Source: Candidatus Sungiibacteriota bacterium
GTDB taxonomy: Bacteria; Patescibacteriota; Minisyncoccia; Sungbacterales; HO2-52-23
Assembly (NCBI GenBank): GCA_016180435.1
Contig: JACPBG010000002.1
Coordinates: 60,342-124,341, forward strand
Direction of reading: 5' to 3'
Length of the DNA: 64,000 nt
Shown here: positions 1 through 64,000 of the stretch, piece after piece
How the letters are laid out: each line of letters starts with the position of its first letter
Numbering within the stretch: the first letter of the stretch is position 1
The notes under the pieces: generated by a model
Told to the model about the DNA's origin: nothing
Seen by the model: the letters and a program-made list of their open reading frames with translations, nothing else
Database searches by the model: none
Made by a program: the position numbers and the translations under genes

Positions 1-2
1 TT

Positions 3-947
3 CCTAACCCGGATGTGATGTGTAACCGTCATATTAAGTTCGGGCTGTTTCTTAAACGTGCTCTGAAAGAGGGGGCGGATTTTATAGCGACCGGACACTA
101 TGTGCGCTTAAGCGCAAGAACTAAGAGCTTAGAACTTAGAACTAAGAAAAATCTGATGCTAAGTTCTAAGTCCTATATTCTAAGTTCTGCGGCCGATGCC
201 GCCAAGGACCAGTCCTATTTCCTTTGGACTCTTGCGCAAGACCAATTAAAACATTGTCTTTTTCCGATCGGGGAATACACTAAGCCCGCGGTACGGGAAA
301 TGGCGCGAAAATTCGGTTTGCCGGTTGCGGAAAAGCCGGATTCGCAAGGAGTGTGTTTTATCGGGGAATTTGACATGAAAGAATTTTTAAAAAAGCGGAT
401 TCCAGAATCGCGCGGACCGGTTGTGACAACCAGCGGCAAAAAAGTGGGGGAGCATGAGGGGCTTTCGTTTTATACCATTGGACAGCGACATGGGATGGGG
501 ATTGGGGGCCGCCCCGCAGAGCGGGGCGAGCCTCGCCCCAAAGGGGCGGGCGGGATTCCATATTATGTCGTGGCTAAGGATTTTAAAACCGACACGCTTA
601 TTGTCGGAGAGGGGCCTTATGACGAGAAATTATTCAAGAAAGAACTTATCGCCACAAATGTAAATTGGATTTTCGGGAAAGAGCCAAAATTACCTTTAAA
701 ATGCGAGGCGCGAATTAGGTATCGCCAGCCGTTACAACGCTGTCGCGTTGAAGCAAATAAAGAACTTAGAACTAAGAACTTAGAAAGAAAACTAAGTTCT
801 AAGTTCTATATGCTAAATGCTTGCCGCGTCAAAGTTATTTTTGATGCGGTACAACGCGCCGTAACTCCCGGCCAGTCAGTGGTATTTTATCAGGGAGATG
901 AAATGTTGGGGGGCGGAATTATTTACCCCGTTAGAGATGCGGAATAA
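3..947 (+). CDS. mnmA: tRNA-specific 2-thiouridylase MnmA, 5'-truncated by the window edge
   Basis: The frame is open from nt 3. It carries the motifs NPDVMCNRHIKF, ATGHY, KDQSYFL, GQRHGMGIGG and TPGQSVVFY. It contains four repeat-derived segments (see findings). Confidence 0.9.
   Translation, partial: PNPDVMCNRHIKFGLFLKRALKEGADFIATGHYVRLSARTKSLELRTKKNLMLSSKSYILSSAADAAKDQSYFLWTLAQDQLKHCLFPIGEYTKPAVREMARKFGLPVAEKPDSQGVCFIGEFDMKEFLKKRIPESRGPVVTTSGKKVGEHEGLSFYTIGQRHGMGIGGRPAERGEPRPKGAGGIPYYVVAKDFKTDTLIVGEGPYDEKLFKKELIATNVNWIFGKEPKLPLKCEARIRYRQPLQRCRVEANKELRTKNLERKLSSKFYMLNACRVKVIFDAVQRAVTPGQSVVFYQGDEMLGGGIIYPVRDAE
116..189. repeat. R1 heptamer palindrome (TTAGAAC)n ... (GTTCTAA)n, in-frame inside mnmA
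   Basis: The sequence is agcttagaacttagaactaag ... gctaagttctaagtcc..ctaagttct. Confidence 0.85.
508..557. repeat. R2 GC-rich palindromic element, in-frame inside mnmA
   Basis: gccgccccgcagagcggggcgagcctcgccccaaaggggcgggcgggattc. It is near-identical to 54571-54621. Confidence 0.85.
759..830. repeat. R1 heptamer palindrome, second in-frame copy inside mnmA
   Basis: agaacttagaactaagaacttagaa ... ctaagttctaagttcta. Confidence 0.85.
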
Positions 948-1029
948 AATAATGCTGGCGTGGATACATTTGATTGCGGAACAGATATTATTCAAAGTTT
1001 TATCTTGTACTAAATCTCTAACGACGGGG
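926..1029. repeat. R7 element with terminal inverted repeats CCCCGTTAGAG / TCTCTAACG(A)CGGGG, overlapping the mnmA stop
   Basis: The left end lies in the last mnmA codons (YPVRDAE*). The right end is at 1015-1029. Confidence 0.7.
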
Positions 1030-1096
1030 TTGACTCTTAAATCGGCTTATGCTACATTGCGTCCAGTACTTTAATTTATATACAGAGGATAAAGTC

Positions 1097-1723
1097 ATGG
1101 AAGAGAAGAAAAGCACTAACGTAAAGCGCGGAGAGTGGTTGAAATTTGCGTATGACGTCTTTCAGAAAGCTAAGGGGGAGGGCCTTCCTTTTATTTCTCC
1201 GTCCAGTTTTGTAACCAGGGTAACGGAGTTTGCGGGAAAGTCAGACCGGAATTATAAACATCTTTACCAGATTCCCGGGCTTAGGCGGGCTGTTGATTTT
1301 CTTTTGCAGTGCGGAGCAATTGAGCGCATAGAAATAGAAAAAGAAGAAGGTAATGCGCATGGTTTTCGTATTACCGCGAAAACTATTTTGCCTGAAGTGC
1401 TTGCGGCCGAGTTTAATTCTATACGGGTACAAAAGAAGACGCGAGCATCAGAGCAGACCGATTCTGAGGATGTTTCAACCTTAGAGCTTGTTGGTCAGGT
1501 GGTTCTGGAACTTGCAAAACTTGAAAAAGTAAGAGAAGAACGTCTTCAGGCGGCCGAAGATGCGGTTAGCAAGTTGCGTTCGGATGCGTCCGGTGCGCTG
1601 GCGTTATCTAGGCATGCCATGGAGCTCCGGCAGAATCTTGTTGACGCATTGCAGAAGTTGCGTGCGCAAAATTCATCCAGCCAACCCGTTGTAAAAATGC
1701 GGCGTGCGAGACAATCAGTATGA
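1097..1723 (+). CDS. hypothetical protein with a coiled-coil-like C-terminus
   Basis: ATG at 1097 follows GAGGA. The track start at 1049 has no RBS. The stop overlaps the sigma-factor start (ATGA at 1720-1723). I recognise no family. Confidence 0.5.
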
Positions 1724-3297
1724 GAATCAGATCACTTATCCGGGAGCCATCAGTTCAAGAACTAATCCGTCTTGCCGTACAGGACGGATTTATTACAAGA
1801 GAATATTTGTCCTATCTTCCTGTAAAAGTACTTTCTTGGGATGACGCACCCGGCGTTCTTGCTGATTTGCTTATTGGTGCGGCGTATCCATTCAAACTCT
1901 TGGATGTTAAAACAAATATACGGAAAGCGAGTGTTGATGTTTTTGACCGCGGGCCGTTACGCATACGAGATGATGATATATTGCCGGGCGGCGAAATTGA
2001 CTTTGAAGATGATGCAGAGGTTGAGCCGGAAGAAAATGATCTTCCAGGCAGTGCGGTTCCGAGCAAGAAGTCCGATGTTGAGTCCTATATTTTAATGCGA
2101 TATCTTACCGAGACCAGAAAAATTCCGCTTCTGAAAAGGGACGAAGAACTGCAAGGGTTTATGCAGTATGAAGAAGAAAAAGAGCGCCTGCTGCAGATCT
2201 TTCTGGAATTTGCGGAATTTCGCGAATGGGTGATTGGGCGAATTGAAAGTATTTATGTCCAAAGCGCGGTTCAAGACGAGGATGGCATTGAAACAGAGGA
2301 GGAAGAGGAACTCGACAAACCGGAGAAAAAATACGCCCCCATCCTTGATGCTTTTCGTTCCATTCATGATGAAATTATTCTTCTGGAATCAGGCGAACCA
2401 TATCCGGGCGCGCAAAAAAGCGTTTATGAAAATTTGCGTACTGCGGCAAAATTATTCGGGCAGTGCGGAATAAATCCGGATATGTTTGAGTTCGAAAATT
2501 GGGCGGTACGCCTTCCCGTGGATAAAGCGGCTTTTGACAGGGCCTATAAGGCCATGGTTTTGCGTAGAAATATGTTGGCCGAACCCAATGTCCGGCTGGT
2601 AATAAGTATTGCCAAGAAATACAAGCACGGAAGATTGTCGTTTCTGGATAGGATTCAGGAGGGAAATACGGGACTTTTGAAAGCCGTGGACAGGTTTGAA
2701 TATCAAAAGGGGTTTCGTTTTTCCACCTATGCTACCTGGTGGATTCGCCAGTCCGTTGATCGTGCGATTTACGATACCGGAAGCACCATCCGCATTCCCA
2801 TACATAGGCGGGAAGGCATGCGGAAAGTTTTTAAAGCCATAGAGAAACTTAAACGGCGCTACGGATATCAACATGAGCCGACCTTGAAAGATATAGCAAG
2901 ATTACTCGGATGGCCCGTTTGGGAAGTTCAGAAAAATATGAATATCGTCGGCGAGCCGTTAAGTCTGGATGTGGCCATAGGAGATTCGGGCGAAGATACG
3001 CTAGGGGATTTTCTGGCTGACGACAAAATTGATCGCCCGCATGATTCCGCAGATTGCGCAAACAGGAGGCAAAAACTGGACCGCTTTATTTCACGTCTTC
3101 CGCCGCGTGAAGAAATAATTGTGCGTTTGCGGTTTGGTTTCTCGTTTAGGGGCAAGCAGGAGCAGTGGACACTTGAGGAGCTGGGTAAAAAATTCGGAAT
3201 GACCCGTGAGCGCATCAGACAGCTTGAGGACAAAGGCATCCAGAAAATCAAAGATTTCATGCAAAAAGAAGGAATTCGCGAAGAAGATTTTTGGTAA
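1720..3297 (+). CDS. rpoD: RNA polymerase sigma factor, sigma-70 (RpoD-like) family
   Basis: Region 2 reads [17 protein letters not shown]. Region 4.2 reads [28 protein letters not shown]. It has a long acidic N-terminal region. Confidence 0.9.
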
Positions 3298-3407
3298 ATT
3301 TAAGACCGACAGTTCGGTCTTTTTTAATTGTCCTCGAGACGCCCTTGTATTTTATAGTAGATTATGGTAAGCTAATTTCAGTAAATTTCCAATCTGGGGA
3401 GATAAAA

Positions 3408-3914
3408 ATGCGCAGATCAAAGGTAAAGGTGGAGACGAAAAAGGTGAAGCACGAGTGGGGGAAAAATCGCATGGTGGTTTTGGAAGCTGGCGAGAATTTG
3501 GACCTCGGTAAGCTCTTTGAAAAGGACACTCTTGTGTCCCATGAGTATTGGGATTCGCTTAAAAGAAAAATGCAGCTTGATCCGGAAAAACAGCTTTTGT
3601 TTGCGGTGTTGGAAGACGCAGTGCATTGTTTTCAGAAATATATTAGTTTTTCCAGCCGGAGAGGCCGCACACTTTTTTTAGACGCCGATACCTGGATTCA
3701 GGAAAAAGACGCAAATGACCTGTTTTCGTTTGAGGGCGTTTGCGATCATCTCGGATTTGATGCGGATTATGTTCGGGAGGGTCTGAATCGTTGGAAAGAG
3801 CGGAATCGGTGTCCGGTAGAAATCCAGGTGAGCCGGAAAAGAAGAGGGCGTAAGCTGCGCGATCTTACGGTTTTTGAAGTATATGAAAAACCACCAAATG
3901 CGGCGGTTGTATAA
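3408..3914 (+). CDS. hypothetical protein
   Basis: ATG at 3408 follows GGGGAG. The 168-aa ORF matches no motif I recognise. Confidence 0.45.
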   Translation: MRRSKVKVETKKVKHEWGKNRMVVLEAGENLDLGKLFEKDTLVSHEYWDSLKRKMQLDPEKQLLFAVLEDAVHCFQKYISFSSRRGRTLFLDADTWIQEKDANDLFSFEGVCDHLGFDADYVREGLNRWKERNRCPVEIQVSRKRRGRKLRDLTVFEVYEKPPNAAVV

Positions 3915-3960
3915 TGCAGCCGTCTTTTTTTATCCCCGATTTTATGATATAGTGTGGACT

Positions 3961-5811
3961 ATGAATGCAGATGAATTACGTCAAAAATTCCTGGATTTTT
4001 TTGAGAAAAACGGACATACAGTTGTGCCGTCGTCCTCCCTGATTCCCGATGACCCGTCAGTTCTTTTAACAACCGCCGGCATGCAGCAATTCAAGCCATA
4101 TTATTCGGAGCTTGATCCGGAAAAAACTATACATCCGTCCCTTGGAAAACCGATTGGAAAAAATGTGGTATCCGTGCAAAAATCGTTTCGTACTTCGGAC
4201 ATTGACGAGGTGGGAGACGATTCCCATCTTACATTTTTTGAAATGTTGGGCAATTTTTCGTTTGGCGGATATTTTAAAAAAGAAGCGATTACATTTGCGT
4301 TTGATTTTATCACCAAGGAATTAAGAATTCCGATCTCTTTTGTAACTGTATTTGAGGGATCGCATGGTGTTGCCAAAGACGAAGAATCCCGCGCTATTTG
4401 GAAAAAACTTGGTGTTTCGGATGTGAGGGAGCAGGGGATTGAGGATGTGTTCTGGGGACCGACCGGATCAGCCGGACCATGCGGCCCCACCACCGAAATT
4501 TATTGCGAAAATGCGGCAGGCGGAAAAGCGGAAATTTGGAATATTGTTTTTAACGAATTTTATTTTCCCGGCTCGCGAGAGGAACTTTTGTCCGGTTCGT
4601 CCGGAAAATCGCTTGAGCGATTGAAAACTCCGGGCGTGGATACCGGCATGGGATTGGAACGCCTCGCGATGATTGCGCAGAACAAGAAAAATATCTTTGA
4701 GACGGATTTGTTTGTGCCTTTTTTCGAACTGTTGCCATCCGAATTGCCTGAACGCGAAAAAAGGATTATCGCGGATCATCTGCGCGGAGCCGTTTTTTTA
4801 ATAGCCGATGGTGTGCGTCCTTTGAATAAAGAAGCAGGATATATTTTGCGTCGTCTTATGCGACGAGCCTTAGTTTATGAATATAAATATAAAATTTCTC
4901 CGGAATTTTTCATCTCAATTATGGGTGAAACCATTTCTAATTATGGGAAATTTTATAGCCAACTTGTAAAGGAAAGTGAAAATATTCGGATAGAATTTGA
5001 AAATGAGCGAAAAAAATTTAGGAAATTATTACCTCACGGTTTGATACAAATAAATCATCACATTGCTTTAGATCAAGAGTTATTGAAAAAAGATTCTCCT
5101 AATATAAATAAGGAAAGGGCATTATCTGGTTTTCAGGCGGGTTTATTCGCATTTGATCTTTTTCAAGATTCCGGTTTTCCTACCGAAGTGAGTAAAGAGT
5201 TATTTGAACAAGCCAACTATGATCTTACTCGCTTTGAGGCGGGTGTCCTGGAGAAAGCTAAAAAACACCAAGAGATTTCGCGTCGGGGCACCGAAAAAAA
5301 ATTCGGGGGGCATGGATTATTGCTGGACACCGGGGAACTTAAAGCCGCGGATGAAAATGAATTAAAAATCGTAACGCGGCTCCATACCGCAACCCATATG
5401 CTCCAGCAGGCCTTGCGGGAGGTTTTAGGGCCGGACGTGCATCAGGCCGGATCGGACATTACCGTGGAGCGCACGCGGTTTGATTTCACGTTTCAGCGAA
5501 AACTGACTTCCGAGGAGATAAAGCAGGTGGAGGATTTGGTTAATCAAAAAATAAAAGAGGATTTGCCTATGCAAAAAAAAGTGCTTCCGAAGTCGGAAGC
5601 GGAAAAAACCGGCGCGCTTTATTTTTTCAAAGAAAAATATCCGGATCCGGTGAATGTTTATTTTATCGGGAAAGATTTGGAAAATGCTTGGAGCAAAGAA
5701 TTTTGCGGAGGTCCGCATGTAATGCATACCGGCGAGATCGGTAAATTTAGAATTGCTAAAGAAGAAGCAGTGGGGGCGGAAGTTCGTAGAATCCGTGCGG
5801 TTGTGGAATAA
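3961..5811 (+). CDS. alaS: alanine--tRNA ligase, short form (616 aa)
   Basis: The class II core shows FFEKNGH, LLTTAGMQQFKP, HLTFFEMLGNFSFGGYFK and GVDTGMGLERL. The editing domain shows HTATHML and CGGPH. The ORF ends right after the editing domain. Confidence 0.9.
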   Translation: MNADELRQKFLDFFEKNGHTVVPSSSLIPDDPSVLLTTAGMQQFKPYYSELDPEKTIHPSLGKPIGKNVVSVQKSFRTSDIDEVGDDSHLTFFEMLGNFSFGGYFKKEAITFAFDFITKELRIPISFVTVFEGSHGVAKDEESRAIWKKLGVSDVREQGIEDVFWGPTGSAGPCGPTTEIYCENAAGGKAEIWNIVFNEFYFPGSREELLSGSSGKSLERLKTPGVDTGMGLERLAMIAQNKKNIFETDLFVPFFELLPSELPEREKRIIADHLRGAVFLIADGVRPLNKEAGYILRRLMRRALVYEYKYKISPEFFISIMGETISNYGKFYSQLVKESENIRIEFENERKKFRKLLPHGLIQINHHIALDQELLKKDSPNINKERALSGFQAGLFAFDLFQDSGFPTEVSKELFEQANYDLTRFEAGVLEKAKKHQEISRRGTEKKFGGHGLLLDTGELKAADENELKIVTRLHTATHMLQQALREVLGPDVHQAGSDITVERTRFDFTFQRKLTSEEIKQVEDLVNQKIKEDLPMQKKVLPKSEAEKTGALYFFKEKYPDPVNVYFIGKDLENAWSKEFCGGPHVMHTGEIGKFRIAKEEAVGAEVRRIRAVVE

Positions 5812-5818
5812 AATATAA

Positions 5819-5843
5819 GCGTTGTCACGGACAGTGACAACGC
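5819..5843 (+). terminator. hairpin after alaS (10-bp stem, no clear U-run)
   Basis: GCGTTGTCAC-ggaca-GTGACAACGC. Confidence 0.35.
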
Positions 5844-6066
5844 GCAATCCTTTCGTAGCTTTCTTGACCTCCGAAGTTTTAACGAAGTAGGTAGCGAAGT
5901 CTGAATACGCCACCCGTCTGGCGTATTCAGAAAGAAACAAAAGCCCCGCGAATGCGAGACTTCTGCCTGATCTCAACGTAATACGAGATACAGGATTATC
6001 ACCTAATTGTATTGTAGCAGATCATAATATTCTGTCAATAGCGGGGCCTGTGGATATCCTTGAAGC

Positions 6067-6136
6067 GGTGGAGGTGCGGGGAATTGCACCCCGGAGATCA
6101 TGGGTGATAATCCTGAACTCGCACTACGCCACCCCC
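6067..6136 (-). other. tRNA(Ala)-acceptor-like element (not a canonical tRNA)
   Basis: The minus strand reads GGGGGTG...CGGGG-TGCAATT-CCCCG-CACCTCC-A-CC. This gives a 7-bp acceptor-like stem with a G3.U70 wobble, a T-arm-like hairpin and an A73-like base followed by CC. The D-arm region is aberrant. Confidence 0.3.
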
Positions 6137-6252
6137 ACCGCAGATTCAGAATATCAGGACGAGTGATTATTGTAAATAATTCCTGTGGCATTTCGAGTAG
6201 TGGGAAAAGTGTATGAAGTGTCATAGTGATTAAATGGTGTTAGAGTATACGT

Positions 6253-6597
6253 ATGTCTATAAAAATCATTAAAAACAAAATATTTAAATCCGAGCTTTCG
6301 GAAATTGCCCAAAATCAATTCGGCGATTTTGTGAAAGCTGTGGTGGACATAAAAAAAGGGATAATGGCAGTCGGCGGTGAACTTCATGCTGATGAAGAAG
6401 CCCTGCTTTTAGAAGATGGCTCCCGGCAAGAAAATTTGTGGGGCATAAATTTGTATCCGAATAAAACCGCCAAGGATCGGATTGAATTTAATTCCATGAT
6501 AAATGTCCGGCCGTCCCAGGGAAATCGTTCGCGAGGGGTGGAGAATCCGGATATTCAGGAGAAGATAAAAACAATAGTTAAAAAGTTAGTTTCTTGA
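6253..6597 (+). CDS. small conserved hypothetical protein (resembles DUF5674 as I recall that family)
   Basis: 114-aa ORF containing FVKAVVDIKKGIMAVGGELHADEEALLLEDGSRQENLWGINLYP. The family assignment is from memory only. Confidence 0.5.
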   Translation: MSIKIIKNKIFKSELSEIAQNQFGDFVKAVVDIKKGIMAVGGELHADEEALLLEDGSRQENLWGINLYPNKTAKDRIEFNSMINVRPSQGNRSRGVENPDIQEKIKTIVKKLVS

Positions 6598-6601
6598 TGC
6601 C

Positions 6602-6931
6602 ATGCCCTTAGTACATAAAAATTTAGCGCGCGGAGCATGGCATAAACTCTCTTTAATTGAGCAATTGGCAAATATAGGCAGTGAAATAAGCCGTGCCCGG
6701 AATTGGCAGAATAAGGATCAGGGTATTTTTGAAAATGCGGTGTTAAGGGCGCTTGAGCTTTTTGATCTGACCCTGGCTGATCCGCGCTGGCGCGGCCGGC
6801 TGCGAGAAATAGCGCGGACACGAGAAGTATTTTTGGATGCGTTATCCGGCGGCAAAGAATATCAAAGTTCGCTGGATGACCTGGATCGATATTTTCTAAG
6901 TTTTGCCTATTGCGCCCGTTTAAATTTATAA
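6602..6931 (+). CDS. hypothetical protein
   Basis: 109-aa ORF starting 4 nt after the previous stop. I recognise no motif. Confidence 0.4.
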   Translation: MPLVHKNLARGAWHKLSLIEQLANIGSEISRARNWQNKDQGIFENAVLRALELFDLTLADPRWRGRLREIARTREVFLDALSGGKEYQSSLDDLDRYFLSFAYCARLNL

Positions 6932-6957
6932 AAGAACGGCCATTTAATATAAAGCCA

Positions 6958-7491
6958 ATGATTCATTTCATCACCGGGAACAAGGATAAATTTGAGGAAA
7001 TAAAAGCGATTTTGCCCGAAATCGAGCGGATGAAAATTGATCTGCCGGAAATTCAGGAAATTGACGCCCATGAAATCATCCGGCAAAAATTAGAAAGCGC
7101 GCAAAAGCACGCCAAAGGCGAGTTTATGGTAGAGGACACCTCGCTTTATTTGGAATGTTTGAATGGTCTGCCCGGACCTCTGATAAAATGGTTTTTGAAA
7201 ACTATCGGCGTCGGGGGTTTAGCGGGCTTGGCAGAGAAATTGGAAAATACGAAAGCAGAAGCGAAGACCGTTATTGGATATATGAGTGGCAGTGGAGAAA
7301 TTAGATTTTTTGAAGGAATCGTAAAAGGACAGATTATTTCTCCGCGCGGGGAGAAACGTTTTGAGTGGGACCGGATTTTTAGGCCCGATGGTCATGATAA
7401 AACATTTGCCGAAATGGGAATGGAGGAGAAAAATAAGATCAGCATGCGCCGGATTGCGGTGAATAGATTAAAGAAGTTTTTGAAAGCGTAA
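6958..7491 (+). CDS. non-canonical purine NTP pyrophosphatase (HAM1/ITPase family)
   Basis: The N-terminus reads MIHFITGNKDKFEEI, followed by EDTSLYLECLNGLPGPLIKWF and the tail MRRIAVNRL. The ATG at 6958 avoids overlap with the upstream ORF. Confidence 0.8.
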   Translation: MIHFITGNKDKFEEIKAILPEIERMKIDLPEIQEIDAHEIIRQKLESAQKHAKGEFMVEDTSLYLECLNGLPGPLIKWFLKTIGVGGLAGLAEKLENTKAEAKTVIGYMSGSGEIRFFEGIVKGQIISPRGEKRFEWDRIFRPDGHDKTFAEMGMEEKNKISMRRIAVNRLKKFLKA

Positions 7492-7544
7492 GTGTACGAA
7501 TAATAAACGAATTACTTAACGAATTTGAACGAATCACGAATACA

Positions 7545-7595
7545 TAAATAATAAAAAGTGTAGAACCCCCGGGAGCACGAGGCTCGCGGGGGTTC
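7545..7595 (-). terminator. Rho-independent terminator (minus strand)
   Basis: GC-rich hairpin GAACCCCC...GGGGGTTC, followed on the minus strand by CTACACTTTTTATTATTT. Confidence 0.7.
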
Positions 7596-7746
7596 AACTT
7601 GGCTAGGCGTATTTCTACGCCGGCGCCGACGACCTAGGTTAACGCATTCAAATTAAACGCGTTTTTGGTCTTCACGTCATGGTTCCTCCTTTCTTTGGCC
7701 TCCACACGTCGTGTGGATAGGGTAACGATGACACTTCAAGAACCAT
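7596..7746 (-). ncRNA. candidate small RNA or leaderless micro-ORF transcript
   Basis: Consensus-like promoter upstream and terminator downstream. It contains AAAGAAAGGAGGAACC-ATG-ACG-TGA and several hairpins. No ORF of 60 aa or more. Confidence 0.35.
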
Positions 7747-7751
7747 TTTTA

Positions 7752-7779
7752 AGTATACTCTTCGTATATTTATTGTCAA
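7752..7779 (-). promoter_or_regulatory. sigma-70-like promoter (minus strand)
   Basis: TTGACA (7779-7774), 16-nt spacer, TATACT (7757-7752). Confidence 0.6.
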
Positions 7780-7844
7780 GTCGCATAAGAGGGGATAGCC
7801 CTGCTTTTTTGTTTACCCGCCTTACTATATAATAGAAATAAGCC

Positions 7845-9041
7845 ATGTTTTCTTTATTTAAAAACAGAAAAGCGCCCTTATACGCAGCTATAGACGTCGG
7901 ATCCCATGCGGTAAAAGCCGTTATTTTCGAGAAGACGCGGGATAAAAAAAATCCCAAGGTTTTGAAAAAAATAATCATGAAGCTGCCTCCGGCATTTGAG
8001 CCGATTCGAATGGTGCATAAGCTCCGGGAGATACTTTTCGTAGTGGTAAAGGAACTTGGGCGCATTCCGGAGAAATTGGTGATCGCGTTCGGGACATCTC
8101 TGGCCGCGCATACGTTTGAGGTCTGGAATGCGGGTACGCTGTCGGCGGAAGAGGTATCGGCCGAGGCACTTGGCCGTTTATTCAAAAGTATCGCCGATTC
8201 GCATATATCGGCCGGACGTTTTATTTTCGCCTATCCCATTGAGGCCTTGGTCAATGGATATACGGTTGCATATTTTAAAACCGGAAATTGGATTTCGGCG
8301 GGTCTTGGAAAAAACGGCGCGTCAGGCGAGATATTTAAAAAAATAGCATTGTATCCGGGCAGTGCCATAAGTTTTCGCGCCTTGATTCTCACTTGCGCTG
8401 AAGACGTGGGCGAGGGTCTGCTTAATTTAAAGAAAAGTTTCGGGGGCATGCCGATTGAGTTTATCCCCATATCTTTTGCGCATCAGCATGCCGCTACGCG
8501 GGTTTTGGGATATCGCGATGTCATGCTGATTGATATTGGCGGGGAAATGACGGTTTTGGCCGAGATTCAAGAATCCGTGATCGGCGAAATCGCTTCAATC
8601 GAGGTTGGCGGCAGGAATTTTGTACGCGGAATTGCGCGGGTAGCCGGGATTTCCTTTGATGAGGCCGAGGATTTGAAGCGCCAGTATGCCAGCGATCAAA
8701 TCAGCGAGGAGCGAAAAAAAATGATCCGCTCATTCATAGGGCAGGAAGCAGATTTTTGGAAAAAAAAGTTTTTGGAATCGCTGGATGCGTTTTATCGCCT
8801 CGGACCCCTGCCGCCCGAGGTCCTGCTTTTCGGAGGCGGCTCAAACCTGGAGGATATTGCCTCATATCTCCGCGAAGGCGGATGGCTGGAAGATTTTTCG
8901 TACGCGAAATCAGCTACGGTACGATTGATGCGCGGCTCCGATTTGTTCGATGGATCATCCCTGAAAGGTTTTTTACAGGGTCCGGATGAATTTGCTATAG
9001 GGTCGCTGATTCATTATGCGTTGGAAGAATCAAATCACTAA
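7845..9041 (+). CDS. actin-fold ATPase of the FtsA/PilM family
   Basis: Phosphate-1 motif AAIDVGSHAVKAV, then MLIDIGGEMTVLAEI and VGGRNFVRGIARVAGISFDEAEDLKRQY. No ftsZ gene is adjacent. Confidence 0.7.
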   Translation: MFSLFKNRKAPLYAAIDVGSHAVKAVIFEKTRDKKNPKVLKKIIMKLPPAFEPIRMVHKLREILFVVVKELGRIPEKLVIAFGTSLAAHTFEVWNAGTLSAEEVSAEALGRLFKSIADSHISAGRFIFAYPIEALVNGYTVAYFKTGNWISAGLGKNGASGEIFKKIALYPGSAISFRALILTCAEDVGEGLLNLKKSFGGMPIEFIPISFAHQHAATRVLGYRDVMLIDIGGEMTVLAEIQESVIGEIASIEVGGRNFVRGIARVAGISFDEAEDLKRQYASDQISEERKKMIRSFIGQEADFWKKKFLESLDAFYRLGPLPPEVLLFGGGSNLEDIASYLREGGWLEDFSYAKSATVRLMRGSDLFDGSSLKGFLQGPDEFAIGSLIHYALEESNH

Positions 9042-9052
9042 TTTTTGCGAAA

Positions 9053-10675
9053 ATGTATAAAAAAGTACCCACCGATGGAATTCGGAAAAAATCAAAACCC
9101 AATCGGCTGGAATCAATTCCGGTAGAGGATCCGTTTGTGGAGCCGTCCACCGAGTTGATACCCGCCGCCGTGCAGGAAAAAATCCAAGAAGGAGCGGAAG
9201 CGCTGGAGCGTTTTATGCGTAGAAAAAGCATGCCCGCTGCAGATATGGAGAGGGCCGAAGAAGAGGAGAATTCGGTTGCTCCGGAAGAGAATCCATCCGA
9301 AGGGATGGAAACCGTTTCCTCGCCCGAAGGAGAAATTTTGATCATTGAACCGCCCCCTGATCAGATAACTGTTACGGATGAAGATCAAGACGGCTGGAGA
9401 AAAATGCAGGTGATTCGCGGCTGGCTCGCGCGTGTCGCTATTTTGGTTTCTAAAAAATTCTTTACGCGCAGAAACGCCGAACCGGAAGAATCCCGGCCGA
9501 GCAATTTTATTTCCCAGTCCCGTAAGATAATGAGCATTAAGGGCGGGATAATAACGGGATTGGGGGCGGTAATAATTATTTTTATTCTTTTGTCCACGGT
9601 TTTTGCGCGGCTTACGGTGCATATATCGCCGCGGGCGGAGCAGATAAATATTCGCGATGTAACGGCTCTTTTTGATGCGTCAGTAGTCAAGCTTATGCCC
9701 GAAAAAAAAGTTATTCCGGCCGAACGGCTTGAATTCACCCGGAATATTTCCAAGGAATTTGAAACAACCGGCAAGGAACTTGTGGAAGAACGCGCCCGAG
9801 GAAAAGTAAAAATTTATAATCGTTTCAGTTCCTCACCCCAAGGGCTTATCGCCAATACAAGATTTCTAACCGATTCCGGAGTTTTGTATCGATTATCTTC
9901 GGCAGTTATTATTCCGGGCGCTAAAATAGAGAATGGATCAATTGTTCCGCAATTTATTGAGGCCGAACTGCTGGCGGATAGTGCGGGTACGGAGGCTAAT
10001 TTGGATGGCGAGATCCGTCTAAATATACCTGCTTTTAAAGGGGGGCCGAAGTATGATGGATTTTATGCTATGGCATCTGCCGGATTTTCCGGGGGGTTTG
10101 AGGGAGAGGCGCGGGTCATTTCGAAAGAAGATCTTTCGGCGGCTGAGAAAGCCGTTACCAAGACCGTTTTTGATGAACTGCGTGATGAGATGAAGCGGAA
10201 AATTCCACCAGAATTTAAATCTGTTGAGGAGTTTTCCGAAACAGAAATTACGAAAGTTGTCTCGCCGCAGGCGCGTATGCGGACCGAGAAGTTCGTAGTG
10301 GAAGCATCTGCCCGCGGGCGCGTACTTATTTTCCGCGAGCGCGACGTCCGTGATTTGGTGCGTTTCATTGTTATCGGAGATGATGCCTCCAAAAAATTGG
10401 TGGATCAATCCGCAGAATTAAATTATAGGATTCGCAGCGGAGATTTGAAGTCCGGTCGGGTTGAAGCCGTAATAAACGGAAAGGTTCGAACGGAATTTAT
10501 CATTCCGCGGGAATCTCTTGTACAGGATTTTCTGGCTAAAAAAGAGGGGACTATCGCCGAAATAATGAAGTCCCGAGCCGATATCGCCGGATTCCGTATA
10601 TCAATTTTCCCGCCGTGGCGGGCCAGCGCTCCCGGTAATCCGGATAAAATAAAGTTGATCGTGGAGGGACAATAG
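9053..10675 (+). CDS. membrane-anchored hypothetical protein (540 aa)
   Basis: The N-terminal region is acidic. There is one clear TM helix (IITGLGAVIIIFILLSTVFA) followed by a large extracytoplasmic domain. It starts 11 nt after the FtsA/PilM-like gene. Confidence 0.5.
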   Translation: MYKKVPTDGIRKKSKPNRLESIPVEDPFVEPSTELIPAAVQEKIQEGAEALERFMRRKSMPAADMERAEEEENSVAPEENPSEGMETVSSPEGEILIIEPPPDQITVTDEDQDGWRKMQVIRGWLARVAILVSKKFFTRRNAEPEESRPSNFISQSRKIMSIKGGIITGLGAVIIIFILLSTVFARLTVHISPRAEQINIRDVTALFDASVVKLMPEKKVIPAERLEFTRNISKEFETTGKELVEERARGKVKIYNRFSSSPQGLIANTRFLTDSGVLYRLSSAVIIPGAKIENGSIVPQFIEAELLADSAGTEANLDGEIRLNIPAFKGGPKYDGFYAMASAGFSGGFEGEARVISKEDLSAAEKAVTKTVFDELRDEMKRKIPPEFKSVEEFSETEITKVVSPQARMRTEKFVVEASARGRVLIFRERDVRDLVRFIVIGDDASKKLVDQSAELNYRIRSGDLKSGRVEAVINGKVRTEFIIPRESLVQDFLAKKEGTIAEIMKSRADIAGFRISIFPPWRASAPGNPDKIKLIVEGQ

Positions 10676-10736
10676 TTTGCCGCTTGACCTCCTAATATTT
10701 ATTTGTTAATATAGTTTATACGTTTTTATATACTGT

Positions 10737-10952
10737 ATGAAAAAAGAAAAAAATTATAAGGAGGGTATAGTCAATGAAAATTTACCGAACACGTTTTTTA
10801 AAGTTACGCTGGATGACGGCCGGGAAATTTTGGCCCACCTATCAGGAAAAATGCGCCTGAATTATATTAAAGTTCTTCCCGGGGACCGGGTGCGGATGGA
10901 AATGACGCCCTATGATGAGACTAAGGGGAGGATAGTACATCGCTTGAAATAA
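10737..10952 (+). CDS. infA: translation initiation factor IF-1
   Basis: 71 aa with [39 protein letters not shown]. Confidence 0.92.
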
Positions 10953-11080
10953 TTTCAATTTCAGACACGACTCAACCGCTCCGGCGGCGGTCTCGCTAAG
11001 GGTCGGACAAATTTTCGTCCCGATTGCGATCGGGATGATCCAAGCAAATTTGTCCTCCCATTGTCTGAAATTTAAATTAT
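10950..11080 (+). repeat. R3 structured intergenic element, copy 1 (infA-rpmJ spacer)
   Basis: Outer stem TTTCAGACA/TGTCTGAAA, P2 stem ACCGC/GCGGT, conserved CTAAGGGTCGG, P3 stem GGACAAATTT/AAATTTGTCC, conserved CCTCCCATTG. Confidence 0.8.
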
Positions 11081-11106
11081 TTCCTCGCTTATTTTTTAAA
11101 AAATGT

Positions 11107-11223
11107 ATGAAGGTACAAGCTTCCGTAAAACCAAGATGCGCCAAGTGTAAGACGGTCCGACGGAAAGGTCGGCTGTTTGTTATATGCCGCGTAAATAAGA
11201 AGCATAAGCAGAGGCAGGGATAA
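11107..11223 (+). CDS. rpmJ: 50S ribosomal protein L36
   Basis: [38 protein letters not shown]. The ATG at 11107 lies inside the longer track ORF. Confidence 0.92.
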
Positions 11224-11240
11224 GGCTCTTACGAGCCAGC

Positions 11241-11306
11241 ATCAAGAACTAAGATTTTAGAACTTAGCAAATTTTCTAAGTTCTAAGTTCTGGGTTCTAA
11301 GTTCTA
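11241..11306. repeat. R1 heptamer palindrome (rpmJ-rpsM spacer)
   Basis: aagaactaagattttagaacttag ... ctaagttctaagttctgggttctaagttct, then GTG. Confidence 0.85.
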
Positions 11307-11309
11307 TTT

Positions 11310-11696
11310 GTGAGAATTGTAGGTATTAACATTCCGGATAATAAAAAAATAGAATTTGCCCTCCCGTATATTTACGGGGTTGGTTTGCCGGCTGCGCGTA
11401 AAATTCTGCGCTCGTCCCAGGTTGATCCGCAAAAAACCGCAAAAGATCTGACTCCGCCGGAGATAAACCGCATTCGCGAGATTATTGAGCGAAATTATAA
11501 AATCGAGGGTGACTTGCGCCGCGATATCATGTTAAATATCAAGCGCTTGAAGGAGATTCAAACTTATCGCGGGGCGCGCCATATCCGCGGGCTCCCGGTA
11601 AGAGGCCAGCGAACCAAAACAAATTCCAGGACGCGCCGCGGCAATGTGCGTAAAACCATGGGATCGGGAAGAAAACCAGCAGCAAGCCCCACTTAA
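11310..11696 (+). CDS. rpsM: 30S ribosomal protein S13
   Basis: GTG start. The sequence shows RIVGINIPDNKKIEFALPYIYGVG and YRGARHIRGLPVRGQRTKTN. Confidence 0.92.
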   Translation: MRIVGINIPDNKKIEFALPYIYGVGLPAARKILRSSQVDPQKTAKDLTPPEINRIREIIERNYKIEGDLRRDIMLNIKRLKEIQTYRGARHIRGLPVRGQRTKTNSRTRRGNVRKTMGSGRKPAASPT

Positions 11697-11699
11697 AAT

Positions 11700-11786
11700 A
11701 AAGCACTTAGAACTTAGAACCTAGAACTTAGTAAATCTGCTAAGATCTAAGTTCTTGAATGCTAAGTTCTATGTTGCGAAGCAACA
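11700..11786. repeat. R1 heptamer palindrome plus GCGAAGC mini-hairpin (rpsM-rpsK spacer)
   Basis: agcacttagaacttagaacctagaacttag ... ctaagatctaagttcttgaatgctaagttct-atgttGCGAAGCaacat. Confidence 0.9.
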
Positions 11787-12230
11787 TTGGGTAAAAAGCG
11801 TATCATAACTAAATCTACCGAGTCATCCGAATCGAAAAAATCCGATAGCCAGCCGCCAGCCGGAATTTCGGTAACGCGGCGTGGCATACTGCGCGGTTGC
11901 GCTTATATTCAGGCAACTTATAATAACACCATTATTACCATAACCGACGAAAAGGGCGGCGTGATAGCGTGGTCTTCGGCCGGGTCCGTTGGATTTTCGG
12001 GAACCAAGAAAGCCACTCCGTTTGCAGCAGCGCGAGTCGCGGAATTCCTTGCTGAAAAAATGCGTAAAGCCGGTATTCAGGAGCTTATGGTTTTTGTAAA
12101 AGGGGTTGGATCAGGGCGTGATTCGGCGATTCGTGCGCTTGCCAATCAGGGGTTTGCCATTTCGCGCATCAAAGATATTACCCCCATCCCGCATAACGGG
12201 CCGAGACCCAGGAAACCAAGAAGAGTATAA
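11787..12230 (+). CDS. rpsK: 30S ribosomal protein S11
   Basis: TTG start directly after the GCGAAGC hairpin. The sequence shows [24 protein letters not shown] and [17 protein letters not shown]. Confidence 0.9.
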
Positions 12231-12323
12231 AGCACTTAGAACTTAGAACCTAGAACTTAGAATTTATAATTAAAGTATTTACTAAGTTCTAAATACTAAG
12301 ATCTAAGTTCTTTTGCGAAGCAA
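12231..12323. repeat. R1 heptamer palindrome plus GCGAAGC mini-hairpin (rpsK-rpsD spacer)
   Basis: agcacttagaacttagaacctagaacttagaa ... ctaagttctaaatactaagatctaagttct-tttGCGAAGCaa-ATG. Confidence 0.9.
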
Positions 12324-12944
12324 ATGCCAAAGGTATTAGAAAAAGTAGAAAGGCGTCTTGGCGAAAAACTCTTTTTAAAAGGGGATCGTTGCGCTGGGCC
12401 GAAGTGCGCGGCAGTTCGCCATCCGAGTCCTCCGGGGATTCACGGCAAAACCCGCCGTCGCGCTCCTTCGGAATTCGGACAATATCTGCAGGGAAAACAA
12501 AAGGTTCGTTTTCTGTACGGTCTTGACGATCGTGATTTAAATCGGTATGCTAAGAAAGCCGAATCAATGCGCGGCGCATTTGCCGCGAAATTTTTGCAAT
12601 TACTTGAGCGGCGTCTTGATAACGTGGTGTTTCGTTTGGGATTTACCGGGTCGCGCCGGTCAGCGCGCCAAGCCGTATCACACGGCCATATTAGGGTGAA
12701 TGGCCGGCGTGTCAGTGTGCCGTCGTATCAGGTTAAAATCGGTGAAGTTGTTTCCATAAATCCCGGCGCCCGGCAAAGTTCTCATTTTGCCGATTTGGAA
12801 CATCGCTTGAAAAAGTATACTCCGCCCGTTTGGCTCGCTTTGGAAAAGGATCAAGTTGCGGGCAAGGTTGTCGGGTCCGCCGAATCAGATATGTCCGGAA
12901 CGTCCGGCGAACTTATAAAAATAAAAGAGTTTTATTCGAGATAA
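12324..12944 (+). CDS. rpsD: 30S ribosomal protein S4
   Basis: The S4 domain reads LERRLDNVVFRLGFTGSRRSARQAVSHGHIRVNGRRVSVPSYQV. Confidence 0.92.
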   Translation: MPKVLEKVERRLGEKLFLKGDRCAGPKCAAVRHPSPPGIHGKTRRRAPSEFGQYLQGKQKVRFLYGLDDRDLNRYAKKAESMRGAFAAKFLQLLERRLDNVVFRLGFTGSRRSARQAVSHGHIRVNGRRVSVPSYQVKIGEVVSINPGARQSSHFADLEHRLKKYTPPVWLALEKDQVAGKVVGSAESDMSGTSGELIKIKEFYSR

Positions 12945-12954
12945 ACACTAGACA

Positions 12955-13074
12955 GTGATGCCAATCCGATGCGAATTTAATGCCAATTTGGCGAATTGCG
13001 AATGAATTTAAAGATTAGCAATTTGTAGATTAGCATTTTATTTGTAGATTTGCATCATTGCGTGCGAAGCATAT
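12955..13074. repeat. R4 palindromic element plus GCGAAGC mini-hairpin (rpsD-rpoA spacer)
   Basis: gtgatgccaatccgatgcgaatttaatgccaa...attagcaatttgtagattagca...tttgtagatttgcatcattgcgtGCGAAGCatat-ATG. Second copy at 29546-29671. Confidence 0.85.
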
Positions 13075-14043
13075 ATGAGTATTCCACTTCCTTTAGCACC
13101 GAAGGCCGTTAGCGAAGAAGGAAATCGCGCTGTTTTTGATATAGAGGGGCTTTATCCGGGTTACGGCCATACCATCGGCAACAGTATGCGCCGCGTTTTA
13201 TTGTCATCTTTGCGTGGCGCGGCTATAACGTCCGTAAAAATAGAAGGCGTTTCCCACGAATTTTCTACTATAGAAGGAATTATGGAAGATGCGGTGGAGA
13301 TCATTCTAAACTTGAAACAGCTTCGTTTTCGCTTATATCAGGAAGAACCGGTCATGATCTCTCTTTCGGTTAAAGGCGAGCGGGAAGTAATCGGCAAGGA
13401 CTTTAAACTCCCGTCACAGGTGGAATTAATCAATCCGGATTTGCATATAGCGACTATTTCGTCCAAAAAATCCGGTTTGAGCATGGAGGCCACTGTGGAG
13501 GCGGGCATGGGTTACATTCCGGTGGAGGAGCGCACCAAGGAAAAAGTTGAAATAGGCGTGATCGCTTTAGATGCCGCATTTTCTCCGGTTCGCTATGTAA
13601 ATTATGATGTAGAGAATATGCGAGTCGGAGATCGCACCGATTATAATCGTCTGCGCCTTACCGTTGAGACTGATGGCTCGATTACTCCGCGTGAGGCATT
13701 TTTGCAGGCGGCCAGTATATTGGTTGAACAATTTTCCGTTCTAATCAAGGAAATGGAATCAAGTTCGGTAGAAATTGCACCTTCCGAAGAATATGCGCGG
13801 GGCGTATCCGAAGAGGCGGAAAAATCCGCCGGAGGCGAGGAGGATACATCCAAAATGAAGCTGGATGATCTGAAGTTATCCGGGCGCACCTTGAATATTC
13901 TGAAAGAATCCGGTATCAAGACCGTGGGAGGCCTTTCGCGTAAAAAAGAATCGGCGCTTCGGGAACTTGAAGGGATGGGGGATAAAGGGATGCAGGAAAT
14001 AAAGAAAGCGCTTGGAAATTTTGGAATTACTTTGAAGCCGTAA
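13075..14043 (+). CDS. rpoA: DNA-directed RNA polymerase subunit alpha
   Basis: NTD motif GYGHTIGNSMRRVLLSS. CTD motif LSGRTLNILKESGIKTVGGL. It sits in the alpha-operon position. Confidence 0.92.
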   Translation: MSIPLPLAPKAVSEEGNRAVFDIEGLYPGYGHTIGNSMRRVLLSSLRGAAITSVKIEGVSHEFSTIEGIMEDAVEIILNLKQLRFRLYQEEPVMISLSVKGEREVIGKDFKLPSQVELINPDLHIATISSKKSGLSMEATVEAGMGYIPVEERTKEKVEIGVIALDAAFSPVRYVNYDVENMRVGDRTDYNRLRLTVETDGSITPREAFLQAASILVEQFSVLIKEMESSSVEIAPSEEYARGVSEEAEKSAGGEEDTSKMKLDDLKLSGRTLNILKESGIKTVGGLSRKKESALRELEGMGDKGMQEIKKALGNFGITLKP

Positions 14044-14054
14044 TATTATAAATC

Positions 14055-14194
14055 TTCGGCTAATTTGATTTCAGACACGACTCGGCGGCTCCGGCGGCCG
14101 CCTCGCTAAGGGTCGGACAAATTTTCGTCCCGATTGCGATCGGGACGATCCGAGCAAATTTGTCCTCCCATTGTCTGAAATCAAAATAGCCTCG
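14055..14194 (+). repeat. R3 structured intergenic element, copy 2 (rpoA-rplQ spacer)
   Basis: Same core as copy 1, but the P2 stem is changed to GGCGGC/GCCGCC. Confidence 0.8.
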
Positions 14195-14250
14195 ATTTAA
14201 TCCAAGCTAATTACGAATTCTAAAATTTCCAACGCTAACGATGAAAAAAT

Positions 14251-14595
14251 ATGAGGAAGTTGAAAAAAGGGAGAAAATTTGGGAGAGAACGGGATCAAAG
14301 GAGGGCGTTACTTAAAAGTCTCGCCTCCTCATTTTTTATTGCGGGACGAATGAAAACAACGGAAGCCAAAGCCAAAGAACTCCGCCCGTATGTCGAGAAA
14401 TTCATTACCCGAGCCAAGGATCCGACACTCGCAAATCGAAGATTCATGCTGCGTTTTTTTTCGAGCGCAATTGTTGATAAAATTATTAAGCGTGGTGAGG
14501 AAATGCGTGAGAGAGCCGGAGGATATACCAGGGTTATTAAATTGGGACAGAGAAAACGAGATAGCGCGAGGATGGCGATATTGGAATTTGTTTAA
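14251..14595 (+). CDS. rplQ: 50S ribosomal protein L17
   Basis: MRKLKKGRKFGRERDQRRALLKSL and GGYTRVIKLGQRKRDSARMAILE. Confidence 0.92.
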   Translation: MRKLKKGRKFGRERDQRRALLKSLASSFFIAGRMKTTEAKAKELRPYVEKFITRAKDPTLANRRFMLRFFSSAIVDKIIKRGEEMRERAGGYTRVIKLGQRKRDSARMAILEFV

Positions 14596-14667
14596 AGAAC
14601 TTAGAACTTAGAACTTAGAACTTAGATATCTACTAAGTTTTAAATGCTAAGTTCTAAATGCTATGCG
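14596..14667. repeat. R1 heptamer palindrome (rplQ-rplM spacer)
   Basis: agaacttagaacttagaacttagaacttag ... ctaagttttaaatgctaagttctaaatgct, then a hairpin around the ATG. Confidence 0.9.
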
Positions 14668-15009
14668 ATGGAGCATCGCATTGATGCAGCTAATCAAATA
14701 CTCGGACGTCTGGCAACTCGCGTTGCGGTTCTTTTGCGCGGTAAAGATCGGCCTGATTTTGATCCGGCGCGTTTTTCCGATAACAAGGTGGCGGTTCATA
14801 ATACCGATAAAATGCGCGTGACCGGAAAGAAGATGCCGCAAAAAAAATATCGGCGGCATTCCGGTTACCCCGGCGGCTTGAAAGAAGAAGCGCTTGAGCG
14901 CCTTTTCGCACGCGACTCGCGTGAGGTTTTGCGCCGCGCGGTTTTAGGGATGCTCCCGAAAAATCGCCTGCGCAGTAGATGGATAAAGAATCTGATACTA
15001 CGTAAATAA
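14668..15009 (+). CDS. rplM: 50S ribosomal protein L13
   Basis: IDAANQILGRLATRVAVLLRGK and YRRHSGYPGGLK. The in-frame ATG at 14668 is preferred because the track start at 14644 lies inside the repeat element. Confidence 0.85.
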   Translation: MEHRIDAANQILGRLATRVAVLLRGKDRPDFDPARFSDNKVAVHNTDKMRVTGKKMPQKKYRRHSGYPGGLKEEALERLFARDSREVLRRAVLGMLPKNRLRSRWIKNLILRK

Positions 15010-15027
15010 CAAATGGTAAATGGCAGA

Positions 15028-15062
15028 CAACTAACAACTAACAACTAACAACTAACAACTTA
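15028..15062 (+). repeat. tandem heptamer (CAACTAA) x5 in the rplM-rpsI spacer
   Basis: caactaacaactaacaactaacaactaacaactta. Confidence 0.85.
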
Positions 15063-15066
15063 GGGT

Positions 15067-15666
15067 ATGCCAAAGGCAATTAAGAAAAAAATAGAAAGTA
15101 AGCCCGTGGAAAAAGAAGCGGAAACGCCGAAAAAGAAAGTTGAAGAAAAAGAAAATAAGATTAAAACCGCGGTGAAAGTAAAAAAACCTTCTAAACAGGG
15201 GGCAGAAGTTCCGGCACAAGAAATCTCGTCAGGATTCTCGGAACATAAAACGGATAAAGCAGAAAAGCCCAAAAAACCGGAGCGTTATTTTGAGGCGGTG
15301 GGCAGAAGAAAAACCGCAGTGGCTCGCGTGCGGTTATTTACCCGGCCCGGGGACTTTACGGTAAATGGCAGGTTATACAGTTTATATTTTCCGACTTTAA
15401 CGCTCCAGCAAATTATTGAGGATTCGTTGAAGAAAATGAAGCTTTTGGGAAGATTCAGGGTGTCAATTAAGGTCTCCGGCGGAGGAACTCATGCCCAAGC
15501 CGAGGCCATTCGCCACGGACTCGCGCGCTGTTTGGTTAAATTCAATCCGGATTTTCGCAAGCGTTTGCGACGTGCCGGATACATTACACGCGACCCACGC
15601 GCCAAAGAAAGGAAGAAATTCGGCTTGAAAAAGGCGCGTAAAGCTCCGCAGTGGGCGAAGCGGTAA
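15067..15666 (+). CDS. rpsI: 30S ribosomal protein S9 with a Lys/Glu-rich N-terminal extension
   Basis: The S9 core starts at YFEAVGRRKTAVARVRLF and ends RDPRAKERKKFGLKKARKAPQWAKR. About 70 extra N-terminal residues are rich in K, E and P. Confidence 0.9.
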   Translation: MPKAIKKKIESKPVEKEAETPKKKVEEKENKIKTAVKVKKPSKQGAEVPAQEISSGFSEHKTDKAEKPKKPERYFEAVGRRKTAVARVRLFTRPGDFTVNGRLYSLYFPTLTLQQIIEDSLKKMKLLGRFRVSIKVSGGGTHAQAEAIRHGLARCLVKFNPDFRKRLRRAGYITRDPRAKERKKFGLKKARKAPQWAKR

Positions 15667-15807
15667 TTGCGCTCCCCAGACACGCTGTCTGCATCAATGT
15701 TTATGAGGATTTTTGAAAAACACGGGTTCACGACAAAAGTATGAGAAGCGCACAAATAGCACCGCATACGCGGCGTCTTCAGGGATTTGAAAATAACTGA
15801 ATTTGAA

Positions 15808-15845
15808 CAATAGCCGCGATGACCGCGGCTATTGTGTTATTATTA
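15808..15845 (+). terminator. Rho-independent terminator after rpsI
   Basis: CAATAGCCGCG-atgac-CGCGGCTATTG, followed by TGTTATTATT. Confidence 0.7.
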
Positions 15846-15897
15846 CTTCTATGTTACTATTATTTCGGTTCATTTTCATAAATTATGGAGGAAGCAA

Positions 15898-16932
15898 ATG
15901 AGTGATAGGAAAGCACCGTATGACACCAATGAAGGAATTCAGCGTGCCGTCAAAACGTTGCATAAACTTAACGAGTTGGTGGCGAATCGCCATAGGGCTG
16001 GGTATGAAAGACATGAACGACTCAAGGAATTCTATGTCCTTGGACGGTGGCGTACTGACTCTTGTGGCAATTTTGGAAAGATCATCTCTGAGTTTATCCC
16101 GAAATTAAAGTTCCCCCAGATCCCCGACGTTTTAACCAACGAAGAGTTTTGGGCATTCTTGGGGGCGCAAGGGCTTGATGTTGAGAAAACCTTTGTTTCA
16201 AGCGGAATGTCGAACGACCTACCGCCTGATGACATCGTATGTTGTGTTTGCCAGCAGTCGTGGACTATTGAAAATTGCCATGACGTAGTTATCACCCATC
16301 AGCATCAGGATTTTTCATTGTCAGAGTTCGTTGGGAGACAGCTTTGGGAGGTACAACGGGTATACGGTATGCGAATTGATGCTTGCTACCGTATGCAGCC
16401 AGACATTCTTATTCGTAACGATCGATTCATTGATCTACGTCCGGAGCCAGAATTTGAAACGCTCAAAAGGAATGAGCATGGATGGGTGGGCAAAGAAGAT
16501 GGAGTTACGGAAAACTATGTGATTCAGTCAGGTGATGATGGGTTTTTCAACGTCTGGCATTTTCATCATCATGCGTGTAGTCGGAAAAAGCTCGAAGCTG
16601 ATATGCGGCAGCAATTCCGTGATGTACTCACAAAAGCGGGTTTTGCTAACACAATCCTCAAGTCAATTCCGAATCAGTATTGCCCATGTGAGCATTGTGC
16701 TCCGTGGTTCGTGGTACGGACTGAACATGGTACATTTACGATCGGATGGCGAAAGCGCGTCATCAATATCGATTGGAAGGCGACTGGTAAGAACTTTCTG
16801 CCGCTTTTCGACGATCAGGACGTTACGAAAGACAACCACTTGATTCATGCATGGGGTTACGAAAAAGCTACTGAATATTTTACGAGGATTAAGGGGTTTC
16901 TCATTCAGTCCGAGGCGTTAACTCAACGTTAA
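15898..16932 (+). CDS. orphan Cys/His-rich hypothetical protein (344 aa)
   Basis: ATG at 15898 lies 7 nt after GGAGG. The protein has clustered Cys/His motifs (CCVCQQ, HFHHHAC, CPCEHC). The gene is bracketed by terminators at 15808-15845 and 16938-16968. Confidence 0.55.
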   Translation: MSDRKAPYDTNEGIQRAVKTLHKLNELVANRHRAGYERHERLKEFYVLGRWRTDSCGNFGKIISEFIPKLKFPQIPDVLTNEEFWAFLGAQGLDVEKTFVSSGMSNDLPPDDIVCCVCQQSWTIENCHDVVITHQHQDFSLSEFVGRQLWEVQRVYGMRIDACYRMQPDILIRNDRFIDLRPEPEFETLKRNEHGWVGKEDGVTENYVIQSGDDGFFNVWHFHHHACSRKKLEADMRQQFRDVLTKAGFANTILKSIPNQYCPCEHCAPWFVVRTEHGTFTIGWRKRVINIDWKATGKNFLPLFDDQDVTKDNHLIHAWGYEKATEYFTRIKGFLIQSEALTQR

Positions 16933-16937
16933 ACAAG

Positions 16938-16968
16938 ACTGCCTGGCTCTGCCAGCAGTTTTTATTTT
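16938..16968 (+). terminator. Rho-independent terminator after the Cys/His-rich ORF
   Basis: ACTGCCTGGC-tct-GCCAGCAGT, followed by TTTTATTTT. Confidence 0.7.
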
Positions 16969-17136
16969 CAAAAACCTAAAGTCCACCACGCCTCAAAGCA
17001 TTGCAGTGGGCGAAGAGATAGACTAGCTTTCGTATGTTGACCCCAAAGACCGAACTAAAAAGTTTGGTCTTTTGGGTGAGGGGTAGGCGGGGAAGACCGA
17101 AATATTCTTGAGTCTTGGGTGGGGAAAAGCCCCTAC

Positions 17137-17190
17137 TTGACAAATTACCGGGATTCCCGGTAAGATTAATTTAATATCTAATTCCCGGTA
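17137..17190 (+). promoter_or_regulatory. promoter with an embedded 19-bp perfect palindrome (operator-like) plus a third half-site
   Basis: TTGACA (17137-42), 18-nt spacer, TAAGAT (17161-66). The palindrome TTACCGGGA-T-TCCCGGTAA spans 17145-17163. A further TTCCCGGTA lies at 17182-17190, just before the ATG at 17194. Confidence 0.6.
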
Positions 17191-17193
17191 TTT

Positions 17194-18156
17194 ATGAAAA
17201 TATATCTTCCCCATAGTGCATTTTTAGGGAATATTGATCCATTCCTGGCGGCCTTTGACCCTAGCCATAAGGAAAAGCTCGAAATTACCGCTAATAAAAA
17301 TTGGATTTTTGTTCACCCCGTTGTATTAGCAATGGTAGCGGCGTTAGGTTTAACAGTTTATCGAAAAAATATTAAATGTGAAAAGATAGTGGCACGTTCG
17401 GGTCACTACCTTGAAAGGATGGGTTTATTCAAATTTCTTGATATTAAATCAGGGATGAAGATAACCGAACACGATCCATCGGGGCGATTCGTTCCACTAA
17501 CACAGATAAAAACCTCTGAACAACTCACAAAGTTTCTAACCGAAATGATTCCACTGCTTCATTTAGAACCTCGACATGCCGAACCAATCAAATATATTAT
17601 TAGTGAATTGGTGAGAAACGTGTTAGAGCACGCTCGTGCACCACAAGGAGCTATCGTATCTGCTCAATATCATGCAAAAAATAAAACAATTCGCATAGGA
17701 ATAGTTGATCGTGGTAGTGGTATAAAAAGCACAATTAATCAATCATGGGATGCAAGTAATGATCTTGAGGCTATTAAGTTGGCACTTATGCCGGGAGTTA
17801 CAGGAACTACAAAAAGAGAAGGCGGAACAGAACAAAATGCTGGAGCAGGTTTATTTTTTATTAAATCAATTGCTTATGTGAATCGTAATTTTTTTATGAT
17901 CTATAGCGGAAACGCAATGTATAAACTTCTGAAAAGAAGTGGCGCTAAAAAAATTATGCTTCATGCTAACCCCAATCTTGACAGACACTCAGAAAGAAAT
18001 AACTTACCTTATTGGGATGGTACGGCGGTGGGTGTAGATATTTCTTTAGATACTACACAAGAATTTACTGCACTTCTTGATCTTATAAGAGATACTTACT
18101 CGGAGGCAGTTAAAGAGCGTAAGCGTAATAGATATAAAAGGGCTAAATTTATTTAA
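17194..18156 (+). CDS. GHKL/Bergerat-fold ATPase (HATPase_c-like), with no DHp/HisKA domain
   Basis: N box is ELVRNVLEHA, G1 box is VDRGSGI and G2 box is GAGLFFIKS. The unrecognised N-terminal region is about 120 aa. It resembles anti-sigma serine kinases (SpoIIAB/RsbW type). Confidence 0.7.
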   Translation: MKIYLPHSAFLGNIDPFLAAFDPSHKEKLEITANKNWIFVHPVVLAMVAALGLTVYRKNIKCEKIVARSGHYLERMGLFKFLDIKSGMKITEHDPSGRFVPLTQIKTSEQLTKFLTEMIPLLHLEPRHAEPIKYIISELVRNVLEHARAPQGAIVSAQYHAKNKTIRIGIVDRGSGIKSTINQSWDASNDLEAIKLALMPGVTGTTKREGGTEQNAGAGLFFIKSIAYVNRNFFMIYSGNAMYKLLKRSGAKKIMLHANPNLDRHSERNNLPYWDGTAVGVDISLDTTQEFTALLDLIRDTYSEAVKERKRNRYKRAKFI

Positions 18157-18161
18157 ATATT

Positions 18162-18449
18162 ATGGTTACTATCGAACTTTTTCCCTTAGTGGGGGGCTTT
18201 GCGGAAAACAAGGATATTGCAAGAGACATAAGACGAGACCAAATTCTTCCAGCTCTGAAGAATGGAGAAAGTGTTGTCTTGGATTTTAGTGGCATAGAAT
18301 CTACAACACAATCTTTCGTTCACTCCTTAATTAGTGATGTAATGAGGGAATACGGGAGTGACGTTATGGATAAATTAGTATTTAAAAATTGCAGTGAAAC
18401 CATACAAAAAATCATCAGTATAGTTGTGGACTATATGCAGCAAACATAA
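18162..18449 (+). CDS. STAS-like small protein (DUF4325-like)
   Basis: 95 aa with VVLDFSGIESTTQSFVHSLISDV, resembling the STAS / anti-sigma-antagonist core. It starts 5 nt after the ATPase stop. Confidence 0.6.
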   Translation: MVTIELFPLVGGFAENKDIARDIRRDQILPALKNGESVVLDFSGIESTTQSFVHSLISDVMREYGSDVMDKLVFKNCSETIQKIISIVVDYMQQT

Positions 18450-18540
18450 TTTGTCTCAGTTAAAGACGTATTACGGTTCGCCCTGCGGAATTTTTTATAC
18501 GGACTTTTTATTTTCTCGCGTAAATTTTATTTGAAAAAAC

Positions 18541-18571
18541 GCGAAAATAAAATGTCATCCGAAAGGATGAC
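18541..18571 (-). terminator. Rho-independent terminator for 18591-19148 (minus strand)
   Basis: GTCATCC-tttc-GGATGAC, then ATTTTATTTT on the minus strand. Confidence 0.6.
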
Positions 18572-18590
18572 GTTTCTATATAGATACGCC

Positions 18591-19148
18591 CTAATGATAT
18601 GGAGAAAATGTCGCCTCTTTTAATCGCCAGTGTAATTTTATTCCCGCTTGATCTTCCGCAAAAATATCTTTCACGAAGTTGTCGAAACGAGCCGAGAATG
18701 GATACTTTTGCAAAGTAAGGTCGGCCAGAAGATGCAGCTTGTCTATCGGAAAGCGCTTCAGGCAAAATACATATGCCTCGGCAATGTCTGATCTTGAGCA
18801 TCCCTCGTCCCTTTCCCGCGGCCAGATACGATGCAGTACTGAAATCATCTTCAGTTTAAATTCGGAGTTTCCGAACCGCAAAAGAAAAAGAAGGAGCTGG
18901 CGGATTGTTCCTGCAAAAAAGATTTCCCAGCTCCTGCTTTTTCGTGCGGCTGAACCTTGTTTATAAAGACCCAATTTCCACCATAGTTCGGCGGGTCTGC
19001 TGTCCGGCATTTTCAGCACTTTCCATTGATATAACATCCAGTCAAGAACGCCGGGAACTGCAACCTCTTTTTGATAGCAGATTTTTTCTAAATCATGAAG
19101 CGCCAGTGGATACTTCTTTTTAAAAGTAGCACTTGTATGCCAAGGCAT
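18591..19148 (-). CDS. hypothetical protein (185 aa)
   Basis: Clean ORF followed by a terminator hairpin (18554-18571) and a T-run on the minus strand. I recognise no family. Confidence 0.5.
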   Translation of the reverse strand: MPWHTSATFKKKYPLALHDLEKICYQKEVAVPGVLDWMLYQWKVLKMPDSRPAELWWKLGLYKQGSAARKSRSWEIFFAGTIRQLLLFLLRFGNSEFKLKMISVLHRIWPRERDEGCSRSDIAEAYVFCLKRFPIDKLHLLADLTLQKYPFSARFDNFVKDIFAEDQAGIKLHWRLKEATFSPYH

Positions 19149-19274
19149 TTATTTATCTCCTATAGCTGGTATGAGCTTCACACAAGATAACAAAAAAACG
19201 TTATTTTGTCAATCTTGCAAAATAGTACAGATTATGCTATTTTAGTTTTAGTTCATTTTTCGCGTAGGTGCAAT

Positions 19275-19514
19275 ATGTCTAGTTGGCTGGATACGGAAAA
19301 AGGTCAAGAATTTTTCAAAAAAGCCTTTGAGGTTGCCGATTTGCCGGAGGTTGATGGAGATGTCTTGGAGCAAGGCACATACACCAACCGTCAAATCGCC
19401 GAAAAAGCCGGAAGCCCAGAAAAATTGCTGTCATTGCTTATGAATGTATCCGGTGATCGGGCGACGAAAAGATCGATCCTTAGTTTCGCCGTGGAAATGG
19501 ATTTAGAAGATTAA
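19275..19514 (+). CDS. small acidic hypothetical protein (79 aa)
   Basis: ATG at 19275 follows AGGTG. A terminator follows at 19530-19560. Confidence 0.35.
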   Translation: MSSWLDTEKGQEFFKKAFEVADLPEVDGDVLEQGTYTNRQIAEKAGSPEKLLSLLMNVSGDRATKRSILSFAVEMDLED

Positions 19515-19529
19515 GTTTAGTAAGTTTTA

Positions 19530-19560
19530 CCGCATGGTTTGCCCTGCGGCTTTTTTATTT
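19530..19560 (+). terminator. terminator hairpin between convergent genes
   Basis: CCGCATGG-tttg-CCCTGCGG (one mismatch), followed by CTTTTTTATTT. Confidence 0.6.
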
Positions 19561-21375
19561 AATAAACCGTTCCGCCTGCAGGGACCAAAGGCGTTTATAA
19601 ATTCCGCCGCGTGCGATTAAATCCAAATGTGTTCCTTCTTCCGCTATTTTTCCGCGGTCTATTACTATAATTCGATCCATCTGCATGATGGTGGAAAGGC
19701 GATGGGCAATTACGATCGCGGTTTTTTTCTTAAGCAAATTTTTTAAGGCATCCTGAATCAGCGCCTCTACTTCCGAGTCCAAACTTGAGGTTGCTTCGTC
19801 TAAAACCAAAATCGGCGTGTTGGCGAGGATGGCCCGCGCAATTGCTACTCTTTGCCGTTCTCCGCCGGAAAGTTTTACTCCGCGTTCTCCCACGTATGTG
19901 TCATAGCCATAAGGAAGCCGTGAAATAAATTCATGGCAGTGCGCTTTTTGGGCCGCATCCATGATCTCTTTTTCGGTCGCATTCAGGCGTCCGTAGCGTA
20001 TATTTTCGGTAAGGGTGCGGTGGAATAAAATGGTATCTTGCGGCACCAGCGCAACGGATGTGCGTATGCTGTCTTGCGTTACTTCGGCAATGTTTTGCCC
20101 GTCAATCATTATTTTTCCATTATTTATATCATGGAAACGCAAAAGAAGCGTTACCACCGTGGTTTTTCCGGCGCCGGATGATCCGACCAGCGCAATTTTT
20201 TCTCCGGGCTTGACGCGTAAACTGAAATTTTCAAGCACTTTGCGCTTATCATGAAATCCGAAAGTAACATTTTCAAATTCAACCATACCCCGGGAAACCG
20301 CAAGTTTTTTTGCGGAAGGCGCATCTTTTATATCCGGAGGTGTATTTAAAATTTCCACCATTTCAGCCGCATCGGCAAGCGACTCATAAACTCGGCGCAC
20401 CACCCGGCCAAAGTCCCAGATTCTGTGAAATAGCACGATCAAATACCCTTGAATCAGGGCAAAATCTCCGACGGTAACCTGGCCGCTTGACCAGAGCCGG
20501 ATCCAGGCATAAAACAAACCCACTTCAATTGCGATCATGAGAAGCGCTTGAATCCCGTCAGCTGCTTCTCCGATGCCCCATCCCCAAAAACGCAGGCGTT
20601 TTAATTCATTCATGACGTTACGGTAAATAGTTTTTTCATGATCATAATTGGAAAATAGTTTTATGGTAATGACGTTAGTCAGGGCGTCGGAAAGCGTTCC
20701 GGTTGCTTCCGAGTCCTTTTCGGCCCGGGCCCGGTCATATTTTAATTTCCAGCCCGCGATAAAATAATAGATGACTCCAAAGAGCAAAATCCAGATTGCC
20801 AAAGCAATTCCGAGGACGATGTGGCGTTTGAAAAGAACAATAAGTATCCCGGTAACTATGACAAAAAGCGGAATGATGCTGAATAAAATCTGATCGGTTA
20901 TCTCCTCAAACGAACGGGACAGGCGCGCCACCTTTCTTACCAGCGATCCGGTGAAATTGTTTGTAAAGAAGCGGTGCGAGTGCCCGAGTAGATTTGAGAA
21001 AGCGGTCAGGGACAGGTCATTCATCACGTTGGCCCGCATATATATATTTGCTATGCCGAACAGACGATGTATGGTCCAGCGCGATATTTCCAAAGCCGCG
21101 ATAATGCCGAGGATCCACATGAGTTGGCGGTTGATTTCTGCCGCTTGAAGCGCCGTATTCGTAACCGTGTCAAGAAACATTTTTAAGAACCAGGGCATGG
21201 TTACCGCAATAATCTGCATCGCGATTGCGGACAAGAAGACCACAATCGATGTCCCGGGATATTTTCGGGCGTGTTCCCAAAATACCCGCCATATCAGGCG
21301 AAGTGTATGGCGGTTTAATTCCGGCTTTTTTATTTTGGCGGATGCCAATTGCGTCATAACTCGATTTTTTTCCAT
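19555..21375 (-). CDS. ABC transporter, fused permease/ATP-binding protein (MsbA-like exporter)
   Basis: Walker A is GSSGAGKTT, the signature motif is LSGGERQRVAIARA and Walker B is ILVLDEATSSLD. The N-terminal half is a 6-TM-like domain. Confidence 0.9.
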   Translation of the reverse strand: MEKNRVMTQLASAKIKKPELNRHTLRLIWRVFWEHARKYPGTSIVVFLSAIAMQIIAVTMPWFLKMFLDTVTNTALQAAEINRQLMWILGIIAALEISRWTIHRLFGIANIYMRANVMNDLSLTAFSNLLGHSHRFFTNNFTGSLVRKVARLSRSFEEITDQILFSIIPLFVIVTGILIVLFKRHIVLGIALAIWILLFGVIYYFIAGWKLKYDRARAEKDSEATGTLSDALTNVITIKLFSNYDHEKTIYRNVMNELKRLRFWGWGIGEAADGIQALLMIAIEVGLFYAWIRLWSSGQVTVGDFALIQGYLIVLFHRIWDFGRVVRRVYESLADAAEMVEILNTPPDIKDAPSAKKLAVSRGMVEFENVTFGFHDKRKVLENFSLRVKPGEKIALVGSSGAGKTTVVTLLLRFHDINNGKIMIDGQNIAEVTQDSIRTSVALVPQDTILFHRTLTENIRYGRLNATEKEIMDAAQKAHCHEFISRLPYGYDTYVGERGVKLSGGERQRVAIARAILANTPILVLDEATSSLDSEVEALIQDALKNLLKKKTAIVIAHRLSTIMQMDRIIVIDRGKIAEEGTHLDLIARGGIYKRLWSLQAERFIK

Positions 21376-22460
21376 AATTTGTTTCTTCTTAAATATATGG
21401 ACCTTGGATAATCGGCGGCAGTCACCAGTTCATCAATTCTTTCACTGATCAGCTCGCCGGTATTTCTTCCTCCGCGTCCGTCAATCTCGGTAAAATATAC
21501 TCCGTCTTTGGTGAGCATGACAATATGAGCGTCGTCGTAATAATACCAGCGCGCATCCAGAATCGGTTCCTGCAGGGTTATAATCTGTTCTATTAGGCCC
21601 TTTTTTTGAAACGGCTGGTATTCATTATCCTGCAGCCATAATATTTCTATACTGTTTTCTTTTTTTAAGATAAGTTTTTCTCCTTCCGTATCAAATGAAA
21701 TTGCTTTAGCGCCTCCGGCCAGGGGTTTCAATTCATTGGTTTCACTTTCTATTATAAAAAGTCCTCCGCCGGCATCCAAAATCGCCAATTCGCTGCGCGG
21801 CGATATGAAAAATTGCGCCGGTATTTTGTCAGAAAGGAAAAATCCCGGTCGGCCCAGCGTTTCAATCATCCCGTTACTATTTAATTTTGCCGCAAAACCG
21901 GCTTCGGTAATAAAAAATATAGCGCCGTCGATATAGGCAAATGAATTCACTCCGGGTGTCAGCACGGTTGTCGTGGCGCGGCCGTTTAGCACGCGGTCTT
22001 CAACCAGATTGTTTTTTTTATCAAGCCGAATTTTACGCGCGGAAGTGGTAGTCGCCAATCCCAAAGATATGATTTCGTCGCGTGTTGCCGTGGCGGTCAT
22101 GACCGGTGAGGGGATCAGGATGACATTTCGTATTTCGGTTACGGCGGCTTTTTCCACGGTTACGGTTTTTGACCAAGGCCGGTAATTTTCCTTTTCCAGA
22201 CGTAGCAGATGTATGCCGGGCCTGATTTCGGTCAATAGCGCCCCGCCGGAAAAAATTGATGTCTCTTTCTGAAATTCGTTGTCCAGAAAAATTGAGATGC
22301 TTGCGATCGTGGATTTTATAAAAATACCGCCGCGCTGCTCCAGCGAGCGTGATGATAAATTGATCGTATAGCCGAGCGAATGAGCAATTACTATCGGCAA
22401 AAGCACGATAAATGCGGCCAGCAGGAGATAAAAAATTTTTTTTCTGGTTGCCAGCTTCAT
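21354..22460 (-). CDS. membrane-anchored protein with a PEGA-like domain
   Basis: N-terminal TM helix, then IFLDNEFQKETS...GIHLLRLEKENYRPWSKTVTVEKAAVTEI. The stop overlaps the ABC transporter start. Confidence 0.55.
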   Translation of the reverse strand: MKLATRKKIFYLLLAAFIVLLPIVIAHSLGYTINLSSRSLEQRGGIFIKSTIASISIFLDNEFQKETSIFSGGALLTEIRPGIHLLRLEKENYRPWSKTVTVEKAAVTEIRNVILIPSPVMTATATRDEIISLGLATTTSARKIRLDKKNNLVEDRVLNGRATTTVLTPGVNSFAYIDGAIFFITEAGFAAKLNSNGMIETLGRPGFFLSDKIPAQFFISPRSELAILDAGGGLFIIESETNELKPLAGGAKAISFDTEGEKLILKKENSIEILWLQDNEYQPFQKKGLIEQIITLQEPILDARWYYYDDAHIVMLTKDGVYFTEIDGRGGRNTGELISERIDELVTAADYPRSIYLRRNKLWKKIEL

Positions 22461-22517
22461 ACTTATATTGTAGCAATTTTGCGGGCGTTTGAAAATAACG
22501 CCTTTTCACGCTACGAT

Positions 22518-23831
22518 ATGTTTATGTCTGTAGATAAATTTATTATTAAGGGCGGTAAGCCGTTGGCGGGTGAGATTGAGGTACGCGGATCCAAAAATGC
22601 CGCGACCAAATTGATGATTGCCTCACTTCTTACGGATGAGCCCTGTGTTATTGAAAATGTCCCGCTGTCGCAGGATACGGATATTACTTCAGAACTTTGC
22701 GGGAAAATCGGAAGCAATGTGGAGCTTGATCGTGATTTACATGCGATTAAAATCCATACGCCGAAGGTCTTGCATCCGGTTGTGCCGGAATTATCGCGGA
22801 AAAATCGCATACCCGTACTGGCTATCGGGCCGCTTTTGCATCGTACGGGCATTGCGGAAGTACCGGTGCTGGGCGGGTGCCCGATCGGGCACCGTCCCAT
22901 AAATTTTCACGTCGAGGCATTGTCTAAAATGGGGGTAGAGGTTGAGCGCCGGCCGCAATCATATTTTGCCAAGACCTCGGAGATCCATGGAGCTGAAATA
23001 GACCTTCCGTTCCCGTCTGTCGGCGCTACCGAAAATATAATCTTATTTGCGGTACTTGCCCGCGGGAAAACATTGATCCGGAATGCGGCCGTGGAGCCGG
23101 AAATTTTCAATCTGGTTGAGATGCTTCGCGGGATGGGAGCTGAAATTCTTTGGAGATCTGACGAGAGGATCATAGAAATAGAGGGAGTAAGCCGGCTCCG
23201 CGGAGTTTCGATAGAAACAATTCCGGATAGGAATGAGGCGGTATCATTTGCCGTGGCCGCCCTGGCAACCGGCGGAGAGGTTTTTGTGCGCGGGGCGCGC
23301 GAGGATCATCTGAAATCATTTATTGCTAAAGCGGTTGATGCGGGGGGATCGGTCTTTGTGCAGGATGGCGGCATTAAGTTTAAAGCCGGTAAGCGGTATG
23401 GGCCGGTTAAAATTGAAACCTCGCCACACCCGGGATTTATGACTGATTGGCAGCAGCCGTTTTGCGTTCTCTTGACGAAGGCGGACGGAGAATCAATAAT
23501 ACATGAGACGGTTTATGAGGATAGATTTGGTTATGTAAAGGATTTGACCCGCATGGGGGCGCGGATTGAGGTATCGGATAAATGTTGGGGTGATATGAAA
23601 TGCCGGTTTGCGGGCGTCTCCGCCATGCATAGTATCAGTATTAACGGGCCATCCCGTCTTCATGGGACAGATATTACCATGATTGATATCCGCGCCGGCA
23701 TGGCGCATATCATTGCCGCGCTTTCCGCTGAAGGAGAGTCGGTTATTACGGGGATTGAACACATTGATAGGGGATATGAGAAGATTGAGGAGAGGTTAAG
23801 AAAATTAGGGGCGGAAATTAGGAGGGTGTGA
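22518..23831 (+). CDS. murA: UDP-N-acetylglucosamine 1-carboxyvinyltransferase
   Basis: FIIKGGKPLAGEIEVRGSKNAATK, then RAGMAHIIAALSAEGESVITGIEHIDRGYE. The in-frame ATG at 22518 is preferred over the longer track ORF. Confidence 0.9.
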   Translation: MFMSVDKFIIKGGKPLAGEIEVRGSKNAATKLMIASLLTDEPCVIENVPLSQDTDITSELCGKIGSNVELDRDLHAIKIHTPKVLHPVVPELSRKNRIPVLAIGPLLHRTGIAEVPVLGGCPIGHRPINFHVEALSKMGVEVERRPQSYFAKTSEIHGAEIDLPFPSVGATENIILFAVLARGKTLIRNAAVEPEIFNLVEMLRGMGAEILWRSDERIIEIEGVSRLRGVSIETIPDRNEAVSFAVAALATGGEVFVRGAREDHLKSFIAKAVDAGGSVFVQDGGIKFKAGKRYGPVKIETSPHPGFMTDWQQPFCVLLTKADGESIIHETVYEDRFGYVKDLTRMGARIEVSDKCWGDMKCRFAGVSAMHSISINGPSRLHGTDITMIDIRAGMAHIIAALSAEGESVITGIEHIDRGYEKIEERLRKLGAEIRRV

Positions 23832-23841
23832 TTATCGCTCG

Positions 23842-23964
23842 GCATTTCGTTTTCAAGACACGCAAATTTTTGCCAGCGCAAAAATTTGCTAAGGGTCGGC
23901 GAAGTTTTCCGCCAAAGGCGGAACCATGCAAACTTCGCCTCCCATTGTCTTGAAAACAAAATGC
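23842..23964 (+). repeat. R3 structured intergenic element, copy 3 (murA-mreB spacer), with compensatory changes
   Basis: Outer stem TTTTCAAGACA/TGTCTTGAAAA, P2 stem GCAAATTTTTGC/GCAAAAATTTGC, conserved CTAAGGGTCGG, P3 stem GGCGAAGTTT/AAACTTCGCC, conserved CCTCCCATTG. Confidence 0.8.
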
Positions 23965-24014
23965 TTCGCATAATTTCAATCTTTTGGTGAGAGGAGAGGA
24001 AAAGGAGCAATTTT

Positions 24015-25025
24015 ATGTTTATTAGAAAAATAGGAATTGATCTTGGCACTGCCAACACCTTGGTGTTTGTGCCCAAAAAAGGGGTGGTGGTGAATGAGCC
24101 ATCCGTGGTTGCGGTTTCCAAATACGAGAACGCGGTTTTGGCCGTGGGAAATGAAGCGCGGGATATGATCGGCAGAACACCCGAAACCATTGTGGCGTAC
24201 CGTCCTTTGCGGGATGGAGTTATTGCGGATTATCGCGTGACCGAGGCCATGTTGCGCTATTTTATTTCCAAAGCCAGCGGCCGGGTTCGGCTTTTTCGTC
24301 CGGAAGTAATGGTTTCGGTGCCGGCCGGAGTCACATCCACCGAGCGTCGGGCCGTGATTGAAGCTACGGTGCAGGCCGGGGCCAAGGCCGCTTATGTGGT
24401 AAAAGAGCCGGTGTTGGCCGCCATCGGCGCCGGAATCCCTATTAATGAGCCGGCCGGACATATGGTGGTGGATATTGGCGGAGGCACATCGGATGTGGCG
24501 GTTATTTCACTTGGCGGAATAGTGGCATCCACTTCGGTAAAAGTTGCCGGAAACAAATTGGATCAGGCCATTGCCGATTATATCAAGCGCCATTATAATC
24601 TTGCGATCGGCGACCGGACTGCGGAAAATATGAAAATAAAAATTGGGTCAGCCGTGCCTATGGATGATCCAAAAATGAAAATGGAAATCAAGGGGCGCGA
24701 TTTGATGTCCGGTTTGCCGCGCACCATAGAGATCCATTCTATGGAAGTTACCGAGGCGATTTCGGATGAGTTGGATGAGATAATCCATGCGGTAAAATCC
24801 GTTTTGCATGATACTCCGCCCGAACTCGCGGCAGATATAATGGACCGGGGAATTGTAATGACCGGAGGCGGATCGCTTCTGCGAAATATTGACGAGCTGG
24901 TATTTCAGGAAACCGGCGTGCCGGCGCATGTGGCGGATGAGGCGCTTTTATGCGTGGCCAAGGGCACCGGAATCGCTTTGGAGCATTTGGATGTTTATAA
25001 ACGCAGTATCATGTCTAAGCGGTAA
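24015..25025 (+). CDS. mreB: rod-shape protein MreB, paralog 1 (orphan, next to murA)
   Basis: IGIDLGTANTLVFV, VVDIGGGTSDVAVISLGG and IVMTGGGSLLRNIDELV. Confidence 0.85.
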   Translation: MFIRKIGIDLGTANTLVFVPKKGVVVNEPSVVAVSKYENAVLAVGNEARDMIGRTPETIVAYRPLRDGVIADYRVTEAMLRYFISKASGRVRLFRPEVMVSVPAGVTSTERRAVIEATVQAGAKAAYVVKEPVLAAIGAGIPINEPAGHMVVDIGGGTSDVAVISLGGIVASTSVKVAGNKLDQAIADYIKRHYNLAIGDRTAENMKIKIGSAVPMDDPKMKMEIKGRDLMSGLPRTIEIHSMEVTEAISDELDEIIHAVKSVLHDTPPELAADIMDRGIVMTGGGSLLRNIDELVFQETGVPAHVADEALLCVAKGTGIALEHLDVYKRSIMSKR

Positions 25026-25161
25026 AGCGCGGCTCCCTTGGTATATTACAGAAAAAAGACGCTCGCAGGGTGTTAAATCTTTAAATTCTTAAATTTTAGC
25101 GATCCCATTACTTACTGTTATAAAAAATAGTTCCCGAGTTAAGTTAAGGGACTACCCTTGA

Positions 25162-25812
25162 ATGATAATAAAAAAATTTTTACATTCCTGTATTTTACTT
25201 GAGGAACAAGGGCGAAGACTCCTTATTGACCCCGGTGATATGTCGTTTTTCGAGAAGAAAATATCACCCGAAGATATCGGTGGGGCGGATGTTATAGTTT
25301 TTACTCATAGGCATAGTGACCATTTAGATCTAGACATATTAAAAAAATTTTTAAGTTTGAAACAAGCTAAAATTTTGGCTCATGAAGAAATTGGTAAAAA
25401 ACTAAAGGAGTCGGATATTCCATACACATCGATATCTGCGGGTGAGACGAAAATAGTTGAAGGATTTACTATCGAAACAATTGAGGCGCCGCATGGACAT
25501 GGTTTAAGTGTGCCCTCGCCGTATAATCTCGGCTTTAAAATAGACAATGCATTTTTTCATCCCGGCGACTGTGTCTCGTTAGAAAACATTGAAACTAAAG
25601 TTTTGGCACTTCCCGTTATGGGTTCTTGGATGCGTTTTCCGGAGGCAGTATTATTTGCTAAACGAGTAAAGCCACAGTATGTAATTCCTATTCATGATGC
25701 ACTTATTGGGGACGTATTCATTGATAGGGTTTACGACTATTATCGAGGGCCATTAGAAAAAGACGGCATTTCCTTTTATCAGCTTGGATTAGATAATTCG
25801 CTTGAGATATAA
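25162..25812 (+). CDS. MBL-fold metallo-hydrolase
   Basis: HxHxDH motif (THRHSDHLD), with downstream His/Asp ligand positions. Confidence 0.75.
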   Translation: MIIKKFLHSCILLEEQGRRLLIDPGDMSFFEKKISPEDIGGADVIVFTHRHSDHLDLDILKKFLSLKQAKILAHEEIGKKLKESDIPYTSISAGETKIVEGFTIETIEAPHGHGLSVPSPYNLGFKIDNAFFHPGDCVSLENIETKVLALPVMGSWMRFPEAVLFAKRVKPQYVIPIHDALIGDVFIDRVYDYYRGPLEKDGISFYQLGLDNSLEI

Positions 25813-25909
25813 CCCCATGTCGCTAACATTAAATTGAATACTTGGAGAAAAGAATGGTTTGCTGAAGACAGCCGTCTTCGGTGGGTAGTATTAAAATATT
25901 TTAAATTTT

Positions 25910-26302
25910 ATGTCGCGTGAAGGATTACAACCAATTGTTCCGGAATCCAATCCGGCGGTTAAGAAATTAAGCCCGCATGAGATAAGTGCGCAAAAAGTGC
26001 GTAAAGAATTTAATGAGAACGTGCAAGATGTTTTACCGCTGGTTAAACGTGCGCACTCTTTGAAAGAGCTTTGGCAAGCAGTTGATACCATAGAAAAATG
26101 GAGGAGTGACGTAGATCTTGCCAAAGATCAGGGCCAAGATATACCAGATCCGCGCGAGGACGAACAAGTAATGAAAGAATATTTGCTTCGATATACGTCA
26201 GGACCGCATCGGGATATTTCTCCGATTTTTAAAGAAGGAAGAAATATATTAAAAGACGAAGTCGCGAAAAAAATTAAAGAACTGGGATTATCTGAGAAAT
26301 AG
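25910..26302 (+). CDS. hypothetical protein
   Basis: 130-aa ORF. I recognise no motif. Confidence 0.4.
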   Translation: MSREGLQPIVPESNPAVKKLSPHEISAQKVRKEFNENVQDVLPLVKRAHSLKELWQAVDTIEKWRSDVDLAKDQGQDIPDPREDEQVMKEYLLRYTSGPHRDISPIFKEGRNILKDEVAKKIKELGLSEK

Positions 26303-26322
26303 TCAAAGAATTCCTCAATTTT

Positions 26323-26703
26323 ATGTCTGGAGGAAATCCATTTAAAGGATTAAAACTTAAACCAGCGCAGGAGAAAGAAGAAGTTAAAGAACAACCGGCT
26401 CCGGCGCCGCGGATTATCACCAAGCCAAAAAAATATTTGGAATCCGTGGGCATTACTGATTATACCTACGAAGAAAAAGCGGACGGAGTGCATTTTTATA
26501 TTAAGTTGTCCCCGGAAGACATGGAGGAAAAAATAAAACAAGCTCGATATGTTATTAATGCGCCGCCGTTAACTCCATTTCAAAGAGAAAAGTTGTTGCC
26601 ATTTGTAAAATTGATGAAACAGGATAGGAAGCTTGATTGTAAAGTTTTAGACGGAAATGCGTCCCGTCCCAATTTATTGGAGGTAGTTGTCTTTAAAAAG
26701 TAA
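26323..26703 (+). CDS. hypothetical protein
   Basis: 126-aa ORF. I recognise no motif. Confidence 0.4.
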   Translation: MSGGNPFKGLKLKPAQEKEEVKEQPAPAPRIITKPKKYLESVGITDYTYEEKADGVHFYIKLSPEDMEEKIKQARYVINAPPLTPFQREKLLPFVKLMKQDRKLDCKVLDGNASRPNLLEVVVFKK

Positions 26704-26760
26704 ACCACCCGACTGGATGTCGGGCGGCGATATGATGGGAAAGGATGGCGGGTTTTGTGA

Positions 26761-27153
26761 TCACGAGGCGGTGATATTTAGAAAAAATCCGTCGGGATGA
26801 TGCGTGATAGAAAGACCCGGGCCAGTGGTGCGAAGGAAAAGGTTTCCTTCAAGATCGGGATTCTCGGCAAACGTTTTACGCGTTTTCCGTTCAAGCACTG
26901 GCAACCTGCATAGGTCTGGAATATCCAGGCCGGTAGCGCCATCTATCACGCTTAGATAGAAATCCGCACCATCCCTTTCTATCCGTATGTTCGCATCTCC
27001 ATCGGTAAAAATAGTGACTGCGTCTATACCTATTGTAGGAGAGAGCACGCGATGGAGTGATGTTGCGACCGCATCCGTTCCTCCCATCAAAACCAGTTGT
27101 CCGTCCTCGTCCTTAAACTGGGATAATATAGCCCTGAGATTTGTGAGATCCAT
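26761..27153 (-). CDS. hypothetical protein, paralog of 31390-31875
   Basis: ATG at 27153 follows AGGAGG. A consensus promoter lies upstream and a terminator downstream. It shares the motif TDGDAxIxIxR..FYxxVxD with the other paralog. Confidence 0.55.
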   Translation of the reverse strand: MDLTNLRAILSQFKDEDGQLVLMGGTDAVATSLHRVLSPTIGIDAVTIFTDGDANIRIERDGADFYLSVIDGATGLDIPDLCRLPVLERKTRKTFAENPDLEGNLFLRTTGPGLSITHHPDGFFLNITAS

Positions 27154-27186
27154 ATGTAAAAGTCCTCCTCTGACTAAGATACCCAA

Positions 27187-27215
27187 ATTATACTATAATA
27201 GTATTTAAAAGTCAA
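27187..27215 (-). promoter_or_regulatory. near-consensus sigma-70 promoter for 26761-27153
   Basis: Minus strand: TTGACT (27215-27210), 17 nt, TATAAT (27192-27187). It abuts the holB GTG start. Confidence 0.7.
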
Positions 27216-28199
27216 GTGATTATCGGGCACGAACGGCAAATTGAATATCTGGAAAAAATCATAAGACGCGGGCGCATGTCCCACGCCTATTTATTTTTTG
27301 GTCCGGAACATGTAGGAAAATTCGCATTAGCCAAGGAAATTGCGCGTGTTTTAATGTGCCCGAATAAGAATAAGATCGGCGATGCCGGAGACGGATGCGC
27401 GGATTGCCGTCAAATTGAACAGGATATTCATCCCGGCGTAATAATTCTTGATATTGAACACACTCTTGTCTCCAAGAAAGAAATTCGTAAAGACATTCCG
27501 ATTGAAGATATACGGGAACTGAAACGCCGATTTTCTTTTGCTCCGGAGCAAGGAAAGTGGCGGATCGCTATAATTAATGAAGCGGAGAAATTAAGTGCCG
27601 AGGCCGCCAATGCGTTTTTGAAATTATTGGAAGAGCCGGGAGCGCGGACTCTTTTTTTGCTGGTAAGTTCGACGTATGATTCGGTTTTGCCGACCATTGT
27701 TTCGCGCGCCGAGCCGCTTAGATTTTCTTTGGTGTCAGATGCGATTTTGCGTGAATTTTTAGAACAAAAAAAGATAAGTCAAGATCAACGGGAATCTATT
27801 TTGAAACTTGCGGCCGGGCGCTCCGGGATTGCCATAAGATCCGTCGAGGATCCGTCTTATTTCATAAAACAGAAAAAAATACGGGATGAAATTGAATCAA
27901 TCCTCTCGTGCAAAGATATTCCGTCGGCTCTGGCCCTTACCGAGCGGGTTGCCAAAGACAAGGAGATGTTGAAAACCGCGGCTGATTTTTTGATCCGTTC
28001 ATTGCGCGATAACATCATCGCAACCATTCTGGAGTCCAAGACGTATCATACCAAAGTGGGACGGCTTAAAGAGATCCACCGCATTCTTTCCATAATAGAG
28101 TCCACCAACGTCAATCCGCGTCTGGCTATGGATGTGATGTTGATGGAGGCGTTAACCACTAACAGCACGAACAGCTTTGTCTATGGGTTTAGGTTGTAG
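27216..28199 (+). CDS. holB: DNA polymerase III subunit delta'
   Basis: HAYLFFGPEHVGK, a Zn-module-like CPNK..C..C, and SRAEPLRF. The last ~14 codons and the stop lie inside a repeat element. Confidence 0.8.
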   Translation: MIIGHERQIEYLEKIIRRGRMSHAYLFFGPEHVGKFALAKEIARVLMCPNKNKIGDAGDGCADCRQIEQDIHPGVIILDIEHTLVSKKEIRKDIPIEDIRELKRRFSFAPEQGKWRIAIINEAEKLSAEAANAFLKLLEEPGARTLFLLVSSTYDSVLPTIVSRAEPLRFSLVSDAILREFLEQKKISQDQRESILKLAAGRSGIAIRSVEDPSYFIKQKKIRDEIESILSCKDIPSALALTERVAKDKEMLKTAADFLIRSLRDNIIATILESKTYHTKVGRLKEIHRILSIIESTNVNPRLAMDVMLMEALTTNSTNSFVYGFRL

Positions 28200-28274
28200 A
28201 TGCCGGTATGGCGGGAGGGTTTTAGGCATAAGGCCCTAAAACTAATACCCTAAAACCGGACCGGCTTCTAAAAC
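28157..28274 (+). repeat. R6 element, copy 1, overlapping the holB 3' end
   Basis: cactaacagcacgaacag...gggtttaggttgtagatgcc...gggttttaggcataaggccctaaaac...cttctaaaac. An inverted copy lies at 43143-43264. Confidence 0.85.
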
Positions 28275-28292
28275 ATACACCTCATAACAGTT

Positions 28293-29543
28293 TTGTTGGT
28301 GTTGTTTGCGAAATTGAGAATTTTACTTGCTATTTTAGTTGTTATACTTGTAATTGTCGTTGTCTTCCCGTTTGTTTTGAATATGGCAGGTTTATCTGCG
28401 CCGCAGTTTGCTTTCGTAGGAGATGCGGCAAGCGAACGCGCCGGTGAAGCCGGCATATGGCGTTCGGAAAACGGCGGCATATCCTGGAAAGAAATAAGAT
28501 TTCAAACCGGAGGCAACCCATTGCCGTTATCCATCCATGATTTGACGTTCCATCCCCATTATCGCGATACAGTATTGATGGGAACGCGGGGAAATGGACT
28601 TTGGAAAAGCGATAATAACGGCATGTCATGGAAAAGAATCAATGACCGCGCGGGTATTTTGCAAAATAATGCGGATATTTACGGGGCGGCAGTAAGTCCG
28701 GCAAGCCCCGCGGTTTGGTATGTGGCTGCATATCAAAACGGCCGCGGGGAAGTATTGAAGAGTTTGGACGGCGGATCAAGTTTTGCAAAGATATATCATT
28801 TAAACGGGGGCGGAATTCCGATTGTCGGCCTATTCGCATATGCCGATAATTCTGAGCGGGTTCTTATTGCTACGGCCAATGGCGGTTTTTTGCAGACAAG
28901 CGACGGAGGCGCAAGTTGGGGATCCGTTTCATGGAGTTCCGGAAATATTACAGCCATACGCGTGAACCCGGCAAACCCGGACGAAATAATTATTTGGATA
29001 GCCGGAGGTAAAATAATGCGCTCGCAAGATGGCGGCCTGACTTGGCGTAGTGTTAATTCACCGGACCGGGGCGAAACTTCCGGGATGTTTTCGTATAATG
29101 GTCCGCGCGTGGGACAAGAATCCGCCGGTTTGAGTACTGATTCCTTGCCGCCGGATAATTCATCCAAGCCGGGTTTTCAATTTGATCTTGGAGCGATTTT
29201 TTCACCCTTGAATAAGGGATCCGATGATTTTATAATAAGTCCATCGGATAGGAGAGCGCGTTATTTAAAATCCGGAAGTAATATTTATCGTTCGGGAGAC
29301 GGCGGCGGCTCATGGAATCCGGTCCACACCTCGCTTTCTCCGCGTACGCGTTTGGATGCGGTTGCCGTTGATCCGTTCAATGCTGATAATGTTTTTTTTA
29401 CAGCGTCCGGGGAATTTCATAAGAGTACGGATGGCGGCGCTACGTGGGAAATGCGCGATTTGCCGCCCAATATGAAGGGAAGAATTAGAATATTACGGAT
29501 AAGTACGCATAATCCAGAGATAATGTTTGCGGTGACACAATAA
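28293..29543 (+). CDS. membrane-anchored BNR/Asp-box repeat protein (beta-propeller-like)
   Basis: N-terminal TM helix plus at least 7 SxDxGxxW-type boxes (SENGGISW, SDNNGMSW, SLDGGSSF, TSDGGASW, SQDGGLTW, SGDGGGSW, STDGGATW). The start codon is uncertain. Confidence 0.7.
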   Translation: MLVLFAKLRILLAILVVILVIVVVFPFVLNMAGLSAPQFAFVGDAASERAGEAGIWRSENGGISWKEIRFQTGGNPLPLSIHDLTFHPHYRDTVLMGTRGNGLWKSDNNGMSWKRINDRAGILQNNADIYGAAVSPASPAVWYVAAYQNGRGEVLKSLDGGSSFAKIYHLNGGGIPIVGLFAYADNSERVLIATANGGFLQTSDGGASWGSVSWSSGNITAIRVNPANPDEIIIWIAGGKIMRSQDGGLTWRSVNSPDRGETSGMFSYNGPRVGQESAGLSTDSLPPDNSSKPGFQFDLGAIFSPLNKGSDDFIISPSDRRARYLKSGSNIYRSGDGGGSWNPVHTSLSPRTRLDAVAVDPFNADNVFFTASGEFHKSTDGGATWEMRDLPPNMKGRIRILRISTHNPEIMFAVTQ

Positions 29544-29545
29544 AA

Positions 29546-29671
29546 GCAGTGATGCCAATCCTATGCGAATTTAATGCCAAGCTGGCGAATTGCGAATAAT
29601 TATTAGCATAATTAGCAATTTGTAGATTAGCATAAGATTTGTAGATTTGCATCATTGCGGTGCGAAGCACA
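29546..29671. repeat. R4 palindromic element plus GCGAAGC mini-hairpin, directly upstream of frr
   Basis: Near-identical to 12955-13074. It ends ...catcattgcggtGCGAAGCaca-ATG. Confidence 0.85.
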
Positions 29672-30214
29672 ATGCTGGAGTTTAAAGTAAAACTTGAAAA
29701 AATAATTGAGCATCTCAAAACCGAGATCGCGTCTTTGCGCACCGGACGGGCAAGTCCGGCGCTGGTGGAGGATTTGGAAGTGGATTATTACGGCGCCAAG
29801 ACCCCGTTAAAAGCCGTGGCAGCAATTTCCTCTCCCGATGCTCGCCAGATTTTAATTCAGCCCTGGGATAAAAATGCGGTTCAGCCCATTGAGCGCGCGA
29901 TTCAGTCCTCGTCACTCGGGTTAAATCCTATTACGGATAAGGATTCCATCCGCCTTTCAATTCCTTCGCTTACCGAGGAGCGCAGAAGAGAGCTCACCAA
30001 AATTTTGGGGAAACACCTGGAAGAAGCGCGGATTGCGGTGCGGCGCGATCGGGAAGAAATGTTGAGAGAAATTGATAAACAGGAGAAAGACAAAAAAATT
30101 TCTGAAGATGAAAAATTCAGGCAGAAGCATGAAGCGCAGAAGATAATTGATGAGATAAATAAAAAAATAGAGGATATGGGGAAGGCGAAAGAGAAGGAGA
30201 TTATGACGGTATGA
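29672..30214 (+). CDS. frr: ribosome recycling factor
   Basis: LRTGRASPALVEDLEVDYYG, LGLNPITDKDSIRLSIPSLTEERRREL and RRDREEM. ATG at 29672. Confidence 0.9.
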   Translation: MLEFKVKLEKIIEHLKTEIASLRTGRASPALVEDLEVDYYGAKTPLKAVAAISSPDARQILIQPWDKNAVQPIERAIQSSSLGLNPITDKDSIRLSIPSLTEERRRELTKILGKHLEEARIAVRRDREEMLREIDKQEKDKKISEDEKFRQKHEAQKIIDEINKKIEDMGKAKEKEIMTV

Positions 30215-30229
30215 TGTATTTGCTTAGAT

Positions 30230-30410
30230 ATTTCAATTTTCAAACACGATTTGCTCGGAAACTACTTTTAAAAAACTTCGCGCCGACCCACCGTGTCGGC
30301 GCTCATCACGGGTCGGCCTCACTCGTTTCGCTTCGCTCAACACCGTGGCCGTTCGGCCTCCCAGTGTTTTTAAAAGCAGTTTTCCTCGCCTGCTGTATTG
30401 TTTCAGTTAA
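30230..30410 (+). repeat. R3-related element, expanded variant (after frr)
   Basis: Outer stem TTTTCAAACAC/GTGTTTTTAAAA, P2 stem GCGCCGAC/GTCGGCGC, core GGGTCGGCC...GGCCTCCCAGTG. Confidence 0.6.
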
Positions 30411-30532
30411 TTTTATTCAAGGGAGGTAGATGGGTTTGCTGAATGTAGCCGCCTGCGGCTTGTTTGTAATATTCAATAAATTATGATATTATATTTAGGT
30501 TGCCGCTATATGGGCGCAAAAGAGGAGGTTCT

Positions 30533-30961
30533 ATGTTAGGAACCGTATTTCTGCTTTTGGCTATTTATCAGATTAAGCACTTTCTTGCCGATTTCCCTTT
30601 ACAAACGGAATATATGTTGGGCAAATTTAAGGATGGCTGGGGGTTTCTGCCGCCTCTCTTGGCACATGCAGGCGTTCACGCGGTCTTTACCATAATTATC
30701 GTGGCATACTTTAGTGGATCATTATATTTGGCGTTCGCGTTGGGGGTATTTGACTTTGTCATACACTTTTTTATGGATAGAATCAAAGCCGGCGGTAAAT
30801 ATCTTGGCCGATATAAAGCGCTTACTGCCAAAGAATATATATTGGCAACTCCAAAACAAAAGCAACATAACAAATTCTTCTGGTGGTCATTGGGTTTGGA
30901 TCAAATGGTTCACCACTTTACACATTACACGATAATTGTTTGTATAATCACATTGCCATAA
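30533..30961 (+). CDS. small multi-pass membrane protein (DUF3307-like)
   Basis: ATG at 30533 follows GGAGG. The sequence shows QIKHFLADFPLQ and IHFFMDRIK. Confidence 0.5.
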   Translation: MLGTVFLLLAIYQIKHFLADFPLQTEYMLGKFKDGWGFLPPLLAHAGVHAVFTIIIVAYFSGSLYLAFALGVFDFVIHFFMDRIKAGGKYLGRYKALTAKEYILATPKQKQHNKFFWWSLGLDQMVHHFTHYTIIVCIITLP

Positions 30962-31004
30962 GCAATATGGTTTCTATTTTTTGTGTCGAATCAGATTCGG
31001 CACA

Positions 31005-31196
31005 TTTCATTTTAAAACACGTTCGGTTCGTTCAGCGACGAACCTCACTAAGCATCCGGCGATTCGCCGAGCACTCAATTTATCCCAAAATAGTTCCCGA
31101 GCCAGTCGAGGGACTACCTTTAGGGAAGTAAGTGTTGTAACAATAGGTTGAGTGTTCGGACCATGCCGAATCGCTTTCTGATTGTTTTAAAATCAT
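31005..31196 (+). repeat. degenerate R3-like element with an internal insert
   Basis: Outer stem TTTTAAAACAC/..TTGTTTTAAAA and a CTAAG box. The internal segment aaaatagttcccgag..gggactacc is also seen at 25124-25158. Confidence 0.45.
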
Positions 31197-31389
31197 ATTG
31201 CCTCAGACCGCATCGCTCGCTTAAAATTTTTACTCAATGAAGAAAAAAGGGGGTTTGCTGAATGTAGCCGCCTGCTTGTCTATCCGAAGTCGAAAGGCAT
31301 AGGAGGGCGGCGGCCTCTTATATAAAAATTCCACCCGACTGGATGCCGGGTGGCACATATTGATTGCGGCGGCGGAGGCGGGGAAACTA

Positions 31390-31875
31390 TTACTTCCAAG
31401 ACACGCTTGCGTTACAGCCGTAGCCAATCGCGCAACTGTAGGCCATCGCGGTTTTTGTATGGCTGAGAGAAATACTGTAATCTCTGGTGGCAAGTAGAAG
31501 AGAAATACCACGATCGTTAAGGAAGATTTTGAATGCATTCTCGACGTCCTCTGCTCCGCCTATATATGATTCTTTAAACGGGTGCTGTGTGCGGGCCGTA
31601 GAAATAACAGGCGGTTGGTCAAGGGGGAATATAGATTTTCCGTCTTCCTTGTTATCCACGGTTACATAGAAGAGCTCATCATCCCTGCGGATGATAGTGA
31701 TGTCGGCATCGCCATCCGTTACTAACTTTATTTTTGGCCTACGGAATCTGTTGTCGAGGAATTGCCTCAATTCCATCTGGCAGTTACCCCCAAATTGTGT
31801 CGGTTGATGACTGTTGTCACTGGTTATGGCCTCCAAAACGCGCATATTATTCAATCGCATGGCATCTAAATTCAT
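31390..31875 (-). CDS. hypothetical protein, paralog of 26761-27153
   Basis: AGGAGG lies 7 nt upstream of the ATG. It contains VTDGDADITIIRRDDELFYVTVDN and shares a near-identical terminator hairpin with its paralog. Confidence 0.55.
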   Translation of the reverse strand: MNLDAMRLNNMRVLEAITSDNSHQPTQFGGNCQMELRQFLDNRFRRPKIKLVTDGDADITIIRRDDELFYVTVDNKEDGKSIFPLDQPPVISTARTQHPFKESYIGGAEDVENAFKIFLNDRGISLLLATRDYSISLSHTKTAMAYSCAIGYGCNASVSWK

Positions 31876-31925
31876 AAAAGAACCTCCTAAATTTGATTAC
31901 ATCATCATAACAAATTTTAAATCAA

Positions 31926-32666
31926 ATGTCAATAGTTCGGAAAAAACAGCGGTTGGAGGAGATACTTATAGAAAAAGGATTGGCAACGGATAAAAAAGAG
32001 GCGTTTATTATGGTTACCGAAGGGAACGTGTTGGTGGACGGCGTTAAAATGGTTTCTCCGGCGCAGATGGTGAAGCCGGATGCGGAAATTAAAATTCGCG
32101 GCCATTTGCAATACGTGGGAAGGGGAGCGCTGAAACTTGCAGGCGCGCTGGAAAAATTCGGGAAAGACGTTTCCGGTAAAATTTGTGCGGACATCGGGTC
32201 GGCCACCGGAGGATTTACGGAGGTTTTGCTGCAGCATGGAGCAAAAAATGTCTATGCCATTGATACTGCCCAGGGAAAACTTGCGCCGAAACTTCGGGAT
32301 GATCCGCGTGTTTTCGTAATGGAGGGAATGGATGTGCGCGACATAAAAGAATTGCCTGAAAAAATTGATATCGCTGTAATAGATATATCGCTTATTCCGC
32401 TTGAAGGTATTTTGCCGTCAATCAAGAAATTTCTAAAGGAAGGCGGAGAAGTGATTGCGCTTTTCAAGCCGCAATATCAGACCCGCAACCCGAAATTATT
32501 GCGTCACGGTATCATAAAGGATGATGCGGCGCGGCAAGGGCTGCTGGATGATTTTGTCGTATGGGCAAAAGACAGCGGATGGGATATAATTGGACAAATG
32601 GTGTCGCCGATTAAAGGAGGAGAAGGAAATACGGAATTTTTGCTTCACCTAAAGCAAAAATTATAG
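31926..32666 (+). CDS. tlyA: TlyA-family rRNA 2'-O-methyltransferase
   Basis: An S4-like N-terminus (RLEEILIEKGLATDKKEAFIMVTEGNVLVDG) and a SAM-binding DIGSATGGFTEVLLQHGA. Confidence 0.85.
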   Translation: MSIVRKKQRLEEILIEKGLATDKKEAFIMVTEGNVLVDGVKMVSPAQMVKPDAEIKIRGHLQYVGRGALKLAGALEKFGKDVSGKICADIGSATGGFTEVLLQHGAKNVYAIDTAQGKLAPKLRDDPRVFVMEGMDVRDIKELPEKIDIAVIDISLIPLEGILPSIKKFLKEGGEVIALFKPQYQTRNPKLLRHGIIKDDAARQGLLDDFVVWAKDSGWDIIGQMVSPIKGGEGNTEFLLHLKQKL

Positions 32667-32738
32667 AATATTTAATTGCTCTAATTATTTTACTTGACCT
32701 GATAATTTTAAATTTTATGATTCTTAAAAACAATTTAT

Positions 32739-33056
32739 ATGCCTAAAGAAAATAAATTCAACAAGCCTTCAGAAGAAATCTTTCCCCGGCCTGAGAAGAA
32801 AGTGGTTTTTCTTATGAAACTAAGAAAAGAACTAAAAGTGTTTAGTGATTCGGTATTAGTAATCGATATGGCGAAATATAACGAAGAAAATAACCCACAC
32901 GGGGAAAGAGCAGACATAGCTGTATTGGTAAAGAAAAATCTTAAAGATGTAAAAGATTATCTTGAGGGCGAAGCTGGATTTAAAATAATAAGGGAAGGCC
33001 CAAGCCCAATATTTAGTAAAGATGATACTGCGTTTTGGCTCAAGATAACCGATTGA
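32739..33056 (+). CDS. hypothetical protein
   Basis: 105-aa ORF with AT-rich codons. I recognise no motif. Confidence 0.4.
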   Translation: MPKENKFNKPSEEIFPRPEKKVVFLMKLRKELKVFSDSVLVIDMAKYNEENNPHGERADIAVLVKKNLKDVKDYLEGEAGFKIIREGPSPIFSKDDTAFWLKITD

Positions 33057-33095
33057 AGTGCCGTATGGGCGGCTTCTATTTTAGTCGAAGTAATT

Positions 33096-34166
33096 ATGAT
33101 TACACTTATTCTTATTATTGTCGTAATTAGTATCCTCATTTTGGTCCACGAATGGGGTCATTTTTATTCGGCGCGGCGCCTGGGCATTAAAGTCGAGGAA
33201 TTCGGATTCGGGTTTCCGCCCAAAGTTTTTTCCCGTGTTAAAAACGGCATTACTTATTCTTTCAATCTTCTGCCTTTCGGCGGTTTCGTAAGGATTTTCG
33301 GGGAACACGGAGAAGGCGAAGGAGAAACGGATAGTTTTATTTCCCGCCCGCCCTGGCAAAGATTCATTATTCTGGGCGCGGGAGTATTTATGAATTTGGT
33401 GCTTGCCTGGGTATTTTTTAGCGCAGGCAGCGTTGCCGGGGTTCCGCGTCTTAGCGATGATGAAAATTTATCCGGCGTACCCGTGTCTATTATAGGGGTT
33501 ATGCCCGATTCTCCGGCTATGCAGGCCGGCATAAGATTTGGGGATGCGATTTTTGAACTGCGCTCGCGTGATATCTCGCTTCGGGTTGAGACGGAGGATG
33601 ATGTGCGGGATTTTGTTGCGGCATATCGCGGCGAGGAAATAACCATGGTACTTAAGCGGGGGAGCGAAATCCGCGAGGTATTTCTTAGGCCGAGGGTAAA
33701 TGTTCCGGAGGGAGAGGGGCCAATCGGAGTGGCGCTGGGCAGGATTGAATTTATAAAGACATCTTGGTATCTGGCGCCGATTGAAGGCGGGAGGGTTTTG
33801 GTCAGGACAGTGAGCGCGACTGTATCGGGTTTTTGGGAATTAATCAGGGAGCTTGCGGTATCCGGCCGGGCTCCGGTTGCGGTTTCGGGTCCGGTTGGGA
33901 TTTTTTTTGTGGCTGATGATACGCGCTCGCTCGGTGTTACTTACTTTCTGCAATTTATCGGGATTTTGTCGGTGAATTTGGCGATTTTGAATTTTTTGCC
34001 TATTCCGGCGCTGGATGGAGGCAGGGTGCTGTTTTTGGTGATAGAAAAAATAAAAGGCAGCCGCGTGGATCCCCGTGTTGAGAATATGATCCATGCCGCG
34101 GGATTTGTGCTTTTGGTGGTTCTTATGATTTTGGTGACGTATCGGGATGTTGTAAAGATTTTGTGA
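33096..34166 (+). CDS. rseP: site-2 (M50) zinc metalloprotease RseP-like
   Basis: HEWGHF (HExxH), a central PDZ-like segment and NFLPIPALDGG. Confidence 0.85.
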   Translation: MITLILIIVVISILILVHEWGHFYSARRLGIKVEEFGFGFPPKVFSRVKNGITYSFNLLPFGGFVRIFGEHGEGEGETDSFISRPPWQRFIILGAGVFMNLVLAWVFFSAGSVAGVPRLSDDENLSGVPVSIIGVMPDSPAMQAGIRFGDAIFELRSRDISLRVETEDDVRDFVAAYRGEEITMVLKRGSEIREVFLRPRVNVPEGEGPIGVALGRIEFIKTSWYLAPIEGGRVLVRTVSATVSGFWELIRELAVSGRAPVAVSGPVGIFFVADDTRSLGVTYFLQFIGILSVNLAILNFLPIPALDGGRVLFLVIEKIKGSRVDPRVENMIHAAGFVLLVVLMILVTYRDVVKIL

Positions 34167-34194
34167 TGGGAAAAATTGTATTTTGCTCGGCAAC

Positions 34195-34400
34195 ATTATT
34201 TTGAAACATTTTTATTCGCCCTGCAGCCATAAATTTTCCAGAACTCCTATTCGGACAAAAATAATCGCTTCATACCCCGCATTTTTTAACGGGCTTCGGC
34301 CGCTCCGGCGGCGGCCTGCAGGGTCGGCGACTCGCTCATGCGTAATCATACCGAACCTACGTTAATGGAAAATTTCCGGCAAACAGGGCTCGCTTTATTT
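34195..34400 (+). repeat. degenerate R3-like element (after rseP)
   Basis: It contains GGCCGCTCCGGCGGCGGCC-TGCAGGGTCGGCGA, matching the P2 stem and core of R3. Confidence 0.4.
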
Positions 34401-34467
34401 GATTTTTAGAATCAAATTGTCTCGTTGTAATTTTTCCTCATTGTGGAGTAGGGAGTTTGCTGAATGT

Positions 34468-34490
34468 AGCCGCGTTGCGCGGCTTTTTTA
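34468..34490 (+). terminator. Rho-independent terminator at the end of the GTTTGCTGAATGTAGCCGC box
   Basis: AGCCGCG-ttg-CGCGGCT, followed by TTTTTTA. Confidence 0.65.
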
Positions 34491-34500
34491 TTGATTTTTA

Positions 34501-34544
34501 AACTGTATCTAAAATTACGCTTAAGCGTAATTTTAGATACAGTT
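34501..34544. repeat. 44-bp perfect palindrome with no loop
   Basis: AACTGTATCTAAAATTACGCTT is immediately followed by its exact reverse complement. Confidence 0.9.
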
Positions 34545-34621
34545 ATTTCTGTGGAAAACTTTGGTTGAAAGTATTATGGGTGCGTGCTATTATCCTTTTC
34601 AGATCGTTGAGGAGTATTGAT

Positions 34622-34876
34622 ATGAAAGAACAGCCGAAGCAAATTCCGCATCCGAGAGACGGAAAAGTGTGGGTTAATGAGACAACCGAGGCTTGGCGTA
34701 AAGATGAGTGTTTGTGTCTGAACGGGTGTGCGAATATGAAACCCGGTCAGCCGGATCATTGCCAGATCGCCCAGCGTCTTTTTGATGCGTGCGTAGATGG
34801 GCGAGCGGCGCTTATGGTTACGCGCTGCGGTCTCTATAAGCCGGTCAAGGCGGACCCCGTGTTAACTTGTTCATAA
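34622..34876 (+). CDS. small Cys-rich hypothetical protein (84 aa)
   Basis: ATG at 34622 follows GAGGAG. The protein has 8 Cys by my count. Confidence 0.4.
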   Translation: MKEQPKQIPHPRDGKVWVNETTEAWRKDECLCLNGCANMKPGQPDHCQIAQRLFDACVDGRAALMVTRCGLYKPVKADPVLTCS

Positions 34877-34908
34877 AAAAAGCGGGCAGAAAATTCTGTC
34901 CGCTATTA

Positions 34909-35439
34909 TTATTTTACTTCAATTTGGATTTCATAAGAGAAGAGCACTTCCTCGCTCTTCACGACTCGGAAACGGATGACAGCATCTCCGAATGCCATCT
35001 TTTTGGAAATGTCGCCGGGTATCGAGATTGAATAATGGTTTTTTCCTCCATCGGTTTGAAAATCATCCCAAAGTATTCGCACTCGGTTTTCGTCGTTCTC
35101 TCCCTTTTCGATAACCTCGTGGAGAAATGTACATTTTTTTTCACTCCGGCGCGAACAAGGACTTTTTAAGCCGTCTCGGAGTGTGATTGCTATCCATACT
35201 CTGTATTCATCGCCGAGATATAAATATGTTTTGGGAAGTGGGGCGTGAATGAGGTGGATGGGTTGACTATTGCGGACTTGAAAATACCCATCCATCATCT
35301 GGAAAATGTATTGCTCTTGCGGTTTTTCTTGCGCAAGTGCTAAACGGAGTGTTAATTGTCCTGCAAACGCGAAGAGCGTAGAAATAAAGGCAAGTGCGAT
35401 TGAAAACCGATGCCATCGTAGAGTCAATTTTGTTTTCAT
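34909..35439 (-). CDS. secreted or membrane-anchored hypothetical protein
   Basis: The internal ATG gives MKTKLTLRWHRFSIALAFISTLFAFAG, which looks like a signal or anchor sequence. Confidence 0.45.
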   Translation of the reverse strand: MKTKLTLRWHRFSIALAFISTLFAFAGQLTLRLALAQEKPQEQYIFQMMDGYFQVRNSQPIHLIHAPLPKTYLYLGDEYRVWIAITLRDGLKSPCSRRSEKKCTFLHEVIEKGENDENRVRILWDDFQTDGGKNHYSISIPGDISKKMAFGDAVIRFRVVKSEEVLFSYEIQIEVK

Positions 35440-35603
35440 CTTTTTTCCGCCACGTGAAGGTACTATTGAAATGGTATGGCTGGGGATAAATAAAGTCAAA
35501 TACAAATACTTGCATTGTTAGTACAGTTATGCTATACTGTAATGTATAAGCTTAGTATTAAAACAATATAGGTCTTAGATATCAACATTTCTGTTGATGT
35601 TGA

Positions 35604-35705
35604 CCCCGTTAGAAAGAAACAAACATAGTAGTTCCAAAATTCCAAGCAATTTTTAACACAAGCCACGAATACGGCAATTAAAAACCTTTGTTTTTTTCTA
35701 ACGGG
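35604..35705. repeat. R7 element (CCCCGTTAGAAAG...TTTCTAACGGGG)
   Basis: About 20-bp terminal inverted repeats enclose an unrelated AT-rich core. Confidence 0.75.
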
Positions 35706-35723
35706 GTTGAAAGGCCATCCATA

Positions 35724-35834
35724 CTCCCAACTTTTTGCATCCGGAGTTTCAGCTTATGATTCAGCAATGAATTAAGACGCTAAAGGTATACGAAATCCTA
35801 CAGCAAATAGAGCACGGCTGCAAAAAGTTGGGAG
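35724..35834. repeat. 16-bp perfect inverted repeat enclosing 79 nt
   Basis: CTCCCAACTTTTTGCA (35724-39) pairs with TGCAAAAAGTTGGGAG (35819-34). Confidence 0.85.
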
Positions 35835-35869
35835 GACAAGTTTTAAGAGGAGCGAGGTCGTTAATAGTC

Positions 35870-35998
35870 AGAAAATTCGAAATTCGAATAATGAAATTCG
35901 AAACAAATCCCAAATCATAAATTCAAATGTTTCAAACGTTTAGAATTTAGAATTTTGATATTGTTTAGAATTTAGAATTTAGAGTTTCGGATTTAGTA
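35870..35998. repeat. R8 heptamer palindrome (GAAATTC)n ... (TTAGAAT)n
   Basis: gaaaattcgaaattcgaataatgaaattcgaaac ... gtttagaatttagaatttt..gtttagaatttagaatttagagtttcgg. Confidence 0.8.
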
Positions 35999-36003
35999 TT
36001 ATA

Positions 36004-36204
36004 GTGGCTTTTCAAGATCAACAGGGAGGATTCCAGGATGATCGCCCGAAATACGACATCACCTGTTCCAAATGTGGTAATCAAGGAACGGTTCCGTTCC
36101 CGCCCACACCGGGACGCGATGTCTTCTGCCGCGATTGTTTCCGTCAGAATAATCCGAATCCCCGCCGCGAATTTCGCGGACGCGGAGGATACGGATCAAG
36201 ATAA
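36004..36204 (+). CDS. small zinc-ribbon protein with a CxxC-x17-CxxC motif
   Basis: GTG start. The motif is CSKC-17 residues-CRDC, followed by an Arg/Gly-rich tail. Confidence 0.5.
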   Translation: MAFQDQQGGFQDDRPKYDITCSKCGNQGTVPFPPTPGRDVFCRDCFRQNNPNPRREFRGRGGYGSR

Positions 36205-36301
36205 ATCTAAAGGCCGGGCATTGTCCGGCTTTTAGATTTATCAATCTCTAAGTTCTAATCTCTAATTTCTAATAAAACACTAAAAATGTTATTATAGCAG
36301 A

Positions 36302-37531
36302 ATGCGTTACGATTATCTCATTATAGGCGGAGGCATTGCCGGAGTTACTGCGGCCGAAACTATCCGGGAGGAAGACGCCCAAGCCACTATTGCCCTTGTT
36401 TCGGAAGAAACGCATCCTTTGTATTCAAGAGTCATGCTGCCGCGCTATCTAAAAAGAAAAATCCAGCGTGAGCAGCTTTTTTTGCGGACCGAGCATCAAT
36501 TTACCCAAAAAAGCATTGATTTACGGCTGGCGCAGGAGGTTTCATTTGTTGATACTAAGCGCGGGGAGATCGGATTGGTGAACCGCGCGATTCTTGGTTT
36601 TAAAAAACTTTTGATCGCAAGCGGAGGCCGGGTAAAAAGCATTCCGGAGAATTTGCGCGGCGAATTTTCATACCGCCTGCAAACTCTTGAGGATGCCGAC
36701 CGGCTTTTTAAGAATTTATATAAAATCACAAGCCCGATCGTAGTCGGATCGTCTTTGATCAGCTTGGAATTATTGGAAATTTTTGCCGTTCACAAAACCC
36801 CTCCCGTAGTTTTGGTGCGCGGCCCGCATTTTTTTCGGGAATTTTTGGACGCATCCGGCGCTGAAATTCTTCATGCCAATTTCCGGGCACACGGCATTGA
36901 CGCGCAATATAATACGACCGTAACGTCGGCCGAACCGAAGGATAACATGCTTAAAGTGCTGACCAGCCGGTATAGTGAAATAATTTGCGATGCCATGGCG
37001 TTTGGCATAGGCATTGAGCGAAATATTGGATTTCTGCATGGATCAGGAATAGAATGCGGGAAGGCCGGCGTCAAAACCAATGAGTTTTTGGAAACAAATG
37101 CCGAGGGAGTTTTTGCCGCCGGGGATGTTGCGGAATTTCAGGATGTTATTTCGGGCAAGCAACACGTTGTCGGCACCTGGACCAATGCGTTTTTACAGGG
37201 CAAGTGTGCGGGCTTGAATATGGTCGGAAAGCGGGAAATATTCAAGCGTGTTTCCTCGTATTCCATAACCAATCTCGGATTTCACATTACGATACTGGGC
37301 GAATGCGATGGTGAAGGAGTAGAGGATATTATTCGGATTGATTCGGCGCACAGGCAATATGAGCGTTTTTTTCTCAAAGATGGAATTATCTGCGGCACGG
37401 CGCTTATCAATCGTTTTCCGGATAAGCCCATTTTGGCAAAACTTATTGAAACCAGAACTCCGGTTGGTGAATACGCGGAACAATTGCGTGATTTCAGATT
37501 TGACATCGGGAGTATTCCGGTGATACAATAG
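36302..37531 (+). CDS. FAD/NAD(P)-dependent pyridine nucleotide-disulfide oxidoreductase family protein
   Basis: The N-terminal dinucleotide fold is YDYLIIGGGIAGVTAAE, with a second Rossmann segment and AAGDVAEF. Confidence 0.8.
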   Translation: MRYDYLIIGGGIAGVTAAETIREEDAQATIALVSEETHPLYSRVMLPRYLKRKIQREQLFLRTEHQFTQKSIDLRLAQEVSFVDTKRGEIGLVNRAILGFKKLLIASGGRVKSIPENLRGEFSYRLQTLEDADRLFKNLYKITSPIVVGSSLISLELLEIFAVHKTPPVVLVRGPHFFREFLDASGAEILHANFRAHGIDAQYNTTVTSAEPKDNMLKVLTSRYSEIICDAMAFGIGIERNIGFLHGSGIECGKAGVKTNEFLETNAEGVFAAGDVAEFQDVISGKQHVVGTWTNAFLQGKCAGLNMVGKREIFKRVSSYSITNLGFHITILGECDGEGVEDIIRIDSAHRQYERFFLKDGIICGTALINRFPDKPILAKLIETRTPVGEYAEQLRDFRFDIGSIPVIQ

Positions 37532-37611
37532 TTTTAAATTCACGAATCTAGCCCGAATTTTATTCGCGAATATTCGCGAATTTAATTCGTGATTGATTAG
37601 CGAAAAATTTT

Positions 37612-38352
37612 ATGGACGACATTGAATCACAAAACGAAGTAAAAACAGATGATAAAAAAGAAAATACATTTTTAATTCCGGCGTCAATCATTGTGGCCGG
37701 TGTTCTGATTGCGTTTGCGGTCTTTTATTCCGGACGCGGAGGAAATATGGCACCGTCGCGTCAGCCATCCGCGGCAAATAACACAGCACCCGCGGCTCCG
37801 GTTATCTCGGGAGATTTGGCTGATGACGATCCCACGCTTGGCAATCCGGACGCCCCGGTTACCATGGTTGAATTTAGTGATTTTCAGTGTCCGTTTTGCC
37901 GTTCCATGTGGCGCAATATCCTGCCGCAAATAAAAGAAAATTACATAAAAACCGGAAAAGTTAAATTTGTATACCGTGATTTTCCGTTAACATCCATTCA
38001 TCCCGGAGCAGAACCAGCGGCTTTGGCCGGCGAGTGTGCGGATGAGCAGGGAAAATTCTGGACTTTTCACGATAAAGTTTTCGAGGAACAGGATAAAAAA
38101 GGGCAGGGAACAGTGGAATTTGGCGCAGCGGATCTGAAACAATGGGCGCGCGCGGCAGGTTTGGATGGAGTTCAATTTGATTCTTGTCTGGGTTCGCGCA
38201 AATATGCGGATGAGGTTGCAAAGGACTTGCAGGACGGGGTAGCCGCCGGAGTTACCGGCACGCCCGCGACCTTTGTGAACGGCCGTTTGATTTCCGGCGC
38301 CCTTCCGTATGCGCAGTTTGAAGCGATAATTGAGGAGGCGTTCAAGAGATAG
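37612..38352 (+). CDS. membrane-anchored DsbA-family thiol:disulfide oxidoreductase
   Basis: TM helix, then FSDFQCPFC (the CxxC active site) and GTPATFVNG. Confidence 0.75.
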   Translation: MDDIESQNEVKTDDKKENTFLIPASIIVAGVLIAFAVFYSGRGGNMAPSRQPSAANNTAPAAPVISGDLADDDPTLGNPDAPVTMVEFSDFQCPFCRSMWRNILPQIKENYIKTGKVKFVYRDFPLTSIHPGAEPAALAGECADEQGKFWTFHDKVFEEQDKKGQGTVEFGAADLKQWARAAGLDGVQFDSCLGSRKYADEVAKDLQDGVAAGVTGTPATFVNGRLISGALPYAQFEAIIEEAFKR

Positions 38353-38386
38353 AATTAATTGGGCAATGGTAATTTATCTGGTAACG

Positions 38387-38395
38387 TGATATAAT
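38387..38395 (+). promoter_or_regulatory. extended -10 promoter for hicBA, with leaderless geometry
   Basis: TG-a-TATAAT, then 6 nt (gggttt), then the hicB ATG at 38402. Confidence 0.5.
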
Positions 38396-38401
38396 GGGTT
38401 T

Positions 38402-38617
38402 ATGAAGAAAACATATTTTACATCAGTTATATGGAAAGAAGGAAAATATTATGTTGCCCAGTGTCTTAATATTGATGTATCAAGTTTTGGTAAAACCAAA
38501 CGTGAAGCTCTAAAAAATCTGGAAGAGGCAGTGGAACTTTATTTGGAAGATAAACCGATTCGCGTTCAACGTGTTGTTTCGCCGTCTATTGTGGTGAGAG
38601 AATTGCAATATGCCTAA
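38402..38617 (+). CDS. hicB: HicB-like antitoxin (N-terminal domain only)
   Basis: 71 aa with WKEGKYYVAQCLNIDVSSFGKTKREALKNLEEAVELYLE. It overlaps hicA by 8 nt. Confidence 0.7.
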   Translation: MKKTYFTSVIWKEGKYYVAQCLNIDVSSFGKTKREALKNLEEAVELYLEDKPIRVQRVVSPSIVVRELQYA

Positions 38618-38822
38618 GTTGTTTTCATCGCGGCGTGTCATTCAGGTCCTGGAGCGCCAGGGCTTTGTTTTTATTTCTCAACGGGGAAGTCACGCCAAAT
38701 ATCGCAAAACCGGTCCGCATACATTTACCGCGATTGTCCCTGTTGGGAAAAAGGAGATTCCACACGGAACTTTTCGTTCTATTGTACGCCAATCAGGATT
38801 ACAGGAGGAGAATTTTGAATAA
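38610..38822 (+). CDS. hicA: HicA mRNA-interferase toxin
   Basis: VIQVLERQGFVFISQRGSHAKYRK and KKEIPHGTFRSIVRQSGL. Confidence 0.8.
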   Translation: MPKLFSSRRVIQVLERQGFVFISQRGSHAKYRKTGPHTFTAIVPVGKKEIPHGTFRSIVRQSGLQEENFE

Positions 38823-40593
38823 AATTATAAGCAATCAAGAAACAAAAATCTGTCAAAATTGTAAAAACGAGTTCACCATTGAATCGGTTGACTTTGCATT
38901 CTACGAAAAAATCCGTGTGCCGCCGCCCACCTGGTGTCCGGAGTGTAGGATGGTGCGGAGGATGGTGTTTAGAAACGAGCGCAAACTTTTTCGCATAAAA
39001 AGCGCGAAATCCGGCAAAGAAATTTTATCGTTAAATCCGCCGGAAGCCGGTGTTGCGGTTTATGATGAAAAAGAATGGTGGTCGGATGATTGGGATGCCC
39101 GAGAATACGGGAGAGAATATGATTTCTCGCGGCCGTTTTTTGATCAGTTTTTCGAGTTGTCGAGGGTTGTTCCGCGTTACAGCCGCGATGTCCTGAATAT
39201 GGTCAATAGCGATTATTCCGCCAATGCCGCTGATCTAAAAAATTGTTACCTTTTGTTTAACTCAAATTACAGCGAGGATTCTTCATACGGAAACGCCGTG
39301 GATAAATCACATTTTTGTTTTGATAATTCGCATATTCAAAAATGTGAAAGATGTTACGAGTCATTTTGGCTGGCAAATTGTTACCAGACCCATTTTTCCT
39401 CCAAGTGCGAGGATTGCCAGAGTGTATGGTTCTCAAAAAATTTACGCGGATGCAGCAATTGTTTCGGATGCGTGAATCTGCGCGGGAAAAATTACTGCAT
39501 TTTCAACAAGCAATATTCCAAAGAAGATTATATCAAAAAGTTGGAATCGTTTTCTTTGCATACTTTTTCCGGAATCACGGCAGTAAAGAAAACGGCGCTG
39601 GATTTTTGGTTAAAATTTCCCAACAAATATATTGAGGGCGTTAAAAATCTAAATTCATCCGGGGAATATGTTACGCATTCCAAAAATGTGCATCATGGTT
39701 ATTTGGTGCGTGAAGGGGAAGATTTGCGCTATGTCCAGTATGTGCAGCTGCCGCCCTCTAAAGATCTGATGGATATAACTGTCGGAGGGAACGGCATGGA
39801 ATTATCATATGAAAATGCGACAAGCGGTTGGGGCAGGGTTTATAACTTGAAATTTTGTGCGGAATGCTGGCCGGAGGTTCGGGATATGGAATATTCAATG
39901 TTTTGTACCTCATCCTCCAATCTTTTCGGGTGCGTGGGTCTTCATAAAAAAGAATTTTGCATTTTAAATAGGCAATATACGAAAGAATCCTTTGACCAGC
40001 TCAAGATAAAGATTATTAAACATATGGATGAAATGCCATATGTTGATTCGCGCGGCCGGGCGTATAAATATGGGGAGTTTTTTCCGCCGGAATTGTCGCC
40101 GTTTGCCTATAATCAAACTATTGCCATTGAGCATTTTCCTTTAACCAAAGAAGAAGCCGAGAAAGCGGGGTACAGATGGCAGGAGCCGACAAGGCGCGAA
40201 TATGAAATAACCATGACTGTGGATGAAATTCCGGATTCGATCAGGGATATCCGCGAAGACATTCTAAAAGAAGTTATTCAATGCGCGAGTTGCAAACGGG
40301 CGTATCGCCTGATACGTTCCGAATTGGAATTTTTGAAGAAAGAAGGCATTCCGGCGCCCAGAGTTTGCATTGACTGCCGGCATGACGAGCGTATCAGCCA
40401 AAGAAACAAAGCAATTTTTTATTCGCGCCGATGCGCGTGCAGCGGCCAAAATTCCGGGAACGGGGCGTATAAAAATACTGCTACTCATTTCCATGGTCCA
40501 AATCAGTGCCTTAATGAATTTAAAACAAGTTATGCGCCGGACAGGCCGGAGATAGTGTATTGCGAAGCGTGCTACAATTCTGAAGTTGTATAA
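38815..40593 (+). CDS. large Cys-rich multi-zinc-ribbon protein, paralog P1 (592 aa)
   Basis: TTG at 38815 lies 4 nt after AGGAGGAG and overlaps the hicA stop by 8 nt. The N-terminus reads CQNC...FYEKIRVPPPTWCPECR, and the C-terminus has CASC...CIDCR and YCEACYNSEVV. Colinear with P2. Confidence 0.7.
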   Translation: MNKIISNQETKICQNCKNEFTIESVDFAFYEKIRVPPPTWCPECRMVRRMVFRNERKLFRIKSAKSGKEILSLNPPEAGVAVYDEKEWWSDDWDAREYGREYDFSRPFFDQFFELSRVVPRYSRDVLNMVNSDYSANAADLKNCYLLFNSNYSEDSSYGNAVDKSHFCFDNSHIQKCERCYESFWLANCYQTHFSSKCEDCQSVWFSKNLRGCSNCFGCVNLRGKNYCIFNKQYSKEDYIKKLESFSLHTFSGITAVKKTALDFWLKFPNKYIEGVKNLNSSGEYVTHSKNVHHGYLVREGEDLRYVQYVQLPPSKDLMDITVGGNGMELSYENATSGWGRVYNLKFCAECWPEVRDMEYSMFCTSSSNLFGCVGLHKKEFCILNRQYTKESFDQLKIKIIKHMDEMPYVDSRGRAYKYGEFFPPELSPFAYNQTIAIEHFPLTKEEAEKAGYRWQEPTRREYEITMTVDEIPDSIRDIREDILKEVIQCASCKRAYRLIRSELEFLKKEGIPAPRVCIDCRHDERISQRNKAIFYSRRCACSGQNSGNGAYKNTATHFHGPNQCLNEFKTSYAPDRPEIVYCEACYNSEVV

Positions 40594-40596
40594 TGA

Positions 40597-40723
40597 AAGC
40601 ACGCGGAGTCCCGCCTCAATTCAAGAATTGATTTTGTATATAGATGTAGTAAGCCGAAGGCGTTGCTGCGCTATGATCCTAATTTTACTGCTGACTTCGC
40701 ACGGAATTGAGGCGGACGAAAAT
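40597..40723. repeat. hairpin insert flanked by an imperfect 26-nt duplication of the P1 3' coding end
   Basis: Arms CCGCCTCAATTC (40611-22) and GAATTGAGGCGG (40704-15). The flanks are tgctacaattctgaagttgtataatga and tgctacaataatgaagtggtatgatg. Confidence 0.75.
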
Positions 40724-40750
40724 TGCTACAATAATGAAGTGGTATGATGT

Positions 40751-40779
40751 TTGACCGTTATATCTATGTTTGTTATTAT
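40751..40779 (+). promoter_or_regulatory. sigma-70-like promoter for the DUF2283/DUF4258 pair, with leaderless geometry
   Basis: TTGACC, 17 nt, TATTAT, 6 nt, ATG (40786). Confidence 0.6.
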
Positions 40780-40785
40780 TGAACC

Positions 40786-41013
40786 ATGGCTAATCATAAG
40801 CGACAATTTGTACATTATGATCCGGAGGCTGACGTTATTGCCATGTATAACGGTAAGGGGCGTGAAGAGGAGTTCGTGGAAGTGGCGCCCAATGTTTCTT
40901 TAGAATTAGACAAAAAAGGGTCGGTAATCGGTATTGAAATTTTGAACGCATCTAAAGTGTTGCGTCCTTTTTGGAACTCATTGCGTAAACGGCAATCTTC
41001 TTACATAAAGTAA
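40786..41013 (+). CDS. DUF2283-like small protein (putative antitoxin)
   Basis: YDPEADVIAMY and GSVIGIEILNASKVL. The next gene starts at the following nucleotide. Confidence 0.6.
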   Translation: MANHKRQFVHYDPEADVIAMYNGKGREEEFVEVAPNVSLELDKKGSVIGIEILNASKVLRPFWNSLRKRQSSYIK

Positions 41014-41304
41014 ATGGAAGTTCGCTACAGTCAACATCTTGAAATTCGTCTCACAATGCGCGGCATACCACACGAGTTGCCGCGCATTGTATATGAAAAT
41101 GCCAAGCGGCGGTTTCATGATACTGACTCGGATCTTGACATTGCGGTGCTGCGTACCGCTTTTTACGGACGGCAACGGGATGTTGTGGTTGCCTATCGTA
41201 TATATTCAGATTATGTTTTGCTGATTACTATCCACCCACTTAAAGAAGGACAATTCGAAAACCGGATTCGCTCTGGACGTTGGACGGAGATTCCATCGTT
41301 ATGA
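41014..41304 (+). CDS. DUF4258-like small protein (putative toxin)
   Basis: 96 aa with YSQHLEIRLTMRGIP and VVVAYRIYSDYVLLITIHP. Family recall is from memory. Confidence 0.55.
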   Translation: MEVRYSQHLEIRLTMRGIPHELPRIVYENAKRRFHDTDSDLDIAVLRTAFYGRQRDVVVAYRIYSDYVLLITIHPLKEGQFENRIRSGRWTEIPSL

Positions 41305-41376
41305 GTTGTGATGTAAAAGAATATTTACCCTCCCAAATTTTACAAAGTAAAACTTGGGAGGGCGGGCGAAAAAAAT

Positions 41377-43101
41377 ATGACACGACAATGCCAAAATTGT
41401 AACCAGAGCTTTGAAATTGCCCCCGAGGACCTTTCGTTTTACGACCGCATTCATGTCCCGCCGCCCACCTGGTGTCCAAGATGCCGGTTTCAGAGACGGC
41501 TCGCATTTTTTAATTTAACCGCGCTTTACAAGCGAAAATGCGATCTTTGCGGCGAGGAAAAAATTTCCATTTATCGTCCGGATGCGCCTTATAGAGTTTA
41601 TTGTCCGCCCTGCTGGTGGTCGGATAAGTGGGACCCTATGCAATATGGACGTGATTACGATTTTTCACGATCGTTTTTTGAGCAATACGCTGATCTTGTG
41701 CATGAGGTCCCGCACTGCGGCTTGGCAACTGACCATACGACGGTCATCAATTCAACCTATACCAATCACGCCGGAAATCTCAAAAATTGCTATTTGTTAT
41801 TCCAGGCGGATTTTAATGAGGACTGCGCGCACGGAGTATATGTTAAAAATTCAAGGTCCACGCTTGATTCCTCATTGATATTGAAATCCGAACTCTGCTA
41901 TGACTCCATGCACTCATATAAAAATAGCCATTGTGCGGGACTGCGAAGCCAGGTGACCAATTCGCTTGATTGTTACTTTCTCAAGGACTCATTTAATTGC
42001 CAGTATTGTTTTGCATCCGCCAATTTGCGAAATCGGAAGCATGTTATTTTTAATAAGCAATATTCTCCGGAAGATTATTTTAAGGAAATCGCGAGATGGG
42101 ATTTAGGTTCGTACGCCAAGTATCAAGAGATCAAATGTCTTGCCGAGGCGCACTGGAAAACTTTGCCGCCCAAGCCGCATATGGATGATTTTTCCGTAAA
42201 TTCATCGGGCAGCCATTACTTCCAGTGCAAAAACTGCAAGGATTGTTTTGAGGTGTGGGGCGAGGCCGAAGACAGTAAGTTTCTTTTTATGCTTTCCATT
42301 CCTCCGTTGAAAGATTGTTACGACGTATCAACCTGGGGCAATAATTTGCAGTTATCGTATGAATCATATGCAGTGGGCGAGCAGGGCGCCAATCTTAAAT
42401 TTTGTGCGGAGTCGGGTATCAATGCGCATTTACTGGAATATTGCAAGTTTACATTCGGAGGGGTGGAGGATTTCGGATGCGTTGGGTTGCGAAAGAAACA
42501 ATACTGTATCTTGAATAAACAATATACGAAAGAGGAGTATGAGAAAATGGTGCCAAAAATCAAGAAGCATATGGATGAAATGCCGTATATTTCAGAAATC
42601 CGAAATCCGAAGCACGAAATCCGAAAGATAATATATAAATACGGGGAATTTTTTCCGATAGAATTGAGTCCGTTTCCTTATAACGATACTGTGGCGCATA
42701 ATTTTTTCCCGCTTACCAAAGAAGATGCGTTGGCACGGGGATATAAATGGGGCGATAAAGAAAAAAGAGCTTATCCCATCACAATAAAGGCAAGCGATCT
42801 GCCGGATCATATCAAAGATGCGCCAGGTACCATTTTACAGGAAGTGATAGAATGTGTTGCATGCGGCCGGGGATTTAGAATCATTCCGATGGAGTTTAAA
42901 TTTTTACGAAAAATGAATTTGCCTTTGCCTCGGCAATGCCCGTTTTGCCGGATTGATGAGAAATTCACACTGTGGGTTAAAGATTTACGGGTTATCCCGC
43001 GGACGTGCGATAAGTGCGGCACATCGCTCACGACCAATTACACGCAAGAGGAAGCCCCTGTGATTTATTGCAAAGCATGCTATAATAATGAAGTAATATA
43101 A
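41377..43101 (+). CDS. large Cys-rich multi-zinc-ribbon protein, paralog P2 (574 aa)
   Basis: CQNC...FYDRIHVPPPTWCPRCR, a second knuckle CDLC...CPPC, central Cys-containing repeats, then C-terminal CVAC...CPFCR, CDKC and YCKACYNNEVI. About 33 Cys by manual count. Confidence 0.75.
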   Translation: MTRQCQNCNQSFEIAPEDLSFYDRIHVPPPTWCPRCRFQRRLAFFNLTALYKRKCDLCGEEKISIYRPDAPYRVYCPPCWWSDKWDPMQYGRDYDFSRSFFEQYADLVHEVPHCGLATDHTTVINSTYTNHAGNLKNCYLLFQADFNEDCAHGVYVKNSRSTLDSSLILKSELCYDSMHSYKNSHCAGLRSQVTNSLDCYFLKDSFNCQYCFASANLRNRKHVIFNKQYSPEDYFKEIARWDLGSYAKYQEIKCLAEAHWKTLPPKPHMDDFSVNSSGSHYFQCKNCKDCFEVWGEAEDSKFLFMLSIPPLKDCYDVSTWGNNLQLSYESYAVGEQGANLKFCAESGINAHLLEYCKFTFGGVEDFGCVGLRKKQYCILNKQYTKEEYEKMVPKIKKHMDEMPYISEIRNPKHEIRKIIYKYGEFFPIELSPFPYNDTVAHNFFPLTKEDALARGYKWGDKEKRAYPITIKASDLPDHIKDAPGTILQEVIECVACGRGFRIIPMEFKFLRKMNLPLPRQCPFCRIDEKFTLWVKDLRVIPRTCDKCGTSLTTNYTQEEAPVIYCKACYNNEVI

Positions 43102-43142
43102 ATAATTGCGAACAGCGCGAACCGAATTGTTATAGAGTGTAA

Positions 43143-43264
43143 GTTTTAGAAGCCAGTCTGGTTTTGGGGTATTAGTTTTAAGGCCTTATACCTAAAACCC
43201 CATGACTATACGGGCATCTACAACCTAAACCCATAGACAATTCAGATGTTAGTGCTGTTAGTGT
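43143..43264 (-). repeat. R6 element, copy 2 (inverted relative to copy 1)
   Basis: The reverse complement aligns along its whole length with 28157-28274, with scattered substitutions. Confidence 0.85.
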
Positions 43265-43276
43265 TTCATTAAATAT

Positions 43277-43510
43277 ATGGCTAATGTAAAAATCTATACC
43301 ACTCCATCCTGCGTTTACTGCAAAATGGCCAAGGAGTTTTTCAAAAATAATAATGTCGCGTATGAGGAAAAAAACGTGGCCCAAGATGCGGCGGCGCGGG
43401 ATGAGATGATTCAAAAATCCGGCCAGCTCGGGGTACCGGTCATAGACATTGACGGGAAAATTATCGTGGGATTTGATCAGCCGGAGTTAAAAGAAGCGCT
43501 TCATATATGA
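43277..43510 (+). CDS. glutaredoxin/NrdH-like small redoxin
   Basis: 77 aa with IYTTPSCVYCKMAKEFF (CxxC) and GVPVIDIDG. Confidence 0.7.
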   Translation: MANVKIYTTPSCVYCKMAKEFFKNNNVAYEEKNVAQDAAARDEMIQKSGQLGVPVIDIDGKIIVGFDQPELKEALHI

Positions 43511-44058
43511 GCGGCAAGATATTTTGGTTTATTATAGCGATTGTTATGGCCGCGGGGGTTGTTTATTATATTTTAAGCTGGCGCGGAGCGGTTGATATGC
43601 CTGTCCCTCCGACGGCTAAGCCAATGCCGGAATTAATCTTTAGCGATTATGAGGGGAAGATTGTTAATTTATCCGAATTTCGAGGCCCGCTTCGCTCTCG
43701 CGAAAGCGAGGCGAGCAAGCCGTTGATAATAAACGTCTGGGCTTCATGGTGTTCATATTGTAAAAAAGAATTATCGGATTTTGCCGTAATCCAGCAGGAA
43801 TTCGGTGAAAAAATCACGGTGATTGCGATTGATCGCAGAGAAACGCCCGAGGCCGTTAAAAAGTATTCCGATGATCTGGGCGTGACCGGAAAAATTATTT
43901 TACTGCTTGATCCGGATGATTCTTTATATAAAGCCATCAGTGGTTTTTCCATGCCCGAAACCTTATTTGTGGACCGTGAAGGATCTATTCGTTATCATAA
44001 GCGCGGCCCCATGGAGTTAGAAGAAATTAGAAGGAGGGCGCAGAAAATTTTATTATAA
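43507..44058 (+). CDS. membrane-anchored TlpA/ResA-like thioredoxin-fold protein
   Basis: TM helix, then NVWASWCSYCKKE (WCxxC). It overlaps the upstream gene by ATGA and contains a 30-nt in-frame repeat insert. Confidence 0.75.
   Translation: MSGKIFWFIIAIVMAAGVVYYILSWRGAVDMPVPPTAKPMPELIFSDYEGKIVNLSEFRGPLRSRESEASKPLIINVWASWCSYCKKELSDFAVIQQEFGEKITVIAIDRRETPEAVKKYSDDLGVTGKIILLLDPDDSLYKAISGFSMPETLFVDREGSIRYHKRGPMELEEIRRRAQKILL
43686..43720. repeat. R2b 30-nt mini-palindrome, in-frame in the TlpA-like gene
   Basis: ccgcttcgctctcgc-gaaa-gcgaggcgagc, translated PLRSRESEAS. The same arms occur at 63738-63767. Confidence 0.8.
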
Positions 44059-44076
44059 AAAGTAAGTATTAATGTT

Positions 44077-44835
44077 ATGGAAATAATTCGATGTCAAAAT
44101 AATATGGATGCGTTGCGGCGCGCTGGTAATGTGATCAATCTTTCTTTTGAATCCTGCGAGCCGAGTCCGGCGCTTTTTCTCGTATCCGGCGGGTCTGCTT
44201 TCCACTTGCTCAAAGGAATAAATATCGGGCATTTCGGCGCTCGTATAACCATAAGCGTTTTGGATGAGCGCTACAGTCCGGACATTTCTGCCAGTAATTT
44301 TTTGTCTCTGCAAAGTTCTTCATTTTATCTTCAAGCCCAGCAGGCCGGCGCCGTCTTTTTGCATCCCTGGGGCGGAAAGACCAATGATGTTATCGCTGAA
44401 GAATGGCGTCAGGGCAAGGTACTTGAGGGATTGCAGGAAAGCGTCCGTTCGTACGAATCAGAGCTTCGCGCTTGGAAAGAGGCGCATCCGGACGGGAAAA
44501 TTTTTGCAACGCAAGGCATTGGAAACGATGGACATACTGCTGGCATTCTGCCGTATCCGGAAAATCCGGCGTTATTTCATAAAATATTTGAGGACGGAGA
44601 AAAATGGGTGGCGGGGTATGATACCACGCCGCAAAAAAGTTTGACTCCTTTGCGTATCACTTTGCGCTTGCCTTTTTTGCGCAACGAAATTCACCAATCA
44701 ATCGTATATGTTGCAGGCGAGGACAAAAGAATTGCGCTTGAAAGAGTATTGCAAGATTCCGGATCGCTGGCTGAAACACCGGCGCGTATTTTGCGTGAGA
44801 TGAAAGATGCCCGCATATTCACCGATATTGCCTAA
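44077..44835 (+). CDS. 6-phosphogluconolactonase-like (NagB/Pgl sugar-phosphate isomerase fold)
   Basis: LVSGGSA, VLDERY, GIGNDGHTAGILP, RITLRLPFL and AGEDKRIALERVL. Confidence 0.6.
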   Translation: MEIIRCQNNMDALRRAGNVINLSFESCEPSPALFLVSGGSAFHLLKGINIGHFGARITISVLDERYSPDISASNFLSLQSSSFYLQAQQAGAVFLHPWGGKTNDVIAEEWRQGKVLEGLQESVRSYESELRAWKEAHPDGKIFATQGIGNDGHTAGILPYPENPALFHKIFEDGEKWVAGYDTTPQKSLTPLRITLRLPFLRNEIHQSIVYVAGEDKRIALERVLQDSGSLAETPARILREMKDARIFTDIA

Positions 44836-44838
44836 ATT

Positions 44839-46032
44839 ATGTCTAAAATATCCACTCCGGGGCTTATTATTTTAGGGATTGCGCTTATTGCTGGAAGCGC
44901 GTACTGGTTTTGGCTTGATGATATTAAGCCACGGCTTGCGGATAATGATAAAATTGTCTGTATTCAAGACGCTAAACTCTGCCCCGACGGTTCAAAAGTC
45001 GGCCGCACCGGCCCGAGTTGCGAGTTTGCGTCTTGCCCGCCGCCACCCGTAGACCCGTCAAAAATTAAGGTTGATGATCATCAAGATGATATTTCGTATC
45101 TGCCAAGTTCCATATCCGGCTGGAAAAAATATAAGAACGGCAAATATGGTTTTGAATTTGATCTGCCTGAAGAATGGAGTGTCAAAGATGCCACCGGTGG
45201 TTTGCTGTCAAAAGGTAGCACGGAAAAATTTTATACCGCTTCGCCCGTACCTTATGACCATATTTTCGCCGTTTTAATTAAAACGAAATCCGTAGAAGAA
45301 TTAATTCAGCCGTATAAAAATAATTTAAACGCCGATCTCAATCAAAAAATTTTAGGAATTGAAAATATCGAAAAATTCGGACACCATACCGTGAGATTAA
45401 GATTGCAAAATATAACTACGGGACAGAAATTTTCTGAATATTTCGTTCGGCCATTCGGGCATAATTGGACATTCATTATAATCGGCGAAGGTGACGTTAC
45501 GCATCCTTATCATGATGTCGGCAACGAAATTGTTAATACTTTTAAATTTGTTGAACCGATAGATACCTCAACCTGGAAAACCTATCGTAACGAAAAATAC
45601 GGGTTTGAGGTGAAGTATCCAAGAGAGTGGGGAGAGGTTAAATTTCAAGCATTTGATCGGCTTTCCGGAAGTTGTATTGCACAAGGGATTGTTATTCGCG
45701 GTTCATTTACAAATAAAAAATTAAATTATTTTTGTAGCGAGTCTTTAGATTACAAACCGTGCGGCGATAGAGGCGGCTCTGTTTGTGATATCAAGAACTT
45801 CACTATCGAGAACGGTCAAATAGCAGATAACTCAGGAGGTAAGTATGACATTCTAAAAAGCGTAAAAACCAGTTCCGCGGGCATTGAAGGATATATTTTT
45901 GTAGATCCATATGGAGATATAGTAGGAATCATTAAATTTACGCATGGCGAGCTAGGCACCATTTCTTTCGGTTCTTACGAAGATGTTTTAATTTTAGAAC
46001 AAATCCTTTCCACTTTTAAATTTTTGAAATAA
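44839..46032 (+). CDS. membrane-anchored hypothetical protein with an internal duplication
   Basis: N-terminal TM helix, then a Cys-containing linker. The module WKKYKNGKYGFEFDLPEEW recurs as WKTYRNEKYGFEVKYPREW. Confidence 0.5.
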   Translation: MSKISTPGLIILGIALIAGSAYWFWLDDIKPRLADNDKIVCIQDAKLCPDGSKVGRTGPSCEFASCPPPPVDPSKIKVDDHQDDISYLPSSISGWKKYKNGKYGFEFDLPEEWSVKDATGGLLSKGSTEKFYTASPVPYDHIFAVLIKTKSVEELIQPYKNNLNADLNQKILGIENIEKFGHHTVRLRLQNITTGQKFSEYFVRPFGHNWTFIIIGEGDVTHPYHDVGNEIVNTFKFVEPIDTSTWKTYRNEKYGFEVKYPREWGEVKFQAFDRLSGSCIAQGIVIRGSFTNKKLNYFCSESLDYKPCGDRGGSVCDIKNFTIENGQIADNSGGKYDILKSVKTSSAGIEGYIFVDPYGDIVGIIKFTHGELGTISFGSYEDVLILEQILSTFKFLK

Positions 46033-46041
46033 AGCGTCGGT

Positions 46042-46070
46042 TTGACGGAGAGCATTAAATTGTCTATTAT
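46042..46070 (+). promoter_or_regulatory. sigma-70-like promoter with leaderless geometry
   Basis: TTGACG, 17 nt, TATTAT, 6 nt, ATG (46077). Confidence 0.6.
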
Positions 46071-46076
46071 AAATAT

Positions 46077-46286
46077 ATGAATACGGTTACTATACCTAAA
46101 AAAGAATACTATACTCTTGTGAGTCGTCAGGAAAAGATGGAAGAAGAGCTGGACATTCTGAAGACAATGGTTCGCGCCGAAATAGATGAGGGATATATAC
46201 GTCCTACAATATTGCGCCGCTGGGAGCGAATCAGCCGTGACCTTGACCGTGGAAAAGGGCGCGTATTTAATTTTCATGATGTATGA
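46077..46286 (+). CDS. small hypothetical protein (69 aa), apparently leaderless
   Basis: The upstream geometry is TTGACG, 17 nt, TATTAT, 6 nt, then ATG. The 3' end overlaps the next gene by 11 nt. Confidence 0.45.
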   Translation: MNTVTIPKKEYYTLVSRQEKMEEELDILKTMVRAEIDEGYIRPTILRRWERISRDLDRGKGRVFNFHDV

Positions 46287-47247
46287 CTCCATTAAAAATT
46301 TTAATCAGCAGTTTCTGTTTGAGCCGAAAATTGAGAATAAGGCCTGTTTGGGAAAATATGGGTATTTTGTGATTGCCGGAATGGGCGGATCTGGTCTTGC
46401 GGCAGAACTTCTTTTAACTTATGATCCGGCATTGCCTGTTATCATCCATAAAGATTATGGCCTGCCGGAAATTGCAATTCGAGACAGAAAAAAAACCCTT
46501 GTTATCGTTGATTCTTATTCGGGCAATACCGAGGAGGCGCTGGATGCTTTTAGGACGGCTCGAGCGCGTGGTTTTCCACTTGCCGCAATCTCTATCGGCG
46601 GCAAGCTTTTGGATCTGGCGCGTAAATATAACGTGCCGTACGTGCAGATGCCGGATATCGGGATACAGCCGCGGATGGGCCTCGGATTTAATTTTGGGGC
46701 GCTTCTTAAAATAATACGAAAAGAGCAGGCACTGGCTGCAACCAATAAATTATATAATTTTATTAATGCGTCGTTTTATCGTACAAAGGGGATTGTCTTG
46801 GCAAAAAAATTACGAAAAAACGTTCCGATTATTTACGCTTCAATGCGTAACCGCGCAATAGGATATGCCTGGAAAATAAAACTTAATGAAACCGGGAAAA
46901 TTCCGGCATTTGCGAATGTTTTGCCGGAACTTAATCATAATGAAATGAATGGTTTTGACTCGGTTTCAAAAACGCGGGAACTCTCCAGTAATTTTCATTT
47001 TATTTTCTTAAAAGACACGAAGGATCATCCGCGGATTCAATTGCGTATGAAAGTGCTTGAGAAGCTTTATCGTAGCCGTAAGCTTCCGGTGGAAATAGTT
47101 CAGCTGGCCGGGCGCAACCGCGCCCATGCCGTTTTCTCATCATTGCTTCTGGCGGATTGGACCGCGCTTTTCTTGGCCGAATACTATGGCGTTGAACCGG
47201 AACAGGTGCCCATGGTGGAGGAATTCAAGATTTTAATCAGCGAATAA
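46276..47247 (+). CDS. bifunctional phosphoglucose/phosphomannose isomerase (SIS domain)
   Basis: GMGGSG, SYSGNTEE and PELNHNEMNG. The in-frame ATG at 46276 is preferred over the track start. Confidence 0.75.
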   Translation: MMYDSIKNFNQQFLFEPKIENKACLGKYGYFVIAGMGGSGLAAELLLTYDPALPVIIHKDYGLPEIAIRDRKKTLVIVDSYSGNTEEALDAFRTARARGFPLAAISIGGKLLDLARKYNVPYVQMPDIGIQPRMGLGFNFGALLKIIRKEQALAATNKLYNFINASFYRTKGIVLAKKLRKNVPIIYASMRNRAIGYAWKIKLNETGKIPAFANVLPELNHNEMNGFDSVSKTRELSSNFHFIFLKDTKDHPRIQLRMKVLEKLYRSRKLPVEIVQLAGRNRAHAVFSSLLLADWTALFLAEYYGVEPEQVPMVEEFKILISE

Positions 47248-47249
47248 CG

Positions 47250-47411
47250 AATTTTTAACTTGATAATTTCGATCAGCTTGCTGGTCGGTCATCATCGGTA
47301 GGTTCTCGACAGGCTCGAACAATATTTATAGTGAGCCGCGTCGAACTATTCTTCGAGCGAAGTCGAGAAGATACCTTTGATACCGACCTGCTTGCAGGTC
47401 GGAGGTTCATT
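47250..47411 (+). repeat. R5 long hairpin element, copy 1 (upstream of glgA)
   Basis: ttttaacttg.taatt.cga..agcttgctggtcggt...ggtaggttctcgac-aggctcgaacaatattt...ttcgagcgaagtcgagaagatacctttgataccgacctgcttgcaggtcggaggttcatt. Confidence 0.85.
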
Positions 47412-47425
47412 ACGGGAATAATTTT

Positions 47426-49030
47426 ATGAAATTTACCGATGATTTTATGGGATTTTTTGGGAAAAGACCTCGTTTAAAGGTTCTTTTTGTAACTTCCGAG
47501 GAAACGCCATTTGCCAAAGTCGGGGGTCTGGGCGAGATAATGTTTTCTTTGCCGAGAGCTTTAAATAAATTGGGGCATGATGCGCGGGTCATGATTCCGC
47601 GTTATGGCACGATTGAACGGCCTTTTCCCCCGTTTAGCATGGAATATGAAGGTCTGGATGTGCCTACGGCTCCGGAACAAAGCGGTACGCGCTTGATTTG
47701 TAATGTGCTTCGTTATGATCCGACGGATGATCCGCATGCTCCAGCCATCACTTATTTTTTGGAAAATAAAGAATATTACGAATTACGCTCCAATATTTAC
47801 GGATACAAAGACGATGCGGTGCGTTTTGCGCTTCTTGCGCGCGGTTGTCTGGAATTTTTAAATTCCGGAGGCGGCTGGCTGCCGGATGTTTTGGTGGCTA
47901 CCGACTGGATGACAGGTTTTTTGCCCAATTTTTTGGCGACGGATTACCGCGAATACAAAAAATTGCGGAAAATTGCCAGCGTATTTTCTATCCATAATTT
48001 GAATTCGCAGGGGCCGCAGGGCGATCATAGATTCGTTCCGGAATCCGATCTGGATAACGGCTATGGATCCATGCCGGATTTTTTTGATCCGCGCATGGAA
48101 AATATCAATGCGATGCGTCGCGGCATTCTGTATGCCGATGCCATCAATACGGTTTCGCAGAAATACGCGCAAGAGATTATGACCGAAGAATTCGGTGAGG
48201 GTCTGGATGGAATTTTGCGCGAACGGCGTGATCGCATTTTCGGAATTTTAAACGGGATTGATTACGAAACCAATAATCCGGCCTCCGATAATTATTTGGC
48301 CGCTAATTTTTCCGTAAAAAATCTGGAACGAAGAGGCGAAAATAAAATATATCTGCAGAAACATTTTGGTTTGCCGCAGGGTCAGCAGATTTTTTTATCC
48401 GGAATTGTCTCGCGGTTAACAAGGCAAAAAGGGTTCTCGTTATTTCCGCAGGTCATAGAATCTTTTCTCAAAGAAACTCGGTCGCAGATAATAATCATGG
48501 GTACGGGCGAGATTGAAATCATGACCTATTTTCAGGATCTTGAGAAAAAATTTCCGGATCAAGTAAGGGTGCGTTTGCAATTTGACGGAATATTGCCCCA
48601 TTTGATTTTTGCGGGAGCGGATGTGGTGTTGGTGCCTTCTAATTTTGAGCCCTCGGGTCTTACCCAGATGGAGGCCATGCGTTACGGAGCTATTCCGGTG
48701 GCGCGTCGCGTCGGGGGACTGGCCGATACAATTGAAGATTTTAATCCGGAAACCCTGGAAGGAACCGGTTTCCTTTTCGATGAATTTAATCCCATGGCAT
48801 TTTTGATCGCGCTTATACGTTCATTCGTAAATTGGAAGCATCATGCATCCTGGCGAAAGCTCCAATGTTCGGCCATGGAGAAAGATTTTTCCTGGGAAAG
48901 ATCGGCTAAGGAATACGAACGTCTTTTCTATCTTGCCGCGGATTTTCATGCCAGAAACGGCATAAAACCGCGTTATATTCCTTCGGATACTTCGCATCAC
49001 TTGACTCATGGCTTGAAGCCGGATTTATGA
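47426..49030 (+). CDS. glgA: glycogen/starch synthase (GT5)
   Basis: SEETPFAKVGGLGE (KxGGL), SRLTRQKG and PSNFEPSGLTQMEAMRYG. The exact start codon is uncertain. Confidence 0.85.
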   Translation: MKFTDDFMGFFGKRPRLKVLFVTSEETPFAKVGGLGEIMFSLPRALNKLGHDARVMIPRYGTIERPFPPFSMEYEGLDVPTAPEQSGTRLICNVLRYDPTDDPHAPAITYFLENKEYYELRSNIYGYKDDAVRFALLARGCLEFLNSGGGWLPDVLVATDWMTGFLPNFLATDYREYKKLRKIASVFSIHNLNSQGPQGDHRFVPESDLDNGYGSMPDFFDPRMENINAMRRGILYADAINTVSQKYAQEIMTEEFGEGLDGILRERRDRIFGILNGIDYETNNPASDNYLAANFSVKNLERRGENKIYLQKHFGLPQGQQIFLSGIVSRLTRQKGFSLFPQVIESFLKETRSQIIIMGTGEIEIMTYFQDLEKKFPDQVRVRLQFDGILPHLIFAGADVVLVPSNFEPSGLTQMEAMRYGAIPVARRVGGLADTIEDFNPETLEGTGFLFDEFNPMAFLIALIRSFVNWKHHASWRKLQCSAMEKDFSWERSAKEYERLFYLAADFHARNGIKPRYIPSDTSHHLTHGLKPDL

Positions 49031-49140
49031 TTCCTGATTGTACGTTAATAAAAATCACTCGAGCTTTCACGCGCGAGTGGATTTTGTTACCCAACATTAA
49101 TTTCGTATTTTTTACCCCGTCTCGATCGAGTCCGTTCTTT

Positions 49141-49398
49141 CTAAAACTTCTTTTTCTTATGAATAATTAGTTTCTGCTGGTGGGACAATTCTTGACGTAA
49201 AAGGGAATATTCCGATTCATCACTTAGCTGGCAAGTTGTATAAAATGCCCGCCATAGTTCGTCAATTGTAAACCCCACCAAAGGTGCTAGGCAAGAATAA
49301 ACAGTAGAGAATTTGCCTCGCTTTAATGCTTTTTCTGCTTTTCTCAGTGTTCTATTCGCTTGACTAGAAAATAGCCAGAAACGCACGGAATTCCACAT
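49141..49398 (-). CDS. small hypothetical protein
   Basis: 85-aa ORF. I recognise no motif and the RBS is weak. Confidence 0.3.
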   Translation of the reverse strand: MWNSVRFWLFSSQANRTLRKAEKALKRGKFSTVYSCLAPLVGFTIDELWRAFYTTCQLSDESEYSLLRQELSHQQKLIIHKKKKF

Positions 49399-49454
49399 AT
49401 GTACCTTGGGTGAAATATTGTACTACCTTTAATATACATAGCCATGTGTCATAG

Positions 49455-50735
49455 TCAAGTTTTTTTCTTCTCGAGGATGCGTTTCTTGATAAAACTCAAC
49501 AATGAATCCGGATTTTTTTGCTGAATCTCCGCAAGATCCCAATCAAATTTTCCGCGTACATGGCGTCTCGTATCGCGCGGTACTCCGATCGTGGTATCAT
49601 TTTTCATTCCAATCTCGTCTCCGTAGTAAATAATCTGGCACCCAGGCAGATTAAACAGAATATCGAATGCGGTTTTGATTTTTTCCGGATTTTTTTTGAA
49701 AATATCTGCGATCCGCATGGATATTCCGTTTTCTCCGCTTTTAAATACGAATTTCCGTTCCGGATCGCAATATGCCAAAAATTCCTTTTGTTCCGTTTCG
49801 GTCATGGAGCCGAAGGATAGCTGGTCGTGACTGCGCAAGAAAACCGCCCAGCGGCAGTTCATCGGAATATTTTCGGATGCATTTACGATATCTTTAATCA
49901 AAGAAGCGTCGTTTTTTAATGCGGCCAGAAAAATCCGTTCCGCCAGGGGAAAATTATACGCCAAGTGGCATTCGTCCCCGGTTCCGTCGCCGAAATATTT
50001 TTTAATTTCATATATGGAGTCATGCGCTTCTGCCAGAAGTATCGTGTGGGGAGCGATTTTTTCAAGATGCGCCCGGATTTGTTTCAAGACCGCATGCGTT
50101 TCGGGAAGTCCTTTAGCGGCGGCATTCTCCTTTTTGATAAGATATGGAGCGGCATCTAATCTGAATCCGCTAACGCCTAAATTGATCCAAAAGTCCATAA
50201 TTCCCGATATTTCCGAAAATACTTTTGGATTGTTCCAATTTAAGTCCGGTTCTTCTCCGTAAAATGTGGCAAAATAGTAATCATTTGTTGCCGGATTGTA
50301 TACCCAATTCCTGGATTTTAGATGCGGAAATGTGTTAATAGAATTTTTTAGTTCTTCTCCGGTGTCGGACCAAAGAAAAAAATCGCGTTTTGGGCCGATT
50401 TTTGAATCTCGCGCAGCTTTGAACCAGGGGTGTTCCTGCGATACATGGTTCAGCACCAAATCAAGAATTACGTGAATTCCGCGCTGTTTCGCTTCGCGTA
50501 TGAATAGTTCAAAATCCCGTAAGGTTCCGAGTCCCGGCCGGATATTCCGATAATCAGAAACATCATATCCGTCATCTACCATGGGAGACGGGTAATGGGG
50601 AAGAATATGGATAGCGGTTATGCCCAGGGTCTGAAGATAATCAAGGCGTTCAGCCAGGCCGCGGAAATTATCCGCGAATTTATCCACATATAGTTCATAG
50701 AAAATGGCCGATTGCCACCATTTTGTTGCCTTCAT
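49455..50735 (-). CDS. GH13 alpha-amylase-family glycoside hydrolase (catalytic domain only)
   Basis: DLVLNH, GFRLDAAPYL, LLAEAHD and FLRSHDQ, corresponding to conserved regions I-IV. Confidence 0.8.
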   Translation of the reverse strand: MKATKWWQSAIFYELYVDKFADNFRGLAERLDYLQTLGITAIHILPHYPSPMVDDGYDVSDYRNIRPGLGTLRDFELFIREAKQRGIHVILDLVLNHVSQEHPWFKAARDSKIGPKRDFFLWSDTGEELKNSINTFPHLKSRNWVYNPATNDYYFATFYGEEPDLNWNNPKVFSEISGIMDFWINLGVSGFRLDAAPYLIKKENAAAKGLPETHAVLKQIRAHLEKIAPHTILLAEAHDSIYEIKKYFGDGTGDECHLAYNFPLAERIFLAALKNDASLIKDIVNASENIPMNCRWAVFLRSHDQLSFGSMTETEQKEFLAYCDPERKFVFKSGENGISMRIADIFKKNPEKIKTAFDILFNLPGCQIIYYGDEIGMKNDTTIGVPRDTRRHVRGKFDWDLAEIQQKNPDSLLSFIKKRILEKKKT

Positions 50736-50783
50736 AATTCCATAGTATCACTATTTCAAAGTCCGCAAAATTAGGTGTATAAT

Positions 50784-50948
50784 AAAGACCTCCTGCATAA
50801 TAAGCTTTCGTGACGAAATTTCAGAATTTTGTGCGAAAACGGCGAAGCGCGAGGCGGCGTATATGGCATATATACGCCAACGAGCGATGAGCCGTTTGCA
50901 GCCAAAATTCTGAAATTGCAGTAGAAATGTTATTTTGCAGGAGGTCTT
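50784..50948. repeat. 165-nt imperfect palindrome between divergent GH13 and ROK-kinase genes; the right arm contains the ROK SD
   Basis: AAGACCTCCTGCA (50784-96) pairs with TGCAGGAGGTCTT (50936-48). Inner arms are aaatttcagaatttt/aaaattctgaaatt, aaacggc/gccgttt and ggcgtatat-ggc-atatacgcc. Confidence 0.85.
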
Positions 50949-51800
50949 ATGATTATGGCATATATTTTTTTTGATCTTGGAGGCACTAAAACCCGGATAG
51001 CTATATCTTCCGACGGAAAACGGCTTGGGAAAGTTAAAGTTATACCAACACCGCGCGATGCGAAGAGCGGTATTACGGTTTTAAAATCGGTCGCGGAAGA
51101 GCTTGCGGCCGGAAAGAGAATCAAAGCGATCTGCGGGGGAATCGCCGGCTCTTTTGACCGAAGAAAATCGGTAATCGTGGGCGGGGGACCGAATATCAAG
51201 GGGTGGATGGGCGCGCATTTGAAAGAAAAATTTGAGAAAGCATTTCATGCGCCGGTGTATCTGGAAAATGATGCGGCTTTGGCGGGTTTGGGAGAGGTAA
51301 AATTCGGAGCGGGTCAAGGAAAAGAAATCGTTGCATATATTACGGTAAGCACGGGTTATGGCGGGGCTAAGATTATAAACGGAATTATTGATCCGCATGC
51401 CCGAGGATACGAACCCTCATATGAAATTGTGAATGCCATGGCGTATCGTAAAAGTTGGGATGATACGCGCCTTCGTATTTATCTTTCCGGCAGCGGCATA
51501 AAAAAACGTTTTCATAAAGACCCCGCATTAATAAAAAGCCGGGCTATACAAGACGAGTTGGCGTGCTGGCTTGCGGTTGCTTTGAATAACGTAATTGTGT
51601 TCTGGTCGCCGGATGTTATTGTGGTCGGAGGGTCGGTGATGAATATTATTCCTATGGCGCGTGTACGGGCGCATTTGGATAAAATCTATCAGCGCATCTT
51701 GCCTCCGCCGCCTATAAAAAAAGCCGCTTTAGGCGACCTTGGAGGGCTTTATGGCGCGCTTATATATCTGCAGCAGCAACGTATGAAGAAAAATTTGTAA
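50949..51800 (+). CDS. ROK-family sugar kinase
   Basis: FDLGGTKTRIA, YLENDAALAGLGE and VVGGSV. Confidence 0.75.
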   Translation: MIMAYIFFDLGGTKTRIAISSDGKRLGKVKVIPTPRDAKSGITVLKSVAEELAAGKRIKAICGGIAGSFDRRKSVIVGGGPNIKGWMGAHLKEKFEKAFHAPVYLENDAALAGLGEVKFGAGQGKEIVAYITVSTGYGGAKIINGIIDPHARGYEPSYEIVNAMAYRKSWDDTRLRIYLSGSGIKKRFHKDPALIKSRAIQDELACWLAVALNNVIVFWSPDVIVVGGSVMNIIPMARVRAHLDKIYQRILPPPPIKKAALGDLGGLYGALIYLQQQRMKKNL

Positions 51801-51829
51801 AAAAAGATAACCCGTGATATTTTATATAT

Positions 51830-52465
51830 ATGGCAGACACTAACTTTTCAAAAGGAGAATTAAAGAAAATACGCGCCACAGACGCACTTAAAAGAAAGAA
51901 ACTAAAGCGAATTATTTGGATTATCGCGGTTGTGGTTGTATTGGCGGGCGGAATCTATTGGATTGTGCGTTATAATAAAGAAAAAAAGGCGAACCTTCCG
52001 GGTATATTTTATACAGATGTGGGGCAAGACCATATTGGATTAAATGATGCGCCGCCCAAGCCCTATAGTTCCAATCCACCCTCATCCGGCGGGCACTACG
52101 GCCAGTGGGCCAATTGGGGCGTGTATGATTATGAAGTGAATGATAAGATATTTATGCATAACCTTGAGCATGGGGGAATTTGGATCGCGTACCGGCCGAC
52201 CGTATCACCGCCAATTATTGATGATTTGAAGGGAATCGTAAAAGAGTTCGGCGGATCAAAATTAGTTATGGCGCCGCGCTCGGCTAATGATGCGGATATC
52301 GCAATTGTATCGTGGGCCAGAGTTTTTAAATTTGATGTATCAGGGAAAAATTTGACCGATTCGGAAAAAGAGCAAATTCGCGCATTTTATCGGGGATTTA
52401 AAAATCGAGGTTTGGAATTTGTGCCCGACACCATGCCGGGAGTTGATCCGAAGAGTATTCAATAA
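51830..52465 (+). CDS. membrane-anchored DUF3105-like protein
   Basis: TM helix, then PPSSGGHY and HNLEHGGIWIAY. Family recall is from memory. Confidence 0.5.
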   Translation: MADTNFSKGELKKIRATDALKRKKLKRIIWIIAVVVVLAGGIYWIVRYNKEKKANLPGIFYTDVGQDHIGLNDAPPKPYSSNPPSSGGHYGQWANWGVYDYEVNDKIFMHNLEHGGIWIAYRPTVSPPIIDDLKGIVKEFGGSKLVMAPRSANDADIAIVSWARVFKFDVSGKNLTDSEKEQIRAFYRGFKNRGLEFVPDTMPGVDPKSIQ

Positions 52466-52553
52466 AAGCACTTAGAACTTAGAACTTAGAACTTAGAAAA
52501 ATAACTAAGATCTAAGTTCTTAATGCTAAGTTCTACGTTGCCGAGCAACGTTG
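52466..52553. repeat. R1 heptamer palindrome plus terminal mini-hairpin (upstream of trxB)
   Basis: agcacttagaacttagaacttagaacttagaa ... ctaagatctaagttcttaatgctaagttct-acgttgccgagcaacgt. Confidence 0.9.
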
Positions 52554-52637
52554 TTGTATGACGTTATCATCATCGGCGGCCCGCCCCGATTTCTGTCGGG
52601 GCGAGGCTCGCCCACAACCTTATGTTATATGATGTAA
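52554..52637 (+). pseudogene. relic 5' end of trxB (LYDVIIIGG...) disrupted by a GC-rich element
   Basis: TTG-TTG-tat-gac-gtt-atc-atc-atc-ggc-ggc runs into the R2-like ccgccccgatttctgtcggggcgaggctcgccc and stops at 52635-37. It is out of frame with the real trxB start at 52622. Confidence 0.6.
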
Positions 52638-53593
52638 TAGTGGTGGGCGGCGGACCGGCCGCAGTTGCGGCGGCGGTTTATTGCGCGCGCAAACGCCTAA
52701 AGACCGTATTGATTACCGAATCATTCGGCGGGCAATCTATTGTTTCGGATGATATTCAGAATTGGATCGGCGAGCCGCATATTTCCGGTTTTGATTTGGC
52801 TAAAAAATTTGAAGATCATGTGCGAACATATCCTGATGTGGTTGATATTAAGATGCCGGAAAGGGCGATGGAAGTAAAATCAATTAAATGTACGGACGAC
52901 ACCCGCAACTGCGATTTTCAGGTAAAAACCGAGCAAGGGAATATATATGAAGGAAAAGCGGTAATTCTTACTGCTGGCGCGAGCCGCCGAAAACTTGGCA
53001 TACCCGGAGAGGAAAGGTTAAACGGCAAAGGAGTGGCGTATTGTTCAACCTGTGATGCTCCGTTATTCTCCGGCAAAAAAGTCGCGGTGGTGGGTGGAGG
53101 AAATGCCGGGCTGGAAGCGGTGATTGATCTTTTCCCTTATGCCGAGGAAGTTTATCTGGTGGAATACGGGGAGGCATTGAAAGGCGATCCGGTTACGCAG
53201 GAGGAAATTAAGAAAAATCCGAAATTAAAAGCAGTTATTTTGAACGCGCAAACATTAGAAGTGCTCGGTGATAAATTCGTGGCCGGATTAAAATATAAGG
53301 ATCGCATAACCAATGAAGAAAAGATTTTGGAGGTTGACGGGATATTTGTTGAAATCGGCTCGGTTCCTAACTCCGAAATGGTTAAAGGTTTGGTGGACTT
53401 GGATAAATACGGGCAGGTGGTTATTGATTCCAAGCACGCCTCCACCTCGCATCCGGGAATTTTTGCCGCCGGAGACATTACGGATGATCCGTATAAGCAA
53501 AATAACATCTCGGCCGGGGATGCGGTAAAAGCCGCTTTGGGCGCGTATAATTATTTATTGCAGAGAAAAAAAGAGAGTCCGGCGAGCGAATAA
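52622..53593 (+). CDS. trxB: thioredoxin-disulfide reductase
   Basis: YDVIVVGGGPAAVAAAVY, the redox-active CSTCDA, VVGGGNAGLEA and AAGDITD. Confidence 0.9.
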   Translation: MLYDVIVVGGGPAAVAAAVYCARKRLKTVLITESFGGQSIVSDDIQNWIGEPHISGFDLAKKFEDHVRTYPDVVDIKMPERAMEVKSIKCTDDTRNCDFQVKTEQGNIYEGKAVILTAGASRRKLGIPGEERLNGKGVAYCSTCDAPLFSGKKVAVVGGGNAGLEAVIDLFPYAEEVYLVEYGEALKGDPVTQEEIKKNPKLKAVILNAQTLEVLGDKFVAGLKYKDRITNEEKILEVDGIFVEIGSVPNSEMVKGLVDLDKYGQVVIDSKHASTSHPGIFAAGDITDDPYKQNNISAGDAVKAALGAYNYLLQRKKESPASE

Positions 53594-53612
53594 AAAATGG
53601 CATCAAGTGATG

Positions 53613-53966
53613 TTATTGATGCCGTATAGCCTTTTTTATCATTCGTTTATATCGCCAATACATTTTTGGTAGCTCATGGATATTAAACCAGTTAGGAGAT
53701 AGTCCTACCCTTTTTTGTTTTTGCTTAAGTAGCCCGCCTATAATTCTTACGACAAAACAGAATTCCTGGTCAGTTACATGGTCCACCCTATTAGATGTTT
53801 TAACTATTAATTCGGTTTCTTCTGCAAATTCTCTACAAGTTGCTGCATTGGCGTCTTCCCCGATTTTTAATTTACCGCCGGGCGGCCTCCATGATCCATT
53901 TTCGTAAATGAGCAAAACGTATTTTTTTTCTTTATCAAGGCAGATTCCTCTCGAACTGTTTTTCAA
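53613..53966 (-). CDS. NUDIX hydrolase
   Basis: The Nudix box reads GGKLKIGEDANAATCREFAEETEL. Confidence 0.75.
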   Translation of the reverse strand: MKNSSRGICLDKEKKYVLLIYENGSWRPPGGKLKIGEDANAATCREFAEETELIVKTSNRVDHVTDQEFCFVVRIIGGLLKQKQKRVGLSPNWFNIHELPKMYWRYKRMIKKAIRHQ

Positions 53967-54015
53967 TCCGGTCTCCTAGATGAACTGATAATAATTTTAT
54001 CATATTCATTGATTT

Positions 54016-55410
54016 ATGTCAACATTCTTCGAAAACACTAAAAAATTTATTGAAGACGCCGTGCGTATCGCCTATATTCCGGGCGATATTTTAGGACGTT
54101 TGGAAAAACCGGATAAAGTATTAGAATTTGAAATTGCGGTTGGTGATAACCCCGTTAGAGACCCGATGCCTATGGCATCGGCAGACGCCGAAGGGCGTCT
54201 TGTCTCTAACGGGGCGAGAAAATTTCAAGCATGGCGTGTCCAACATAATAACATCCTTGGTCCTTACAAAGGTGGAATCCGCTATCATCCGGATTCAAAT
54301 TTGGATGAGGTAAAAGCGCTGGCCTCTTTGATGACTTTGAAAACCTCCCTTGCCGGGATTCTTTTTGGCGGAGCTAAAGGCGCGGTAAGAGTTGATCCGC
54401 GTAAATTATCCCTGCAGGAATTGGAAGAATTATCGCGCATGTACGTCCGTGCAATTTGGCAAGAAATCGGGCCGGAAAAAGATGTTCCGGCGCCGGATGT
54501 CGGCACTACCCCGCAAATTATGGATTGGATGACGGACGAATATTCGAAACTCATCGGAAAATTGAGTCCGGCCGCCCAGCAGAGTGGGGCGAGCCTCGCC
54601 CAAAATGGGCGGGCGGGATTCACTGGAAAATCTATAGAAAAAGGCGGTTCCCGCGGCCGCGATATTGCCACCGGTTTTGGCGGGTATGTAATTTTGAGAG
54701 AATTTTTAAATCTAAGTTCTAAGTTCTTAGTTCTAAGTTCTGAATCGCAACTAGTGGTTGCGATTCAAGGTTTCGGTAATGTCGGCGCAAATATCGCTAA
54801 AATCTTATATGAAAAAGGATTTAAAATCGTGGCCATTTCCGATTCCAAGGGGGCGCTTTATGAGGAAGATGGCATTGATATTAAAAAAGTTTTGGATGTA
54901 AAAGAAAAAACCGGCATTATAGATCGCAACAAGTGCTATGCGGTTTCCGAGGAGCGGCTGGCATCCGGTACTCCCTGTCGCGAATTTACCAACGATGATT
55001 TATTGCAAATGCCGGTGGATATTTTGATTCCGGCTGCGCTTGAAAATGTTATCAATGAAGCGAACGCGGAAAAAATTAGAGCTAAAGTAATTTTGGAAAT
55101 GGCCAATGGTCCGGTTACTCCCGAAGCTGAAAAAATATTCACTAAGCGAGGAATTGAGGTGCTACCTGATATTTTAGCCAATAGCGGGGGAGTGGTTGGA
55201 TCGTATTTTGAATGGGTGCAAAATCGTAAAGGAGAGCAATGGAGCGAGGAGGAGGTGCTTGCGAAAATTGATGAAAAATTGACCGAGGCGTTTCAGAGTG
55301 TACAAAAAATTAAGGAGGAATGCAATGTTTCGTGGCGTATGGCATCATACGTACGGGCGATTAAGAGGGTTGCGGAAGGGAATAAAAATCCGCCTTTTGG
55401 GGCGGTATAA
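54016..55410 (+). CDS. gdhA: Glu/Leu/Phe/Val-family glutamate dehydrogenase
   Basis: GPYKGGIRYHP, GGAKGAV, QGFGNVG and ANGPVTPEA. It contains three repeat-derived in-frame inserts. Confidence 0.9.
   Translation: MSTFFENTKKFIEDAVRIAYIPGDILGRLEKPDKVLEFEIAVGDNPVRDPMPMASADAEGRLVSNGARKFQAWRVQHNNILGPYKGGIRYHPDSNLDEVKALASLMTLKTSLAGILFGGAKGAVRVDPRKLSLQELEELSRMYVRAIWQEIGPEKDVPAPDVGTTPQIMDWMTDEYSKLIGKLSPAAQQSGASLAQNGRAGFTGKSIEKGGSRGRDIATGFGGYVILREFLNLSSKFLVLSSESQLVVAIQGFGNVGANIAKILYEKGFKIVAISDSKGALYEEDGIDIKKVLDVKEKTGIIDRNKCYAVSEERLASGTPCREFTNDDLLQMPVDILIPAALENVINEANAEKIRAKVILEMANGPVTPEAEKIFTKRGIEVLPDILANSGGVVGSYFEWVQNRKGEQWSEEEVLAKIDEKLTEAFQSVQKIKEECNVSWRMASYVRAIKRVAEGNKNPPFGAV
54150..54214. repeat. 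R7-type element in-frame inside gdhA
   Basis: CCCCGTTAGAGAC-ccgatgcctatggcatcgg-cagacgccgaagggcgtct-TGTCTCTAACGGGG. Confidence 0.8.
54571..54621. repeat. R2 GC-rich element in-frame inside gdhA
   Basis: gccgcccagcagagtggggcgagcctcgcccaaaatgggcgggcgggattc. Compare 508-557. Confidence 0.85.
54709..54766. repeat. R1 right arm plus terminal hairpin, in-frame inside gdhA
   Basis: aatctaagttctaagttcttagttctaagttct-GAATCGCAAC-tagt-GGTTGCGATTC. Confidence 0.8.
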
Positions 55411-55415
55411 AAAAT

Positions 55416-55646
55416 TCAGAAAATCATGAGTATGACAACGGTCATAAGCGTGGCGATAAATGAAATTATAGCGCCATCTAAGGTGTAGTGAAAAAGATAG
55501 GGACGGGAAGGATCATAGGAAAGTAAATAGAAAAAATCTCCATGGAACCAAAGATAGGCATAAGCACCCCACATAAGGATGAATAGTACTGTTTCGCCCA
55601 CGGCTGCTGTTTGTTCTGAGTTAAATCTTTCTCCTTTTTCTTGCAT
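55416..55646 (-). CDS. small membrane protein
   Basis: 76 aa with two hydrophobic helices. Confidence 0.35.
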   Translation of the reverse strand: MQEKGERFNSEQTAAVGETVLFILMWGAYAYLWFHGDFFYLLSYDPSRPYLFHYTLDGAIISFIATLMTVVILMIF

Positions 55647-55749
55647 ATTCCAATTCTCTATTTTAGTGTGCTATAATTAAGAGTATATGAAACCTGTAAA
55701 AATTGCAATGTAATAAAATAATCCCGACTTTTCGGGATTTATATGCATA

Positions 55750-55986
55750 TTAATCTGGAGAAGGAGGATTTTTTGGATAGTATATATTGTCAGCCGAAAT
55801 GTGATCGATCAAAGCGATTAATCCGACCAGGATAAGGGCGACAATCAATGGAGAAATCCAGTCAAAATAAAACTCAATGTTTGCTGCAGCTTTTGCCCGG
55901 GAGAGTGCCGTAACGAAACCCTCTAATTTCTCGGTAGTTAAGCCCAAGAATATAAAAGTTCCAATCACAGTATATTTTGCTAACAT
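55750..55986 (-). CDS. small membrane protein
   Basis: The internal ATG (MLAKYTVIGTF...) avoids overlap with gap. It has two hydrophobic helices. Confidence 0.35.
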   Translation of the reverse strand: MLAKYTVIGTFIFLGLTTEKLEGFVTALSRAKAAANIEFYFDWISPLIVALILVGLIALIDHISADNIYYPKNPPSPD

Positions 55987-56023
55987 TGTGATACCTCTAA
56001 ATAAAGTGCTATAATTAGCATAT

Positions 56024-57034
56024 ATGAAACCCACAAAAATTGCAATAAATGGTTTTGGTCGCATCGGCCGCTCGTTTTTCCGGGATACGTTTGAATTGCC
56101 TGGATTGGATGTGGTTGCGGTAAATGATCTTACTGATCCAAAGACATTGGCATATCTTTTAAAATACGACAGCGTTTACGGCCGTTATTCCAAGTCCGTT
56201 GAGGCTAAAGATGGTCATTTTACCGTGGATGGGCAGGAGATAAAAGTATATGCGGAAAAAGATCCCGCGCGCCTGCCGTGGAAAGAACTCGGCATTGATA
56301 TCGTGGTAGAATCCACCGGTTTTTTTGCCGATGGCGCCAAAGCCAAAGCTCATTTGGATGCCGGAGCCAAACGCGTGGTTATAACAGCTCCGGCTAAAGG
56401 AGATGTGGTAACCGCGCTTGTAGGAGTTAATGATGACCGGTTTGACGGCAAAAATCCGATTACTTGCAATGCATCCTGCACCACTAATTCCGTGGCTCCG
56501 GTTATGCAGATTATGCTGGATAATTTCGGAGTGAAGCGCGCAGTAATGACCACGGTTCACGGATACACCGCGACCCAAAAATTGGTTGATGGGCCGGATG
56601 AAAAAGATCCTCGTCGGGGACGCGCAGCCGCGGCAAATATCGTGCCATCCACAACCGGTGCTGCCGAGGCGGTGATTAAATCAATTCCAGAATTGGAAGG
56701 AAAATTCCAAGCAGAATCTGTGCGCGTGCCGACAATTACGGGGTCCTTGAGCATTATGACGGTAATGACCGAGAAAAAGGCATCAGAAAAAGAAGTAAAT
56801 GACGTTTTTCGGAAATCCGCCCAAGACCCGCGCTGGTCAAAAATCTTGAAAGTTATCGAAGACCCGATTGTATCATCTGACATTATAGGCGAGCCGTATG
56901 GAGCGATTGTGGATTTGACACTTACTCGTACTCTCGGTGACGATCTTGTCAAAGTTTTTTCATGGTACGACAACGAAGCTGGCTACACCGCGACATTGGT
57001 GGAGCATGTGAGGAGGATTGCGGAAAATTTATAA
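56024..57034 (+). CDS. gap: type I glyceraldehyde-3-phosphate dehydrogenase
   Basis: INGFGRIGR, the active site ASCTTN and WYDNEAGY. Confidence 0.92.
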   Translation: MKPTKIAINGFGRIGRSFFRDTFELPGLDVVAVNDLTDPKTLAYLLKYDSVYGRYSKSVEAKDGHFTVDGQEIKVYAEKDPARLPWKELGIDIVVESTGFFADGAKAKAHLDAGAKRVVITAPAKGDVVTALVGVNDDRFDGKNPITCNASCTTNSVAPVMQIMLDNFGVKRAVMTTVHGYTATQKLVDGPDEKDPRRGRAAAANIVPSTTGAAEAVIKSIPELEGKFQAESVRVPTITGSLSIMTVMTEKKASEKEVNDVFRKSAQDPRWSKILKVIEDPIVSSDIIGEPYGAIVDLTLTRTLGDDLVKVFSWYDNEAGYTATLVEHVRRIAENL

Positions 57035-57081
57035 TTTTATGATTTATCGGAATAAAAATAGCTCCCGGGCGGGAGCTTTCG

Positions 57082-57471
57082 TTATGAAATTAGTTTCGGC
57101 TTAATGAGGCAGAAATGTCCTCCAATGCCGAAATATATAAATTCTTCTCCAAGTAGACGCGCAAGTTCGCTCAATTTTTGCCTAAGCGGCTCGACCCTAT
57201 CTTTGTTAACAAGATAAACCTCAAATAGGATAGAGGAGCGATTATAGTCGAGAATCGTCTCTTTGTTCATCCACACGTAAAATTCGCTGATTTTTGACTC
57301 TGAAAAGCAGCCAAAATTTAATGTGAGGTATTCTCTTAAGTCGTCTTCGACGTCTCTTCCATTCGGTAAAACTGCGCTAAGACAGAGAGTCGGAATAAGA
57401 AAAGTAGCAGTCCGACCGAGGTCTATAATCGTATATTCGTCATATTCAAATTCTCTCCAAGTGTTTTTCAT
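57082..57471 (-). CDS. hypothetical protein (129 aa)
   Basis: ATG at 57471 overlaps the stop of the upstream 66-aa ORF (ATGA). I recognise no motif. Confidence 0.4.
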   Translation of the reverse strand: MKNTWREFEYDEYTIIDLGRTATFLIPTLCLSAVLPNGRDVEDDLREYLTLNFGCFSESKISEFYVWMNKETILDYNRSSILFEVYLVNKDRVEPLRQKLSELARLLGEEFIYFGIGGHFCLIKPKLIS

Positions 57472-57668
57472 ATTAACCCCCCCCCGCATTCATTGAATAT
57501 GTGATTATTGTTGCACAGAAACGATCGAGCAAAATCCTCGCTTTCGGATAGATGGATGCTATGCAGTGCCGCTTCTGCAGCAAGTGCCCGAACTAGTGCT
57601 GGAAAAACTTTGGAATACAGCGCCAATTCGATCTTGTCGGCCTTTTTCTCTATTTCTTCAGGTTCCAT
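57468..57668 (-). CDS. small hypothetical protein (66 aa)
   Basis: Translationally coupled to 57082-57471. Helical, Ala-rich core. Confidence 0.35.
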   Translation of the reverse strand: MEPEEIEKKADKIELALYSKVFPALVRALAAEAALHSIHLSESEDFARSFLCNNNHIFNECGGGLI

Positions 57669-57785
57669 TATGCCTCCGATCTTTAATGGGTATTCGTGTA
57701 AAGGTTCAATTGTTGTACACTATATAATATATATTCTATTATGTCAATAGATTTAGATGTTTGGATATAATATAATCTTTATTAT

Positions 57786-59060
57786 ATGCGTCAGTCCATA
57801 TTATTTGGAAAAACGCTCCGTAAGGGGCCCAAAGACGAGATTTCAAAAAATGCCAACCTTTTGGTTCGCGGCGGTTTTGTGGCCAAAGAAATTGCCGGAA
57901 TATATTCTTTTTTACCGCTAGGTCTCCGGGTGCTTGATAAGATAGCCAGGATTATACGCGGAGAAATGAATGATGTTTTGGGAGCACAGGAGATTCTGAT
58001 GCCCGCACTCCACCCGATCGAGAATTACCAAAAAACCGGACGCGAAAAAATCGATGTGCTTTTTCACACGGAACTTGCATCAGGCGGCAAGTTGGTGCTT
58101 GGCCAAAGCCATGAGGAGATCGTGGTGCCCCTGGCAAAGCATTTTATTTCATCCTACCGCGATCTGCCGCTTGGGCTTTATCAAATTCAGACCAAATTTC
58201 GCAATGAACTTCGCGCTAAATCAGGCATGCTCCGCGGCCGCGAATTTATGATGAAAGATCTTTATTCATTTCATGCGGATGAAAATGATTTTGAAAAATA
58301 TTATGAGCGGGCGAAGATCGCATATAAAGATATTTTTGAAAAAGCCGGTTTAGGCGGACAAACCTATCTTACATTTGCCTCCGGCGGGACATTTTCCAAG
58401 TACTCCCATGAATTTCAGACCATAACCGAGGCCGGAGAAGACACCATTTATCTTTGTAAAGAATGTAAAATTGCGATAAATGACGAAATTATCGGGGAAC
58501 AGAAAAATTGCCCGCAATGCAATGCGCCTATAGCCAAATTATTGCAAGAAAAAGCAATCGAGGTCGGGAATATTTTTCCCTTAAAAACCAGATTTTCGGA
58601 CGCCTTTGGCTTGTCTTATATCGACAAATCAGGCCAGACGCATCCTGTGGTAATGGGATGCTACGGGATAGGATTGGGACGCGTTTTGGGCGCGATTGTA
58701 GAGGTACATAACGATAAAAACGGCATTATTTGGCCGGAAAGTGTGGCGCCGTATAAAGTGCATCTGATAGAACTTAGAACTAAGAATTTAGAACTTAGTG
58801 ATGATCCGGTACGCGGGGCAGCCGAAAAGTTATATAACCATCTGCTTGCTAAAGGAATTGAAGTGTTATACGATGACCGCGACGATAAAACAGCCGGAGA
58901 GAAATTCACGGATGCGGATTTGATAGGAATCCCGTGGAGAGTGGTTATTTCGGAGAAAACCGTTCAGCGAAATGCAATAGAAGTTAAAAAGCGTGATTCA
59001 CCCGGGAGTGAGTTGATGTCTGTGGTAAGTTTTCTCCAGAATTTAAAAGTAAAAATGTAA
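57786..59060 (+). CDS. proS: proline--tRNA ligase (no INS editing domain)
   Basis: Class II motifs RNELRAKSGMLRGREFMMKD and GCYGIGLGR, plus an anticodon-binding C-terminus. It contains a heptamer-repeat insert. Confidence 0.9.
   Translation: MRQSILFGKTLRKGPKDEISKNANLLVRGGFVAKEIAGIYSFLPLGLRVLDKIARIIRGEMNDVLGAQEILMPALHPIENYQKTGREKIDVLFHTELASGGKLVLGQSHEEIVVPLAKHFISSYRDLPLGLYQIQTKFRNELRAKSGMLRGREFMMKDLYSFHADENDFEKYYERAKIAYKDIFEKAGLGGQTYLTFASGGTFSKYSHEFQTITEAGEDTIYLCKECKIAINDEIIGEQKNCPQCNAPIAKLLQEKAIEVGNIFPLKTRFSDAFGLSYIDKSGQTHPVVMGCYGIGLGRVLGAIVEVHNDKNGIIWPESVAPYKVHLIELRTKNLELSDDPVRGAAEKLYNHLLAKGIEVLYDDRDDKTAGEKFTDADLIGIPWRVVISEKTVQRNAIEVKKRDSPGSELMSVVSFLQNLKVKM
58768..58800. repeat. R1 left arm in-frame inside proS
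   Basis: atagaacttagaactaagaatttagaacttag, translated IELRTKNLELS. Confidence 0.8.
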
Positions 59061-59147
59061 AAATAAAAATAACAATGTAAAATGACAAAATTTTAACATT
59101 TTGAACTTTCATTTTATATTTTAATATTTGTATTTTGTATTTGACAG

Positions 59148-60200
59148 ATGCTAAATAAATTATTCGGAAAATTTTCTCAAGATATTGGGATAGATCTCGG
59201 AACCGCTAACACCCTTGTTTATACCAAAGGGCGCGGGATTGTCATTAATGAGCCGTCAGTAGTCGCTGTTAACCAAAAAACCGGACAGATCGTGGCTATC
59301 GGAGAGGAGGCCAAACGTATGGTGGGACGCACTCCGGCGCATATTGTGGCAACCCGGCCATTGGTTGCCGGAGTTGTTTCGGATTTTGAGGTGACCGAGG
59401 AGATGCTTAAATATTTTATTCGCAAAGTTCATGAGAAAGTTTTTTCCGTATTCGCCCGTCCGCGGGTGGTTATAGGGATTCCGTCGGGCGTAACCGAGGT
59501 TGAGAAGCGCGCGGTTGAGGATGCGGCTAAAAACGCCGGCGCGCGCGAAGTATATTTGGTTGAGGAGCCGATGGCAGCGGCCATTGGTGTGCGGCTCCCC
59601 GTGCAGGAAGCGGTGGGTTCCATGATCGTGGATATCGGCGGCGGCACTTCGGATATTGCGGTAATTTCGTTGGGTGGGATCGTGGTATCCAAAGATTTGA
59701 AAATCGCCGGCGATAAGCTAAACGAAGATATAATCCGTTTTGCCCGGGATGAATATAAATTACTTTTGGGCGAGCGTACGGCCGAGGACATCAAGATTGC
59801 CATAGGATCAGCGCACGAACTTGAAGATGCGTTGGAAGCTCCCATGCGGGGCCGCGATTTGGTTACGGGCCTTCCGCGCGAAGTGATTGTGGATGATTCT
59901 GAAATACGCCGCGCCATACGCCACTCCATAAATATTTTAGTCAATTCCATCAAAGCTGCGGTGGAAGCAACTCCTCCGGAGCTTGTTGCCGATATCATGC
60001 ATCGCGGAATTTTGTTGGTGGGCGGGGGAGCGCTTTTGCGCGGACTGGACCGCCTGATACAGGATGAAACGCGAATTCCTGTGAAAGTTGCGGACGATCC
60101 GCTGACCGCAGTTGCGCGGGGCACTGGGATCATTCTTGAAGATATTGATGCCTTGCGCGAGGTTCTTGTCAGCACGGGTTATGAATCCGTACCGATATAA
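59148..60200 (+). CDS. mreB: rod-shape protein MreB, paralog 2 (in the mreBCD-mrdA operon)
   Basis: IGIDLGTANTLVY, IVDIGGGTSDIAVISLGG and ILLVGGGALLRGLDRLI. Confidence 0.9.
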   Translation: MLNKLFGKFSQDIGIDLGTANTLVYTKGRGIVINEPSVVAVNQKTGQIVAIGEEAKRMVGRTPAHIVATRPLVAGVVSDFEVTEEMLKYFIRKVHEKVFSVFARPRVVIGIPSGVTEVEKRAVEDAAKNAGAREVYLVEEPMAAAIGVRLPVQEAVGSMIVDIGGGTSDIAVISLGGIVVSKDLKIAGDKLNEDIIRFARDEYKLLLGERTAEDIKIAIGSAHELEDALEAPMRGRDLVTGLPREVIVDDSEIRRAIRHSINILVNSIKAAVEATPPELVADIMHRGILLVGGGALLRGLDRLIQDETRIPVKVADDPLTAVARGTGIILEDIDALREVLVSTGYESVPI

Positions 60201-60212
60201 AGTTTCTAAAAT

Positions 60213-60998
60213 ATGCATCGCAATACTTTATTGTTAAGATTCTTCGCGGCAGCCATCCTTATCGGGATGTTTATTTTTTTAGGGTGGACTTCAATCGGAG
60301 GATCTGTACGCGGCGGAATTATTTATATTCTCTCTCCTTTATTGCGCTTATCGCAAGAAATAGGGATAAGCGCCGGCTTTTCCTCTTATAGAATTTCTGA
60401 AGATATGGCCAAGGAACTGGCCGGAGAAAATCAGGAATTATCGTCGTTGCGCGTCGAGGTTGAGTTTTTGCGCAAAGAAAATGAGGATTTGCGTTCGGCA
60501 CTTGGATTTAAGAAAGAATCCGGCCTCAATCTTTTTCCGGCAGATGTTGTCAGTTTTGCCAATGAATTAGGGCGCGAATTTTTGATCATAGCTGCGGGTG
60601 GGGAGTTCGGCATCCGCGAAGGAGACATGGCAGTGACGGCTGACCGCGTATTGGTTGGCATGGTGCGCGAGGCGGATCAGGGGTTTTCAAAAATAGAGAT
60701 CGCTTCCAATCCGCTGATTTCGTATGAAGTTAGATTAGTTCCGCTCGGAATTCCGGCCATCGCCAAAGGCATGGGAGGACGCACGTTTTCGCTTGAACTC
60801 ATTCCGCAGGATGCCGCGGTTAAAAAAGGCGATCTGGTTGCAGTTTCGGTTCCGGGAACGGATGAGCAGCTGCTTTTGGCGGAAATTGCCTCTGAAAAGA
60901 TCCTATCCGGTTCTATTTTTCAGGAGGCGCGCGCAGTTATGCTTTTGCGCCCCGAATTTCTTGAATCCGTTTTAATCATTCGGTCTAAGAAACCATAA
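60213..60998 (+). CDS. mreC: rod-shape protein MreC
   Basis: N-terminal TM helix, a coiled-coil (ELSSLRVEVEFLRKENEDLR) and a beta-rich C-terminus. It sits after mreB. Confidence 0.65.
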   Translation: MHRNTLLLRFFAAAILIGMFIFLGWTSIGGSVRGGIIYILSPLLRLSQEIGISAGFSSYRISEDMAKELAGENQELSSLRVEVEFLRKENEDLRSALGFKKESGLNLFPADVVSFANELGREFLIIAAGGEFGIREGDMAVTADRVLVGMVREADQGFSKIEIASNPLISYEVRLVPLGIPAIAKGMGGRTFSLELIPQDAAVKKGDLVAVSVPGTDEQLLLAEIASEKILSGSIFQEARAVMLLRPEFLESVLIIRSKKP

Positions 60999-60999
60999 A

Positions 61000-61105
61000 C
61001 CCCGTTAGAACGGGCGTTCCGCGACCAGCTTATGTGAGCATTATATTACTCCCATCAGCTATTGCTATTTCCACCACTGACAGAGTCAGCGGTGTTCTAA
61101 CGGGG
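61000..61105. repeat. R7 element in the mreC-mreD spacer
   Basis: CCCCGTTAGAAC ... GTTCTAACGGGG, enclosing an unrelated core. Confidence 0.8.
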
Positions 61106-61114
61106 TAAAATAAC

Positions 61115-61702
61115 ATGAAGTCATCGCGTATAGTATTTATCATATTGAGTATTTTTGCGGCCGTGGTTATTGAACGGTCTATCGCCGGGAAAATCGCGCT
61201 ATTCGGAGTTCCGATTCCGCTTTCGGTATTTACAGTCGTTCTTTTGCTCTGGGGGTCTCGTGCCGCATTCCGGATTTGGCTTGCGGTGCTGGCCGGCATT
61301 TTTTTTGATGTGCTATCTATTTATCCCTGGGGGATGTTCACAATAAGTTTTTGTATTGCGGCGCTTGTAATAGGATTCTTGCAGCGCATTTTTGCTCCGG
61401 CATATATTTATCACACCGGGTTTTCGCTGCCGCTTTTTGGCGGATTCGGACCTGCCGGCGCCAATTCTGTTTTGCCGCAAATCATAGGAGCTTGCGTCGG
61501 GATTTTCATTGTTTTATTTTTTGTTTTTTGGGGAGGGATTTGGGTAGAATATGGCGTATCCGGTATTGCGCAAATTCATACAGGATTTTTACAGAGCGTT
61601 TTATCCGGAATTATCCTTTGGTCGGTTTTTATGCCCTTTTTTTCGATAGGCGGTCTGGCGATGGCGAGAAAATTTAGGAAATATTTATGGCGCACAAATT
61701 AA
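61115..61702 (+). CDS. mreD: polytopic membrane protein in the MreD position
   Basis: About 5 hydrophobic helices. It lies between mreC and the PBP2 gene and overlaps the PBP2 start by 16 nt. Confidence 0.45.
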   Translation: MKSSRIVFIILSIFAAVVIERSIAGKIALFGVPIPLSVFTVVLLLWGSRAAFRIWLAVLAGIFFDVLSIYPWGMFTISFCIAALVIGFLQRIFAPAYIYHTGFSLPLFGGFGPAGANSVLPQIIGACVGIFIVLFFVFWGGIWVEYGVSGIAQIHTGFLQSVLSGIILWSVFMPFFSIGGLAMARKFRKYLWRTN

Positions 61703-63606
61703 AAGACATAGACCCCGATGAAATTTTCGTGGATTCGGTCAGCGTTTTGCGCAGCGATGCGGTTGGCGAGGGGAGGTTGGAGCATCCCATAACGCATTTG
61801 GGGCAGCTTTTTTTTATCTTGACGGCCGGAGCTGTTTTGGGATGGATTTTGCTTCGTGCCTGGCAGATAGGGATTGTTCAGGGGGATGAATTTTTGAAAA
61901 AATCCAGGGAGAATAGGTTTTTTGCCCGTTCGGTCCTTTCTCCGCGCGGCGTAATTTTTGACAGATTTGATCGGCCGCTAGCGGAAAATCAGCCGTCTTT
62001 CGGGATATTTTTTAACCGCGATGAATTTTTGCGTTCCGGCGCTTCGCTTGACGATATATTGGAGCGCCTTGCCAATATTTTGGAATTGCCTAAAGATTTT
62101 TTTTATGAATCAGGTTTTCCGCGCGGCGGACAGAATTTTGTGTTTCCGCCCCGGATATTTTTCGGCAGTGAATTTTCTTCGGAAAGAATACTTTCCCGTG
62201 CGGTTTTGCTTGAAGATATTCCGGGGGTTGAAATTGCCGAAGGATATAAAAGGGCCTATGGAGATTCTCCGGCGTATTCTCATGTATTGGGTTTTGTGGG
62301 AAGCGTATCTCCGTCCGATCTTGCCGCTCGTCCGGAATTAAAAGGCGCCGCCATGGTGGGCAGGGGCGGCATTGAGGCGTTTTACGACCGGGAACTTCGG
62401 GGAAAAGACGGGAAAAAGATCATTGAAGTGGATTCTGCCGGCCGCGAGACGCGTTTTCGTTTGACCGAAAATGCGGTTGCGGGATCGGGTATTTCTCTTA
62501 CGCTTGACGGGGCGCTGCAGTCCTTTATTTACGACACTCTTATGCGCTATACCCTCCGTCAAAACGGGGCGGCTGTGGCGGCCTTGAATCCTAAAAACGG
62601 GGAAATTTACGCATTGGTAAGTTTTCCGGGTTTTGACTCAAACCGGATCGGGAACTCTATTTCGCAGAAAGAATTTAATGAGATAGCCGCCGACCCCTTA
62701 AAACCCTTCTTTAATCGGGCGATTTCCGGGGAATTTCCTTCCGGATCAGTCATAAAACCGATCATAGGAGCAGCGGCATTGAGTGAAAAAATCATAGATC
62801 CGCAAAAAAAAATTTATGACGAGGGTTTTATTGCAATCCCTAATCCTTATAAACCCGGCGAGCGGTCTATATTCGTCGATTGGCGGCCCCACGGCTGGAT
62901 AAATTTTTATGATGCGATCGCGCAATCCGCCAACGTTTATTTTTATATGATCGGCGGCGGATTTGAAAGTCAGCCCGGACTTGGCATTGAGCGGATAAAA
63001 AAATATGCAGAAATGTTTGGTTTCGGATCGCGGTTGGGTATTGATCTTCCCGGAGAGAAGAATGGTTTGATTCCGGATCCCGAATGGAAAAAGTTTAATG
63101 AGCCGGTAAATCCTATTTGGCGGGTGGGAGATACATATAACGTATCCATAGGACAGGGCGGAGTCCGGGTGACTCCTCTGCAGCTTACCTCCGCAATTTC
63201 CGCTATCGCCAACGGAGGCACTCTTTGGAGGCCGTTCCTTTTGAAGAAAATTTTTAATCAGGACGGAAGCGTTTTGGAAGAAAAAAGCCCCGAAATTATA
63301 CGTGATGAAATCGTGCCGGAAGATGTTTTGCGCGAAGTGCGTCGCGCCATGCGCCAAACCGTAACTTCCGGTACCGGGAGGATTTTACAGGAAGTTCCGG
63401 TTGCGGTTTCCGCCAAAACAGGCACTGCGCAATCGGGCGAAGGCAAAGTGCCTCACGCTTGGTTTACGGCTTATGCCCCTGCGGATGACCCGGAAATCGC
63501 CATTACCGTTATGGTGGAGCATGCTGGGGAAGGATCAACGGTGGCAGCTCCGATTACCAGGGATATTTTGAGGTGGTATTTTGAGAATAGGAAACAGGGA
63601 AACTAA
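61687..63606 (+). CDS. mrdA: penicillin-binding protein 2 (elongasome transpeptidase)
   Basis: N-terminal TM helix plus the motifs SGSVIKP (SxxK), VSIGQG and KTGTA. Confidence 0.85.
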   Translation: MAHKLKDIDPDEIFVDSVSVLRSDAVGEGRLEHPITHLGQLFFILTAGAVLGWILLRAWQIGIVQGDEFLKKSRENRFFARSVLSPRGVIFDRFDRPLAENQPSFGIFFNRDEFLRSGASLDDILERLANILELPKDFFYESGFPRGGQNFVFPPRIFFGSEFSSERILSRAVLLEDIPGVEIAEGYKRAYGDSPAYSHVLGFVGSVSPSDLAARPELKGAAMVGRGGIEAFYDRELRGKDGKKIIEVDSAGRETRFRLTENAVAGSGISLTLDGALQSFIYDTLMRYTLRQNGAAVAALNPKNGEIYALVSFPGFDSNRIGNSISQKEFNEIAADPLKPFFNRAISGEFPSGSVIKPIIGAAALSEKIIDPQKKIYDEGFIAIPNPYKPGERSIFVDWRPHGWINFYDAIAQSANVYFYMIGGGFESQPGLGIERIKKYAEMFGFGSRLGIDLPGEKNGLIPDPEWKKFNEPVNPIWRVGDTYNVSIGQGGVRVTPLQLTSAISAIANGGTLWRPFLLKKIFNQDGSVLEEKSPEIIRDEIVPEDVLREVRRAMRQTVTSGTGRILQEVPVAVSAKTGTAQSGEGKVPHAWFTAYAPADDPEIAITVMVEHAGEGSTVAAPITRDILRWYFENRKQGN

Positions 63607-63676
63607 AACACAAAACCCGTTAAGATAAATTCCTAATTATCTAATTGTCTAATTTCTAATAAAATGCCAAATTATA

Positions 63677-63847
63677 AAATTTTAACTTGCTAATTCCGAC
63701 TAGCTTGCTGGTTGGTTACAATTGGTAGGTTCTCGACCCGCTTCGCTCTCGCTCCAGCGAGGCGAGCAGGCTCGAACAATATTTTTCGAGCGAAGTCGAG
63801 AAGATACCTTTGATGATACCGACCTGCTTGCAGGTCGGAGGTTCATT
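63677..63847 (+). repeat. R5 long hairpin element, copy 2, carrying a nested R2b insert, itself nested in a (CTAATTT)-type hairpin
   Basis: Same sequence as 47250-47411, plus 30 extra nt (63738-63767). It is flanked by cctaattatctaattgtctaatttctaataaaat and attttattagatgaattagaaattagg. Confidence 0.85.
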
Positions 63848-63941
63848 TTAGGCCTTAGAAATTTTATTAGATGAATTAGAAATTAGGTGAATTTTGATTT
63901 ATTGGTTTTATAAGTATTTTATGTATTGTGTATATTACATA

Positions 63942-63970
63942 TTGACTTAAGATATGTCATAAGTTAGTAT
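63942..63970 (+). promoter_or_regulatory. sigma-70-like promoter for a gene starting at 63981 (cut by the window end)
   Basis: TTGACT, 17 nt, TAGTAT. An ATG lies at 63981 and the frame is open to the end of the window. Confidence 0.45.
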
Positions 63971-64000
63971 TATTTCTATCATGTCCGAATACCTTTCAGA

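Follow-up and report, generated by a model that had tools for sequence, protein, structure and literature searches.

Unrelated toxin-antitoxin cassettes directly 5′ of large zinc-ribbon protein genes in Patescibacteria: a possible landing site with fast turnover

P1 and P2, two large genes of one protein family (P) in the 64-kb window (the whole 64,000-nt stretch of DNA analysed), appear, on what we regard as an even balance of probability, to be anciently diverged paralogs whose 5′ side is a favoured site where toxin-antitoxin (TA) cassettes land or are retained with fast turnover. This reading draws on the observed anatomy and paralogy of the P proteins, on the enrichment, diversity and turnover of the cassettes, and on the geometry of their junctions. 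P genes would normally stand in paralog arrays and have a function independent of TA genes, and two small type II TA cassettes would have been captured independently at this locus. Each would supply a promoter whose −10 element ends 6 nt 5′ of the first ATG, a leaderless geometry, so that the P gene would be the distal cistron. TA autoregulation would then be likely to extend to P expression, and the cassette would gain stable residence beside a gene indispensable to the cell. If the association is purely positional, it marks a TA hotspot with rapid turnover in genomes otherwise of little flux, and would bear on the persistence of selfish elements in streamlined genomes.

The host is an ultra-small groundwater bacterium, in which two unrelated TA pairs each lie directly 5′ of a large P gene. 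Both gene sets, hicB-like/hicA/P1 and the second cassette with P2, were found where a preliminary description had placed them. The first comprises the following features.

38387..38395, + strand: putative extended −10-like element TGaTATAAT, read from the sequence, ending 6 nt 5′ of the hicB ATG
38402..38617, + strand: candidate hicB-like antitoxin gene, 71 aa, with the HicB/UPF0150 N-terminal fold only and no DNA-binding domain
38610..38822, + strand: hicA toxin gene, 70 aa (PF07927 HicA_toxin, E 1.2e-15, 57.7 bits against a cut-off of 27)
38803..38810, + strand: Shine-Dalgarno sequence of P1, AGGAGGAG, within the hicA 3′ end and followed by 4 nt and then TTG at 38815
38815..40593, + strand: P1, 592 aa, of a P subfamily without zinc ribbon 2 (HMM score 769, Cys pattern CCCC----)

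The hicA match spans positions 2-58 of the 58 in the PF07927 model, which places the protein in the HicA family. Its partner, whose ORF overlaps hicA by 8 nt, reaches DUF7387 at a sub-threshold score (E 6.7e-6, 26.8 bits, cut-off 27.9) and UPF0150 at E 0.05, and has weak similarity to Pfam-confirmed HicB genes at other loci. In classical E. coli hicAB the toxin gene comes first. The present pair resembles such type II modules in its above-cut-off hicA and its small, overlapping, weakly HicB/UPF0150-like partner, but differs in having the antitoxin-like gene first, a HicB-like protein of 71 aa without a DNA-binding domain, and a large gene coupled to hicA. The −10-like element was missed by the promoter consensus scan because it has no −35 hexamer; no Shine-Dalgarno sequence follows it, and the cassette 1 transcript is probably leaderless. 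The start of P1 overlaps the hicA stop (38820-38822) by 8 nt, and this stop/start overlap, together with the strong Shine-Dalgarno sequence within hicA, would couple P1 translationally to hicA. The TTG at 38815, proposed earlier as the P1 start, is also the start chosen when the family HMM is projected onto the ORF, and overlap and Shine-Dalgarno spacing agree with it. The P1 ORF is open further upstream, to a GTG at 38635.

The second cassette and its P gene are laid out as follows.

40724..40747, + strand: 22 nt matching the 3′ end of a P gene, reading ..CYNNEVV and then an in-frame stop; left edge of cassette 2
40751..40779, + strand: promoter-like site TTGACC-17-TATTAT with TG, 10/12 matches, top-scoring of the region
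40786..41013, + strand: DUF2283 gene, 75 aa, putative antitoxin-like partner (PF10049, E 1.6e-12, 47.8 bits against a cut-off of 23)
41014..41304, + strand: orf96, 96 aa, putative toxin with the motif ITIHPLKxGQxENRxRSGRW; small conserved partner of DUF2283
41327..41363, + strand: 17-bp hairpin in the 72-nt spacer (−20.7 kcal/mol, z −3.6, 0/200 shuffles as stable)
41377..43101, + strand: P2, 574 aa, core-type P protein (all four Cys4 zinc ribbons complete; two beta-solenoid segments)

The copied 3′ end at 40724-40747 matches the end of P1 at 19/22 nt and that of P2 at 16/17 nt, and may either be left over from a P gene since lost or be the scar of a recombination event. The promoter-like site stops 6 nt 5′ of the DUF2283 ATG, the same leaderless geometry as at hicB. 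Beyond its domain the DUF2283 protein carries a basic/aromatic tail of 19 aa (residues 57-75). The second unit had been described as DUF2283-DUF4258-P2; the DUF2283 assignment and the 72-nt gap hold, but the DUF4258 label for orf96 lacks support. Searched against Pfam, orf96 itself gave no match at E≤1, its homologs (19 clusters) received no Pfam assignment, and PF14076 (DUF4258) was touched by only 2 of 15 relatives, at a best E of 0.097; kinship with a solved toxin was not supported either. The pair resembles putative DUF4258/DUF2283 TA pairs in consisting of a DUF2283 protein and a partner of ~95 aa, but differs in that orf96 lies below PF14076 significance and that a P gene usually follows in patescibacterial loci. 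In the loci examined orf96 is constantly adjacent to DUF2283, and four of five patescibacterial cassettes of this type, in a search begun from the TA side, lie directly 5′ of a P gene. DUF2283 comes first in the patescibacterial order; the lone pair in one non-patescibacterial genome runs partner, then DUF2283. Between orf96 and P2, the spacer hairpin has no U-tract downstream on the + strand, and its 3′ arm holds GGGAGGG 5′ of the P2 ATG; P2 would be expressed downstream of orf96 across this spacer. P2 is a 100% match to NCBI record HYT98_02360 (Candidatus Sungbacteria). No other Pfam-recognisable TA gene was found among 34 further small ORFs of the 64-kb window.

The P family is large, confined to Patescibacteria and cytoplasmic. 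Of 8000 scored candidates 7996 were homologs, forming 3525 clusters at 50% identity, and each named source was patescibacterial. The protein consists of two N-terminal Cys4 ribbons, two beta-solenoid segments, each capped by an FGC..CI.N.QY module and a helix, a YKYGEFFP hairpin, and two C-terminal Cys4 ribbons (AF2 model of P2: pLDDT 88, pTM 0.87). Pfam and NCBIfam searches with P1 and P2 matched no model, SecB included; a PDB sequence search gave E values of at least 0.077, and Foldseek comparison with PDB and BFVD gave nothing at E≤1e-3. These searches together with PADLOC assigned P to no characterised enzyme family, an assignment that would have spoken against the preliminary reading. Whole-protein comparison with curli CsgA, insect antifreeze proteins and left-handed beta-helix acyltransferases yielded 3-12% identity and TM ≤0.11; P differs from known beta-solenoid proteins in its four added zinc ribbons, its different rung motif and its lack of a signal peptide. 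A left-handed beta-helix (hexapeptide) acyltransferase was rejected, with no hexapeptide-repeat Pfam match and a TM of at most 0.11. Our guess is that P is a zinc-dependent scaffold binding nucleic acid or protein, possibly hetero-oligomeric among paralogs. P2-type proteins share 55-65% identity across candidate families and their genes lie in conserved housekeeping synteny; the suggestion that P is an effector is thus less apt, such conservation suiting a core gene better. The family was not found in literature on Patescibacteria with TA systems or on zinc-ribbon paralogs, and a paper on an ANME-1 hicAB hotspot proved unrelated. In Patescibacteria most lineage-specific families have no assigned role, and the P family, strongly conserved, with clusters in the thousands and as many as seven copies at a locus, is wholly uncharacterised; among the few hints that genomes give of its function is the directional and reproducible association with TA cassettes of many families.

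Tandem arrays are common: 43 of 79 genome loci hold 2-7 P genes, copy number per array runs from 1 to 7, and the commonest 5′ neighbour of a P gene is another P gene (109/262). In some sub-megabase genomes P genes make up more than 1%. P1 and P2 are, as described earlier, colinear paralogs (40% identity over the full length, E 2e-150), and the motifs said to be common to both, the duplicated FGCVGL..CILN.QY, HMDEMPY..YKYGEFFP and the CYNxEV end, are visible in the alignment; a second HSP (E 3e-5) relates the N- and C-terminal ribbons to each other. All four cysteines of ribbon 2 are absent from P1, as claimed, but this is an old subfamily trait rather than a private loss, a complete ribbon 2 being absent from 57 of 149 full-length homologs. 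The ortholog L001:614-2431 shares 64% identity with P1, and L001:6001-7695 shares 61% with P2, both above the 40% that P1 and P2 have in common; judged from these identities the split of P1 and P2 predates the divergence of the genomes compared. With TA pairs from unrelated families, and with P1 and P2 each nearer to orthologs in other genomes (64% and 61%) than to one another, the locus is not the tandem repeat of a three-gene unit that had been proposed. A conserved order of P1-type then P2-type gene is only partly true: 22 of 38 P2-type genes have an upstream P paralog, drawn from many subfamilies, three of them from that of P1.

Tabulating the genes upstream of P homologs showed TA pairs to be enriched there. 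Across 162 P-centred loci, a co-oriented TA cassette lies directly 5′ of 18 of the 262 informative P genes (about 280 surveyed) and of 5 among 1199 further genes of these loci (Fisher odds ratio 17.6, p = 3e-10, for loci that are not phylogenetically independent). Genes were called with a crude longest-ORF caller and P starts projected from the HMM. The phmmer seeds were P-adjacent cassettes, which biases the junction count; a Pfam-only count of TA components, free of this bias but based on fewer ORFs, gave 17/105 ORFs upstream of P genes and 1/174 elsewhere. These counts support the earlier judgement that the juxtaposition seen at this locus is not chance. The three-gene architecture is not, however, obligate: about 7% of P genes have a TA pair and about 93% have none, and TA is therefore a facultative 5′ rider rather than part of P function. 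Counted from the cassette side, 20 are co-oriented and 5′ of P, with a single divergent case (L003). Thirteen of about 20 stand between two P genes; seven head a P array or precede a lone or leading P gene and have unrelated genes on their own 5′ side, and at most one is at a 3′ edge.

At least six toxin families occur in P-linked cassettes: HicA, RelE/ParE, MazF, HigB, PIN and orf96. Beyond the present locus they precede P genes as follows.

L080, L109, L131: HicBA cassettes
L026, L052, L098, L103, L107, L151, L159: RelE/ParE cassettes
L012, L070, L142: PemK/MazF cassettes
L071, L083: Gp49/HigB cassettes with HTH_3
L130: PIN cassette
L006, L166, L167: DUF2283-orf96 cassettes

Close relatives hold different cassettes in the same slot. 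A P2 ortholog of 78% identity, with the same downstream Grx, AhpC and 6PGL genes, is preceded by hicBA instead of DUF2283-orf96, its HicA being only 35% identical to HicA at this locus, and a 65%-identical ortholog has HigBA in the upstream slot. HicA proteins preceding P genes elsewhere share only 26-38% identity with the one here, which bears on whether a hicBA-P1 unit has been inherited vertically. TA-positive P genes are spread over all subfamilies with no dedicated clade, and one subclade (50% identity, n=16) has five TA-positive genes with four different TA families.

Measured from the toxin stop, P starts at −7 to +14 nt in most cassettes. Of six spacers folded, four (those of this locus, L012, L070 and L142) have a GC-rich hairpin 3′ of the toxin gene. 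In the last three, with spacers of 70-85 nt, terminator-like hairpins are followed by AT-rich stretches, and P may be transcribed independently of the cassette there. From the spacing we infer that TA and P genes would be co-transcribed, with TA autoregulation of P.

Such precise, overlapping junctions count against the landing-site reading, since they resemble long co-evolved operons more than recent insertions, and they therefore favour a functional link. Under this alternative, which we consider unlikely, P would be the true third component of a TAC-like tripartite system, recruited from a housekeeping family; it would bind or stabilise the antitoxin or sense a trigger, and thereby govern toxin activation, and the TA-linked P copies would be specialised for this. 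Most toxins identified here belong to families generally known as RNases, and zinc ribbons are a module often serving nucleic-acid or protein binding; the presence of RNase-family toxins alongside a P protein with four zinc ribbons fits this scheme, as do the strictly 5′, co-oriented cassettes with overlapping stop and start codons and the seven cassettes at 5′ edges of P arrays against at most one at a 3′ edge. TAC systems, in which several unrelated TA families (HigBA, HicAB and others) have a conserved SecB-like chaperone gene last in the operon (PMC5105189), are the nearest known analogue: their third gene likewise comes from a family mostly of TA-independent housekeeping proteins, and here too unrelated TA families share what the spacing suggests is one operon with the same conserved last gene. 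The third gene itself differs: TAC has a SecB-like chaperone, whereas the P protein, ~570 aa with four zinc ribbons and beta-solenoids, is no homolog of SecB. Moreover, TA-linked P genes form no clade of their own and one subclade bears four TA families, so that with cassettes swapped among close relatives P would have to serve unrelated antitoxins; the HicB-like protein here, at 71 aa, shows no evident C-terminal extension comparable to the ChAD element; and 93% of P genes lack a TA pair. We are as doubtful of the broader proposition that ultra-small Patescibacteria contain an undescribed tripartite arrangement, in which a lineage-specific, highly conserved protein of four zinc ribbons and beta-solenoids is functionally tied to exchangeable type II TA pairs, either controlling toxin activation as a TAC-like adaptor with a new fold or having its own expression deliberately placed by the cell under TA stress control. 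If true, it would open a first way into the function of one of this radiation's largest uncharacterised families, and a functional link would widen the idea of tripartite TA systems to third components other than SecB-like chaperones.

TA cassettes in chromosomal superintegrons have been proposed to stabilise gene-cassette arrays, and the cassettes here might similarly act as addiction modules, preventing deletion of an unstable P array, or might move horizontally as [TA+P] units that recombine into resident arrays through the conserved ends of P genes. The 13 of about 20 cassettes flanked by P genes, the P remnants near cassettes (40724-40747 here; fragments of 54 and 64 aa in L098), the partial P ORFs in L010, L029, L039 and L079 and the array copy numbers of 1 to 7 are consistent with such instability. 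We nevertheless think this quite unlikely, for paralogs with about 40% protein identity are too diverged for efficient homologous recombination and seven cassettes stand before a lone or leading P gene, with unrelated genes further 5′. Superintegrons likewise have TA pairs interspersed in a tandem gene array; P arrays differ in being paralogs of one family, with cassettes co-oriented 5′ of an array gene, and an unsystematic look at the neighbours noticed no integrase, attC-like site or transposase. In the comparison with L006, the DUF2283 protein (L006:8026-8253), orf96 and the P2 ortholog share 62%, 56% and 56% identity, so that the cassette, about as diverged as P2, gives no pointer to recent transfer.

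It is in our view very unlikely that P and TA genes are unconnected in function and mechanism, with P arrays occupying variable, non-operonic stretches, the only parts of otherwise tightly packed genomes to tolerate selfish TA cassettes, and with the two cassettes here adjoining P genes by coincidence. The background is rich in tight housekeeping operons (ribosomal proteins, tRNA synthetases) where insertions would be lethal, two ParE pairs lie 2-3.5 kb downstream in the close relative L080, and a VapBC pair in L017 does not adjoin a P gene. Pure tolerance is hard to square, however, with the bias in side and orientation (20 co-oriented 5′ against the divergent case in L003), with junctions that mostly overlap or fall within 14 nt, with an odds ratio of 17.6 within the same loci, or with a rare TA family (19 clusters) whose patescibacterial members precede P genes in 4/5 cases.

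Defence islands typically show multi-copy arrays and an association with TA genes, as P genes do. An anti-phage module, with P as sensor or effector and the TA pair as abortive-infection executioner, has a precedent in TAC systems, which have been shown to defend against phage (bioRxiv 10.1101/2024.02.24.581848), but is most improbable: PADLOC matched none of the six locus proteins at a meaningful E-value, IMG/VR (2.9 million viral contigs) yielded no P relatives, which also led us to reject P as a phage-derived or defence gene, and the conservation (55-65%) and housekeeping synteny of P2-type genes are unlike those of defence genes.

P2 had also been described as carrying a heptamer insert, which maps as follows.

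42595..42626, + strand: imperfect GAAATCC heptamer run in P2, 4.6 copies, 76% match, TRF score 43

The run is present, yet weak and imperfect, and a contingency repeat was rejected as it is too imperfect and too short. It encodes in frame EIRNPKHEIRK, an insert relative to homologs.

The window locus carries two large zinc-ribbon proteins of the P family, P1 and P2. Each is preceded by a small toxin-antitoxin (TA) cassette, hicB-like/hicA ahead of P1 (cassette 1) and DUF2283/orf96 ahead of P2 (cassette 2), where orf96 is the putative toxin partner of DUF2283.

Genes and promoter-like sites of the P locus (Pfam scan, ORF listing and sequence)
38390-38395, + strand: TATAAT hexamer of the -10-like TGaTATAAT, cassette 1
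38402-38617, + strand: hicB-like ORF, below threshold (DUF7387, 26.8 bits against a cut-off of 27.9; UPF0150, E 0.05)
38610-38822, + strand: hicA (PF07927, E 1.2e-15)
38815 (TTG start), + strand: P1, the start of the long ORF being backed by homology
40751-40779, + strand: promoter-like TTGACC-17-TATTAT, cassette 2
40786-41013, + strand: DUF2283 gene (PF10049, E 1.6e-12)
41014-41304, + strand: orf96, 96 aa, no match in the Pfam scan
41377-43101, + strand: P2

The P1 start geometry proposed in the preliminary description is borne out by the sequence, with AGGAGGAG at 38803-38810 ahead of the TTG and the hicA stop codon (38820-38822) producing an 8-nt overlap with P1; the 72-nt spacer between the end of orf96 and P2 was likewise confirmed. 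An 8-nt overlap likewise joins the hicB-like ORF to hicA. In both cassettes a -10-like element lies 6 nt ahead of the first ATG, a sequence arrangement suggesting that each brings its own promoter and would yield leaderless transcripts. The orf96-P2 spacer contains a hairpin at 41327-41363 (17 bp, -20.7 kcal/mol, z -3.6) without a U-tract on the coding strand. The sole Shine-Dalgarno-like sequence ahead of P2 sits in its 3′ arm. The predicted hairpin might gate P2 translation or mark a site of RNA processing. Directly ahead of the DUF2283 promoter-like site and 130 nt past the true P1 stop, 22 nt that repeat the 3′ terminus of a P gene (40724-40747) encode CYNNEVV with an in-frame stop; they may be all that is left of a third P gene, since deleted, or a scar of cassette recombination.

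P is a large family. An exhaustive HMMER search reached 3525 clusters (50% identity). Of 8000 candidates scored, 7996 proved homologous, and all source names given were Patescibacteria/Parcubacteria. P2 is identical to NCBI protein HYT98_02360 from a Candidatus Sungbacteria metagenome-assembled genome. P matches no characterised enzyme family, and searches of Pfam, NCBIfam, PADLOC and PDB sequences gave no match. The AlphaFold2 model of P2, built from 38 homologs (pLDDT 88, pTM 0.87), predicts two N-terminal and two C-terminal zinc ribbons and, at about 130-225 and 278-360, two stretches of regular short strands, each ending with an FGC..CI.N.QY module and then a helix; YKYGEFFP is borne on a hairpin. 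The invariant cysteines of the family form four CxxC...CxxC sets, and we infer that P is a zinc-dependent binding scaffold.

P1 and P2 are colinear paralogs, as previously described, and share 40% identity over their full-length alignment (E 2e-150); a further HSP pairs the N-terminal ribbon with ribbon three. The proposed tandem TA+P units do not stem from a recent duplication of such a unit. P1 is 64% identical to one gene (L001:614-2431) and P2 61% identical to another (L001:6001-7695) of the same foreign array, so each is closer to these than to the other and the split predates the compared genomes. Ribbon 2 of P1 indeed lacks all four cysteines, but this is not the private loss it had appeared to be, since the same pattern occurs in 57 of 149 full-length homologs and is common to all of P1's best matches. 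Tandem arrays of two to seven P genes were found in 43 of 79 loci from species-representative genomes, and a P paralog of varied subfamily lies directly upstream of P2-type genes in 22 of 38 informative loci.

The genes upstream of P were then tabulated. The survey combined 79 genome loci with 79 from metagenomes and several look-ups, and genes were re-called with HMM-projected P starts, the gene calls being crude. The set comprised 286 unique full-length P genes, the window's two included; 262 were informative with the window excluded, and what lay upstream of them was a further P gene in 109 cases, a large gene in 79 and a small ORF in 74. Concatenated packs of the small upstream ORFs were scanned against Pfam, and a phmmer search with TA seeds drawn from P-adjacent cassettes covered every ORF of every locus. 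Co-oriented TA cassettes directly 5′ of a P gene were found in about 20 loci.

TA cassettes 5′ of P genes in the compared loci
HicBA: L080-82, L109, L131
RelE/ParE: L026, L052, L089, L098, L103, L107, L125, L151, L159
PemK/MazF: L012, L070, L142
Gp49/HigB with HTH_3: L071, L083
PIN: L130
DUF2283-orf96: L006

In one further locus (L003) a hicBA cassette is divergent from the P gene. The claim that TA-P pairing exceeds chance holds: TA occurred at 18 of 262 P-gene junctions versus 5 of 1199 others (Fisher odds ratio 17.6, p = 3e-10, the loci not being phylogenetically independent), and a Pfam-only test at ORF level gave 17/105 versus 1/174 (odds ratio 33). Among control ORFs, likewise small, 140 from these loci yielded a single TA pair, a VapBC (L017), and 34 from elsewhere in the 64-kb window yielded none. 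Two ORFs of ∼135-140 aa directly upstream of P (L099:2147-2554, L124:2717-3142) look HEPN-like by eye, with no Pfam match at E<=1e-3; should they be toxins, TA cassettes are more frequent than counted here.

Of the cassettes, 13 are flanked by P genes on both sides, seven head an array at its 5′ edge and at most one is at a 3′ edge. The toxin stop mostly falls -7 to +14 nt from the P start; where spacers are 70-85 nt, GC-rich hairpins follow the toxin stop, that of the window among them. Every major P subfamily has TA-positive members, and in one 50%-identity subclade (n=16) five TA-positive genes carry four TA families. Cassettes differ between close relatives at the same slot: a 78%-identity P2 ortholog (L080), with glutaredoxin/AhpC/6PGL synteny downstream as in the window, has hicBA ahead of it, with a HicA sharing only 35% identity with the window's, and a 65%-identity ortholog has HigBA. 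The 78% ortholog (L080 613-2349) is itself called as two ORFs of 105 and 468 aa in L080-L082. Its 468-aa product occurs on 11 metagenome contigs, split in 3/3 inspected, reflecting either a frameshift/pseudogene or a recoding site.

With 19 clusters, orf96 belongs to a rare family. Four of five patescibacterial DUF2283-orf96 cassettes lie directly 5′ of P (window, L006, L166, L167; not L163). In a non-patescibacterial Gram-negative genome the pair occurs in reversed order beside LptC and sigma-54 (L164:4001-4551, L165:2076-2626); no P gene accompanies it there, which shows orf96 and DUF2283 to be a self-contained module of two genes.

The evidence best fits a reading in which facultative TA cassettes favour the slot 5′ of P genes, turn over fast there and would make P the distal cistron, P itself being a core protein independent of TA. 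The nearest known analogue is the toxin-antitoxin-chaperone (TAC) system, in which a SecB-like chaperone from a mostly housekeeping family is encoded in one operon with HigBA, HicAB or MqsRA (PMC5105189). P is unlike SecB and no addiction extension is evident, so TAC membership fails. That P acts by a TAC-like mechanism, as a third TA component, has a low probability. Stabilisation of arrays by TA, or co-transfer of TA with P, is somewhat less probable still, and a neutral hotspot for cassettes, functionally unlinked to P, seems improbable. An anti-phage defence module is very improbable, with no PADLOC match and no relatives of P in the viral contigs searched.

P genes apart, the gene most often found beside P arrays encodes a VirD4/TraG-like ATPase (TrwB_AAD_bind), in a ∼485-aa form or a ∼600-aa form whose C-terminus bears a zf_Tbcl_2 zinc finger. 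It lies <=3 genes from P in 33 of 162 loci, often with ComEC, TrmD or PilM (L002, L006-L010, L013-L016, L026, L029-L031, L035, L043, L045, L046, L051, L069, L070 and others). The same finger makes up nearly all of a 66-aa window ORF (36004-36204; PF23477, E 8e-13), which in phmmer weakly matched two paralogs of P. Thiol-redox genes flank the window locus, with a pyridine nucleotide-disulfide oxidoreductase and a DsbA-like thioredoxin upstream (36302-38352) and a glutaredoxin and an AhpC/TlpA-like redoxin downstream (43277-44058), the latter two kept in L080; a link to the cysteine-rich zinc protein P is conceivable. A DUF5674 gene, at 6253-6931 in the window, is directly upstream of P in L005:22-675 and L037:5226-5942 and just downstream in L033:1702-2013. 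With a conserved ∼90-110-aa partner it forms a bicistron in the window and L005 that could be a further TA-like pair lacking a Pfam label. Immediately upstream of P are also found a small cytidylyltransferase-like gene (L014, L016, L091), CutA1 (L010, L016, L031, L046, L074, L088) and an ArsR-type HTH regulator (L006, L007, L136); a tie to metal tolerance and sensing would be suggestive for the zinc-rich P.

What the first reader, a model, noticed from the sequence alone, without database searches (positions are those of the whole stretch)
40570..40749. 127-nt hairpin insert flanked by an imperfect 26-nt duplication of the P1 C-terminal codons
- P1 ends tgc-tac-aat-tct-gaa-gtt-gta-taa (CYNSEVV*).
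- After a 127-nt insert with 12-bp arms (CCGCCTCAATTC / GAATTGAGGCGG), the sequence tgc-tac-aat-aat-gaa-gtg-gta-tga (CYNNEVV*) appears again.
- The downstream relic is closer to the P2 ending (CYNNEVI*).
- So the element arrived with, or created, a long duplication that preserved an intact gene end.
- The same logic is seen at the trxB 5' end (52551-52651).
- Duplications of ~26 nt are far longer than ordinary transposon target-site duplications.
Basis: seen in the sequence. Interest (0 to 1): 0.5.

Follow-up and report, generated by a model that had tools for sequence, protein, structure and literature searches.

The report
Hairpin module that displaces a gene's end
A conserved 110-nt stem-loop, carrying its own copy of the last codons of a Cys-rich CPR-bacterial gene, has been copied between diverged paralogs by recombination and leaves the old gene end behind as a short non-coding relic, so the "duplication" is a recombination scar and not a transposon footprint.

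Summary
P1 (38815-40593) ends at 40570-40593. A 130-nt insert follows, containing a hairpin at 40608-40717 with 15/14-nt arms. A second gene-end copy lies at 40717-40747 (26/33 identical).

It is not a target-site duplication made by a transposon.
- Across 13 relic/functional pairs, here and in other CPR genomes, 47 of 77 differences fall on third codon positions (p=6e-7). The relics are therefore displaced ends of diverged functional alleles.
- At trxB, the relic differs from the closest ortholog's real 5' tip at 2/23 positions, and the working tip differs at 7/23.

The last 50-70 nt of the gene plus the hairpin are 92-100% identical behind paralogs whose bodies are only 40-70% identical, so the module is copied by recombination. 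The 15-bp stem is fully paired in three diverged variants, with compensatory and G-U changes.

Every copy found follows a P1-family stop codon. The exceptions are two microhomology-deletion derivatives. More distant orthologs lack the module.

Best model (inferred): one-ended homologous repair or gene conversion from a diverged homolog, rejoined out of register next to a hairpin.

Verdict: moderately interesting, a new variant of known gene-end-restoring insertions. The enzymology is unresolved.

The parts
38815..40593 (+). P1: 592-aa Cys-rich CPR-specific protein (TTG start), with Zn-ribbon-like CxxC motifs at both termini. No Pfam family.
   Evidence: (100% match to P0001, Candidatus Sungbacteria MAG). 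The AlphaFold model shows only a weak beta-helix resemblance.
40548..40593 (+). Last ~46 nt of P1 (..EIVYCEACYNSEVV*). It is co-transferred with the hairpin and acts as the left homology arm. It is almost invariant, synonymous sites included, in genes that carry the element.
   Evidence: Paralog bodies are 40-70% identical, rising to 85-100% over the last 50-70 nt.
40570..40593 (+). Functional gene end TGCTACAATTCTGAAGTTGTATAA (CYNSEVV*).
40594..40607 (+). 14-nt spacer TGAAAGCACGCGGA. AGCACGC is complementary to GCGTGCT in the gene end. An ATG overlaps the stop codon (TAATG) and opens a 12-codon ORF (40593-40631) of unknown significance.
   Evidence: The spacer is conserved in all variants.
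40608..40717 (+). Conserved stem-loop. Closing helix 40608-40622 / 40704-40717 (C40612 bulged). Inner hairpin at about 40645-40670 around GCCGAAGGC.
   Evidence: The 15-bp helix is 100% paired in six distinct sequences representing three diverged variants (W; B/A/D; L117). Three pairs changed on both sides and three changed to G-U. 0/500 shuffles reach the observed number of compensated pairs.
40717..40747 (+). Relic gene end C GAA AAT TGC TAC AAT AAT GAA GTG GTA TGA ((C)ENCYNNEVV*). It is non-coding here and acts as the right homology arm of the module.
   Evidence: Relics show coding-type variation in other contexts. There is no conserved ORF, and the frame differs between W and L005.
40751..40779 (+). 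Promoter-like site TTGACC-17-TATTAT (TG-extended) in front of the DUF2283 gene. The downstream gene does not need the relic as a promoter.
40786..41304 (+). DUF2283 gene plus a 96-aa ORF (toxin-antitoxin-like pair), lying between P1 and its tandem paralog P2 (41377-43101).
52554..52579 (+). Relic 5' tip of trxB (TTGTATGACGTTATCATCATCGGCGG, LYDVIIIGG).
   Evidence: It differs at 2/23 positions from the real tip of the closest ortholog, L240.
52580..52621 (+). GC-rich hairpin insert (related to the repeats at 507-558 and 54570-54621) plus a short leader, between the trxB relic and the functional start.
52622..53593 (+). trxB-like FAD oxidoreductase. Its first ~30 nt (MLYDVIVVGGG) are a newcomer tip.
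   Evidence: The functional tip differs at 7/23 positions from the ortholog. The IVVGGG N-terminus did not recur among the 29 of the 120 listed homologs whose N-termini were inspected.

Best explanation
The region is a tip-replacement module. It consists of a substitute copy of the last codons of a P1-family gene, a 14-nt spacer and a stable, strand-specific stem-loop of about 110 nt.

Shown:
- The module sits directly behind P1-family genes in a narrow Sungbacteria-like clade.
- It is nearly identical behind paralogs that are otherwise about 50% identical.
- Its left boundary is a graded crossover inside the conserved C-terminal codons. Its right boundary lies in the downstream gene-end copy.
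- That downstream copy (the relic) differs from working ends mainly at synonymous positions and usually keeps its stop codon.
- The stem is maintained by compensatory and G-U changes on the + strand.
- At trxB, the relic matches the ancestral tip far better than the working tip does.

Inferred mechanism:
- A break near the gene tip, or an incoming DNA strand, pairs with a diverged homolog (a paralog or foreign allele) within the conserved terminal codons.
- Synthesis or strand exchange runs outward through the donor's tip and its flanking hairpin.
- It then rejoins the recipient out of register by short homology, at or within a few nucleotides of the outer foot of the hairpin, 17-48 nt inside the recipient's own tip.
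- The gene keeps an intact donor-derived end, and the old end is left downstream as a relic.
- Once formed, the module carries homology to any P1-family gene end on both sides (gene tip on the left, relic on the right). Ordinary homologous recombination or gene conversion can therefore copy it into other paralogs and strains, refreshing the 3' part of the relic each time.

The hairpin is probably kept because it works as a 3'-UTR RNA stem (stability or processing). Alternatively, only stable hairpins may define such junctions.
For: 1. Conserved architecture. The same architecture occurs in a relative with 81% protein identity (L005), with arms CCGCCCC/GGGGCGG. Homology stops right after the relic.

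2. Exclusive association.
- A 20-mer metagenome scan gave 9 true hits. Eight of them directly follow a P1-family stop codon; the ninth, L028, is the deletion derivative described in point 9.
- A covariance model finds no other copy in the window or in 80 other P1-family loci.

3. Copying between paralogs.
- B (P1) vs A/D (P1', at other loci: PolA-ParDE and the atp operon) have gene bodies 40-70% identical.
- The last 50-70 nt of the gene plus the insert are 92-100% identical, and identity is random after the relic.
- L117 carries a diverged hairpin (52-63% identity in 60-nt windows against the D copy) but a -60..+33 region nearly identical to W (2 differences by inspection), which indicates mosaic recombination.

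4. Coding-type divergence of relics.
- 47/77 differences are at codon position 3 (p=6e-7); 40/57 when the hypervariable codon is excluded (p=1.5e-8).
- 35 of 55 changed codons are synonymous.
- There are Ser TCA<->AGC switches, and the stop codon is kept in 8/9 relics.
- Relic-type ends (CESCYNSEVV, CESCYNAEVV, CENCYN..) exist as real ends of other family members.

5. trxB test. Ortholog L240 has no insert. Its tip differs from the W relic at 2/23 positions and from the W functional tip at 7/23. LYDVIIIGGG is the most frequent N-terminus among the homologs inspected.

6. Recurrence elsewhere.
- Independent relics with other hairpin spacers occur at P1-family 3' ends: L041, L058/L118, L064, L107 (two relics), L119, and a second relic in L019/L114.
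- They also occur at 5' ends (L081, L082).
- Every spacer contains a stable hairpin that abuts the relic or lies within about 10 nt of it.
- In L064 the relic's stop still overlaps the ATG of the next tandem gene, showing that it is the original end in its native context.

7. Stem covariation.

8. Empty states in more distant orthologs.

9. Instability consistent with repeats. Logan unitigs break with a 30-nt overlap at 40583-40612. There are microhomology deletions in L031 and L028.
Against: - No enzyme or break site is identified, so the repair or template-switch steps are inference.
- For P1 itself the ortholog test is indecisive. Against the closest empty ortholog, L010, the relic differs at 8/30 positions and the working end at 6/30 (counted by eye).
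- Several relics start at the same place (CGAR, 31 nt before the stop). A random out-of-register join does not predict this, although lengths of 17-48 nt also occur.
- The W and L117 relics differ at seven of 33 positions, six of them third-codon positions. This hints at continued constraint or repeated refreshing rather than simple decay.
- The different body/downstream combinations (L009, L022, L027, L115, L026 vs L117) could be metagenome assembly chimeras at a ~190-nt repeat rather than real recombinants.
- No donor locus carrying the hairpin without a relic was found.
- The origin of the hairpin sequence is unknown; it has no similarity to anything else in the window.
Confidence: 0.5

Rival explanations
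1. Remnant of a decayed tandem paralog. P1 was followed by another family member whose body was deleted, leaving a few 5' nucleotides (ATG overlapping the stop; GTCCCGCC = the V-P-P codons) and its last ~10 codons. The hairpin is what is left in between.
For: - The family forms tight tandem arrays with overlapping stop/start codons.
- A TAATG overlap and a 12-codon ORF are conserved between W and L005.
- A 65-codon C-terminal remnant of a P2-like gene exists at L114 1830-2024.
- L028 joins an intact N-terminus to the hairpin at GTCCCGCC.
Against: - The insert has no detectable similarity to P1-family DNA.
- L028 is better explained as a 1.7-kb microhomology deletion of the A locus: its upstream region is 384/400 identical to L114. 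By my own estimate (about 1,700 gene 8-mers x about 123 insert 8-mers / 4^8, roughly 3), an 8-nt match between the gene and the insert is expected by chance.
- It does not explain near-identical modules behind diverged paralogs at unrelated loci, nor the GC-rich hairpins.
- It is refuted for trxB. There the gene body is orthologous (92%) and only the tip is replaced.
Confidence: 0.13
2. A miniature, non-autonomous integrative element moved in trans by a site-specific (tyrosine-type) recombinase whose attachment site is the P1-family gene end. The working end would be attL (restored by the element) and the relic attR.
For: - Restoring a gene end from an element-borne copy is typical of integrase-type islands (own knowledge: e14 in icd, dusA-specific islands, tRNA-gene islands).
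- The gene end has partial dyad symmetry (TGCTACAAT / GTTGTATAA; seen in sequence).
- The 5' part of the relic (GAC GAA AGT) is constant while its 3' part varies between contexts.
- Relics pile up in series, as in tandem integrations (L107, L019).
Against: - There is no integrase or cargo between the copies or in the neighbourhood.
- 130-190 nt is too small for a double-stranded circular intermediate.
- The presumed overlap region (codons 7-8) is the most variable part of the repeat.
- Identity between paralog copies extends about 46-70 nt leftwards with a graded boundary, as in homologous exchange.
- Unrelated spacers of 32-114 nt behave in the same way in other genomes.
Confidence: 0.1
3. 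A functional cis-acting RNA (3'-UTR stem-loop or small RNA) of P1-family mRNAs, in which the second gene-end copy is itself a working part. It could be a repeated protein- or RNA-binding motif, or an extended -10 element (TGnTAYAAT).
For: - The stem is conserved with compensatory and G-U changes on the + strand only.
- The insert is 77-79% identical between W and L005, while other intergenic DNA does not align.
- The relic is better conserved than the hairpin interior between W and L117.
- All relics begin with TGYTAYAAT.
Against: - There is no Rfam match, even at E<=10.
- There is no U-tract terminator.
- In W the downstream gene has its own better promoter.
- The relic carries a 5-nt deletion in the A lineage in four assemblies (L019, L023, L114, L116), and the stop is lost in L005.
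- Variation with 3-nt periodicity is not expected for an RNA motif.
- This rival is partly compatible with the best explanation, since the hairpin may well be functional.
Confidence: 0.12
4. A MITE-like transposon with 15-bp terminal inverted repeats that makes an unusually long (26-33 nt) target-site duplication.
For: - Inverted repeats flank a short non-coding unit, with direct repeats outside it.
- Some IS families make long, variable duplications (own knowledge: the IS1634/IS1549 group).
Against: - The repeats are not decayed copies of one sequence: differences are 61-70% at third codon positions and stops are retained.
- At trxB the working copy, not the relic, is the divergent one.
- The inverted repeat is not terminal on the left (14-nt spacer).
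- There are no copies at unrelated targets.
- The unit shared between paralogs includes 50-70 nt of coding sequence.
Confidence: 0.04
5. Programmed translational bypass. Ribosomes would take off at the GAA before the first hairpin and land on the GAA that follows the big hairpin, translating the relic.
For: - Identical GAA codons abut the feet of the two hairpins.
- The coding-like conservation of the relic starts at that GAA.
- The last 46 nt of the gene are conserved at the nucleotide level.
Against: - The first copy already gives a complete canonical C-terminus with a stop codon, so a hop would serve no purpose.
- There is no stop or slow codon after the putative take-off codon.
- The relic is frame-destroyed by a 5-nt deletion in the A lineage.
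- The gap would be about 150 nt, three times that of the known cases (own knowledge: T4 gene 60).
Confidence: 0.02

Closest known systems
Integrase-type genomic islands and prophages that insert into the 3' or 5' end of a gene and supply a replacement end (e.g. e14 in icd, dusA-specific elements, tRNA-gene islands). Own knowledge.
   Same: - The gene stays intact because the incoming DNA brings its own version of the tip.
- The original tip is left as a short relic on the far side.
- The relic and the working tip differ like alleles, not like decayed duplicates.
- Successive events can pile up relics.
   Different: - Only 130 nt lie between the copies: no integrase, no cargo, no defined crossover core.
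- The left junction is a graded homologous crossover.
- Many unrelated hairpin spacers behave alike, and both gene ends are affected in several gene families.
Homing of introns, inteins and free-standing endonuclease genes, with co-conversion of flanking sequence. Own knowledge.
   Same: - An insertion is copied into homologous, previously empty sites by recombinational repair.
- Flanking coding sequence is co-converted.
- The insertion does not inactivate the gene.
   Different: - There is no splicing and no endonuclease.
- Gene function is preserved by a built-in substitute tip rather than by removing the insert from the RNA or protein.
Small palindromic repeats of bacteria: Correia/NEMIS, ERIC, REP/BIME and Rickettsia palindromic elements. 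Own knowledge.
   Same: - Size of about 100-150 nt, long inverted repeats, and location at gene ends.
- Likely transcribed as a hairpin.
- The same genome also has GC-rich hairpin repeats inserted in frame within genes, as Rickettsia palindromic elements are.
   Different: - Those elements are dispersed at many unrelated sites and have 0-2 nt target duplications.
- This one is found only behind one gene family and always with a gene-end relic.
Integron attC sites. Own knowledge.
   Same: - A structure-conserved but sequence-variable hairpin of 57-141 nt immediately 3' of a gene.
- Strand-specific folding.
- The downstream context changes right after it.
   Different: - The core sites RYYYAAC / GTTRRRY are absent (by inspection).
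- No intI gene was seen in the Pfam annotations inspected, and there is no cassette array.
- A duplicated gene end is not an integron feature.
Homology-facilitated illegitimate recombination, and template-switch (MMBIR/FoSTeS-type) insertion-duplication scars. Own knowledge.
   Same: - One side is joined by homology and the other by short or no homology.
- Foreign or ectopic sequence is inserted, with local duplication possible.
- Junctions lie near hairpin-forming, GC-rich sequence.
   Different: - Those are described as sporadic laboratory or disease events.
- Here the product is structurally conserved, recurs at the tips of particular conserved genes, and appears to propagate secondarily by homologous recombination.

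Membership tests
Transposon / MITE with target-site duplication | The two flanking repeats derive from one target sequence, so they are identical at insertion and decay neutrally afterwards. | tested here: not met
   47/77 differences fall at third codon positions, 35/55 changed codons are synonymous, and stops are kept in 8/9 relics. At trxB the relic, not the working copy, matches the ortholog.
Transposon / MITE with target-site duplication | Copies dispersed at many unrelated target sites. | tested here: not met
   All 9 true metagenome hits lie at P1-family genes: 8 directly follow the stop codon, and L028 is a deletion derivative. The element is single copy in the window, and there is no covariance-model hit in 609 kb of other loci.
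Transposon / MITE with target-site duplication | Terminal inverted repeats lie at the very ends of the mobile unit. | tested here: not met
   A 15-bp inverted repeat exists, but the unit shared between paralogs starts 50-70 nt inside the gene and includes a 14-nt spacer before the left arm.
Transposon / MITE with target-site duplication | An autonomous partner encoding a transposase with the same ends. | tested here: inconclusive
   None is present in the window or the fetched loci. A 14-nt arm scan of viral contigs gave only single-arm matches per locus, as expected by chance for a 14-nt pattern. The large collections could not be rescanned.
Integrase-type integrative element (attL/attR around a restored gene end) | The gene end is reconstituted by an element-borne copy, and the original end is displaced. 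| tested here: met
   (the L064 relic is still coupled to the next gene's ATG).
Integrase-type integrative element (attL/attR around a restored gene end) | A recombinase gene and cargo lie between the att sites, or there is a demonstrable trans-acting integrase. | tested here: not met
   Only 130 nt lie between the copies, and the neighbours are redox, toxin-antitoxin and sugar-metabolism genes. A trans-acting enzyme cannot be tested with these tools.
Integron attC site | Conserved R''/R' core sites (RYYYAAC ... GTTRRRY) at the base of the hairpin, and a nearby intI/attI. | tested here: not met
   The bases of the hairpin read GCGGAGTCCCG... and ...GGGACGAAAGTTGY. No integrase appears in the Pfam annotations of the window ORFs scanned or of the loci fetched with the look-up of encoding contigs.
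Any described RNA family (Rfam 15) | A covariance-model match at the gathering score. | tested here: not met
   There are no hits in the whole window. Only one chance-level hit (rliG, 12 bits, E=2.8) appears in 40480-40830.
Intrinsic terminator | A GC-rich stem directly followed by a U tract. | tested here: not met
   No terminator-like site is called on the + strand in 40300-41100. The 3' arm is followed by GAAAAUUGCUAC.
Programmed translational bypass (T4 gene 60 type) | The gap interrupts the reading frame; there are matched take-off and landing codons with a stop after take-off; and the landing frame is conserved. | tested here: not met
   The first copy ends the protein canonically. The landing frame is destroyed by a 5-nt deletion in four assemblies. 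Only the matched GAA codons are present.
Diversity-generating retroelement (VR/TR pair) | Repeats of ~100 nt or more that differ at adenines of the template, and a reverse transcriptase nearby. | tested here: not met
   The repeats are 24-33 nt and their differences are not adenine-specific. No RT domain is found in the neighbours.
Ectopic gene conversion / homologous-recombination tract between paralogs | A sharply bounded block of near identity inside otherwise diverged homologs, with mosaic variants. | tested here: met
   Identity is 40-70% in the gene bodies, 92-100% from about -60 to the relic, and random beyond it. There are mosaic combinations of variant sites, and L026 vs L117 are 98-100% identical up to -420 and then diverge. 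Caveat: some mosaics may be assembly chimeras.

The most novel reading that the evidence does not exclude
CPR bacteria may harbour a previously undescribed, enzyme-free kind of selfish or semi-selfish DNA: 'gene-tip cassettes'. Each consists of a stable hairpin plus a substitute copy of the first or last ~10-20 codons of a conserved gene. They would spread between paralogs and genomes purely by recombination with the conserved tip. They would keep the host gene intact and leave stacks of displaced tips behind. This would be a general mode of insertion at both 5' and 3' gene ends: seen here for the P1 family, trxB and possibly gap (the gap case rests on a single repeat pair).
Probability: 0.3. 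Interest if true: 0.7.

Novelty: new variant of a known kind. Interest (0 to 1): 0.55.

Why it matters
If the reading is right, short relics of gene tips next to hairpins record recombination between diverged alleles and paralogs in uncultivated CPR bacteria. They show which tip is ancestral and which is the newcomer, and they can be dated and counted.

This matters in three ways:
- It gives a sequence-only handle on how often these reduced genomes patch conserved genes with foreign DNA.
- It explains recurrent assembly breaks at such loci.
- It warns annotators that 'target-site duplications' of 25-45 nt at gene ends may be allelic scars rather than transposon footprints.

It would also add a mechanism by which non-coding hairpins spread without a transposase.

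Tried and rejected
- **Rfam.** Gathering mode on the window and E<=10 on 40480-40830 found nothing.
- **tRNA/tmRNA scan.** None found.
- **Coding or read-through hypothesis.** A 53-codon ORF runs through the insert in W, but L005 has stops and a different relic frame.
- **Local origin of the insert.** I asked whether it is copied, directly or inverted, from nearby sequence or from the P1/P2 genes. blastn-short found nothing above chance.
- **Diverged copies.** A covariance model (R1) run over 88 sources (609 kb) found only the known copies and the L031 deletion variant.
- **Insertions inside P1-family genes.** The long tblastn spans turned out to be tandem paralog arrays.
- **Relic as promoter.** In W the scan finds a better promoter downstream of the relic.
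- **Viral-contig scan with the 14-nt arm.** 120+ single chance hits, uninformative.
- **Literature searches.** Searches for long target duplications, HFIR and CPR palindromic repeats gave nothing directly relevant.
- **P1 structure prediction.** I looked for a nuclease or recombinase. There was only a weak left-handed beta-helix resemblance, with no significant match.
- **Ortholog test for the P1 relic.** Compared with L010 it was indecisive (6 vs 8 differences in 30 nt).
Full report
**1. What is in the sequence**

The window comes from a Candidatus Sungbacteria (CPR/Patescibacteria) MAG. The P1 protein is 100% identical to P0001, annotated HYT98_02345.

- P1 spans 38815-40593 on the + strand and encodes 592 aa. 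It ends tgc tac aat tct gaa gtt gta taa at 40570-40593.
- This is the canonical end of the family. All 31 aligned homologs stop right after CYxxEVx.
- After the stop comes a 14-nt spacer (40594-40607).
- Next is a stem-loop at 40608-40717. Its closing helix is 15/14 nt (GTCCCGCCTCAATTC / GAATTGAGGCGGAC, one bulged C).
- Directly at the foot of the helix lies a second copy of the gene end: C GAA AAT TGC TAC AAT AAT GAA GTG GTA TGA (40717-40747).
- The two copies share 20/24 positions, or 26/33 when extended.
- In about 140 family gene ends and 398 gene ends overall, the best downstream match is normally 12-17. The duplication is therefore not chance.
- The relic is not closer to P2. It differs from the P1 end and the P2 end at 4/24 positions each.

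**2. The element elsewhere**

A relative whose P1 is 81% identical (L005-L009; also the species representative L031) keeps the synteny Pyr_redox-DsbA-P1 and has the same architecture.
- Its arms are CCGCCCC/GGGGCGG and its relic is TGTTATAATGCGGAGGTTGTATTATGA.
- DNA identity between the two genomes is about 75-85% in genes and 77-79% in the insert.
- Other intergenic DNA, and everything after the relic, does not align.

An exact 20-mer scan of metagenomes gave nine true hits.
- Eight of them directly follow a P1-family stop codon and are followed by a relic; the ninth, L028, is a deletion derivative described in section 7.
- At least four different relic-plus-downstream blocks exist.

Further look-ups found the element behind a different paralog, P1' (607-617 aa).
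- It occurs at a PolA-ParDE locus (L114-L116) and inside an atp operon (L026, L117).
- L117 carries a strongly diverged variant.

More distant orthologs (79%, 75%, 71%) have neither insert nor relic. A covariance model built from the copies finds nothing else in the window or in 80 other family loci. Rfam has no match.

The element is therefore lineage-restricted and strictly tied to this gene family.

**3. A conserved stem**

The alignment holds six distinct sequences in three diverged variants: W, the B/A/D group, and L117.
- All 15 pairs of the closing helix are kept.
- Three pairs changed on both sides (C-G to A-U, C-G to U-A, and the series U-A/U-G/C-G).
- Three more changed to G-U.
- 0 of 500 shuffles reach the observed number of compensated pairs. 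Slid controls pair at about 40%.
- The G-U pairs work only on the + strand. The structure therefore matters in the P1-sense RNA, or in + strand single-stranded DNA.
- It is not an intrinsic terminator, because there is no U tract.

**4. The duplication is not a target-site duplication**

I collected 13 relic/working-tip pairs. They are five contexts of this element; independent cases at other family genes (L041, L058, L107 twice, and a second relic in L019/L114); 5' cases (L081, L082); and trxB and gap in this window.
- 47 of 77 differences lie at third codon positions (p=6e-7). Excluding the hypervariable codon, it is 40 of 57.
- 35 of 55 changed codons are synonymous.
- Serine switches between TCN and AGY.
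- 8 of 9 3' relics keep a stop codon.
- Relic-type ends such as CESCYNSEVV or CENCYN.. exist as real ends in other family members.

A duplication made in situ and then decaying would not look like this. The relics were functional tips of diverged alleles for most of their history.

**5. Direct test at trxB**

- The closest ortholog with DNA available (L240, 92% protein identity) has no hairpin and no relic.
- Its tip, TATGACGTTATTATCATAGGCGG, differs from W's relic at 2/23 positions and from W's working tip at 7/23.
- LYDVIIIGGG (the relic type) is the most frequent N-terminus among the homologs inspected. W's IVVGGG did not recur among the 29 N-termini inspected.

The relic is therefore the ancestral tip. 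The GC-rich hairpin plus the present tip is the newcomer, while the rest of the gene is orthologous. This rules out a decayed second gene for that locus and makes an in-situ duplication unlikely.

For P1 the same test is indecisive (6 vs 8 differences in 30 nt against L010).

**6. The module moves by recombination**

- P1 (B type) and P1' (A/D types) are 40-70% identical along the gene.
- Identity rises to 85-100% over the last 50-70 nt and stays at 92-100% through the spacer and hairpin. It drops to random within or after the relic.
- The left boundary is graded, as expected for a homologous crossover in the conserved codons EIVYCEACYN.
- Variant sites occur in mosaic combinations (TCTGAA/GCAGAG, CAC/CAG/CAT, CCT/CCC and others).
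- L117 shares a nearly identical tract from -60 to +33 with W (2 differences by inspection), but its hairpin is only 52-63% identical to the D copy.
- L026 and L117 are 98-100% identical for 2.2 kb upstream, up to about 420 nt before the stop, and then diverge completely.
- In W's own samples, the de Bruijn unitigs on either side overlap by exactly k-1 = 30 nt at 40583-40612. This means another sequence in the sample shares that 30-mer.

Caveat: a ~190-nt near-identical repeat invites chimeric metagenome contigs. The minority body/downstream combinations (L009, L022, L027, L115) may not be real. The majority ones are seen in several independent assemblies.

**7. A recurrent phenomenon**

The family forms tight tandem arrays and is flanked by toxin-antitoxin modules. 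Other lineages carry relics with unrelated spacers:
- L041: 36-nt spacer.
- L058 and L118: homologous spacers.
- L064: a 21-bp perfect palindrome, then a 48-nt relic whose stop still overlaps the ATG of the next tandem gene.
- L107: two relics in series.
- L119.
- The A locus: a second relic, CYNSEII*.

5' relics occur too.
- L081 and L082: the first 11 codons, then hairpins, then the real start.
- W's gap: promoter plus 8 codons, 337 nt upstream.

Every spacer folds into a stable hairpin that abuts the relic or lies within about 10 nt of it. Relic lengths are 17-48 nt. A 65-codon remnant of a P2-like gene also exists.

The locus is also deletion-prone.
- L031 lost the gene end and two thirds of the hairpin between CCGGAGATA and CCGCGAGATA.
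- L028 is the A locus with 1.7 kb deleted between two GTCCCGCC sites.

**8. Mechanism (inferred)**

The simplest scheme covering these facts is one-ended homologous repair, gene conversion or transformation with a diverged homolog.
- Pairing occurs in the conserved terminal codons.
- Copying or exchange runs outward through the donor's tip and its flanking hairpin.
- It rejoins the recipient by short homology, at or within a few nucleotides of the outer foot of the hairpin, a few tens of nucleotides inside the recipient's own tip.

The result is a gene with the donor tip and donor hairpin, followed by the old tip and the old flank. Such a product has homology to any family gene end on both sides, so it can then be copied into other paralogs by ordinary recombination. 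That explains the identical modules, the constant 5' part of the relic (GAC GAA AGT), its variable 3' part, and the stacks of relics.

Some points are not explained:
- why several relics start at the same CGAR;
- where the hairpin sequence came from;
- which enzymes act.

**9. Alternatives and verdict**

The alternatives are a decayed paralog remnant, a mini integrative element, a purely functional RNA, a MITE with a long duplication, and translational bypass. They are weighed in the rival list. The MITE and bypass readings fail tested features.

P1 itself shows no sign of being a nuclease or recombinase. It has no Pfam family, and its model resembles left-handed beta-helix proteins only weakly.

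The finding is real and more interesting than a simple insertion. It is best filed as a new variant of gene-end-restoring insertion and gene-conversion scars, not as a new transposon class.

Noticed in passing
window 507-558 and 54570-54621: Two copies (92% identical) of a ~52-nt GC-rich double-hairpin repeat lie in frame inside protein-coding genes. One is an MnmA-like tRNA methyltransferase (15-947) and the other a glutamate dehydrogenase (54016-55410). They add about 17 residues each, much as Rickettsia palindromic elements do. A related, shorter copy is the insert at trxB (52580-52615).
   Followed up: partly
window 54708-54745: The glutamate dehydrogenase gene also contains an in-frame stretch of the heptamer-based repeat (TCTAAGTTCTAAGTTC...). 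Elsewhere in the window that repeat forms long inverted-repeat hairpins after genes (families D1/D2: 116-188, 760-821, 11237-11305, 12230-12311, 14595-14662, 52466-52534).
   Followed up: no
window 55669-55712 vs 56003-56046: The promoter-like TGCTATAAT, the leader and the first 8 codons of gap (GAPDH, 56024-57034) are duplicated 337 nt upstream (relic MKPVKIAM*). A terminator-like hairpin and what looks like a small minus-strand ORF lie in between. This is the same tip-relic logic on a larger scale.
   Followed up: partly
window 52554-52650 and L240 1398-1425: The trxB 5' relic matches the real tip of the closest ortholog at 21/23 positions, while W's working tip matches at only 16/23. The working tip (IVVGGG) did not recur among the 29 homolog N-termini inspected.
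   Followed up: yes
L031 4090-4210 (Parcubacteria bacterium GW2011_GWA2_45_30): This species representative has a ~126-nt deletion between CCGGAGATA (in the gene) and CCGCGAGATA (in the hairpin loop). It removes the last 16 codons of P1 and most of the hairpin, so the gene is truncated there, or the assembly is wrong.
   Followed up: partly
L028 (contig end) and L114 2501-4513: L028 is the PolA-ParDE-P1a locus with about 1.7 kb deleted between GTCCCGCC in codons 31-33 of the gene and the same 8-mer at the start of the hairpin. This is a population variant lacking the gene.
   Followed up: yes
L114 1830-2024 (also L115, L028): A 65-codon C-terminal remnant of a P2-like family member (..CPFCRIEEK..IIYCKECYLKEII*) lies between polA and a ParE-type toxin-antitoxin pair. 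It is a longer decaying fragment of the same family.
   Followed up: partly
L040, L046, L056, L058, L061, L068, L077, L088, L092, L099, L101, L104, L105: The P1 family typically occurs as tandem arrays of 2-5 diverged paralogs with 0-12 nt between genes or overlapping stop/start codons. Toxin-antitoxin modules (HicAB, PIN, ParE, PemK, HigB, DUF2283) are very often wedged next to them.
   Followed up: partly
L107 4289-4440: Three gene-end copies lie in series (CYQQEVV*, CYQSEGA*, CYQTEVA*), separated by 32- and 38-nt spacers. Both spacers begin GAGGCCGAAGTGCC and contain a small hairpin, giving a CRISPR-like look, but the repeats are only about 65-70% alike.
   Followed up: partly
L082 2330-2420; L026 after the relic; L064 4300-4346: Perfect palindromes of 18-47 nt are frequent in these CPR intergenic regions (e.g. 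GCTGTTATGCTATAGCATAACAGC, and a 21-bp-stem palindrome after a stop codon). Their origin and role are unknown.
   Followed up: no
window 60212-60238 vs about 216 nt upstream: The first 27 nt of the ORF at 60213-60998 have an 18/27 match upstream that begins with the same ATGCATCGC. This may be another 5' tip relic. It is borderline relative to background.
   Followed up: no
window 40593-40631: A 12-codon ORF (MKARGVPPQFKN*) starts at an ATG overlapping the P1 stop (TAATG). It is conserved in position in L005 (MKAGGVPPQFRY*) and extended to 36 codons in L117. Its significance is unknown.
   Followed up: partly

What the first reader, a model, noticed from the sequence alone, without database searches (positions are those of the whole stretch)
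43686..43720. A 30-nt mini-palindrome found once in-frame in a redoxin gene and once nested inside another repeat: direct evidence of mobility
- CCGCTTCGCTCTCGC-gaaa-GCGAGGCGAGC sits in the TlpA-like CDS. It adds exactly 10 codons (PLRSRESEAS) between FRG and KPLIINVWASWC, just upstream of the active site.
- The same arms (loop tcca) occur at 63738-63767 as the only length difference between the two R5 copies (47250-47411 versus 63677-63847).
- That R5 copy is itself nested in a (CTAATTT)-type hairpin, giving three levels of nesting.
- No transposase is present in the window.
Basis: seen in the sequence. Interest (0 to 1): 0.6.

Follow-up and report, generated by a model that had tools for sequence, protein, structure and literature searches.

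The report
Tiny mobile hairpin inserted in genes
A 30-base GC-rich hairpin has been inserted precisely into a redoxin gene and into another repeat in this Sungbacteria genome, and the same 30 bases turn up in over 90 unrelated places, often inside intact essential genes, in uncultivated bacteria from several phyla, with no transposase in sight.

Summary
CCGCTTCGCTCTCGC-N4-GCGAGGCGAGC occurs exactly twice in the window (43687-43716 and 63738-63767), with none expected by chance.

- **tlpA copy:** it fills codons 61-70 of a TlpA-like gene. It is absent from all 119 other homologues listed, and from the DNA of three relatives, where the empty site reads GG(C/T)|AAACC.
- **R5b copy:** it is a clean 30-nt insertion relative to R5a. 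R5 is itself an insertion, and R5b sits inside an AT-rich hairpin, so three levels of nesting are real.
- **Correction:** the two R5 copies also differ by 24-nt and 3-nt indels, so the 30-mer is not their only length difference.

The same arms occur in 118 distinct contexts (93 after merging related flanks). They come from 36 species-representative genome assemblies plus metagenome contigs. Most hosts are CPR bacteria, but an Elusimicrobia host was verified, and record titles name Planctomycetota and others. About a quarter of the 30-nt copies lie inside intact housekeeping genes such as SecA, TopA, PolA, GyrA, FtsZ and SMC.

Insertion is precise, follows G-R-C, makes no target duplication and shows no strand bias. 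No transposase is linked to it. The arms are fixed while the loop varies.

My best reading is a non-autonomous mini-element moved in trans by an unidentified activity. This is a new variant of the kind that includes REP, RPE and GC-cluster elements.

The parts
43687..43716 (+). Copy 1 of the 30-nt hairpin element (loop GAAA). It forms codons 61-70 (PLRSRESEAS) of the TlpA-like gene.
   Evidence: Exact match and fold. It is absent from 119 other homologues and from the DNA of three relatives. The same insert-bearing protein is called in independent assemblies.
43507..44058 (+). TlpA-family thiol-disulfide oxidoreductase gene that hosts the insert. The frame is intact and the CxxC motif (C82, C85) is kept.
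   Evidence: In the AlphaFold2 model (mean pLDDT 85) the 61-70 block has mean pLDDT 54 and is coil.
63738..63767 (+). Copy 2 of the 30-nt hairpin element (loop TCCA), forming a side branch of the R5b long hairpin.
63677..63847 (+). R5b, a ~170-nt long-palindrome repeat that carries copy 2.
   Evidence: The fold has z = -6.4. It is 89% identical to R5a outside three indels.
47250..47411 (+). R5a, the same long-palindrome repeat with the site for the 30-mer empty (junction 47310|47311, TTCTCGAC|AGGCTCG). R5a is itself an insertion.
   Evidence: In the syntenic relatives L162/L164 the pgi-glgA spacer is 28 nt, against 178 nt here.
63626..63665 (.). Left arm of the outer AT-rich (CTAATTN heptamer) inverted repeat that encloses R5b.
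   Evidence: DNA fold of 63620-63905, z = -8.1.
63861..63886 (.). Right arm of the outer AT-rich inverted repeat that encloses R5b.

Best explanation
**What it is.** The 30-mer is a non-autonomous, hairpin-forming mini insertion element. The unit is CCGCTTCGCTCTCGC, a 3-4-nt loop, then GCGAGGCGAGC. It is usually preceded by one more C.

**What is shown.**
- It is added as a precise unit at unrelated sites, immediately 3' of G-R-C (mostly GGC).
- It makes no target-site duplication beyond a 1-nt C that cannot be assigned to either side.
- It goes in either orientation, with a mild preference for the apex or loop of short palindromes and other repeats. This explains the nesting inside R5b.
- The arms are 30 nt long with a 4-nt loop and have no stop codon in any of the six frames, so copies that land in genes can survive. 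In tlpA the copy is predicted to form a 10-residue disordered loop just before the strand that leads to the CxxC site.

**What is inferred.**
- The invariant ends, and arms that stay fixed while the loop varies, suggest a sequence- and structure-specific enzyme that acts in trans on folded single-stranded nucleic acid. The enzyme is encoded elsewhere and is unidentified.
- Occurrence in several phyla implies horizontal spread or a widely shared mobilising activity.
- The element is probably selfish, not functional.
For: - **Two exact copies, none expected.**
- **Precise 30-nt presence/absence.** In tlpA against three relatives and against 119 other homologues. In R5b against R5a. In at least five further pairs in other genomes.
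- **Many contexts.** Exact arms in 52 loci from 36 species-representative assemblies and in 109 metagenome stretches. This gives 118 distinct contexts, or 93 after merging related flanks.
- **Conservation beyond the search pattern.** The 5' CCC, which the search did not require, is kept in 93-98% of contexts, while the loop has 24 variants.
- **Target.** Position -5 is G in 68/118, position -4 is G or A in 105/118, and position -3 is C in 112/118.
- **No target duplication.** The distribution matches a permuted control.
- **Structured targets.** Flanks are more complementary than in a permuted control (p = 4e-5). Reconstructed empty sites are more structured than control G-R-C sites (-8.1 against -5.8 kcal/mol), and the junction falls in a hairpin loop in 28% against 19% of cases (p = 0.04).
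- **Copies in genes.** 25 of 101 thirty-nt copies are internal to ORFs of at least 250 aa. Ten of these were confirmed as intact PheT, SecA (two), TopA, RecG, MetRS, PolA, GyrA, FtsZ and Mfd. Copies in SMC-like and RNase HII-like ORFs were recognised by sequence motifs only.
- **Non-CPR host.** The ribosomal protein S2 encoded next to one copy has Elusimicrobia proteins as its nearest relatives.
- **Not an assembly artefact.** The insert-bearing TlpA is called in separate SRA assemblies.
- **Tolerated loop.** The insert is modelled as a low-confidence coil in an otherwise confident Trx fold.
Against: - **No mobilising enzyme identified.** All-against-all clustering of ORFs within 8 kb of 161 copies gave only housekeeping families. 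No transposase family was found in the window ORFs scanned.
- **Low copy number.** At most 5 exact copies per representative genome, and 2 in these 64 kb. This is unusual for an actively proliferating repeat.
- **No vector seen.** No copy in IMG/VR viral contigs, and no full-length match in the phage or plasmid collections.
- **No strand bias** relative to GC skew or ORF orientation. This argues against the best-known single-strand hairpin transposition route.
- **Search bias.** The collection scans required exact arms, so the real sequence diversity of the family, and therefore the strength of the constraint on the arms, was not measured without bias.
- **No direct evidence of movement.** No population polymorphism within one species and no experiment shows it moving.
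Confidence: 0.7

Rival explanations
1. The element is moved specifically by a Y1/HUH single-strand transposase (IS200/IS605 TnpA or a REP-associated RAYT). The enzyme would recognise the imperfect hairpin and its unpaired 5' CCC, and cut and rejoin single-stranded DNA at the replication fork.
For: - The hairpin is imperfect, with two bulged T, and has a conserved unpaired 5' trinucleotide.
- Insertion is 3' of a short motif, G-R-C.
- There is no target duplication.
- Targets tend to be hairpin loops.
- One locus (L139) has a Y1_Tnp gene about 110 nt from a copy.
Against: - There is no orientation bias relative to GC skew: 18 against 19 loci with strong skew.
- The element has one hairpin, not distinct left and right ends, and copies are not arranged as inverted doublets (one match per locus).
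- The L139 transposase and four homologues examined (in seven loci) carry their own conserved end hairpins, unrelated to the 30-mer, and none of those other loci has the 30-mer.
- No other convincing Y1 gene was found by tblastn in the fetched loci and the window (the query was recalled from memory, so this negative is weak).
Confidence: 0.2
2. No dedicated enzyme is involved. Copies arise by microhomology-mediated template switching (copy choice). A nascent strand stalls at a structured site, briefly copies an existing 30-mer elsewhere, and returns.
For: - There is no target duplication.
- There is 1-2 nt of junction identity: the last base of the left flank is C in 88/93 contexts and the last two are GC in 54/93, matching the element's own 3' end.
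- Targets are more structured than controls.
- No transposase is linked to the copies.
Against: - The boundaries are the same in 93 unrelated contexts, whereas copy choice should give ragged ends.
- A 1-2-nt homology is very little to direct repeated identical events.
- It does not explain fixed arms in several phyla while the loop varies.
Confidence: 0.12
3. The hairpin is a functional motif, for example a protein-binding DNA or RNA stem-loop or a terminator or stability module. Selection would maintain it, and recombination would spread it.
For: - The arms and the 5' CCC are conserved while the loop varies.
- Several copies sit at the apex of terminator-like hairpins such as TTTTCCGCC...GGCGGAAAA.
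Against: - A quarter of the 30-nt copies lie inside coding sequences, in several reading frames and on both strands relative to the gene.
- There is no consistent position relative to genes and no consistent neighbours.
- Closely related genomes do without it at the same sites.
- There is no Rfam match.
Confidence: 0.08
4. The insert in tlpA is not translated. The hairpin would be removed from the message, or bypassed by the ribosome as the GC-rich 'byp' inserts of a yeast mitochondrion are (from my own knowledge of that system).
For: - The insert is a stable hairpin inside a message (-23 kcal/mol with flanks).
- It is an analogue of mobile GC-rich inserts in coding sequence.
Against: - Most copies in long ORFs (25 of 27) are 30 nt long, and the arms are free of stops in every frame. 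That is what selection on translated inserts predicts, and bypassing would not need it.
- The insert models as an ordinary surface loop.
Confidence: 0.03
5. The 30-mer is an assembly, chimera or adaptor artefact.
For: Short-read contigs often break near these repeats.
Against: - The insert-bearing TlpA is called in independent SRA assemblies.
- There are over 90 contexts from many projects and assemblers.
- The copies have variable loops and lie in frame in conserved genes.
Confidence: 0.01

Closest known systems
REP / REPIN sequences and their RAYT transposases (Enterobacteria, Pseudomonas, Stenotrophomonas 'SMAG')
   Same: - Both are 20-40-nt GC-rich imperfect palindromes.
- Both have a short conserved unpaired sequence at the 5' foot (GTAG in REP, CCC here).
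- Both are dispersed and non-coding and are thought to be moved in trans (review PMC3184786).
   Different: - REPs are extragenic, number hundreds per genome, are specific to a genus or species, often form inverted doublets, and flank a RAYT gene.
- This element has at most 5 exact copies per representative genome and occurs as single copies.
- A quarter of its copies are in genes, it is shared across phyla, and no RAYT is linked to it.
Rickettsia palindromic elements (RPE; Ogata et al. 2000, as cited in PMC3184786)
   Same: Both are palindromic selfish repeats inserted in frame into intact, often essential, protein-coding genes, where they are tolerated as extra surface peptide segments.
   Different: - RPEs are about 100-150 bp long and confined to Rickettsia.
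- This element is 30 nt long and is found in CPR bacteria, Elusimicrobia and other phyla.
Yeast mitochondrial GC clusters (e.g. GC42; PMC4478555)
   Same: - Both are short GC-rich hairpins in a genome of lower GC content.
- In both, stems are conserved while loops vary.
- Both merge with or nest into other palindromes, and the mechanism is unknown in both.
   Different: - GC clusters carry a putative AG target duplication, are mostly intergenic, and live in one organelle lineage.
- This element has no duplication, is often in genes, and spans bacterial phyla.
Small dispersed repeats (SDR) of heterocyst-forming cyanobacteria (Elhai et al. 2008, Genome Research; from my own knowledge, not read here)
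   Same: Both are very small (under 30 nt) palindromic repeats. Both are found nested inside other repeats and occasionally inside genes, and were inferred to be mobile from filled and empty sites.
   Different: - The sequence family and hosts are different.
- SDRs are restricted to related cyanobacteria.
- I could not compare sequences or target rules.
IS200/IS605-derived elements and classical MITEs
   Same: - Like IS200/IS605: insertion 3' of a short specific sequence, no target duplication, and hairpins with extrahelical bases.
- Like MITEs: non-autonomous, with inverted-repeat ends.
   Different: - Unlike IS200/IS605: one hairpin instead of distinct left and right ends, and no strand bias.
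- Unlike MITEs: no target duplication, and roughly a third to a tenth of the usual size.

Membership tests
REP/REPIN-RAYT | Short (20-40 nt) GC-rich imperfect palindrome | tested here: met
   30 nt, 11 bp with 2 bulged T.
REP/REPIN-RAYT | Conserved GTAG-type tetranucleotide at the 5' foot | tested here: not met
   The 5' foot is CCC (93-98% conserved), not GTAG. The feature is analogous, not the same.
REP/REPIN-RAYT | Extragenic, high copy number, often in inverted doublets | tested here: not met
   25 of 101 thirty-nt copies are inside long ORFs. At most 5 exact copies per representative assembly, and one match per locus.
REP/REPIN-RAYT | A RAYT (Y1) gene in the genome, flanked by the repeats | tested here: inconclusive
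   None within 8 kb of 161 copies, apart from one ordinary IS200-type gene with different ends. Whole genomes could not be searched.
IS200/IS605-type single-strand transposition | Insertion 3' of a short specific sequence without target duplication | tested here: met
   G-R-C precedes the element. No duplication above control.
IS200/IS605-type single-strand transposition | Distinct subterminal hairpins at the left and right ends | tested here: not met
   The whole element is a single hairpin.
IS200/IS605-type single-strand transposition | Orientation bias relative to replication | tested here: not met
   18 against 19 loci with strong GC skew. Local skew is only a proxy for replication direction.
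MITE | Terminal inverted repeats plus target-site duplication, size about 50-500 bp | tested here: not met
   Inverted arms are present, but there is no duplication and the element is only 30 nt.
Rickettsia palindromic elements | In-frame insertion into intact protein-coding genes | tested here: met
   TlpA, and SecA, TopA, PolA, GyrA, FtsZ and others.
Rickettsia palindromic elements | About 100-150-bp consensus, Rickettsia hosts | tested here: not met
   30 nt, with CPR and other phyla as hosts.
Yeast mitochondrial GC clusters | GC-rich hairpin with a conserved stem, a variable loop and AG target duplication | tested here: not met
   The stem/loop pattern is met (PMC4478555). The duplication is not met. 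The hosts are bacterial.
Cyanobacterial SDR | Sequence identity to an SDR family | not tested
Known RNA families (Rfam 15) | Match at the gathering score | tested here: not met
   No hit for the window or for ten other loci other than tRNAs. Nothing relevant at E <= 10.

The most novel reading that the evidence does not exclude
This would be one of the smallest known mobile DNA units. It is a 30-nt hairpin with enzyme-defined ends that inserts site-specifically after G-R-C into structured single-stranded DNA (or via RNA). It would spread horizontally among CPR bacteria and unrelated co-resident phyla. The mobilising activity would be either a new kind of enzyme or a housekeeping one, since no transposase family is linked to the element. 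It would also be a steady source of new surface loops in essential proteins of these reduced genomes.
Probability: 0.3. Interest if true: 0.8.

Novelty: new variant of a known kind. Interest (0 to 1): 0.62.

Why it matters
- **How it moves is open.** Small palindromic repeats are known in several bacterial groups and in organelles, but the way most of them move is unsolved, and each family is normally confined to a narrow host range. Here a single 30-nt sequence is shared by distant phyla. It has clean filled and empty sites, a defined target (after G-R-C) and no target duplication. That makes the question testable by phylogenetic profiling and with simple oligonucleotide substrates.
- **It explains odd annotations.** In CPR genomes, short Ala/Arg/Ser/Glu-rich insertions appear in otherwise conserved proteins (SecA, PolA, GyrA, FtsZ, TlpA and others), and assemblies break at such sites. 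This element accounts for at least some of that.
- **It marks gene flow.** Its distribution could serve as a marker of DNA exchange between CPR bacteria and their neighbours.

Tried and rejected
- **Rfam.** Scans of the window, of ten other loci and of the R5b region at E <= 10 gave nothing relevant.
- **Literature by sequence.** A full-text search for the arm sequences found 0 papers. Topic searches found only analogues.
- **Vectors.** No exact-arm match in IMG/VR viral contigs. No match in the phage collection, and only a partial chance-level match in one Ralstonia replicon in the plasmid collection.
- **Recurrent neighbours.** All-against-all clustering of 1495 ORFs from 161 loci gave only housekeeping families and no recurrent transposase.
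- **Y1 transposase lead.** A tblastn search with an IS608 TnpA sequence recalled from memory found one convincing gene, in L139 about 110 nt from a copy. Four homologues carry their own conserved end hairpins (…CCCCGTCCTTTCAAGGACGGGG… and …TCTCCGTCCTTTAGGACGGAGA…) and no 30-mer. I rejected this gene as the specific mobiliser.
- **Target-site duplication.** The distribution matches a permuted control. A single variant copy in L043 has a 15-nt flanking direct repeat.
- **Strand bias.** None relative to GC skew or ORF orientation.
- **Decayed copies in the window.** Matching with up to 7 errors found nothing above the shuffled background.
- **R5 elsewhere.** Outside the window, only its embedded 30-mer matches other loci.
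- **Walking along the source contig.** Only short Logan contigs were retrievable, and they end at the repeats.

Full report
**Observation.**
- The pattern CCGCTTCGCTCTCGC-N4-GCGAGGCGAGC matches exactly twice in the 64-kb window, at 43687-43716 and 63738-63767, both on the + strand. There are no further matches with up to three mismatches and none in 100 shuffles.
- The two sites share one extra C on the 5' side and A-N-GC on the 3' side. Otherwise their flanks are unrelated, and their loops differ at all four positions, GAAA against TCCA. Neither copy can therefore be a copy of the other.
- The sequence folds as GCT(T)CGC(T)CTCGC-loop-GCGAG-GCG-AGC, which is 11 base pairs with two bulged T.
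- A search allowing up to seven errors found no decayed copies in the window above the shuffled background.

**The tlpA copy.**
- The ORF 43507-44058 encodes a 183-residue TlpA-family protein. An identical protein is on record from a Candidatus Sungbacteria MAG.
- The 30-mer is codon-aligned and encodes residues 61-70, PLRSRESEAS. These lie between the invariant G60 and the K/R-P that normally follows it, 12 residues before C82-S-Y-C85.
- None of the other 119 homologues listed has extra residues here, including relatives that are 75-77% identical.
- At the DNA level three relatives read ...GAATTTCGCGG(C/T)|AAACC... where the window reads ...GAATTTCGAGGC[30 nt]AAGCC....
- An AlphaFold2 model is confident overall (mean pLDDT 85). 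The 61-70 block has mean pLDDT 54 and no secondary structure, and it comes just before strand 73-78.
- The same insert-bearing protein is called in independent SRA assemblies, so it is not an assembly artefact.

**The R5 copy and the nesting.**
- R5a (47250-47411) and R5b (63677-63847) are 89% identical outside three indels. These are the 30-mer (in R5b only), a 24-nt stretch at the hairpin apex (in R5a only), and 3 nt (in R5b only).
- Each R5 copy folds into one long imperfect hairpin (z about -6.3), and in R5b the 30-mer forms a side branch.
- R5 is itself an insertion. In the syntenic relatives L162 and L164 the pgi-glgA spacer is 28 nt, against 178 nt in the window.
- R5b lies between the arms of an AT-rich heptamer inverted repeat, and the whole 286-nt region folds with z = -8. 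Three levels of nesting are real.

**Distribution.**
- A scan of one genome per species for the exact arms, with a 3-8-nt loop, returned 52 loci from 36 assemblies, all of them MAGs. Most are CPR/Patescibacteria classes. By record title the others are Elusimicrobia, Planctomycetota, Raymondbacteria, Latescibacterota, Bacteroidota and 'Gammaproteobacteria'.
- A metagenome scan returned 109 more stretches. Viral contigs gave none. The phage collection gave none, and the plasmid collection gave only a partial, chance-level match.
- After removing duplicates there are 118 distinct contexts, or 93 after collapsing contexts with related flanks.
- The Elusimicrobia host is genuine. The ribosomal protein S2 gene next to the copy on a 170-kb contig has Elusimicrobia and Endomicrobia proteins as its nearest relatives.
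- Host loci have 29-59% GC, with a median of 43%.
- In several genomes the 30-mer sits inside a genome-specific larger repeat that has itself multiplied: five copies in one Planctomycetota MAG and in the Raymondbacteria MAG, and three in the Elusimicrobia and Levybacteria MAGs.

**Anatomy of the family.**
- The three bases 5' of the searched pattern were not required by the search, yet they are C in 93-98% of contexts. Before them come G/A (105 of 118) and G (68 of 118). The 3' flank is only weakly biased.
- The loop has 24 variants in two main classes: TTCA/TCCA/TCA, and GAAG/GAAA/GAAT/GAA.
- Fixed arms with a free loop is the pattern reported for yeast mitochondrial GC clusters (PMC4478555). 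Because my scans demanded exact arms, only the 5' C's give an unbiased measure of conservation.

**Insertion rule.**
- Searching all fetched DNA for the flanks of each copy joined without the 30-mer recovered empty counterparts in other repeats and other genomes.
  - ...GGTCCGC|CTTTGGCGGAAAA is filled in L033 and L085 and empty in L150, L155 and L084.
  - ...AGAGGC|GAGGCTCG is filled in L006 and empty in L090 and L148.
  - Further pairs are L047/L085, L090/L041, L091/L116 and R5b/R5a.
- In most of these pairs exactly the 30-nt unit is added right after G-R-C. The L047/L085 pair and two pairs in AT-rich heptamer repeats are inexact.
- Flanking direct repeats are no longer than in a permuted control. 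Only the last base (C in 88 of 93) or the last two bases (GC in 54 of 93) of the left flank match the element's own 3' end.
- Flanks are more complementary to each other than in permuted pairs (p = 4e-5).
- Reconstructed empty sites are more structured than control G-R-C sites, and the junction lies in a hairpin loop more often, 28% against 19% (p = 0.04). In an RNase HII-like ORF the copy sits inside a CCCGC-GAA-GCGGG mini-hairpin.
- Orientation is unbiased relative to GC skew (18 against 19) and relative to the ORF strand.

**Copies in genes.**
- The arms contain no stop codon in any of the six frames (read directly from the sequence; translations).
- 25 of the 101 thirty-nt copies are internal to ORFs of at least 250 residues, against 2 of 17 copies that are 29 nt long.
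- Pfam confirms ten hosts as intact, with domain matches on both sides of the insert: PheT, SecA (two different positions), topoisomerase I, RecG, MetRS, DNA polymerase I, GyrA, FtsZ and Mfd. Copies in SMC-like and RNase HII-like ORFs were recognised by sequence motifs only.
- The copies occur in several frames and on both strands relative to the gene.

**Search for a mobiliser.**
- Clustering 1495 ORFs from the 161 loci gave only housekeeping families.
- 37 of the larger window ORFs gave no transposase, integrase, Y1/HUH or reverse-transcriptase family, and ten of them have no Pfam hit.
- One Y1 transposase gene lies about 110 nt from a copy in L139. Four homologues carry their own conserved end hairpins and no 30-mer, so it is an ordinary IS200-type element that happens to be nearby.

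**Interpretation.**
- *Shown:* a defined 30-nt unit has been added precisely, many times, at unrelated sites in many genomes.
- *Shown:* it follows G-R-C, makes no duplication, goes in either orientation, and is tolerated in frame in essential genes.
- *Inferred:* it is a non-autonomous element moved in trans by a sequence- and structure-specific activity acting on folded single strands, and it has spread horizontally.
- *Weakened:* the HUH/Y1 route fits several features, but the lack of strand bias and of any linked gene count against it.
- *Weakened:* template switching fits the lack of an enzyme and the 1-2-nt junction identity, but not the invariant ends.
- *Unlikely:* a selected function, given the coding locations in several frames and the absence of the insert at the same sites in close relatives.

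**Comparison and novelty.**
- It behaves like REP sequences, Rickettsia palindromic elements, cyanobacterial small dispersed repeats and mitochondrial GC clusters, but it fails defining features of each (see the membership table).
- I found no description of it, either by sequence or by topic, in the paper library.
- I rate it a new variant of a known kind. The unusual points are its size, its exact sharing across phyla, its low copy number and its frequent residence in essential genes.

Noticed in passing
window 507-558 and 54570-54621: A second GC-rich composite hairpin repeat of about 52 nt, 92% identical between the two sites. One lies in the MnmA-like gene (15-947) and the other in the glutamate dehydrogenase-like gene (54016-55410), between its two Pfam domains. 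Both host ORFs stay open across it. Its first hairpin, CGCCCCGC-AGA-GCGGGGCGAGC, shares the 3' GGCGAGC with the 30-mer, which suggests a wider family.
   Followed up: partly
window 54150-54215 and 54700-54745: The same GDH-like gene also holds a nested double palindrome near its 5' end and an in-frame run of TCTAAGT heptamers. That makes three repeat-derived inserts in one intact gene.
   Followed up: no
window 116-188, 760-821, 11237-11305, 11701-11756, 12230-12311, 14595-14662, 52466-52534, 58768-58804: AT-rich hairpins built from heptamer units (AAGAACTTAGAAC... facing ...GTTCTAAGTTCT) recur across the window, and those I read lie between genes. They are the same kind of structure that encloses R5b.
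   Followed up: no
window 47326-47349: R5a carries its own 24-nt extra stretch (ATAGTGAGCCGCGTCGAACTATTC) exactly at the apex of the long hairpin. It is unique in the window, and its origin is unknown.
   Followed up: partly
window 52575-52615: A GC-rich hairpin (CGCCCCGATTTCTGTCGGGGCG followed by AGGCTCGCC) lies just upstream of the likely start of the thioredoxin-reductase-like gene.
   Followed up: no
window 38635-40593 and 41377-43101: Two large cysteine-rich paralogous ORFs (652 and 574 aa) with internal repeats and no Pfam match at E <= 1e-5.
   Followed up: no
P0005 / P0006 (TlpA orthologues; loci L162-L164): These close TlpA relatives read WSPYY where the family has WCPYC. Both active-site cysteines are lost, yet the protein is found on many contigs.
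   Followed up: no
L043 7450-7510: A two-mismatch variant of the element (CCCGCTCCGCTCTCGCTTGAGCGAGGCGAGA) is flanked on both sides by the 15-nt direct repeat GAACCCAATAACTCA. It is the only case seen with a long flanking duplication.
   Followed up: partly
L022 (SMC-like ORF) and several other loci: Other recurrent GC-rich mini-hairpins occur beside or around the 30-mer. Examples are (reverse strand) CCCGCTTCGAC-TTGC-GTCGAGCGAGGCG as an extra 11 codons in L022, and a 32-nt family, CCCGCCTCGCC-GAAACGGCGACG-CGAGGCGGG.
   Followed up: partly
L139 8990-9530: An IS200-type element with a Y1 transposase gene. Its conserved end hairpins are shared with homologues in L171-L177, and it sits about 60-110 nt from a composite repeat that contains the 30-mer.
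   Followed up: yes
L117 444-4130: The GyrA gene that hosts a copy of the 30-mer also carries an intein (Pfam Intein_splicing).
   Followed up: no
L166, L168-L170 (Logan contigs of the same organism): Independent short-read assemblies of this organism end within or next to R5a and just before R5b. This fits R5 being multi-copy in the genome.
   Followed up: no
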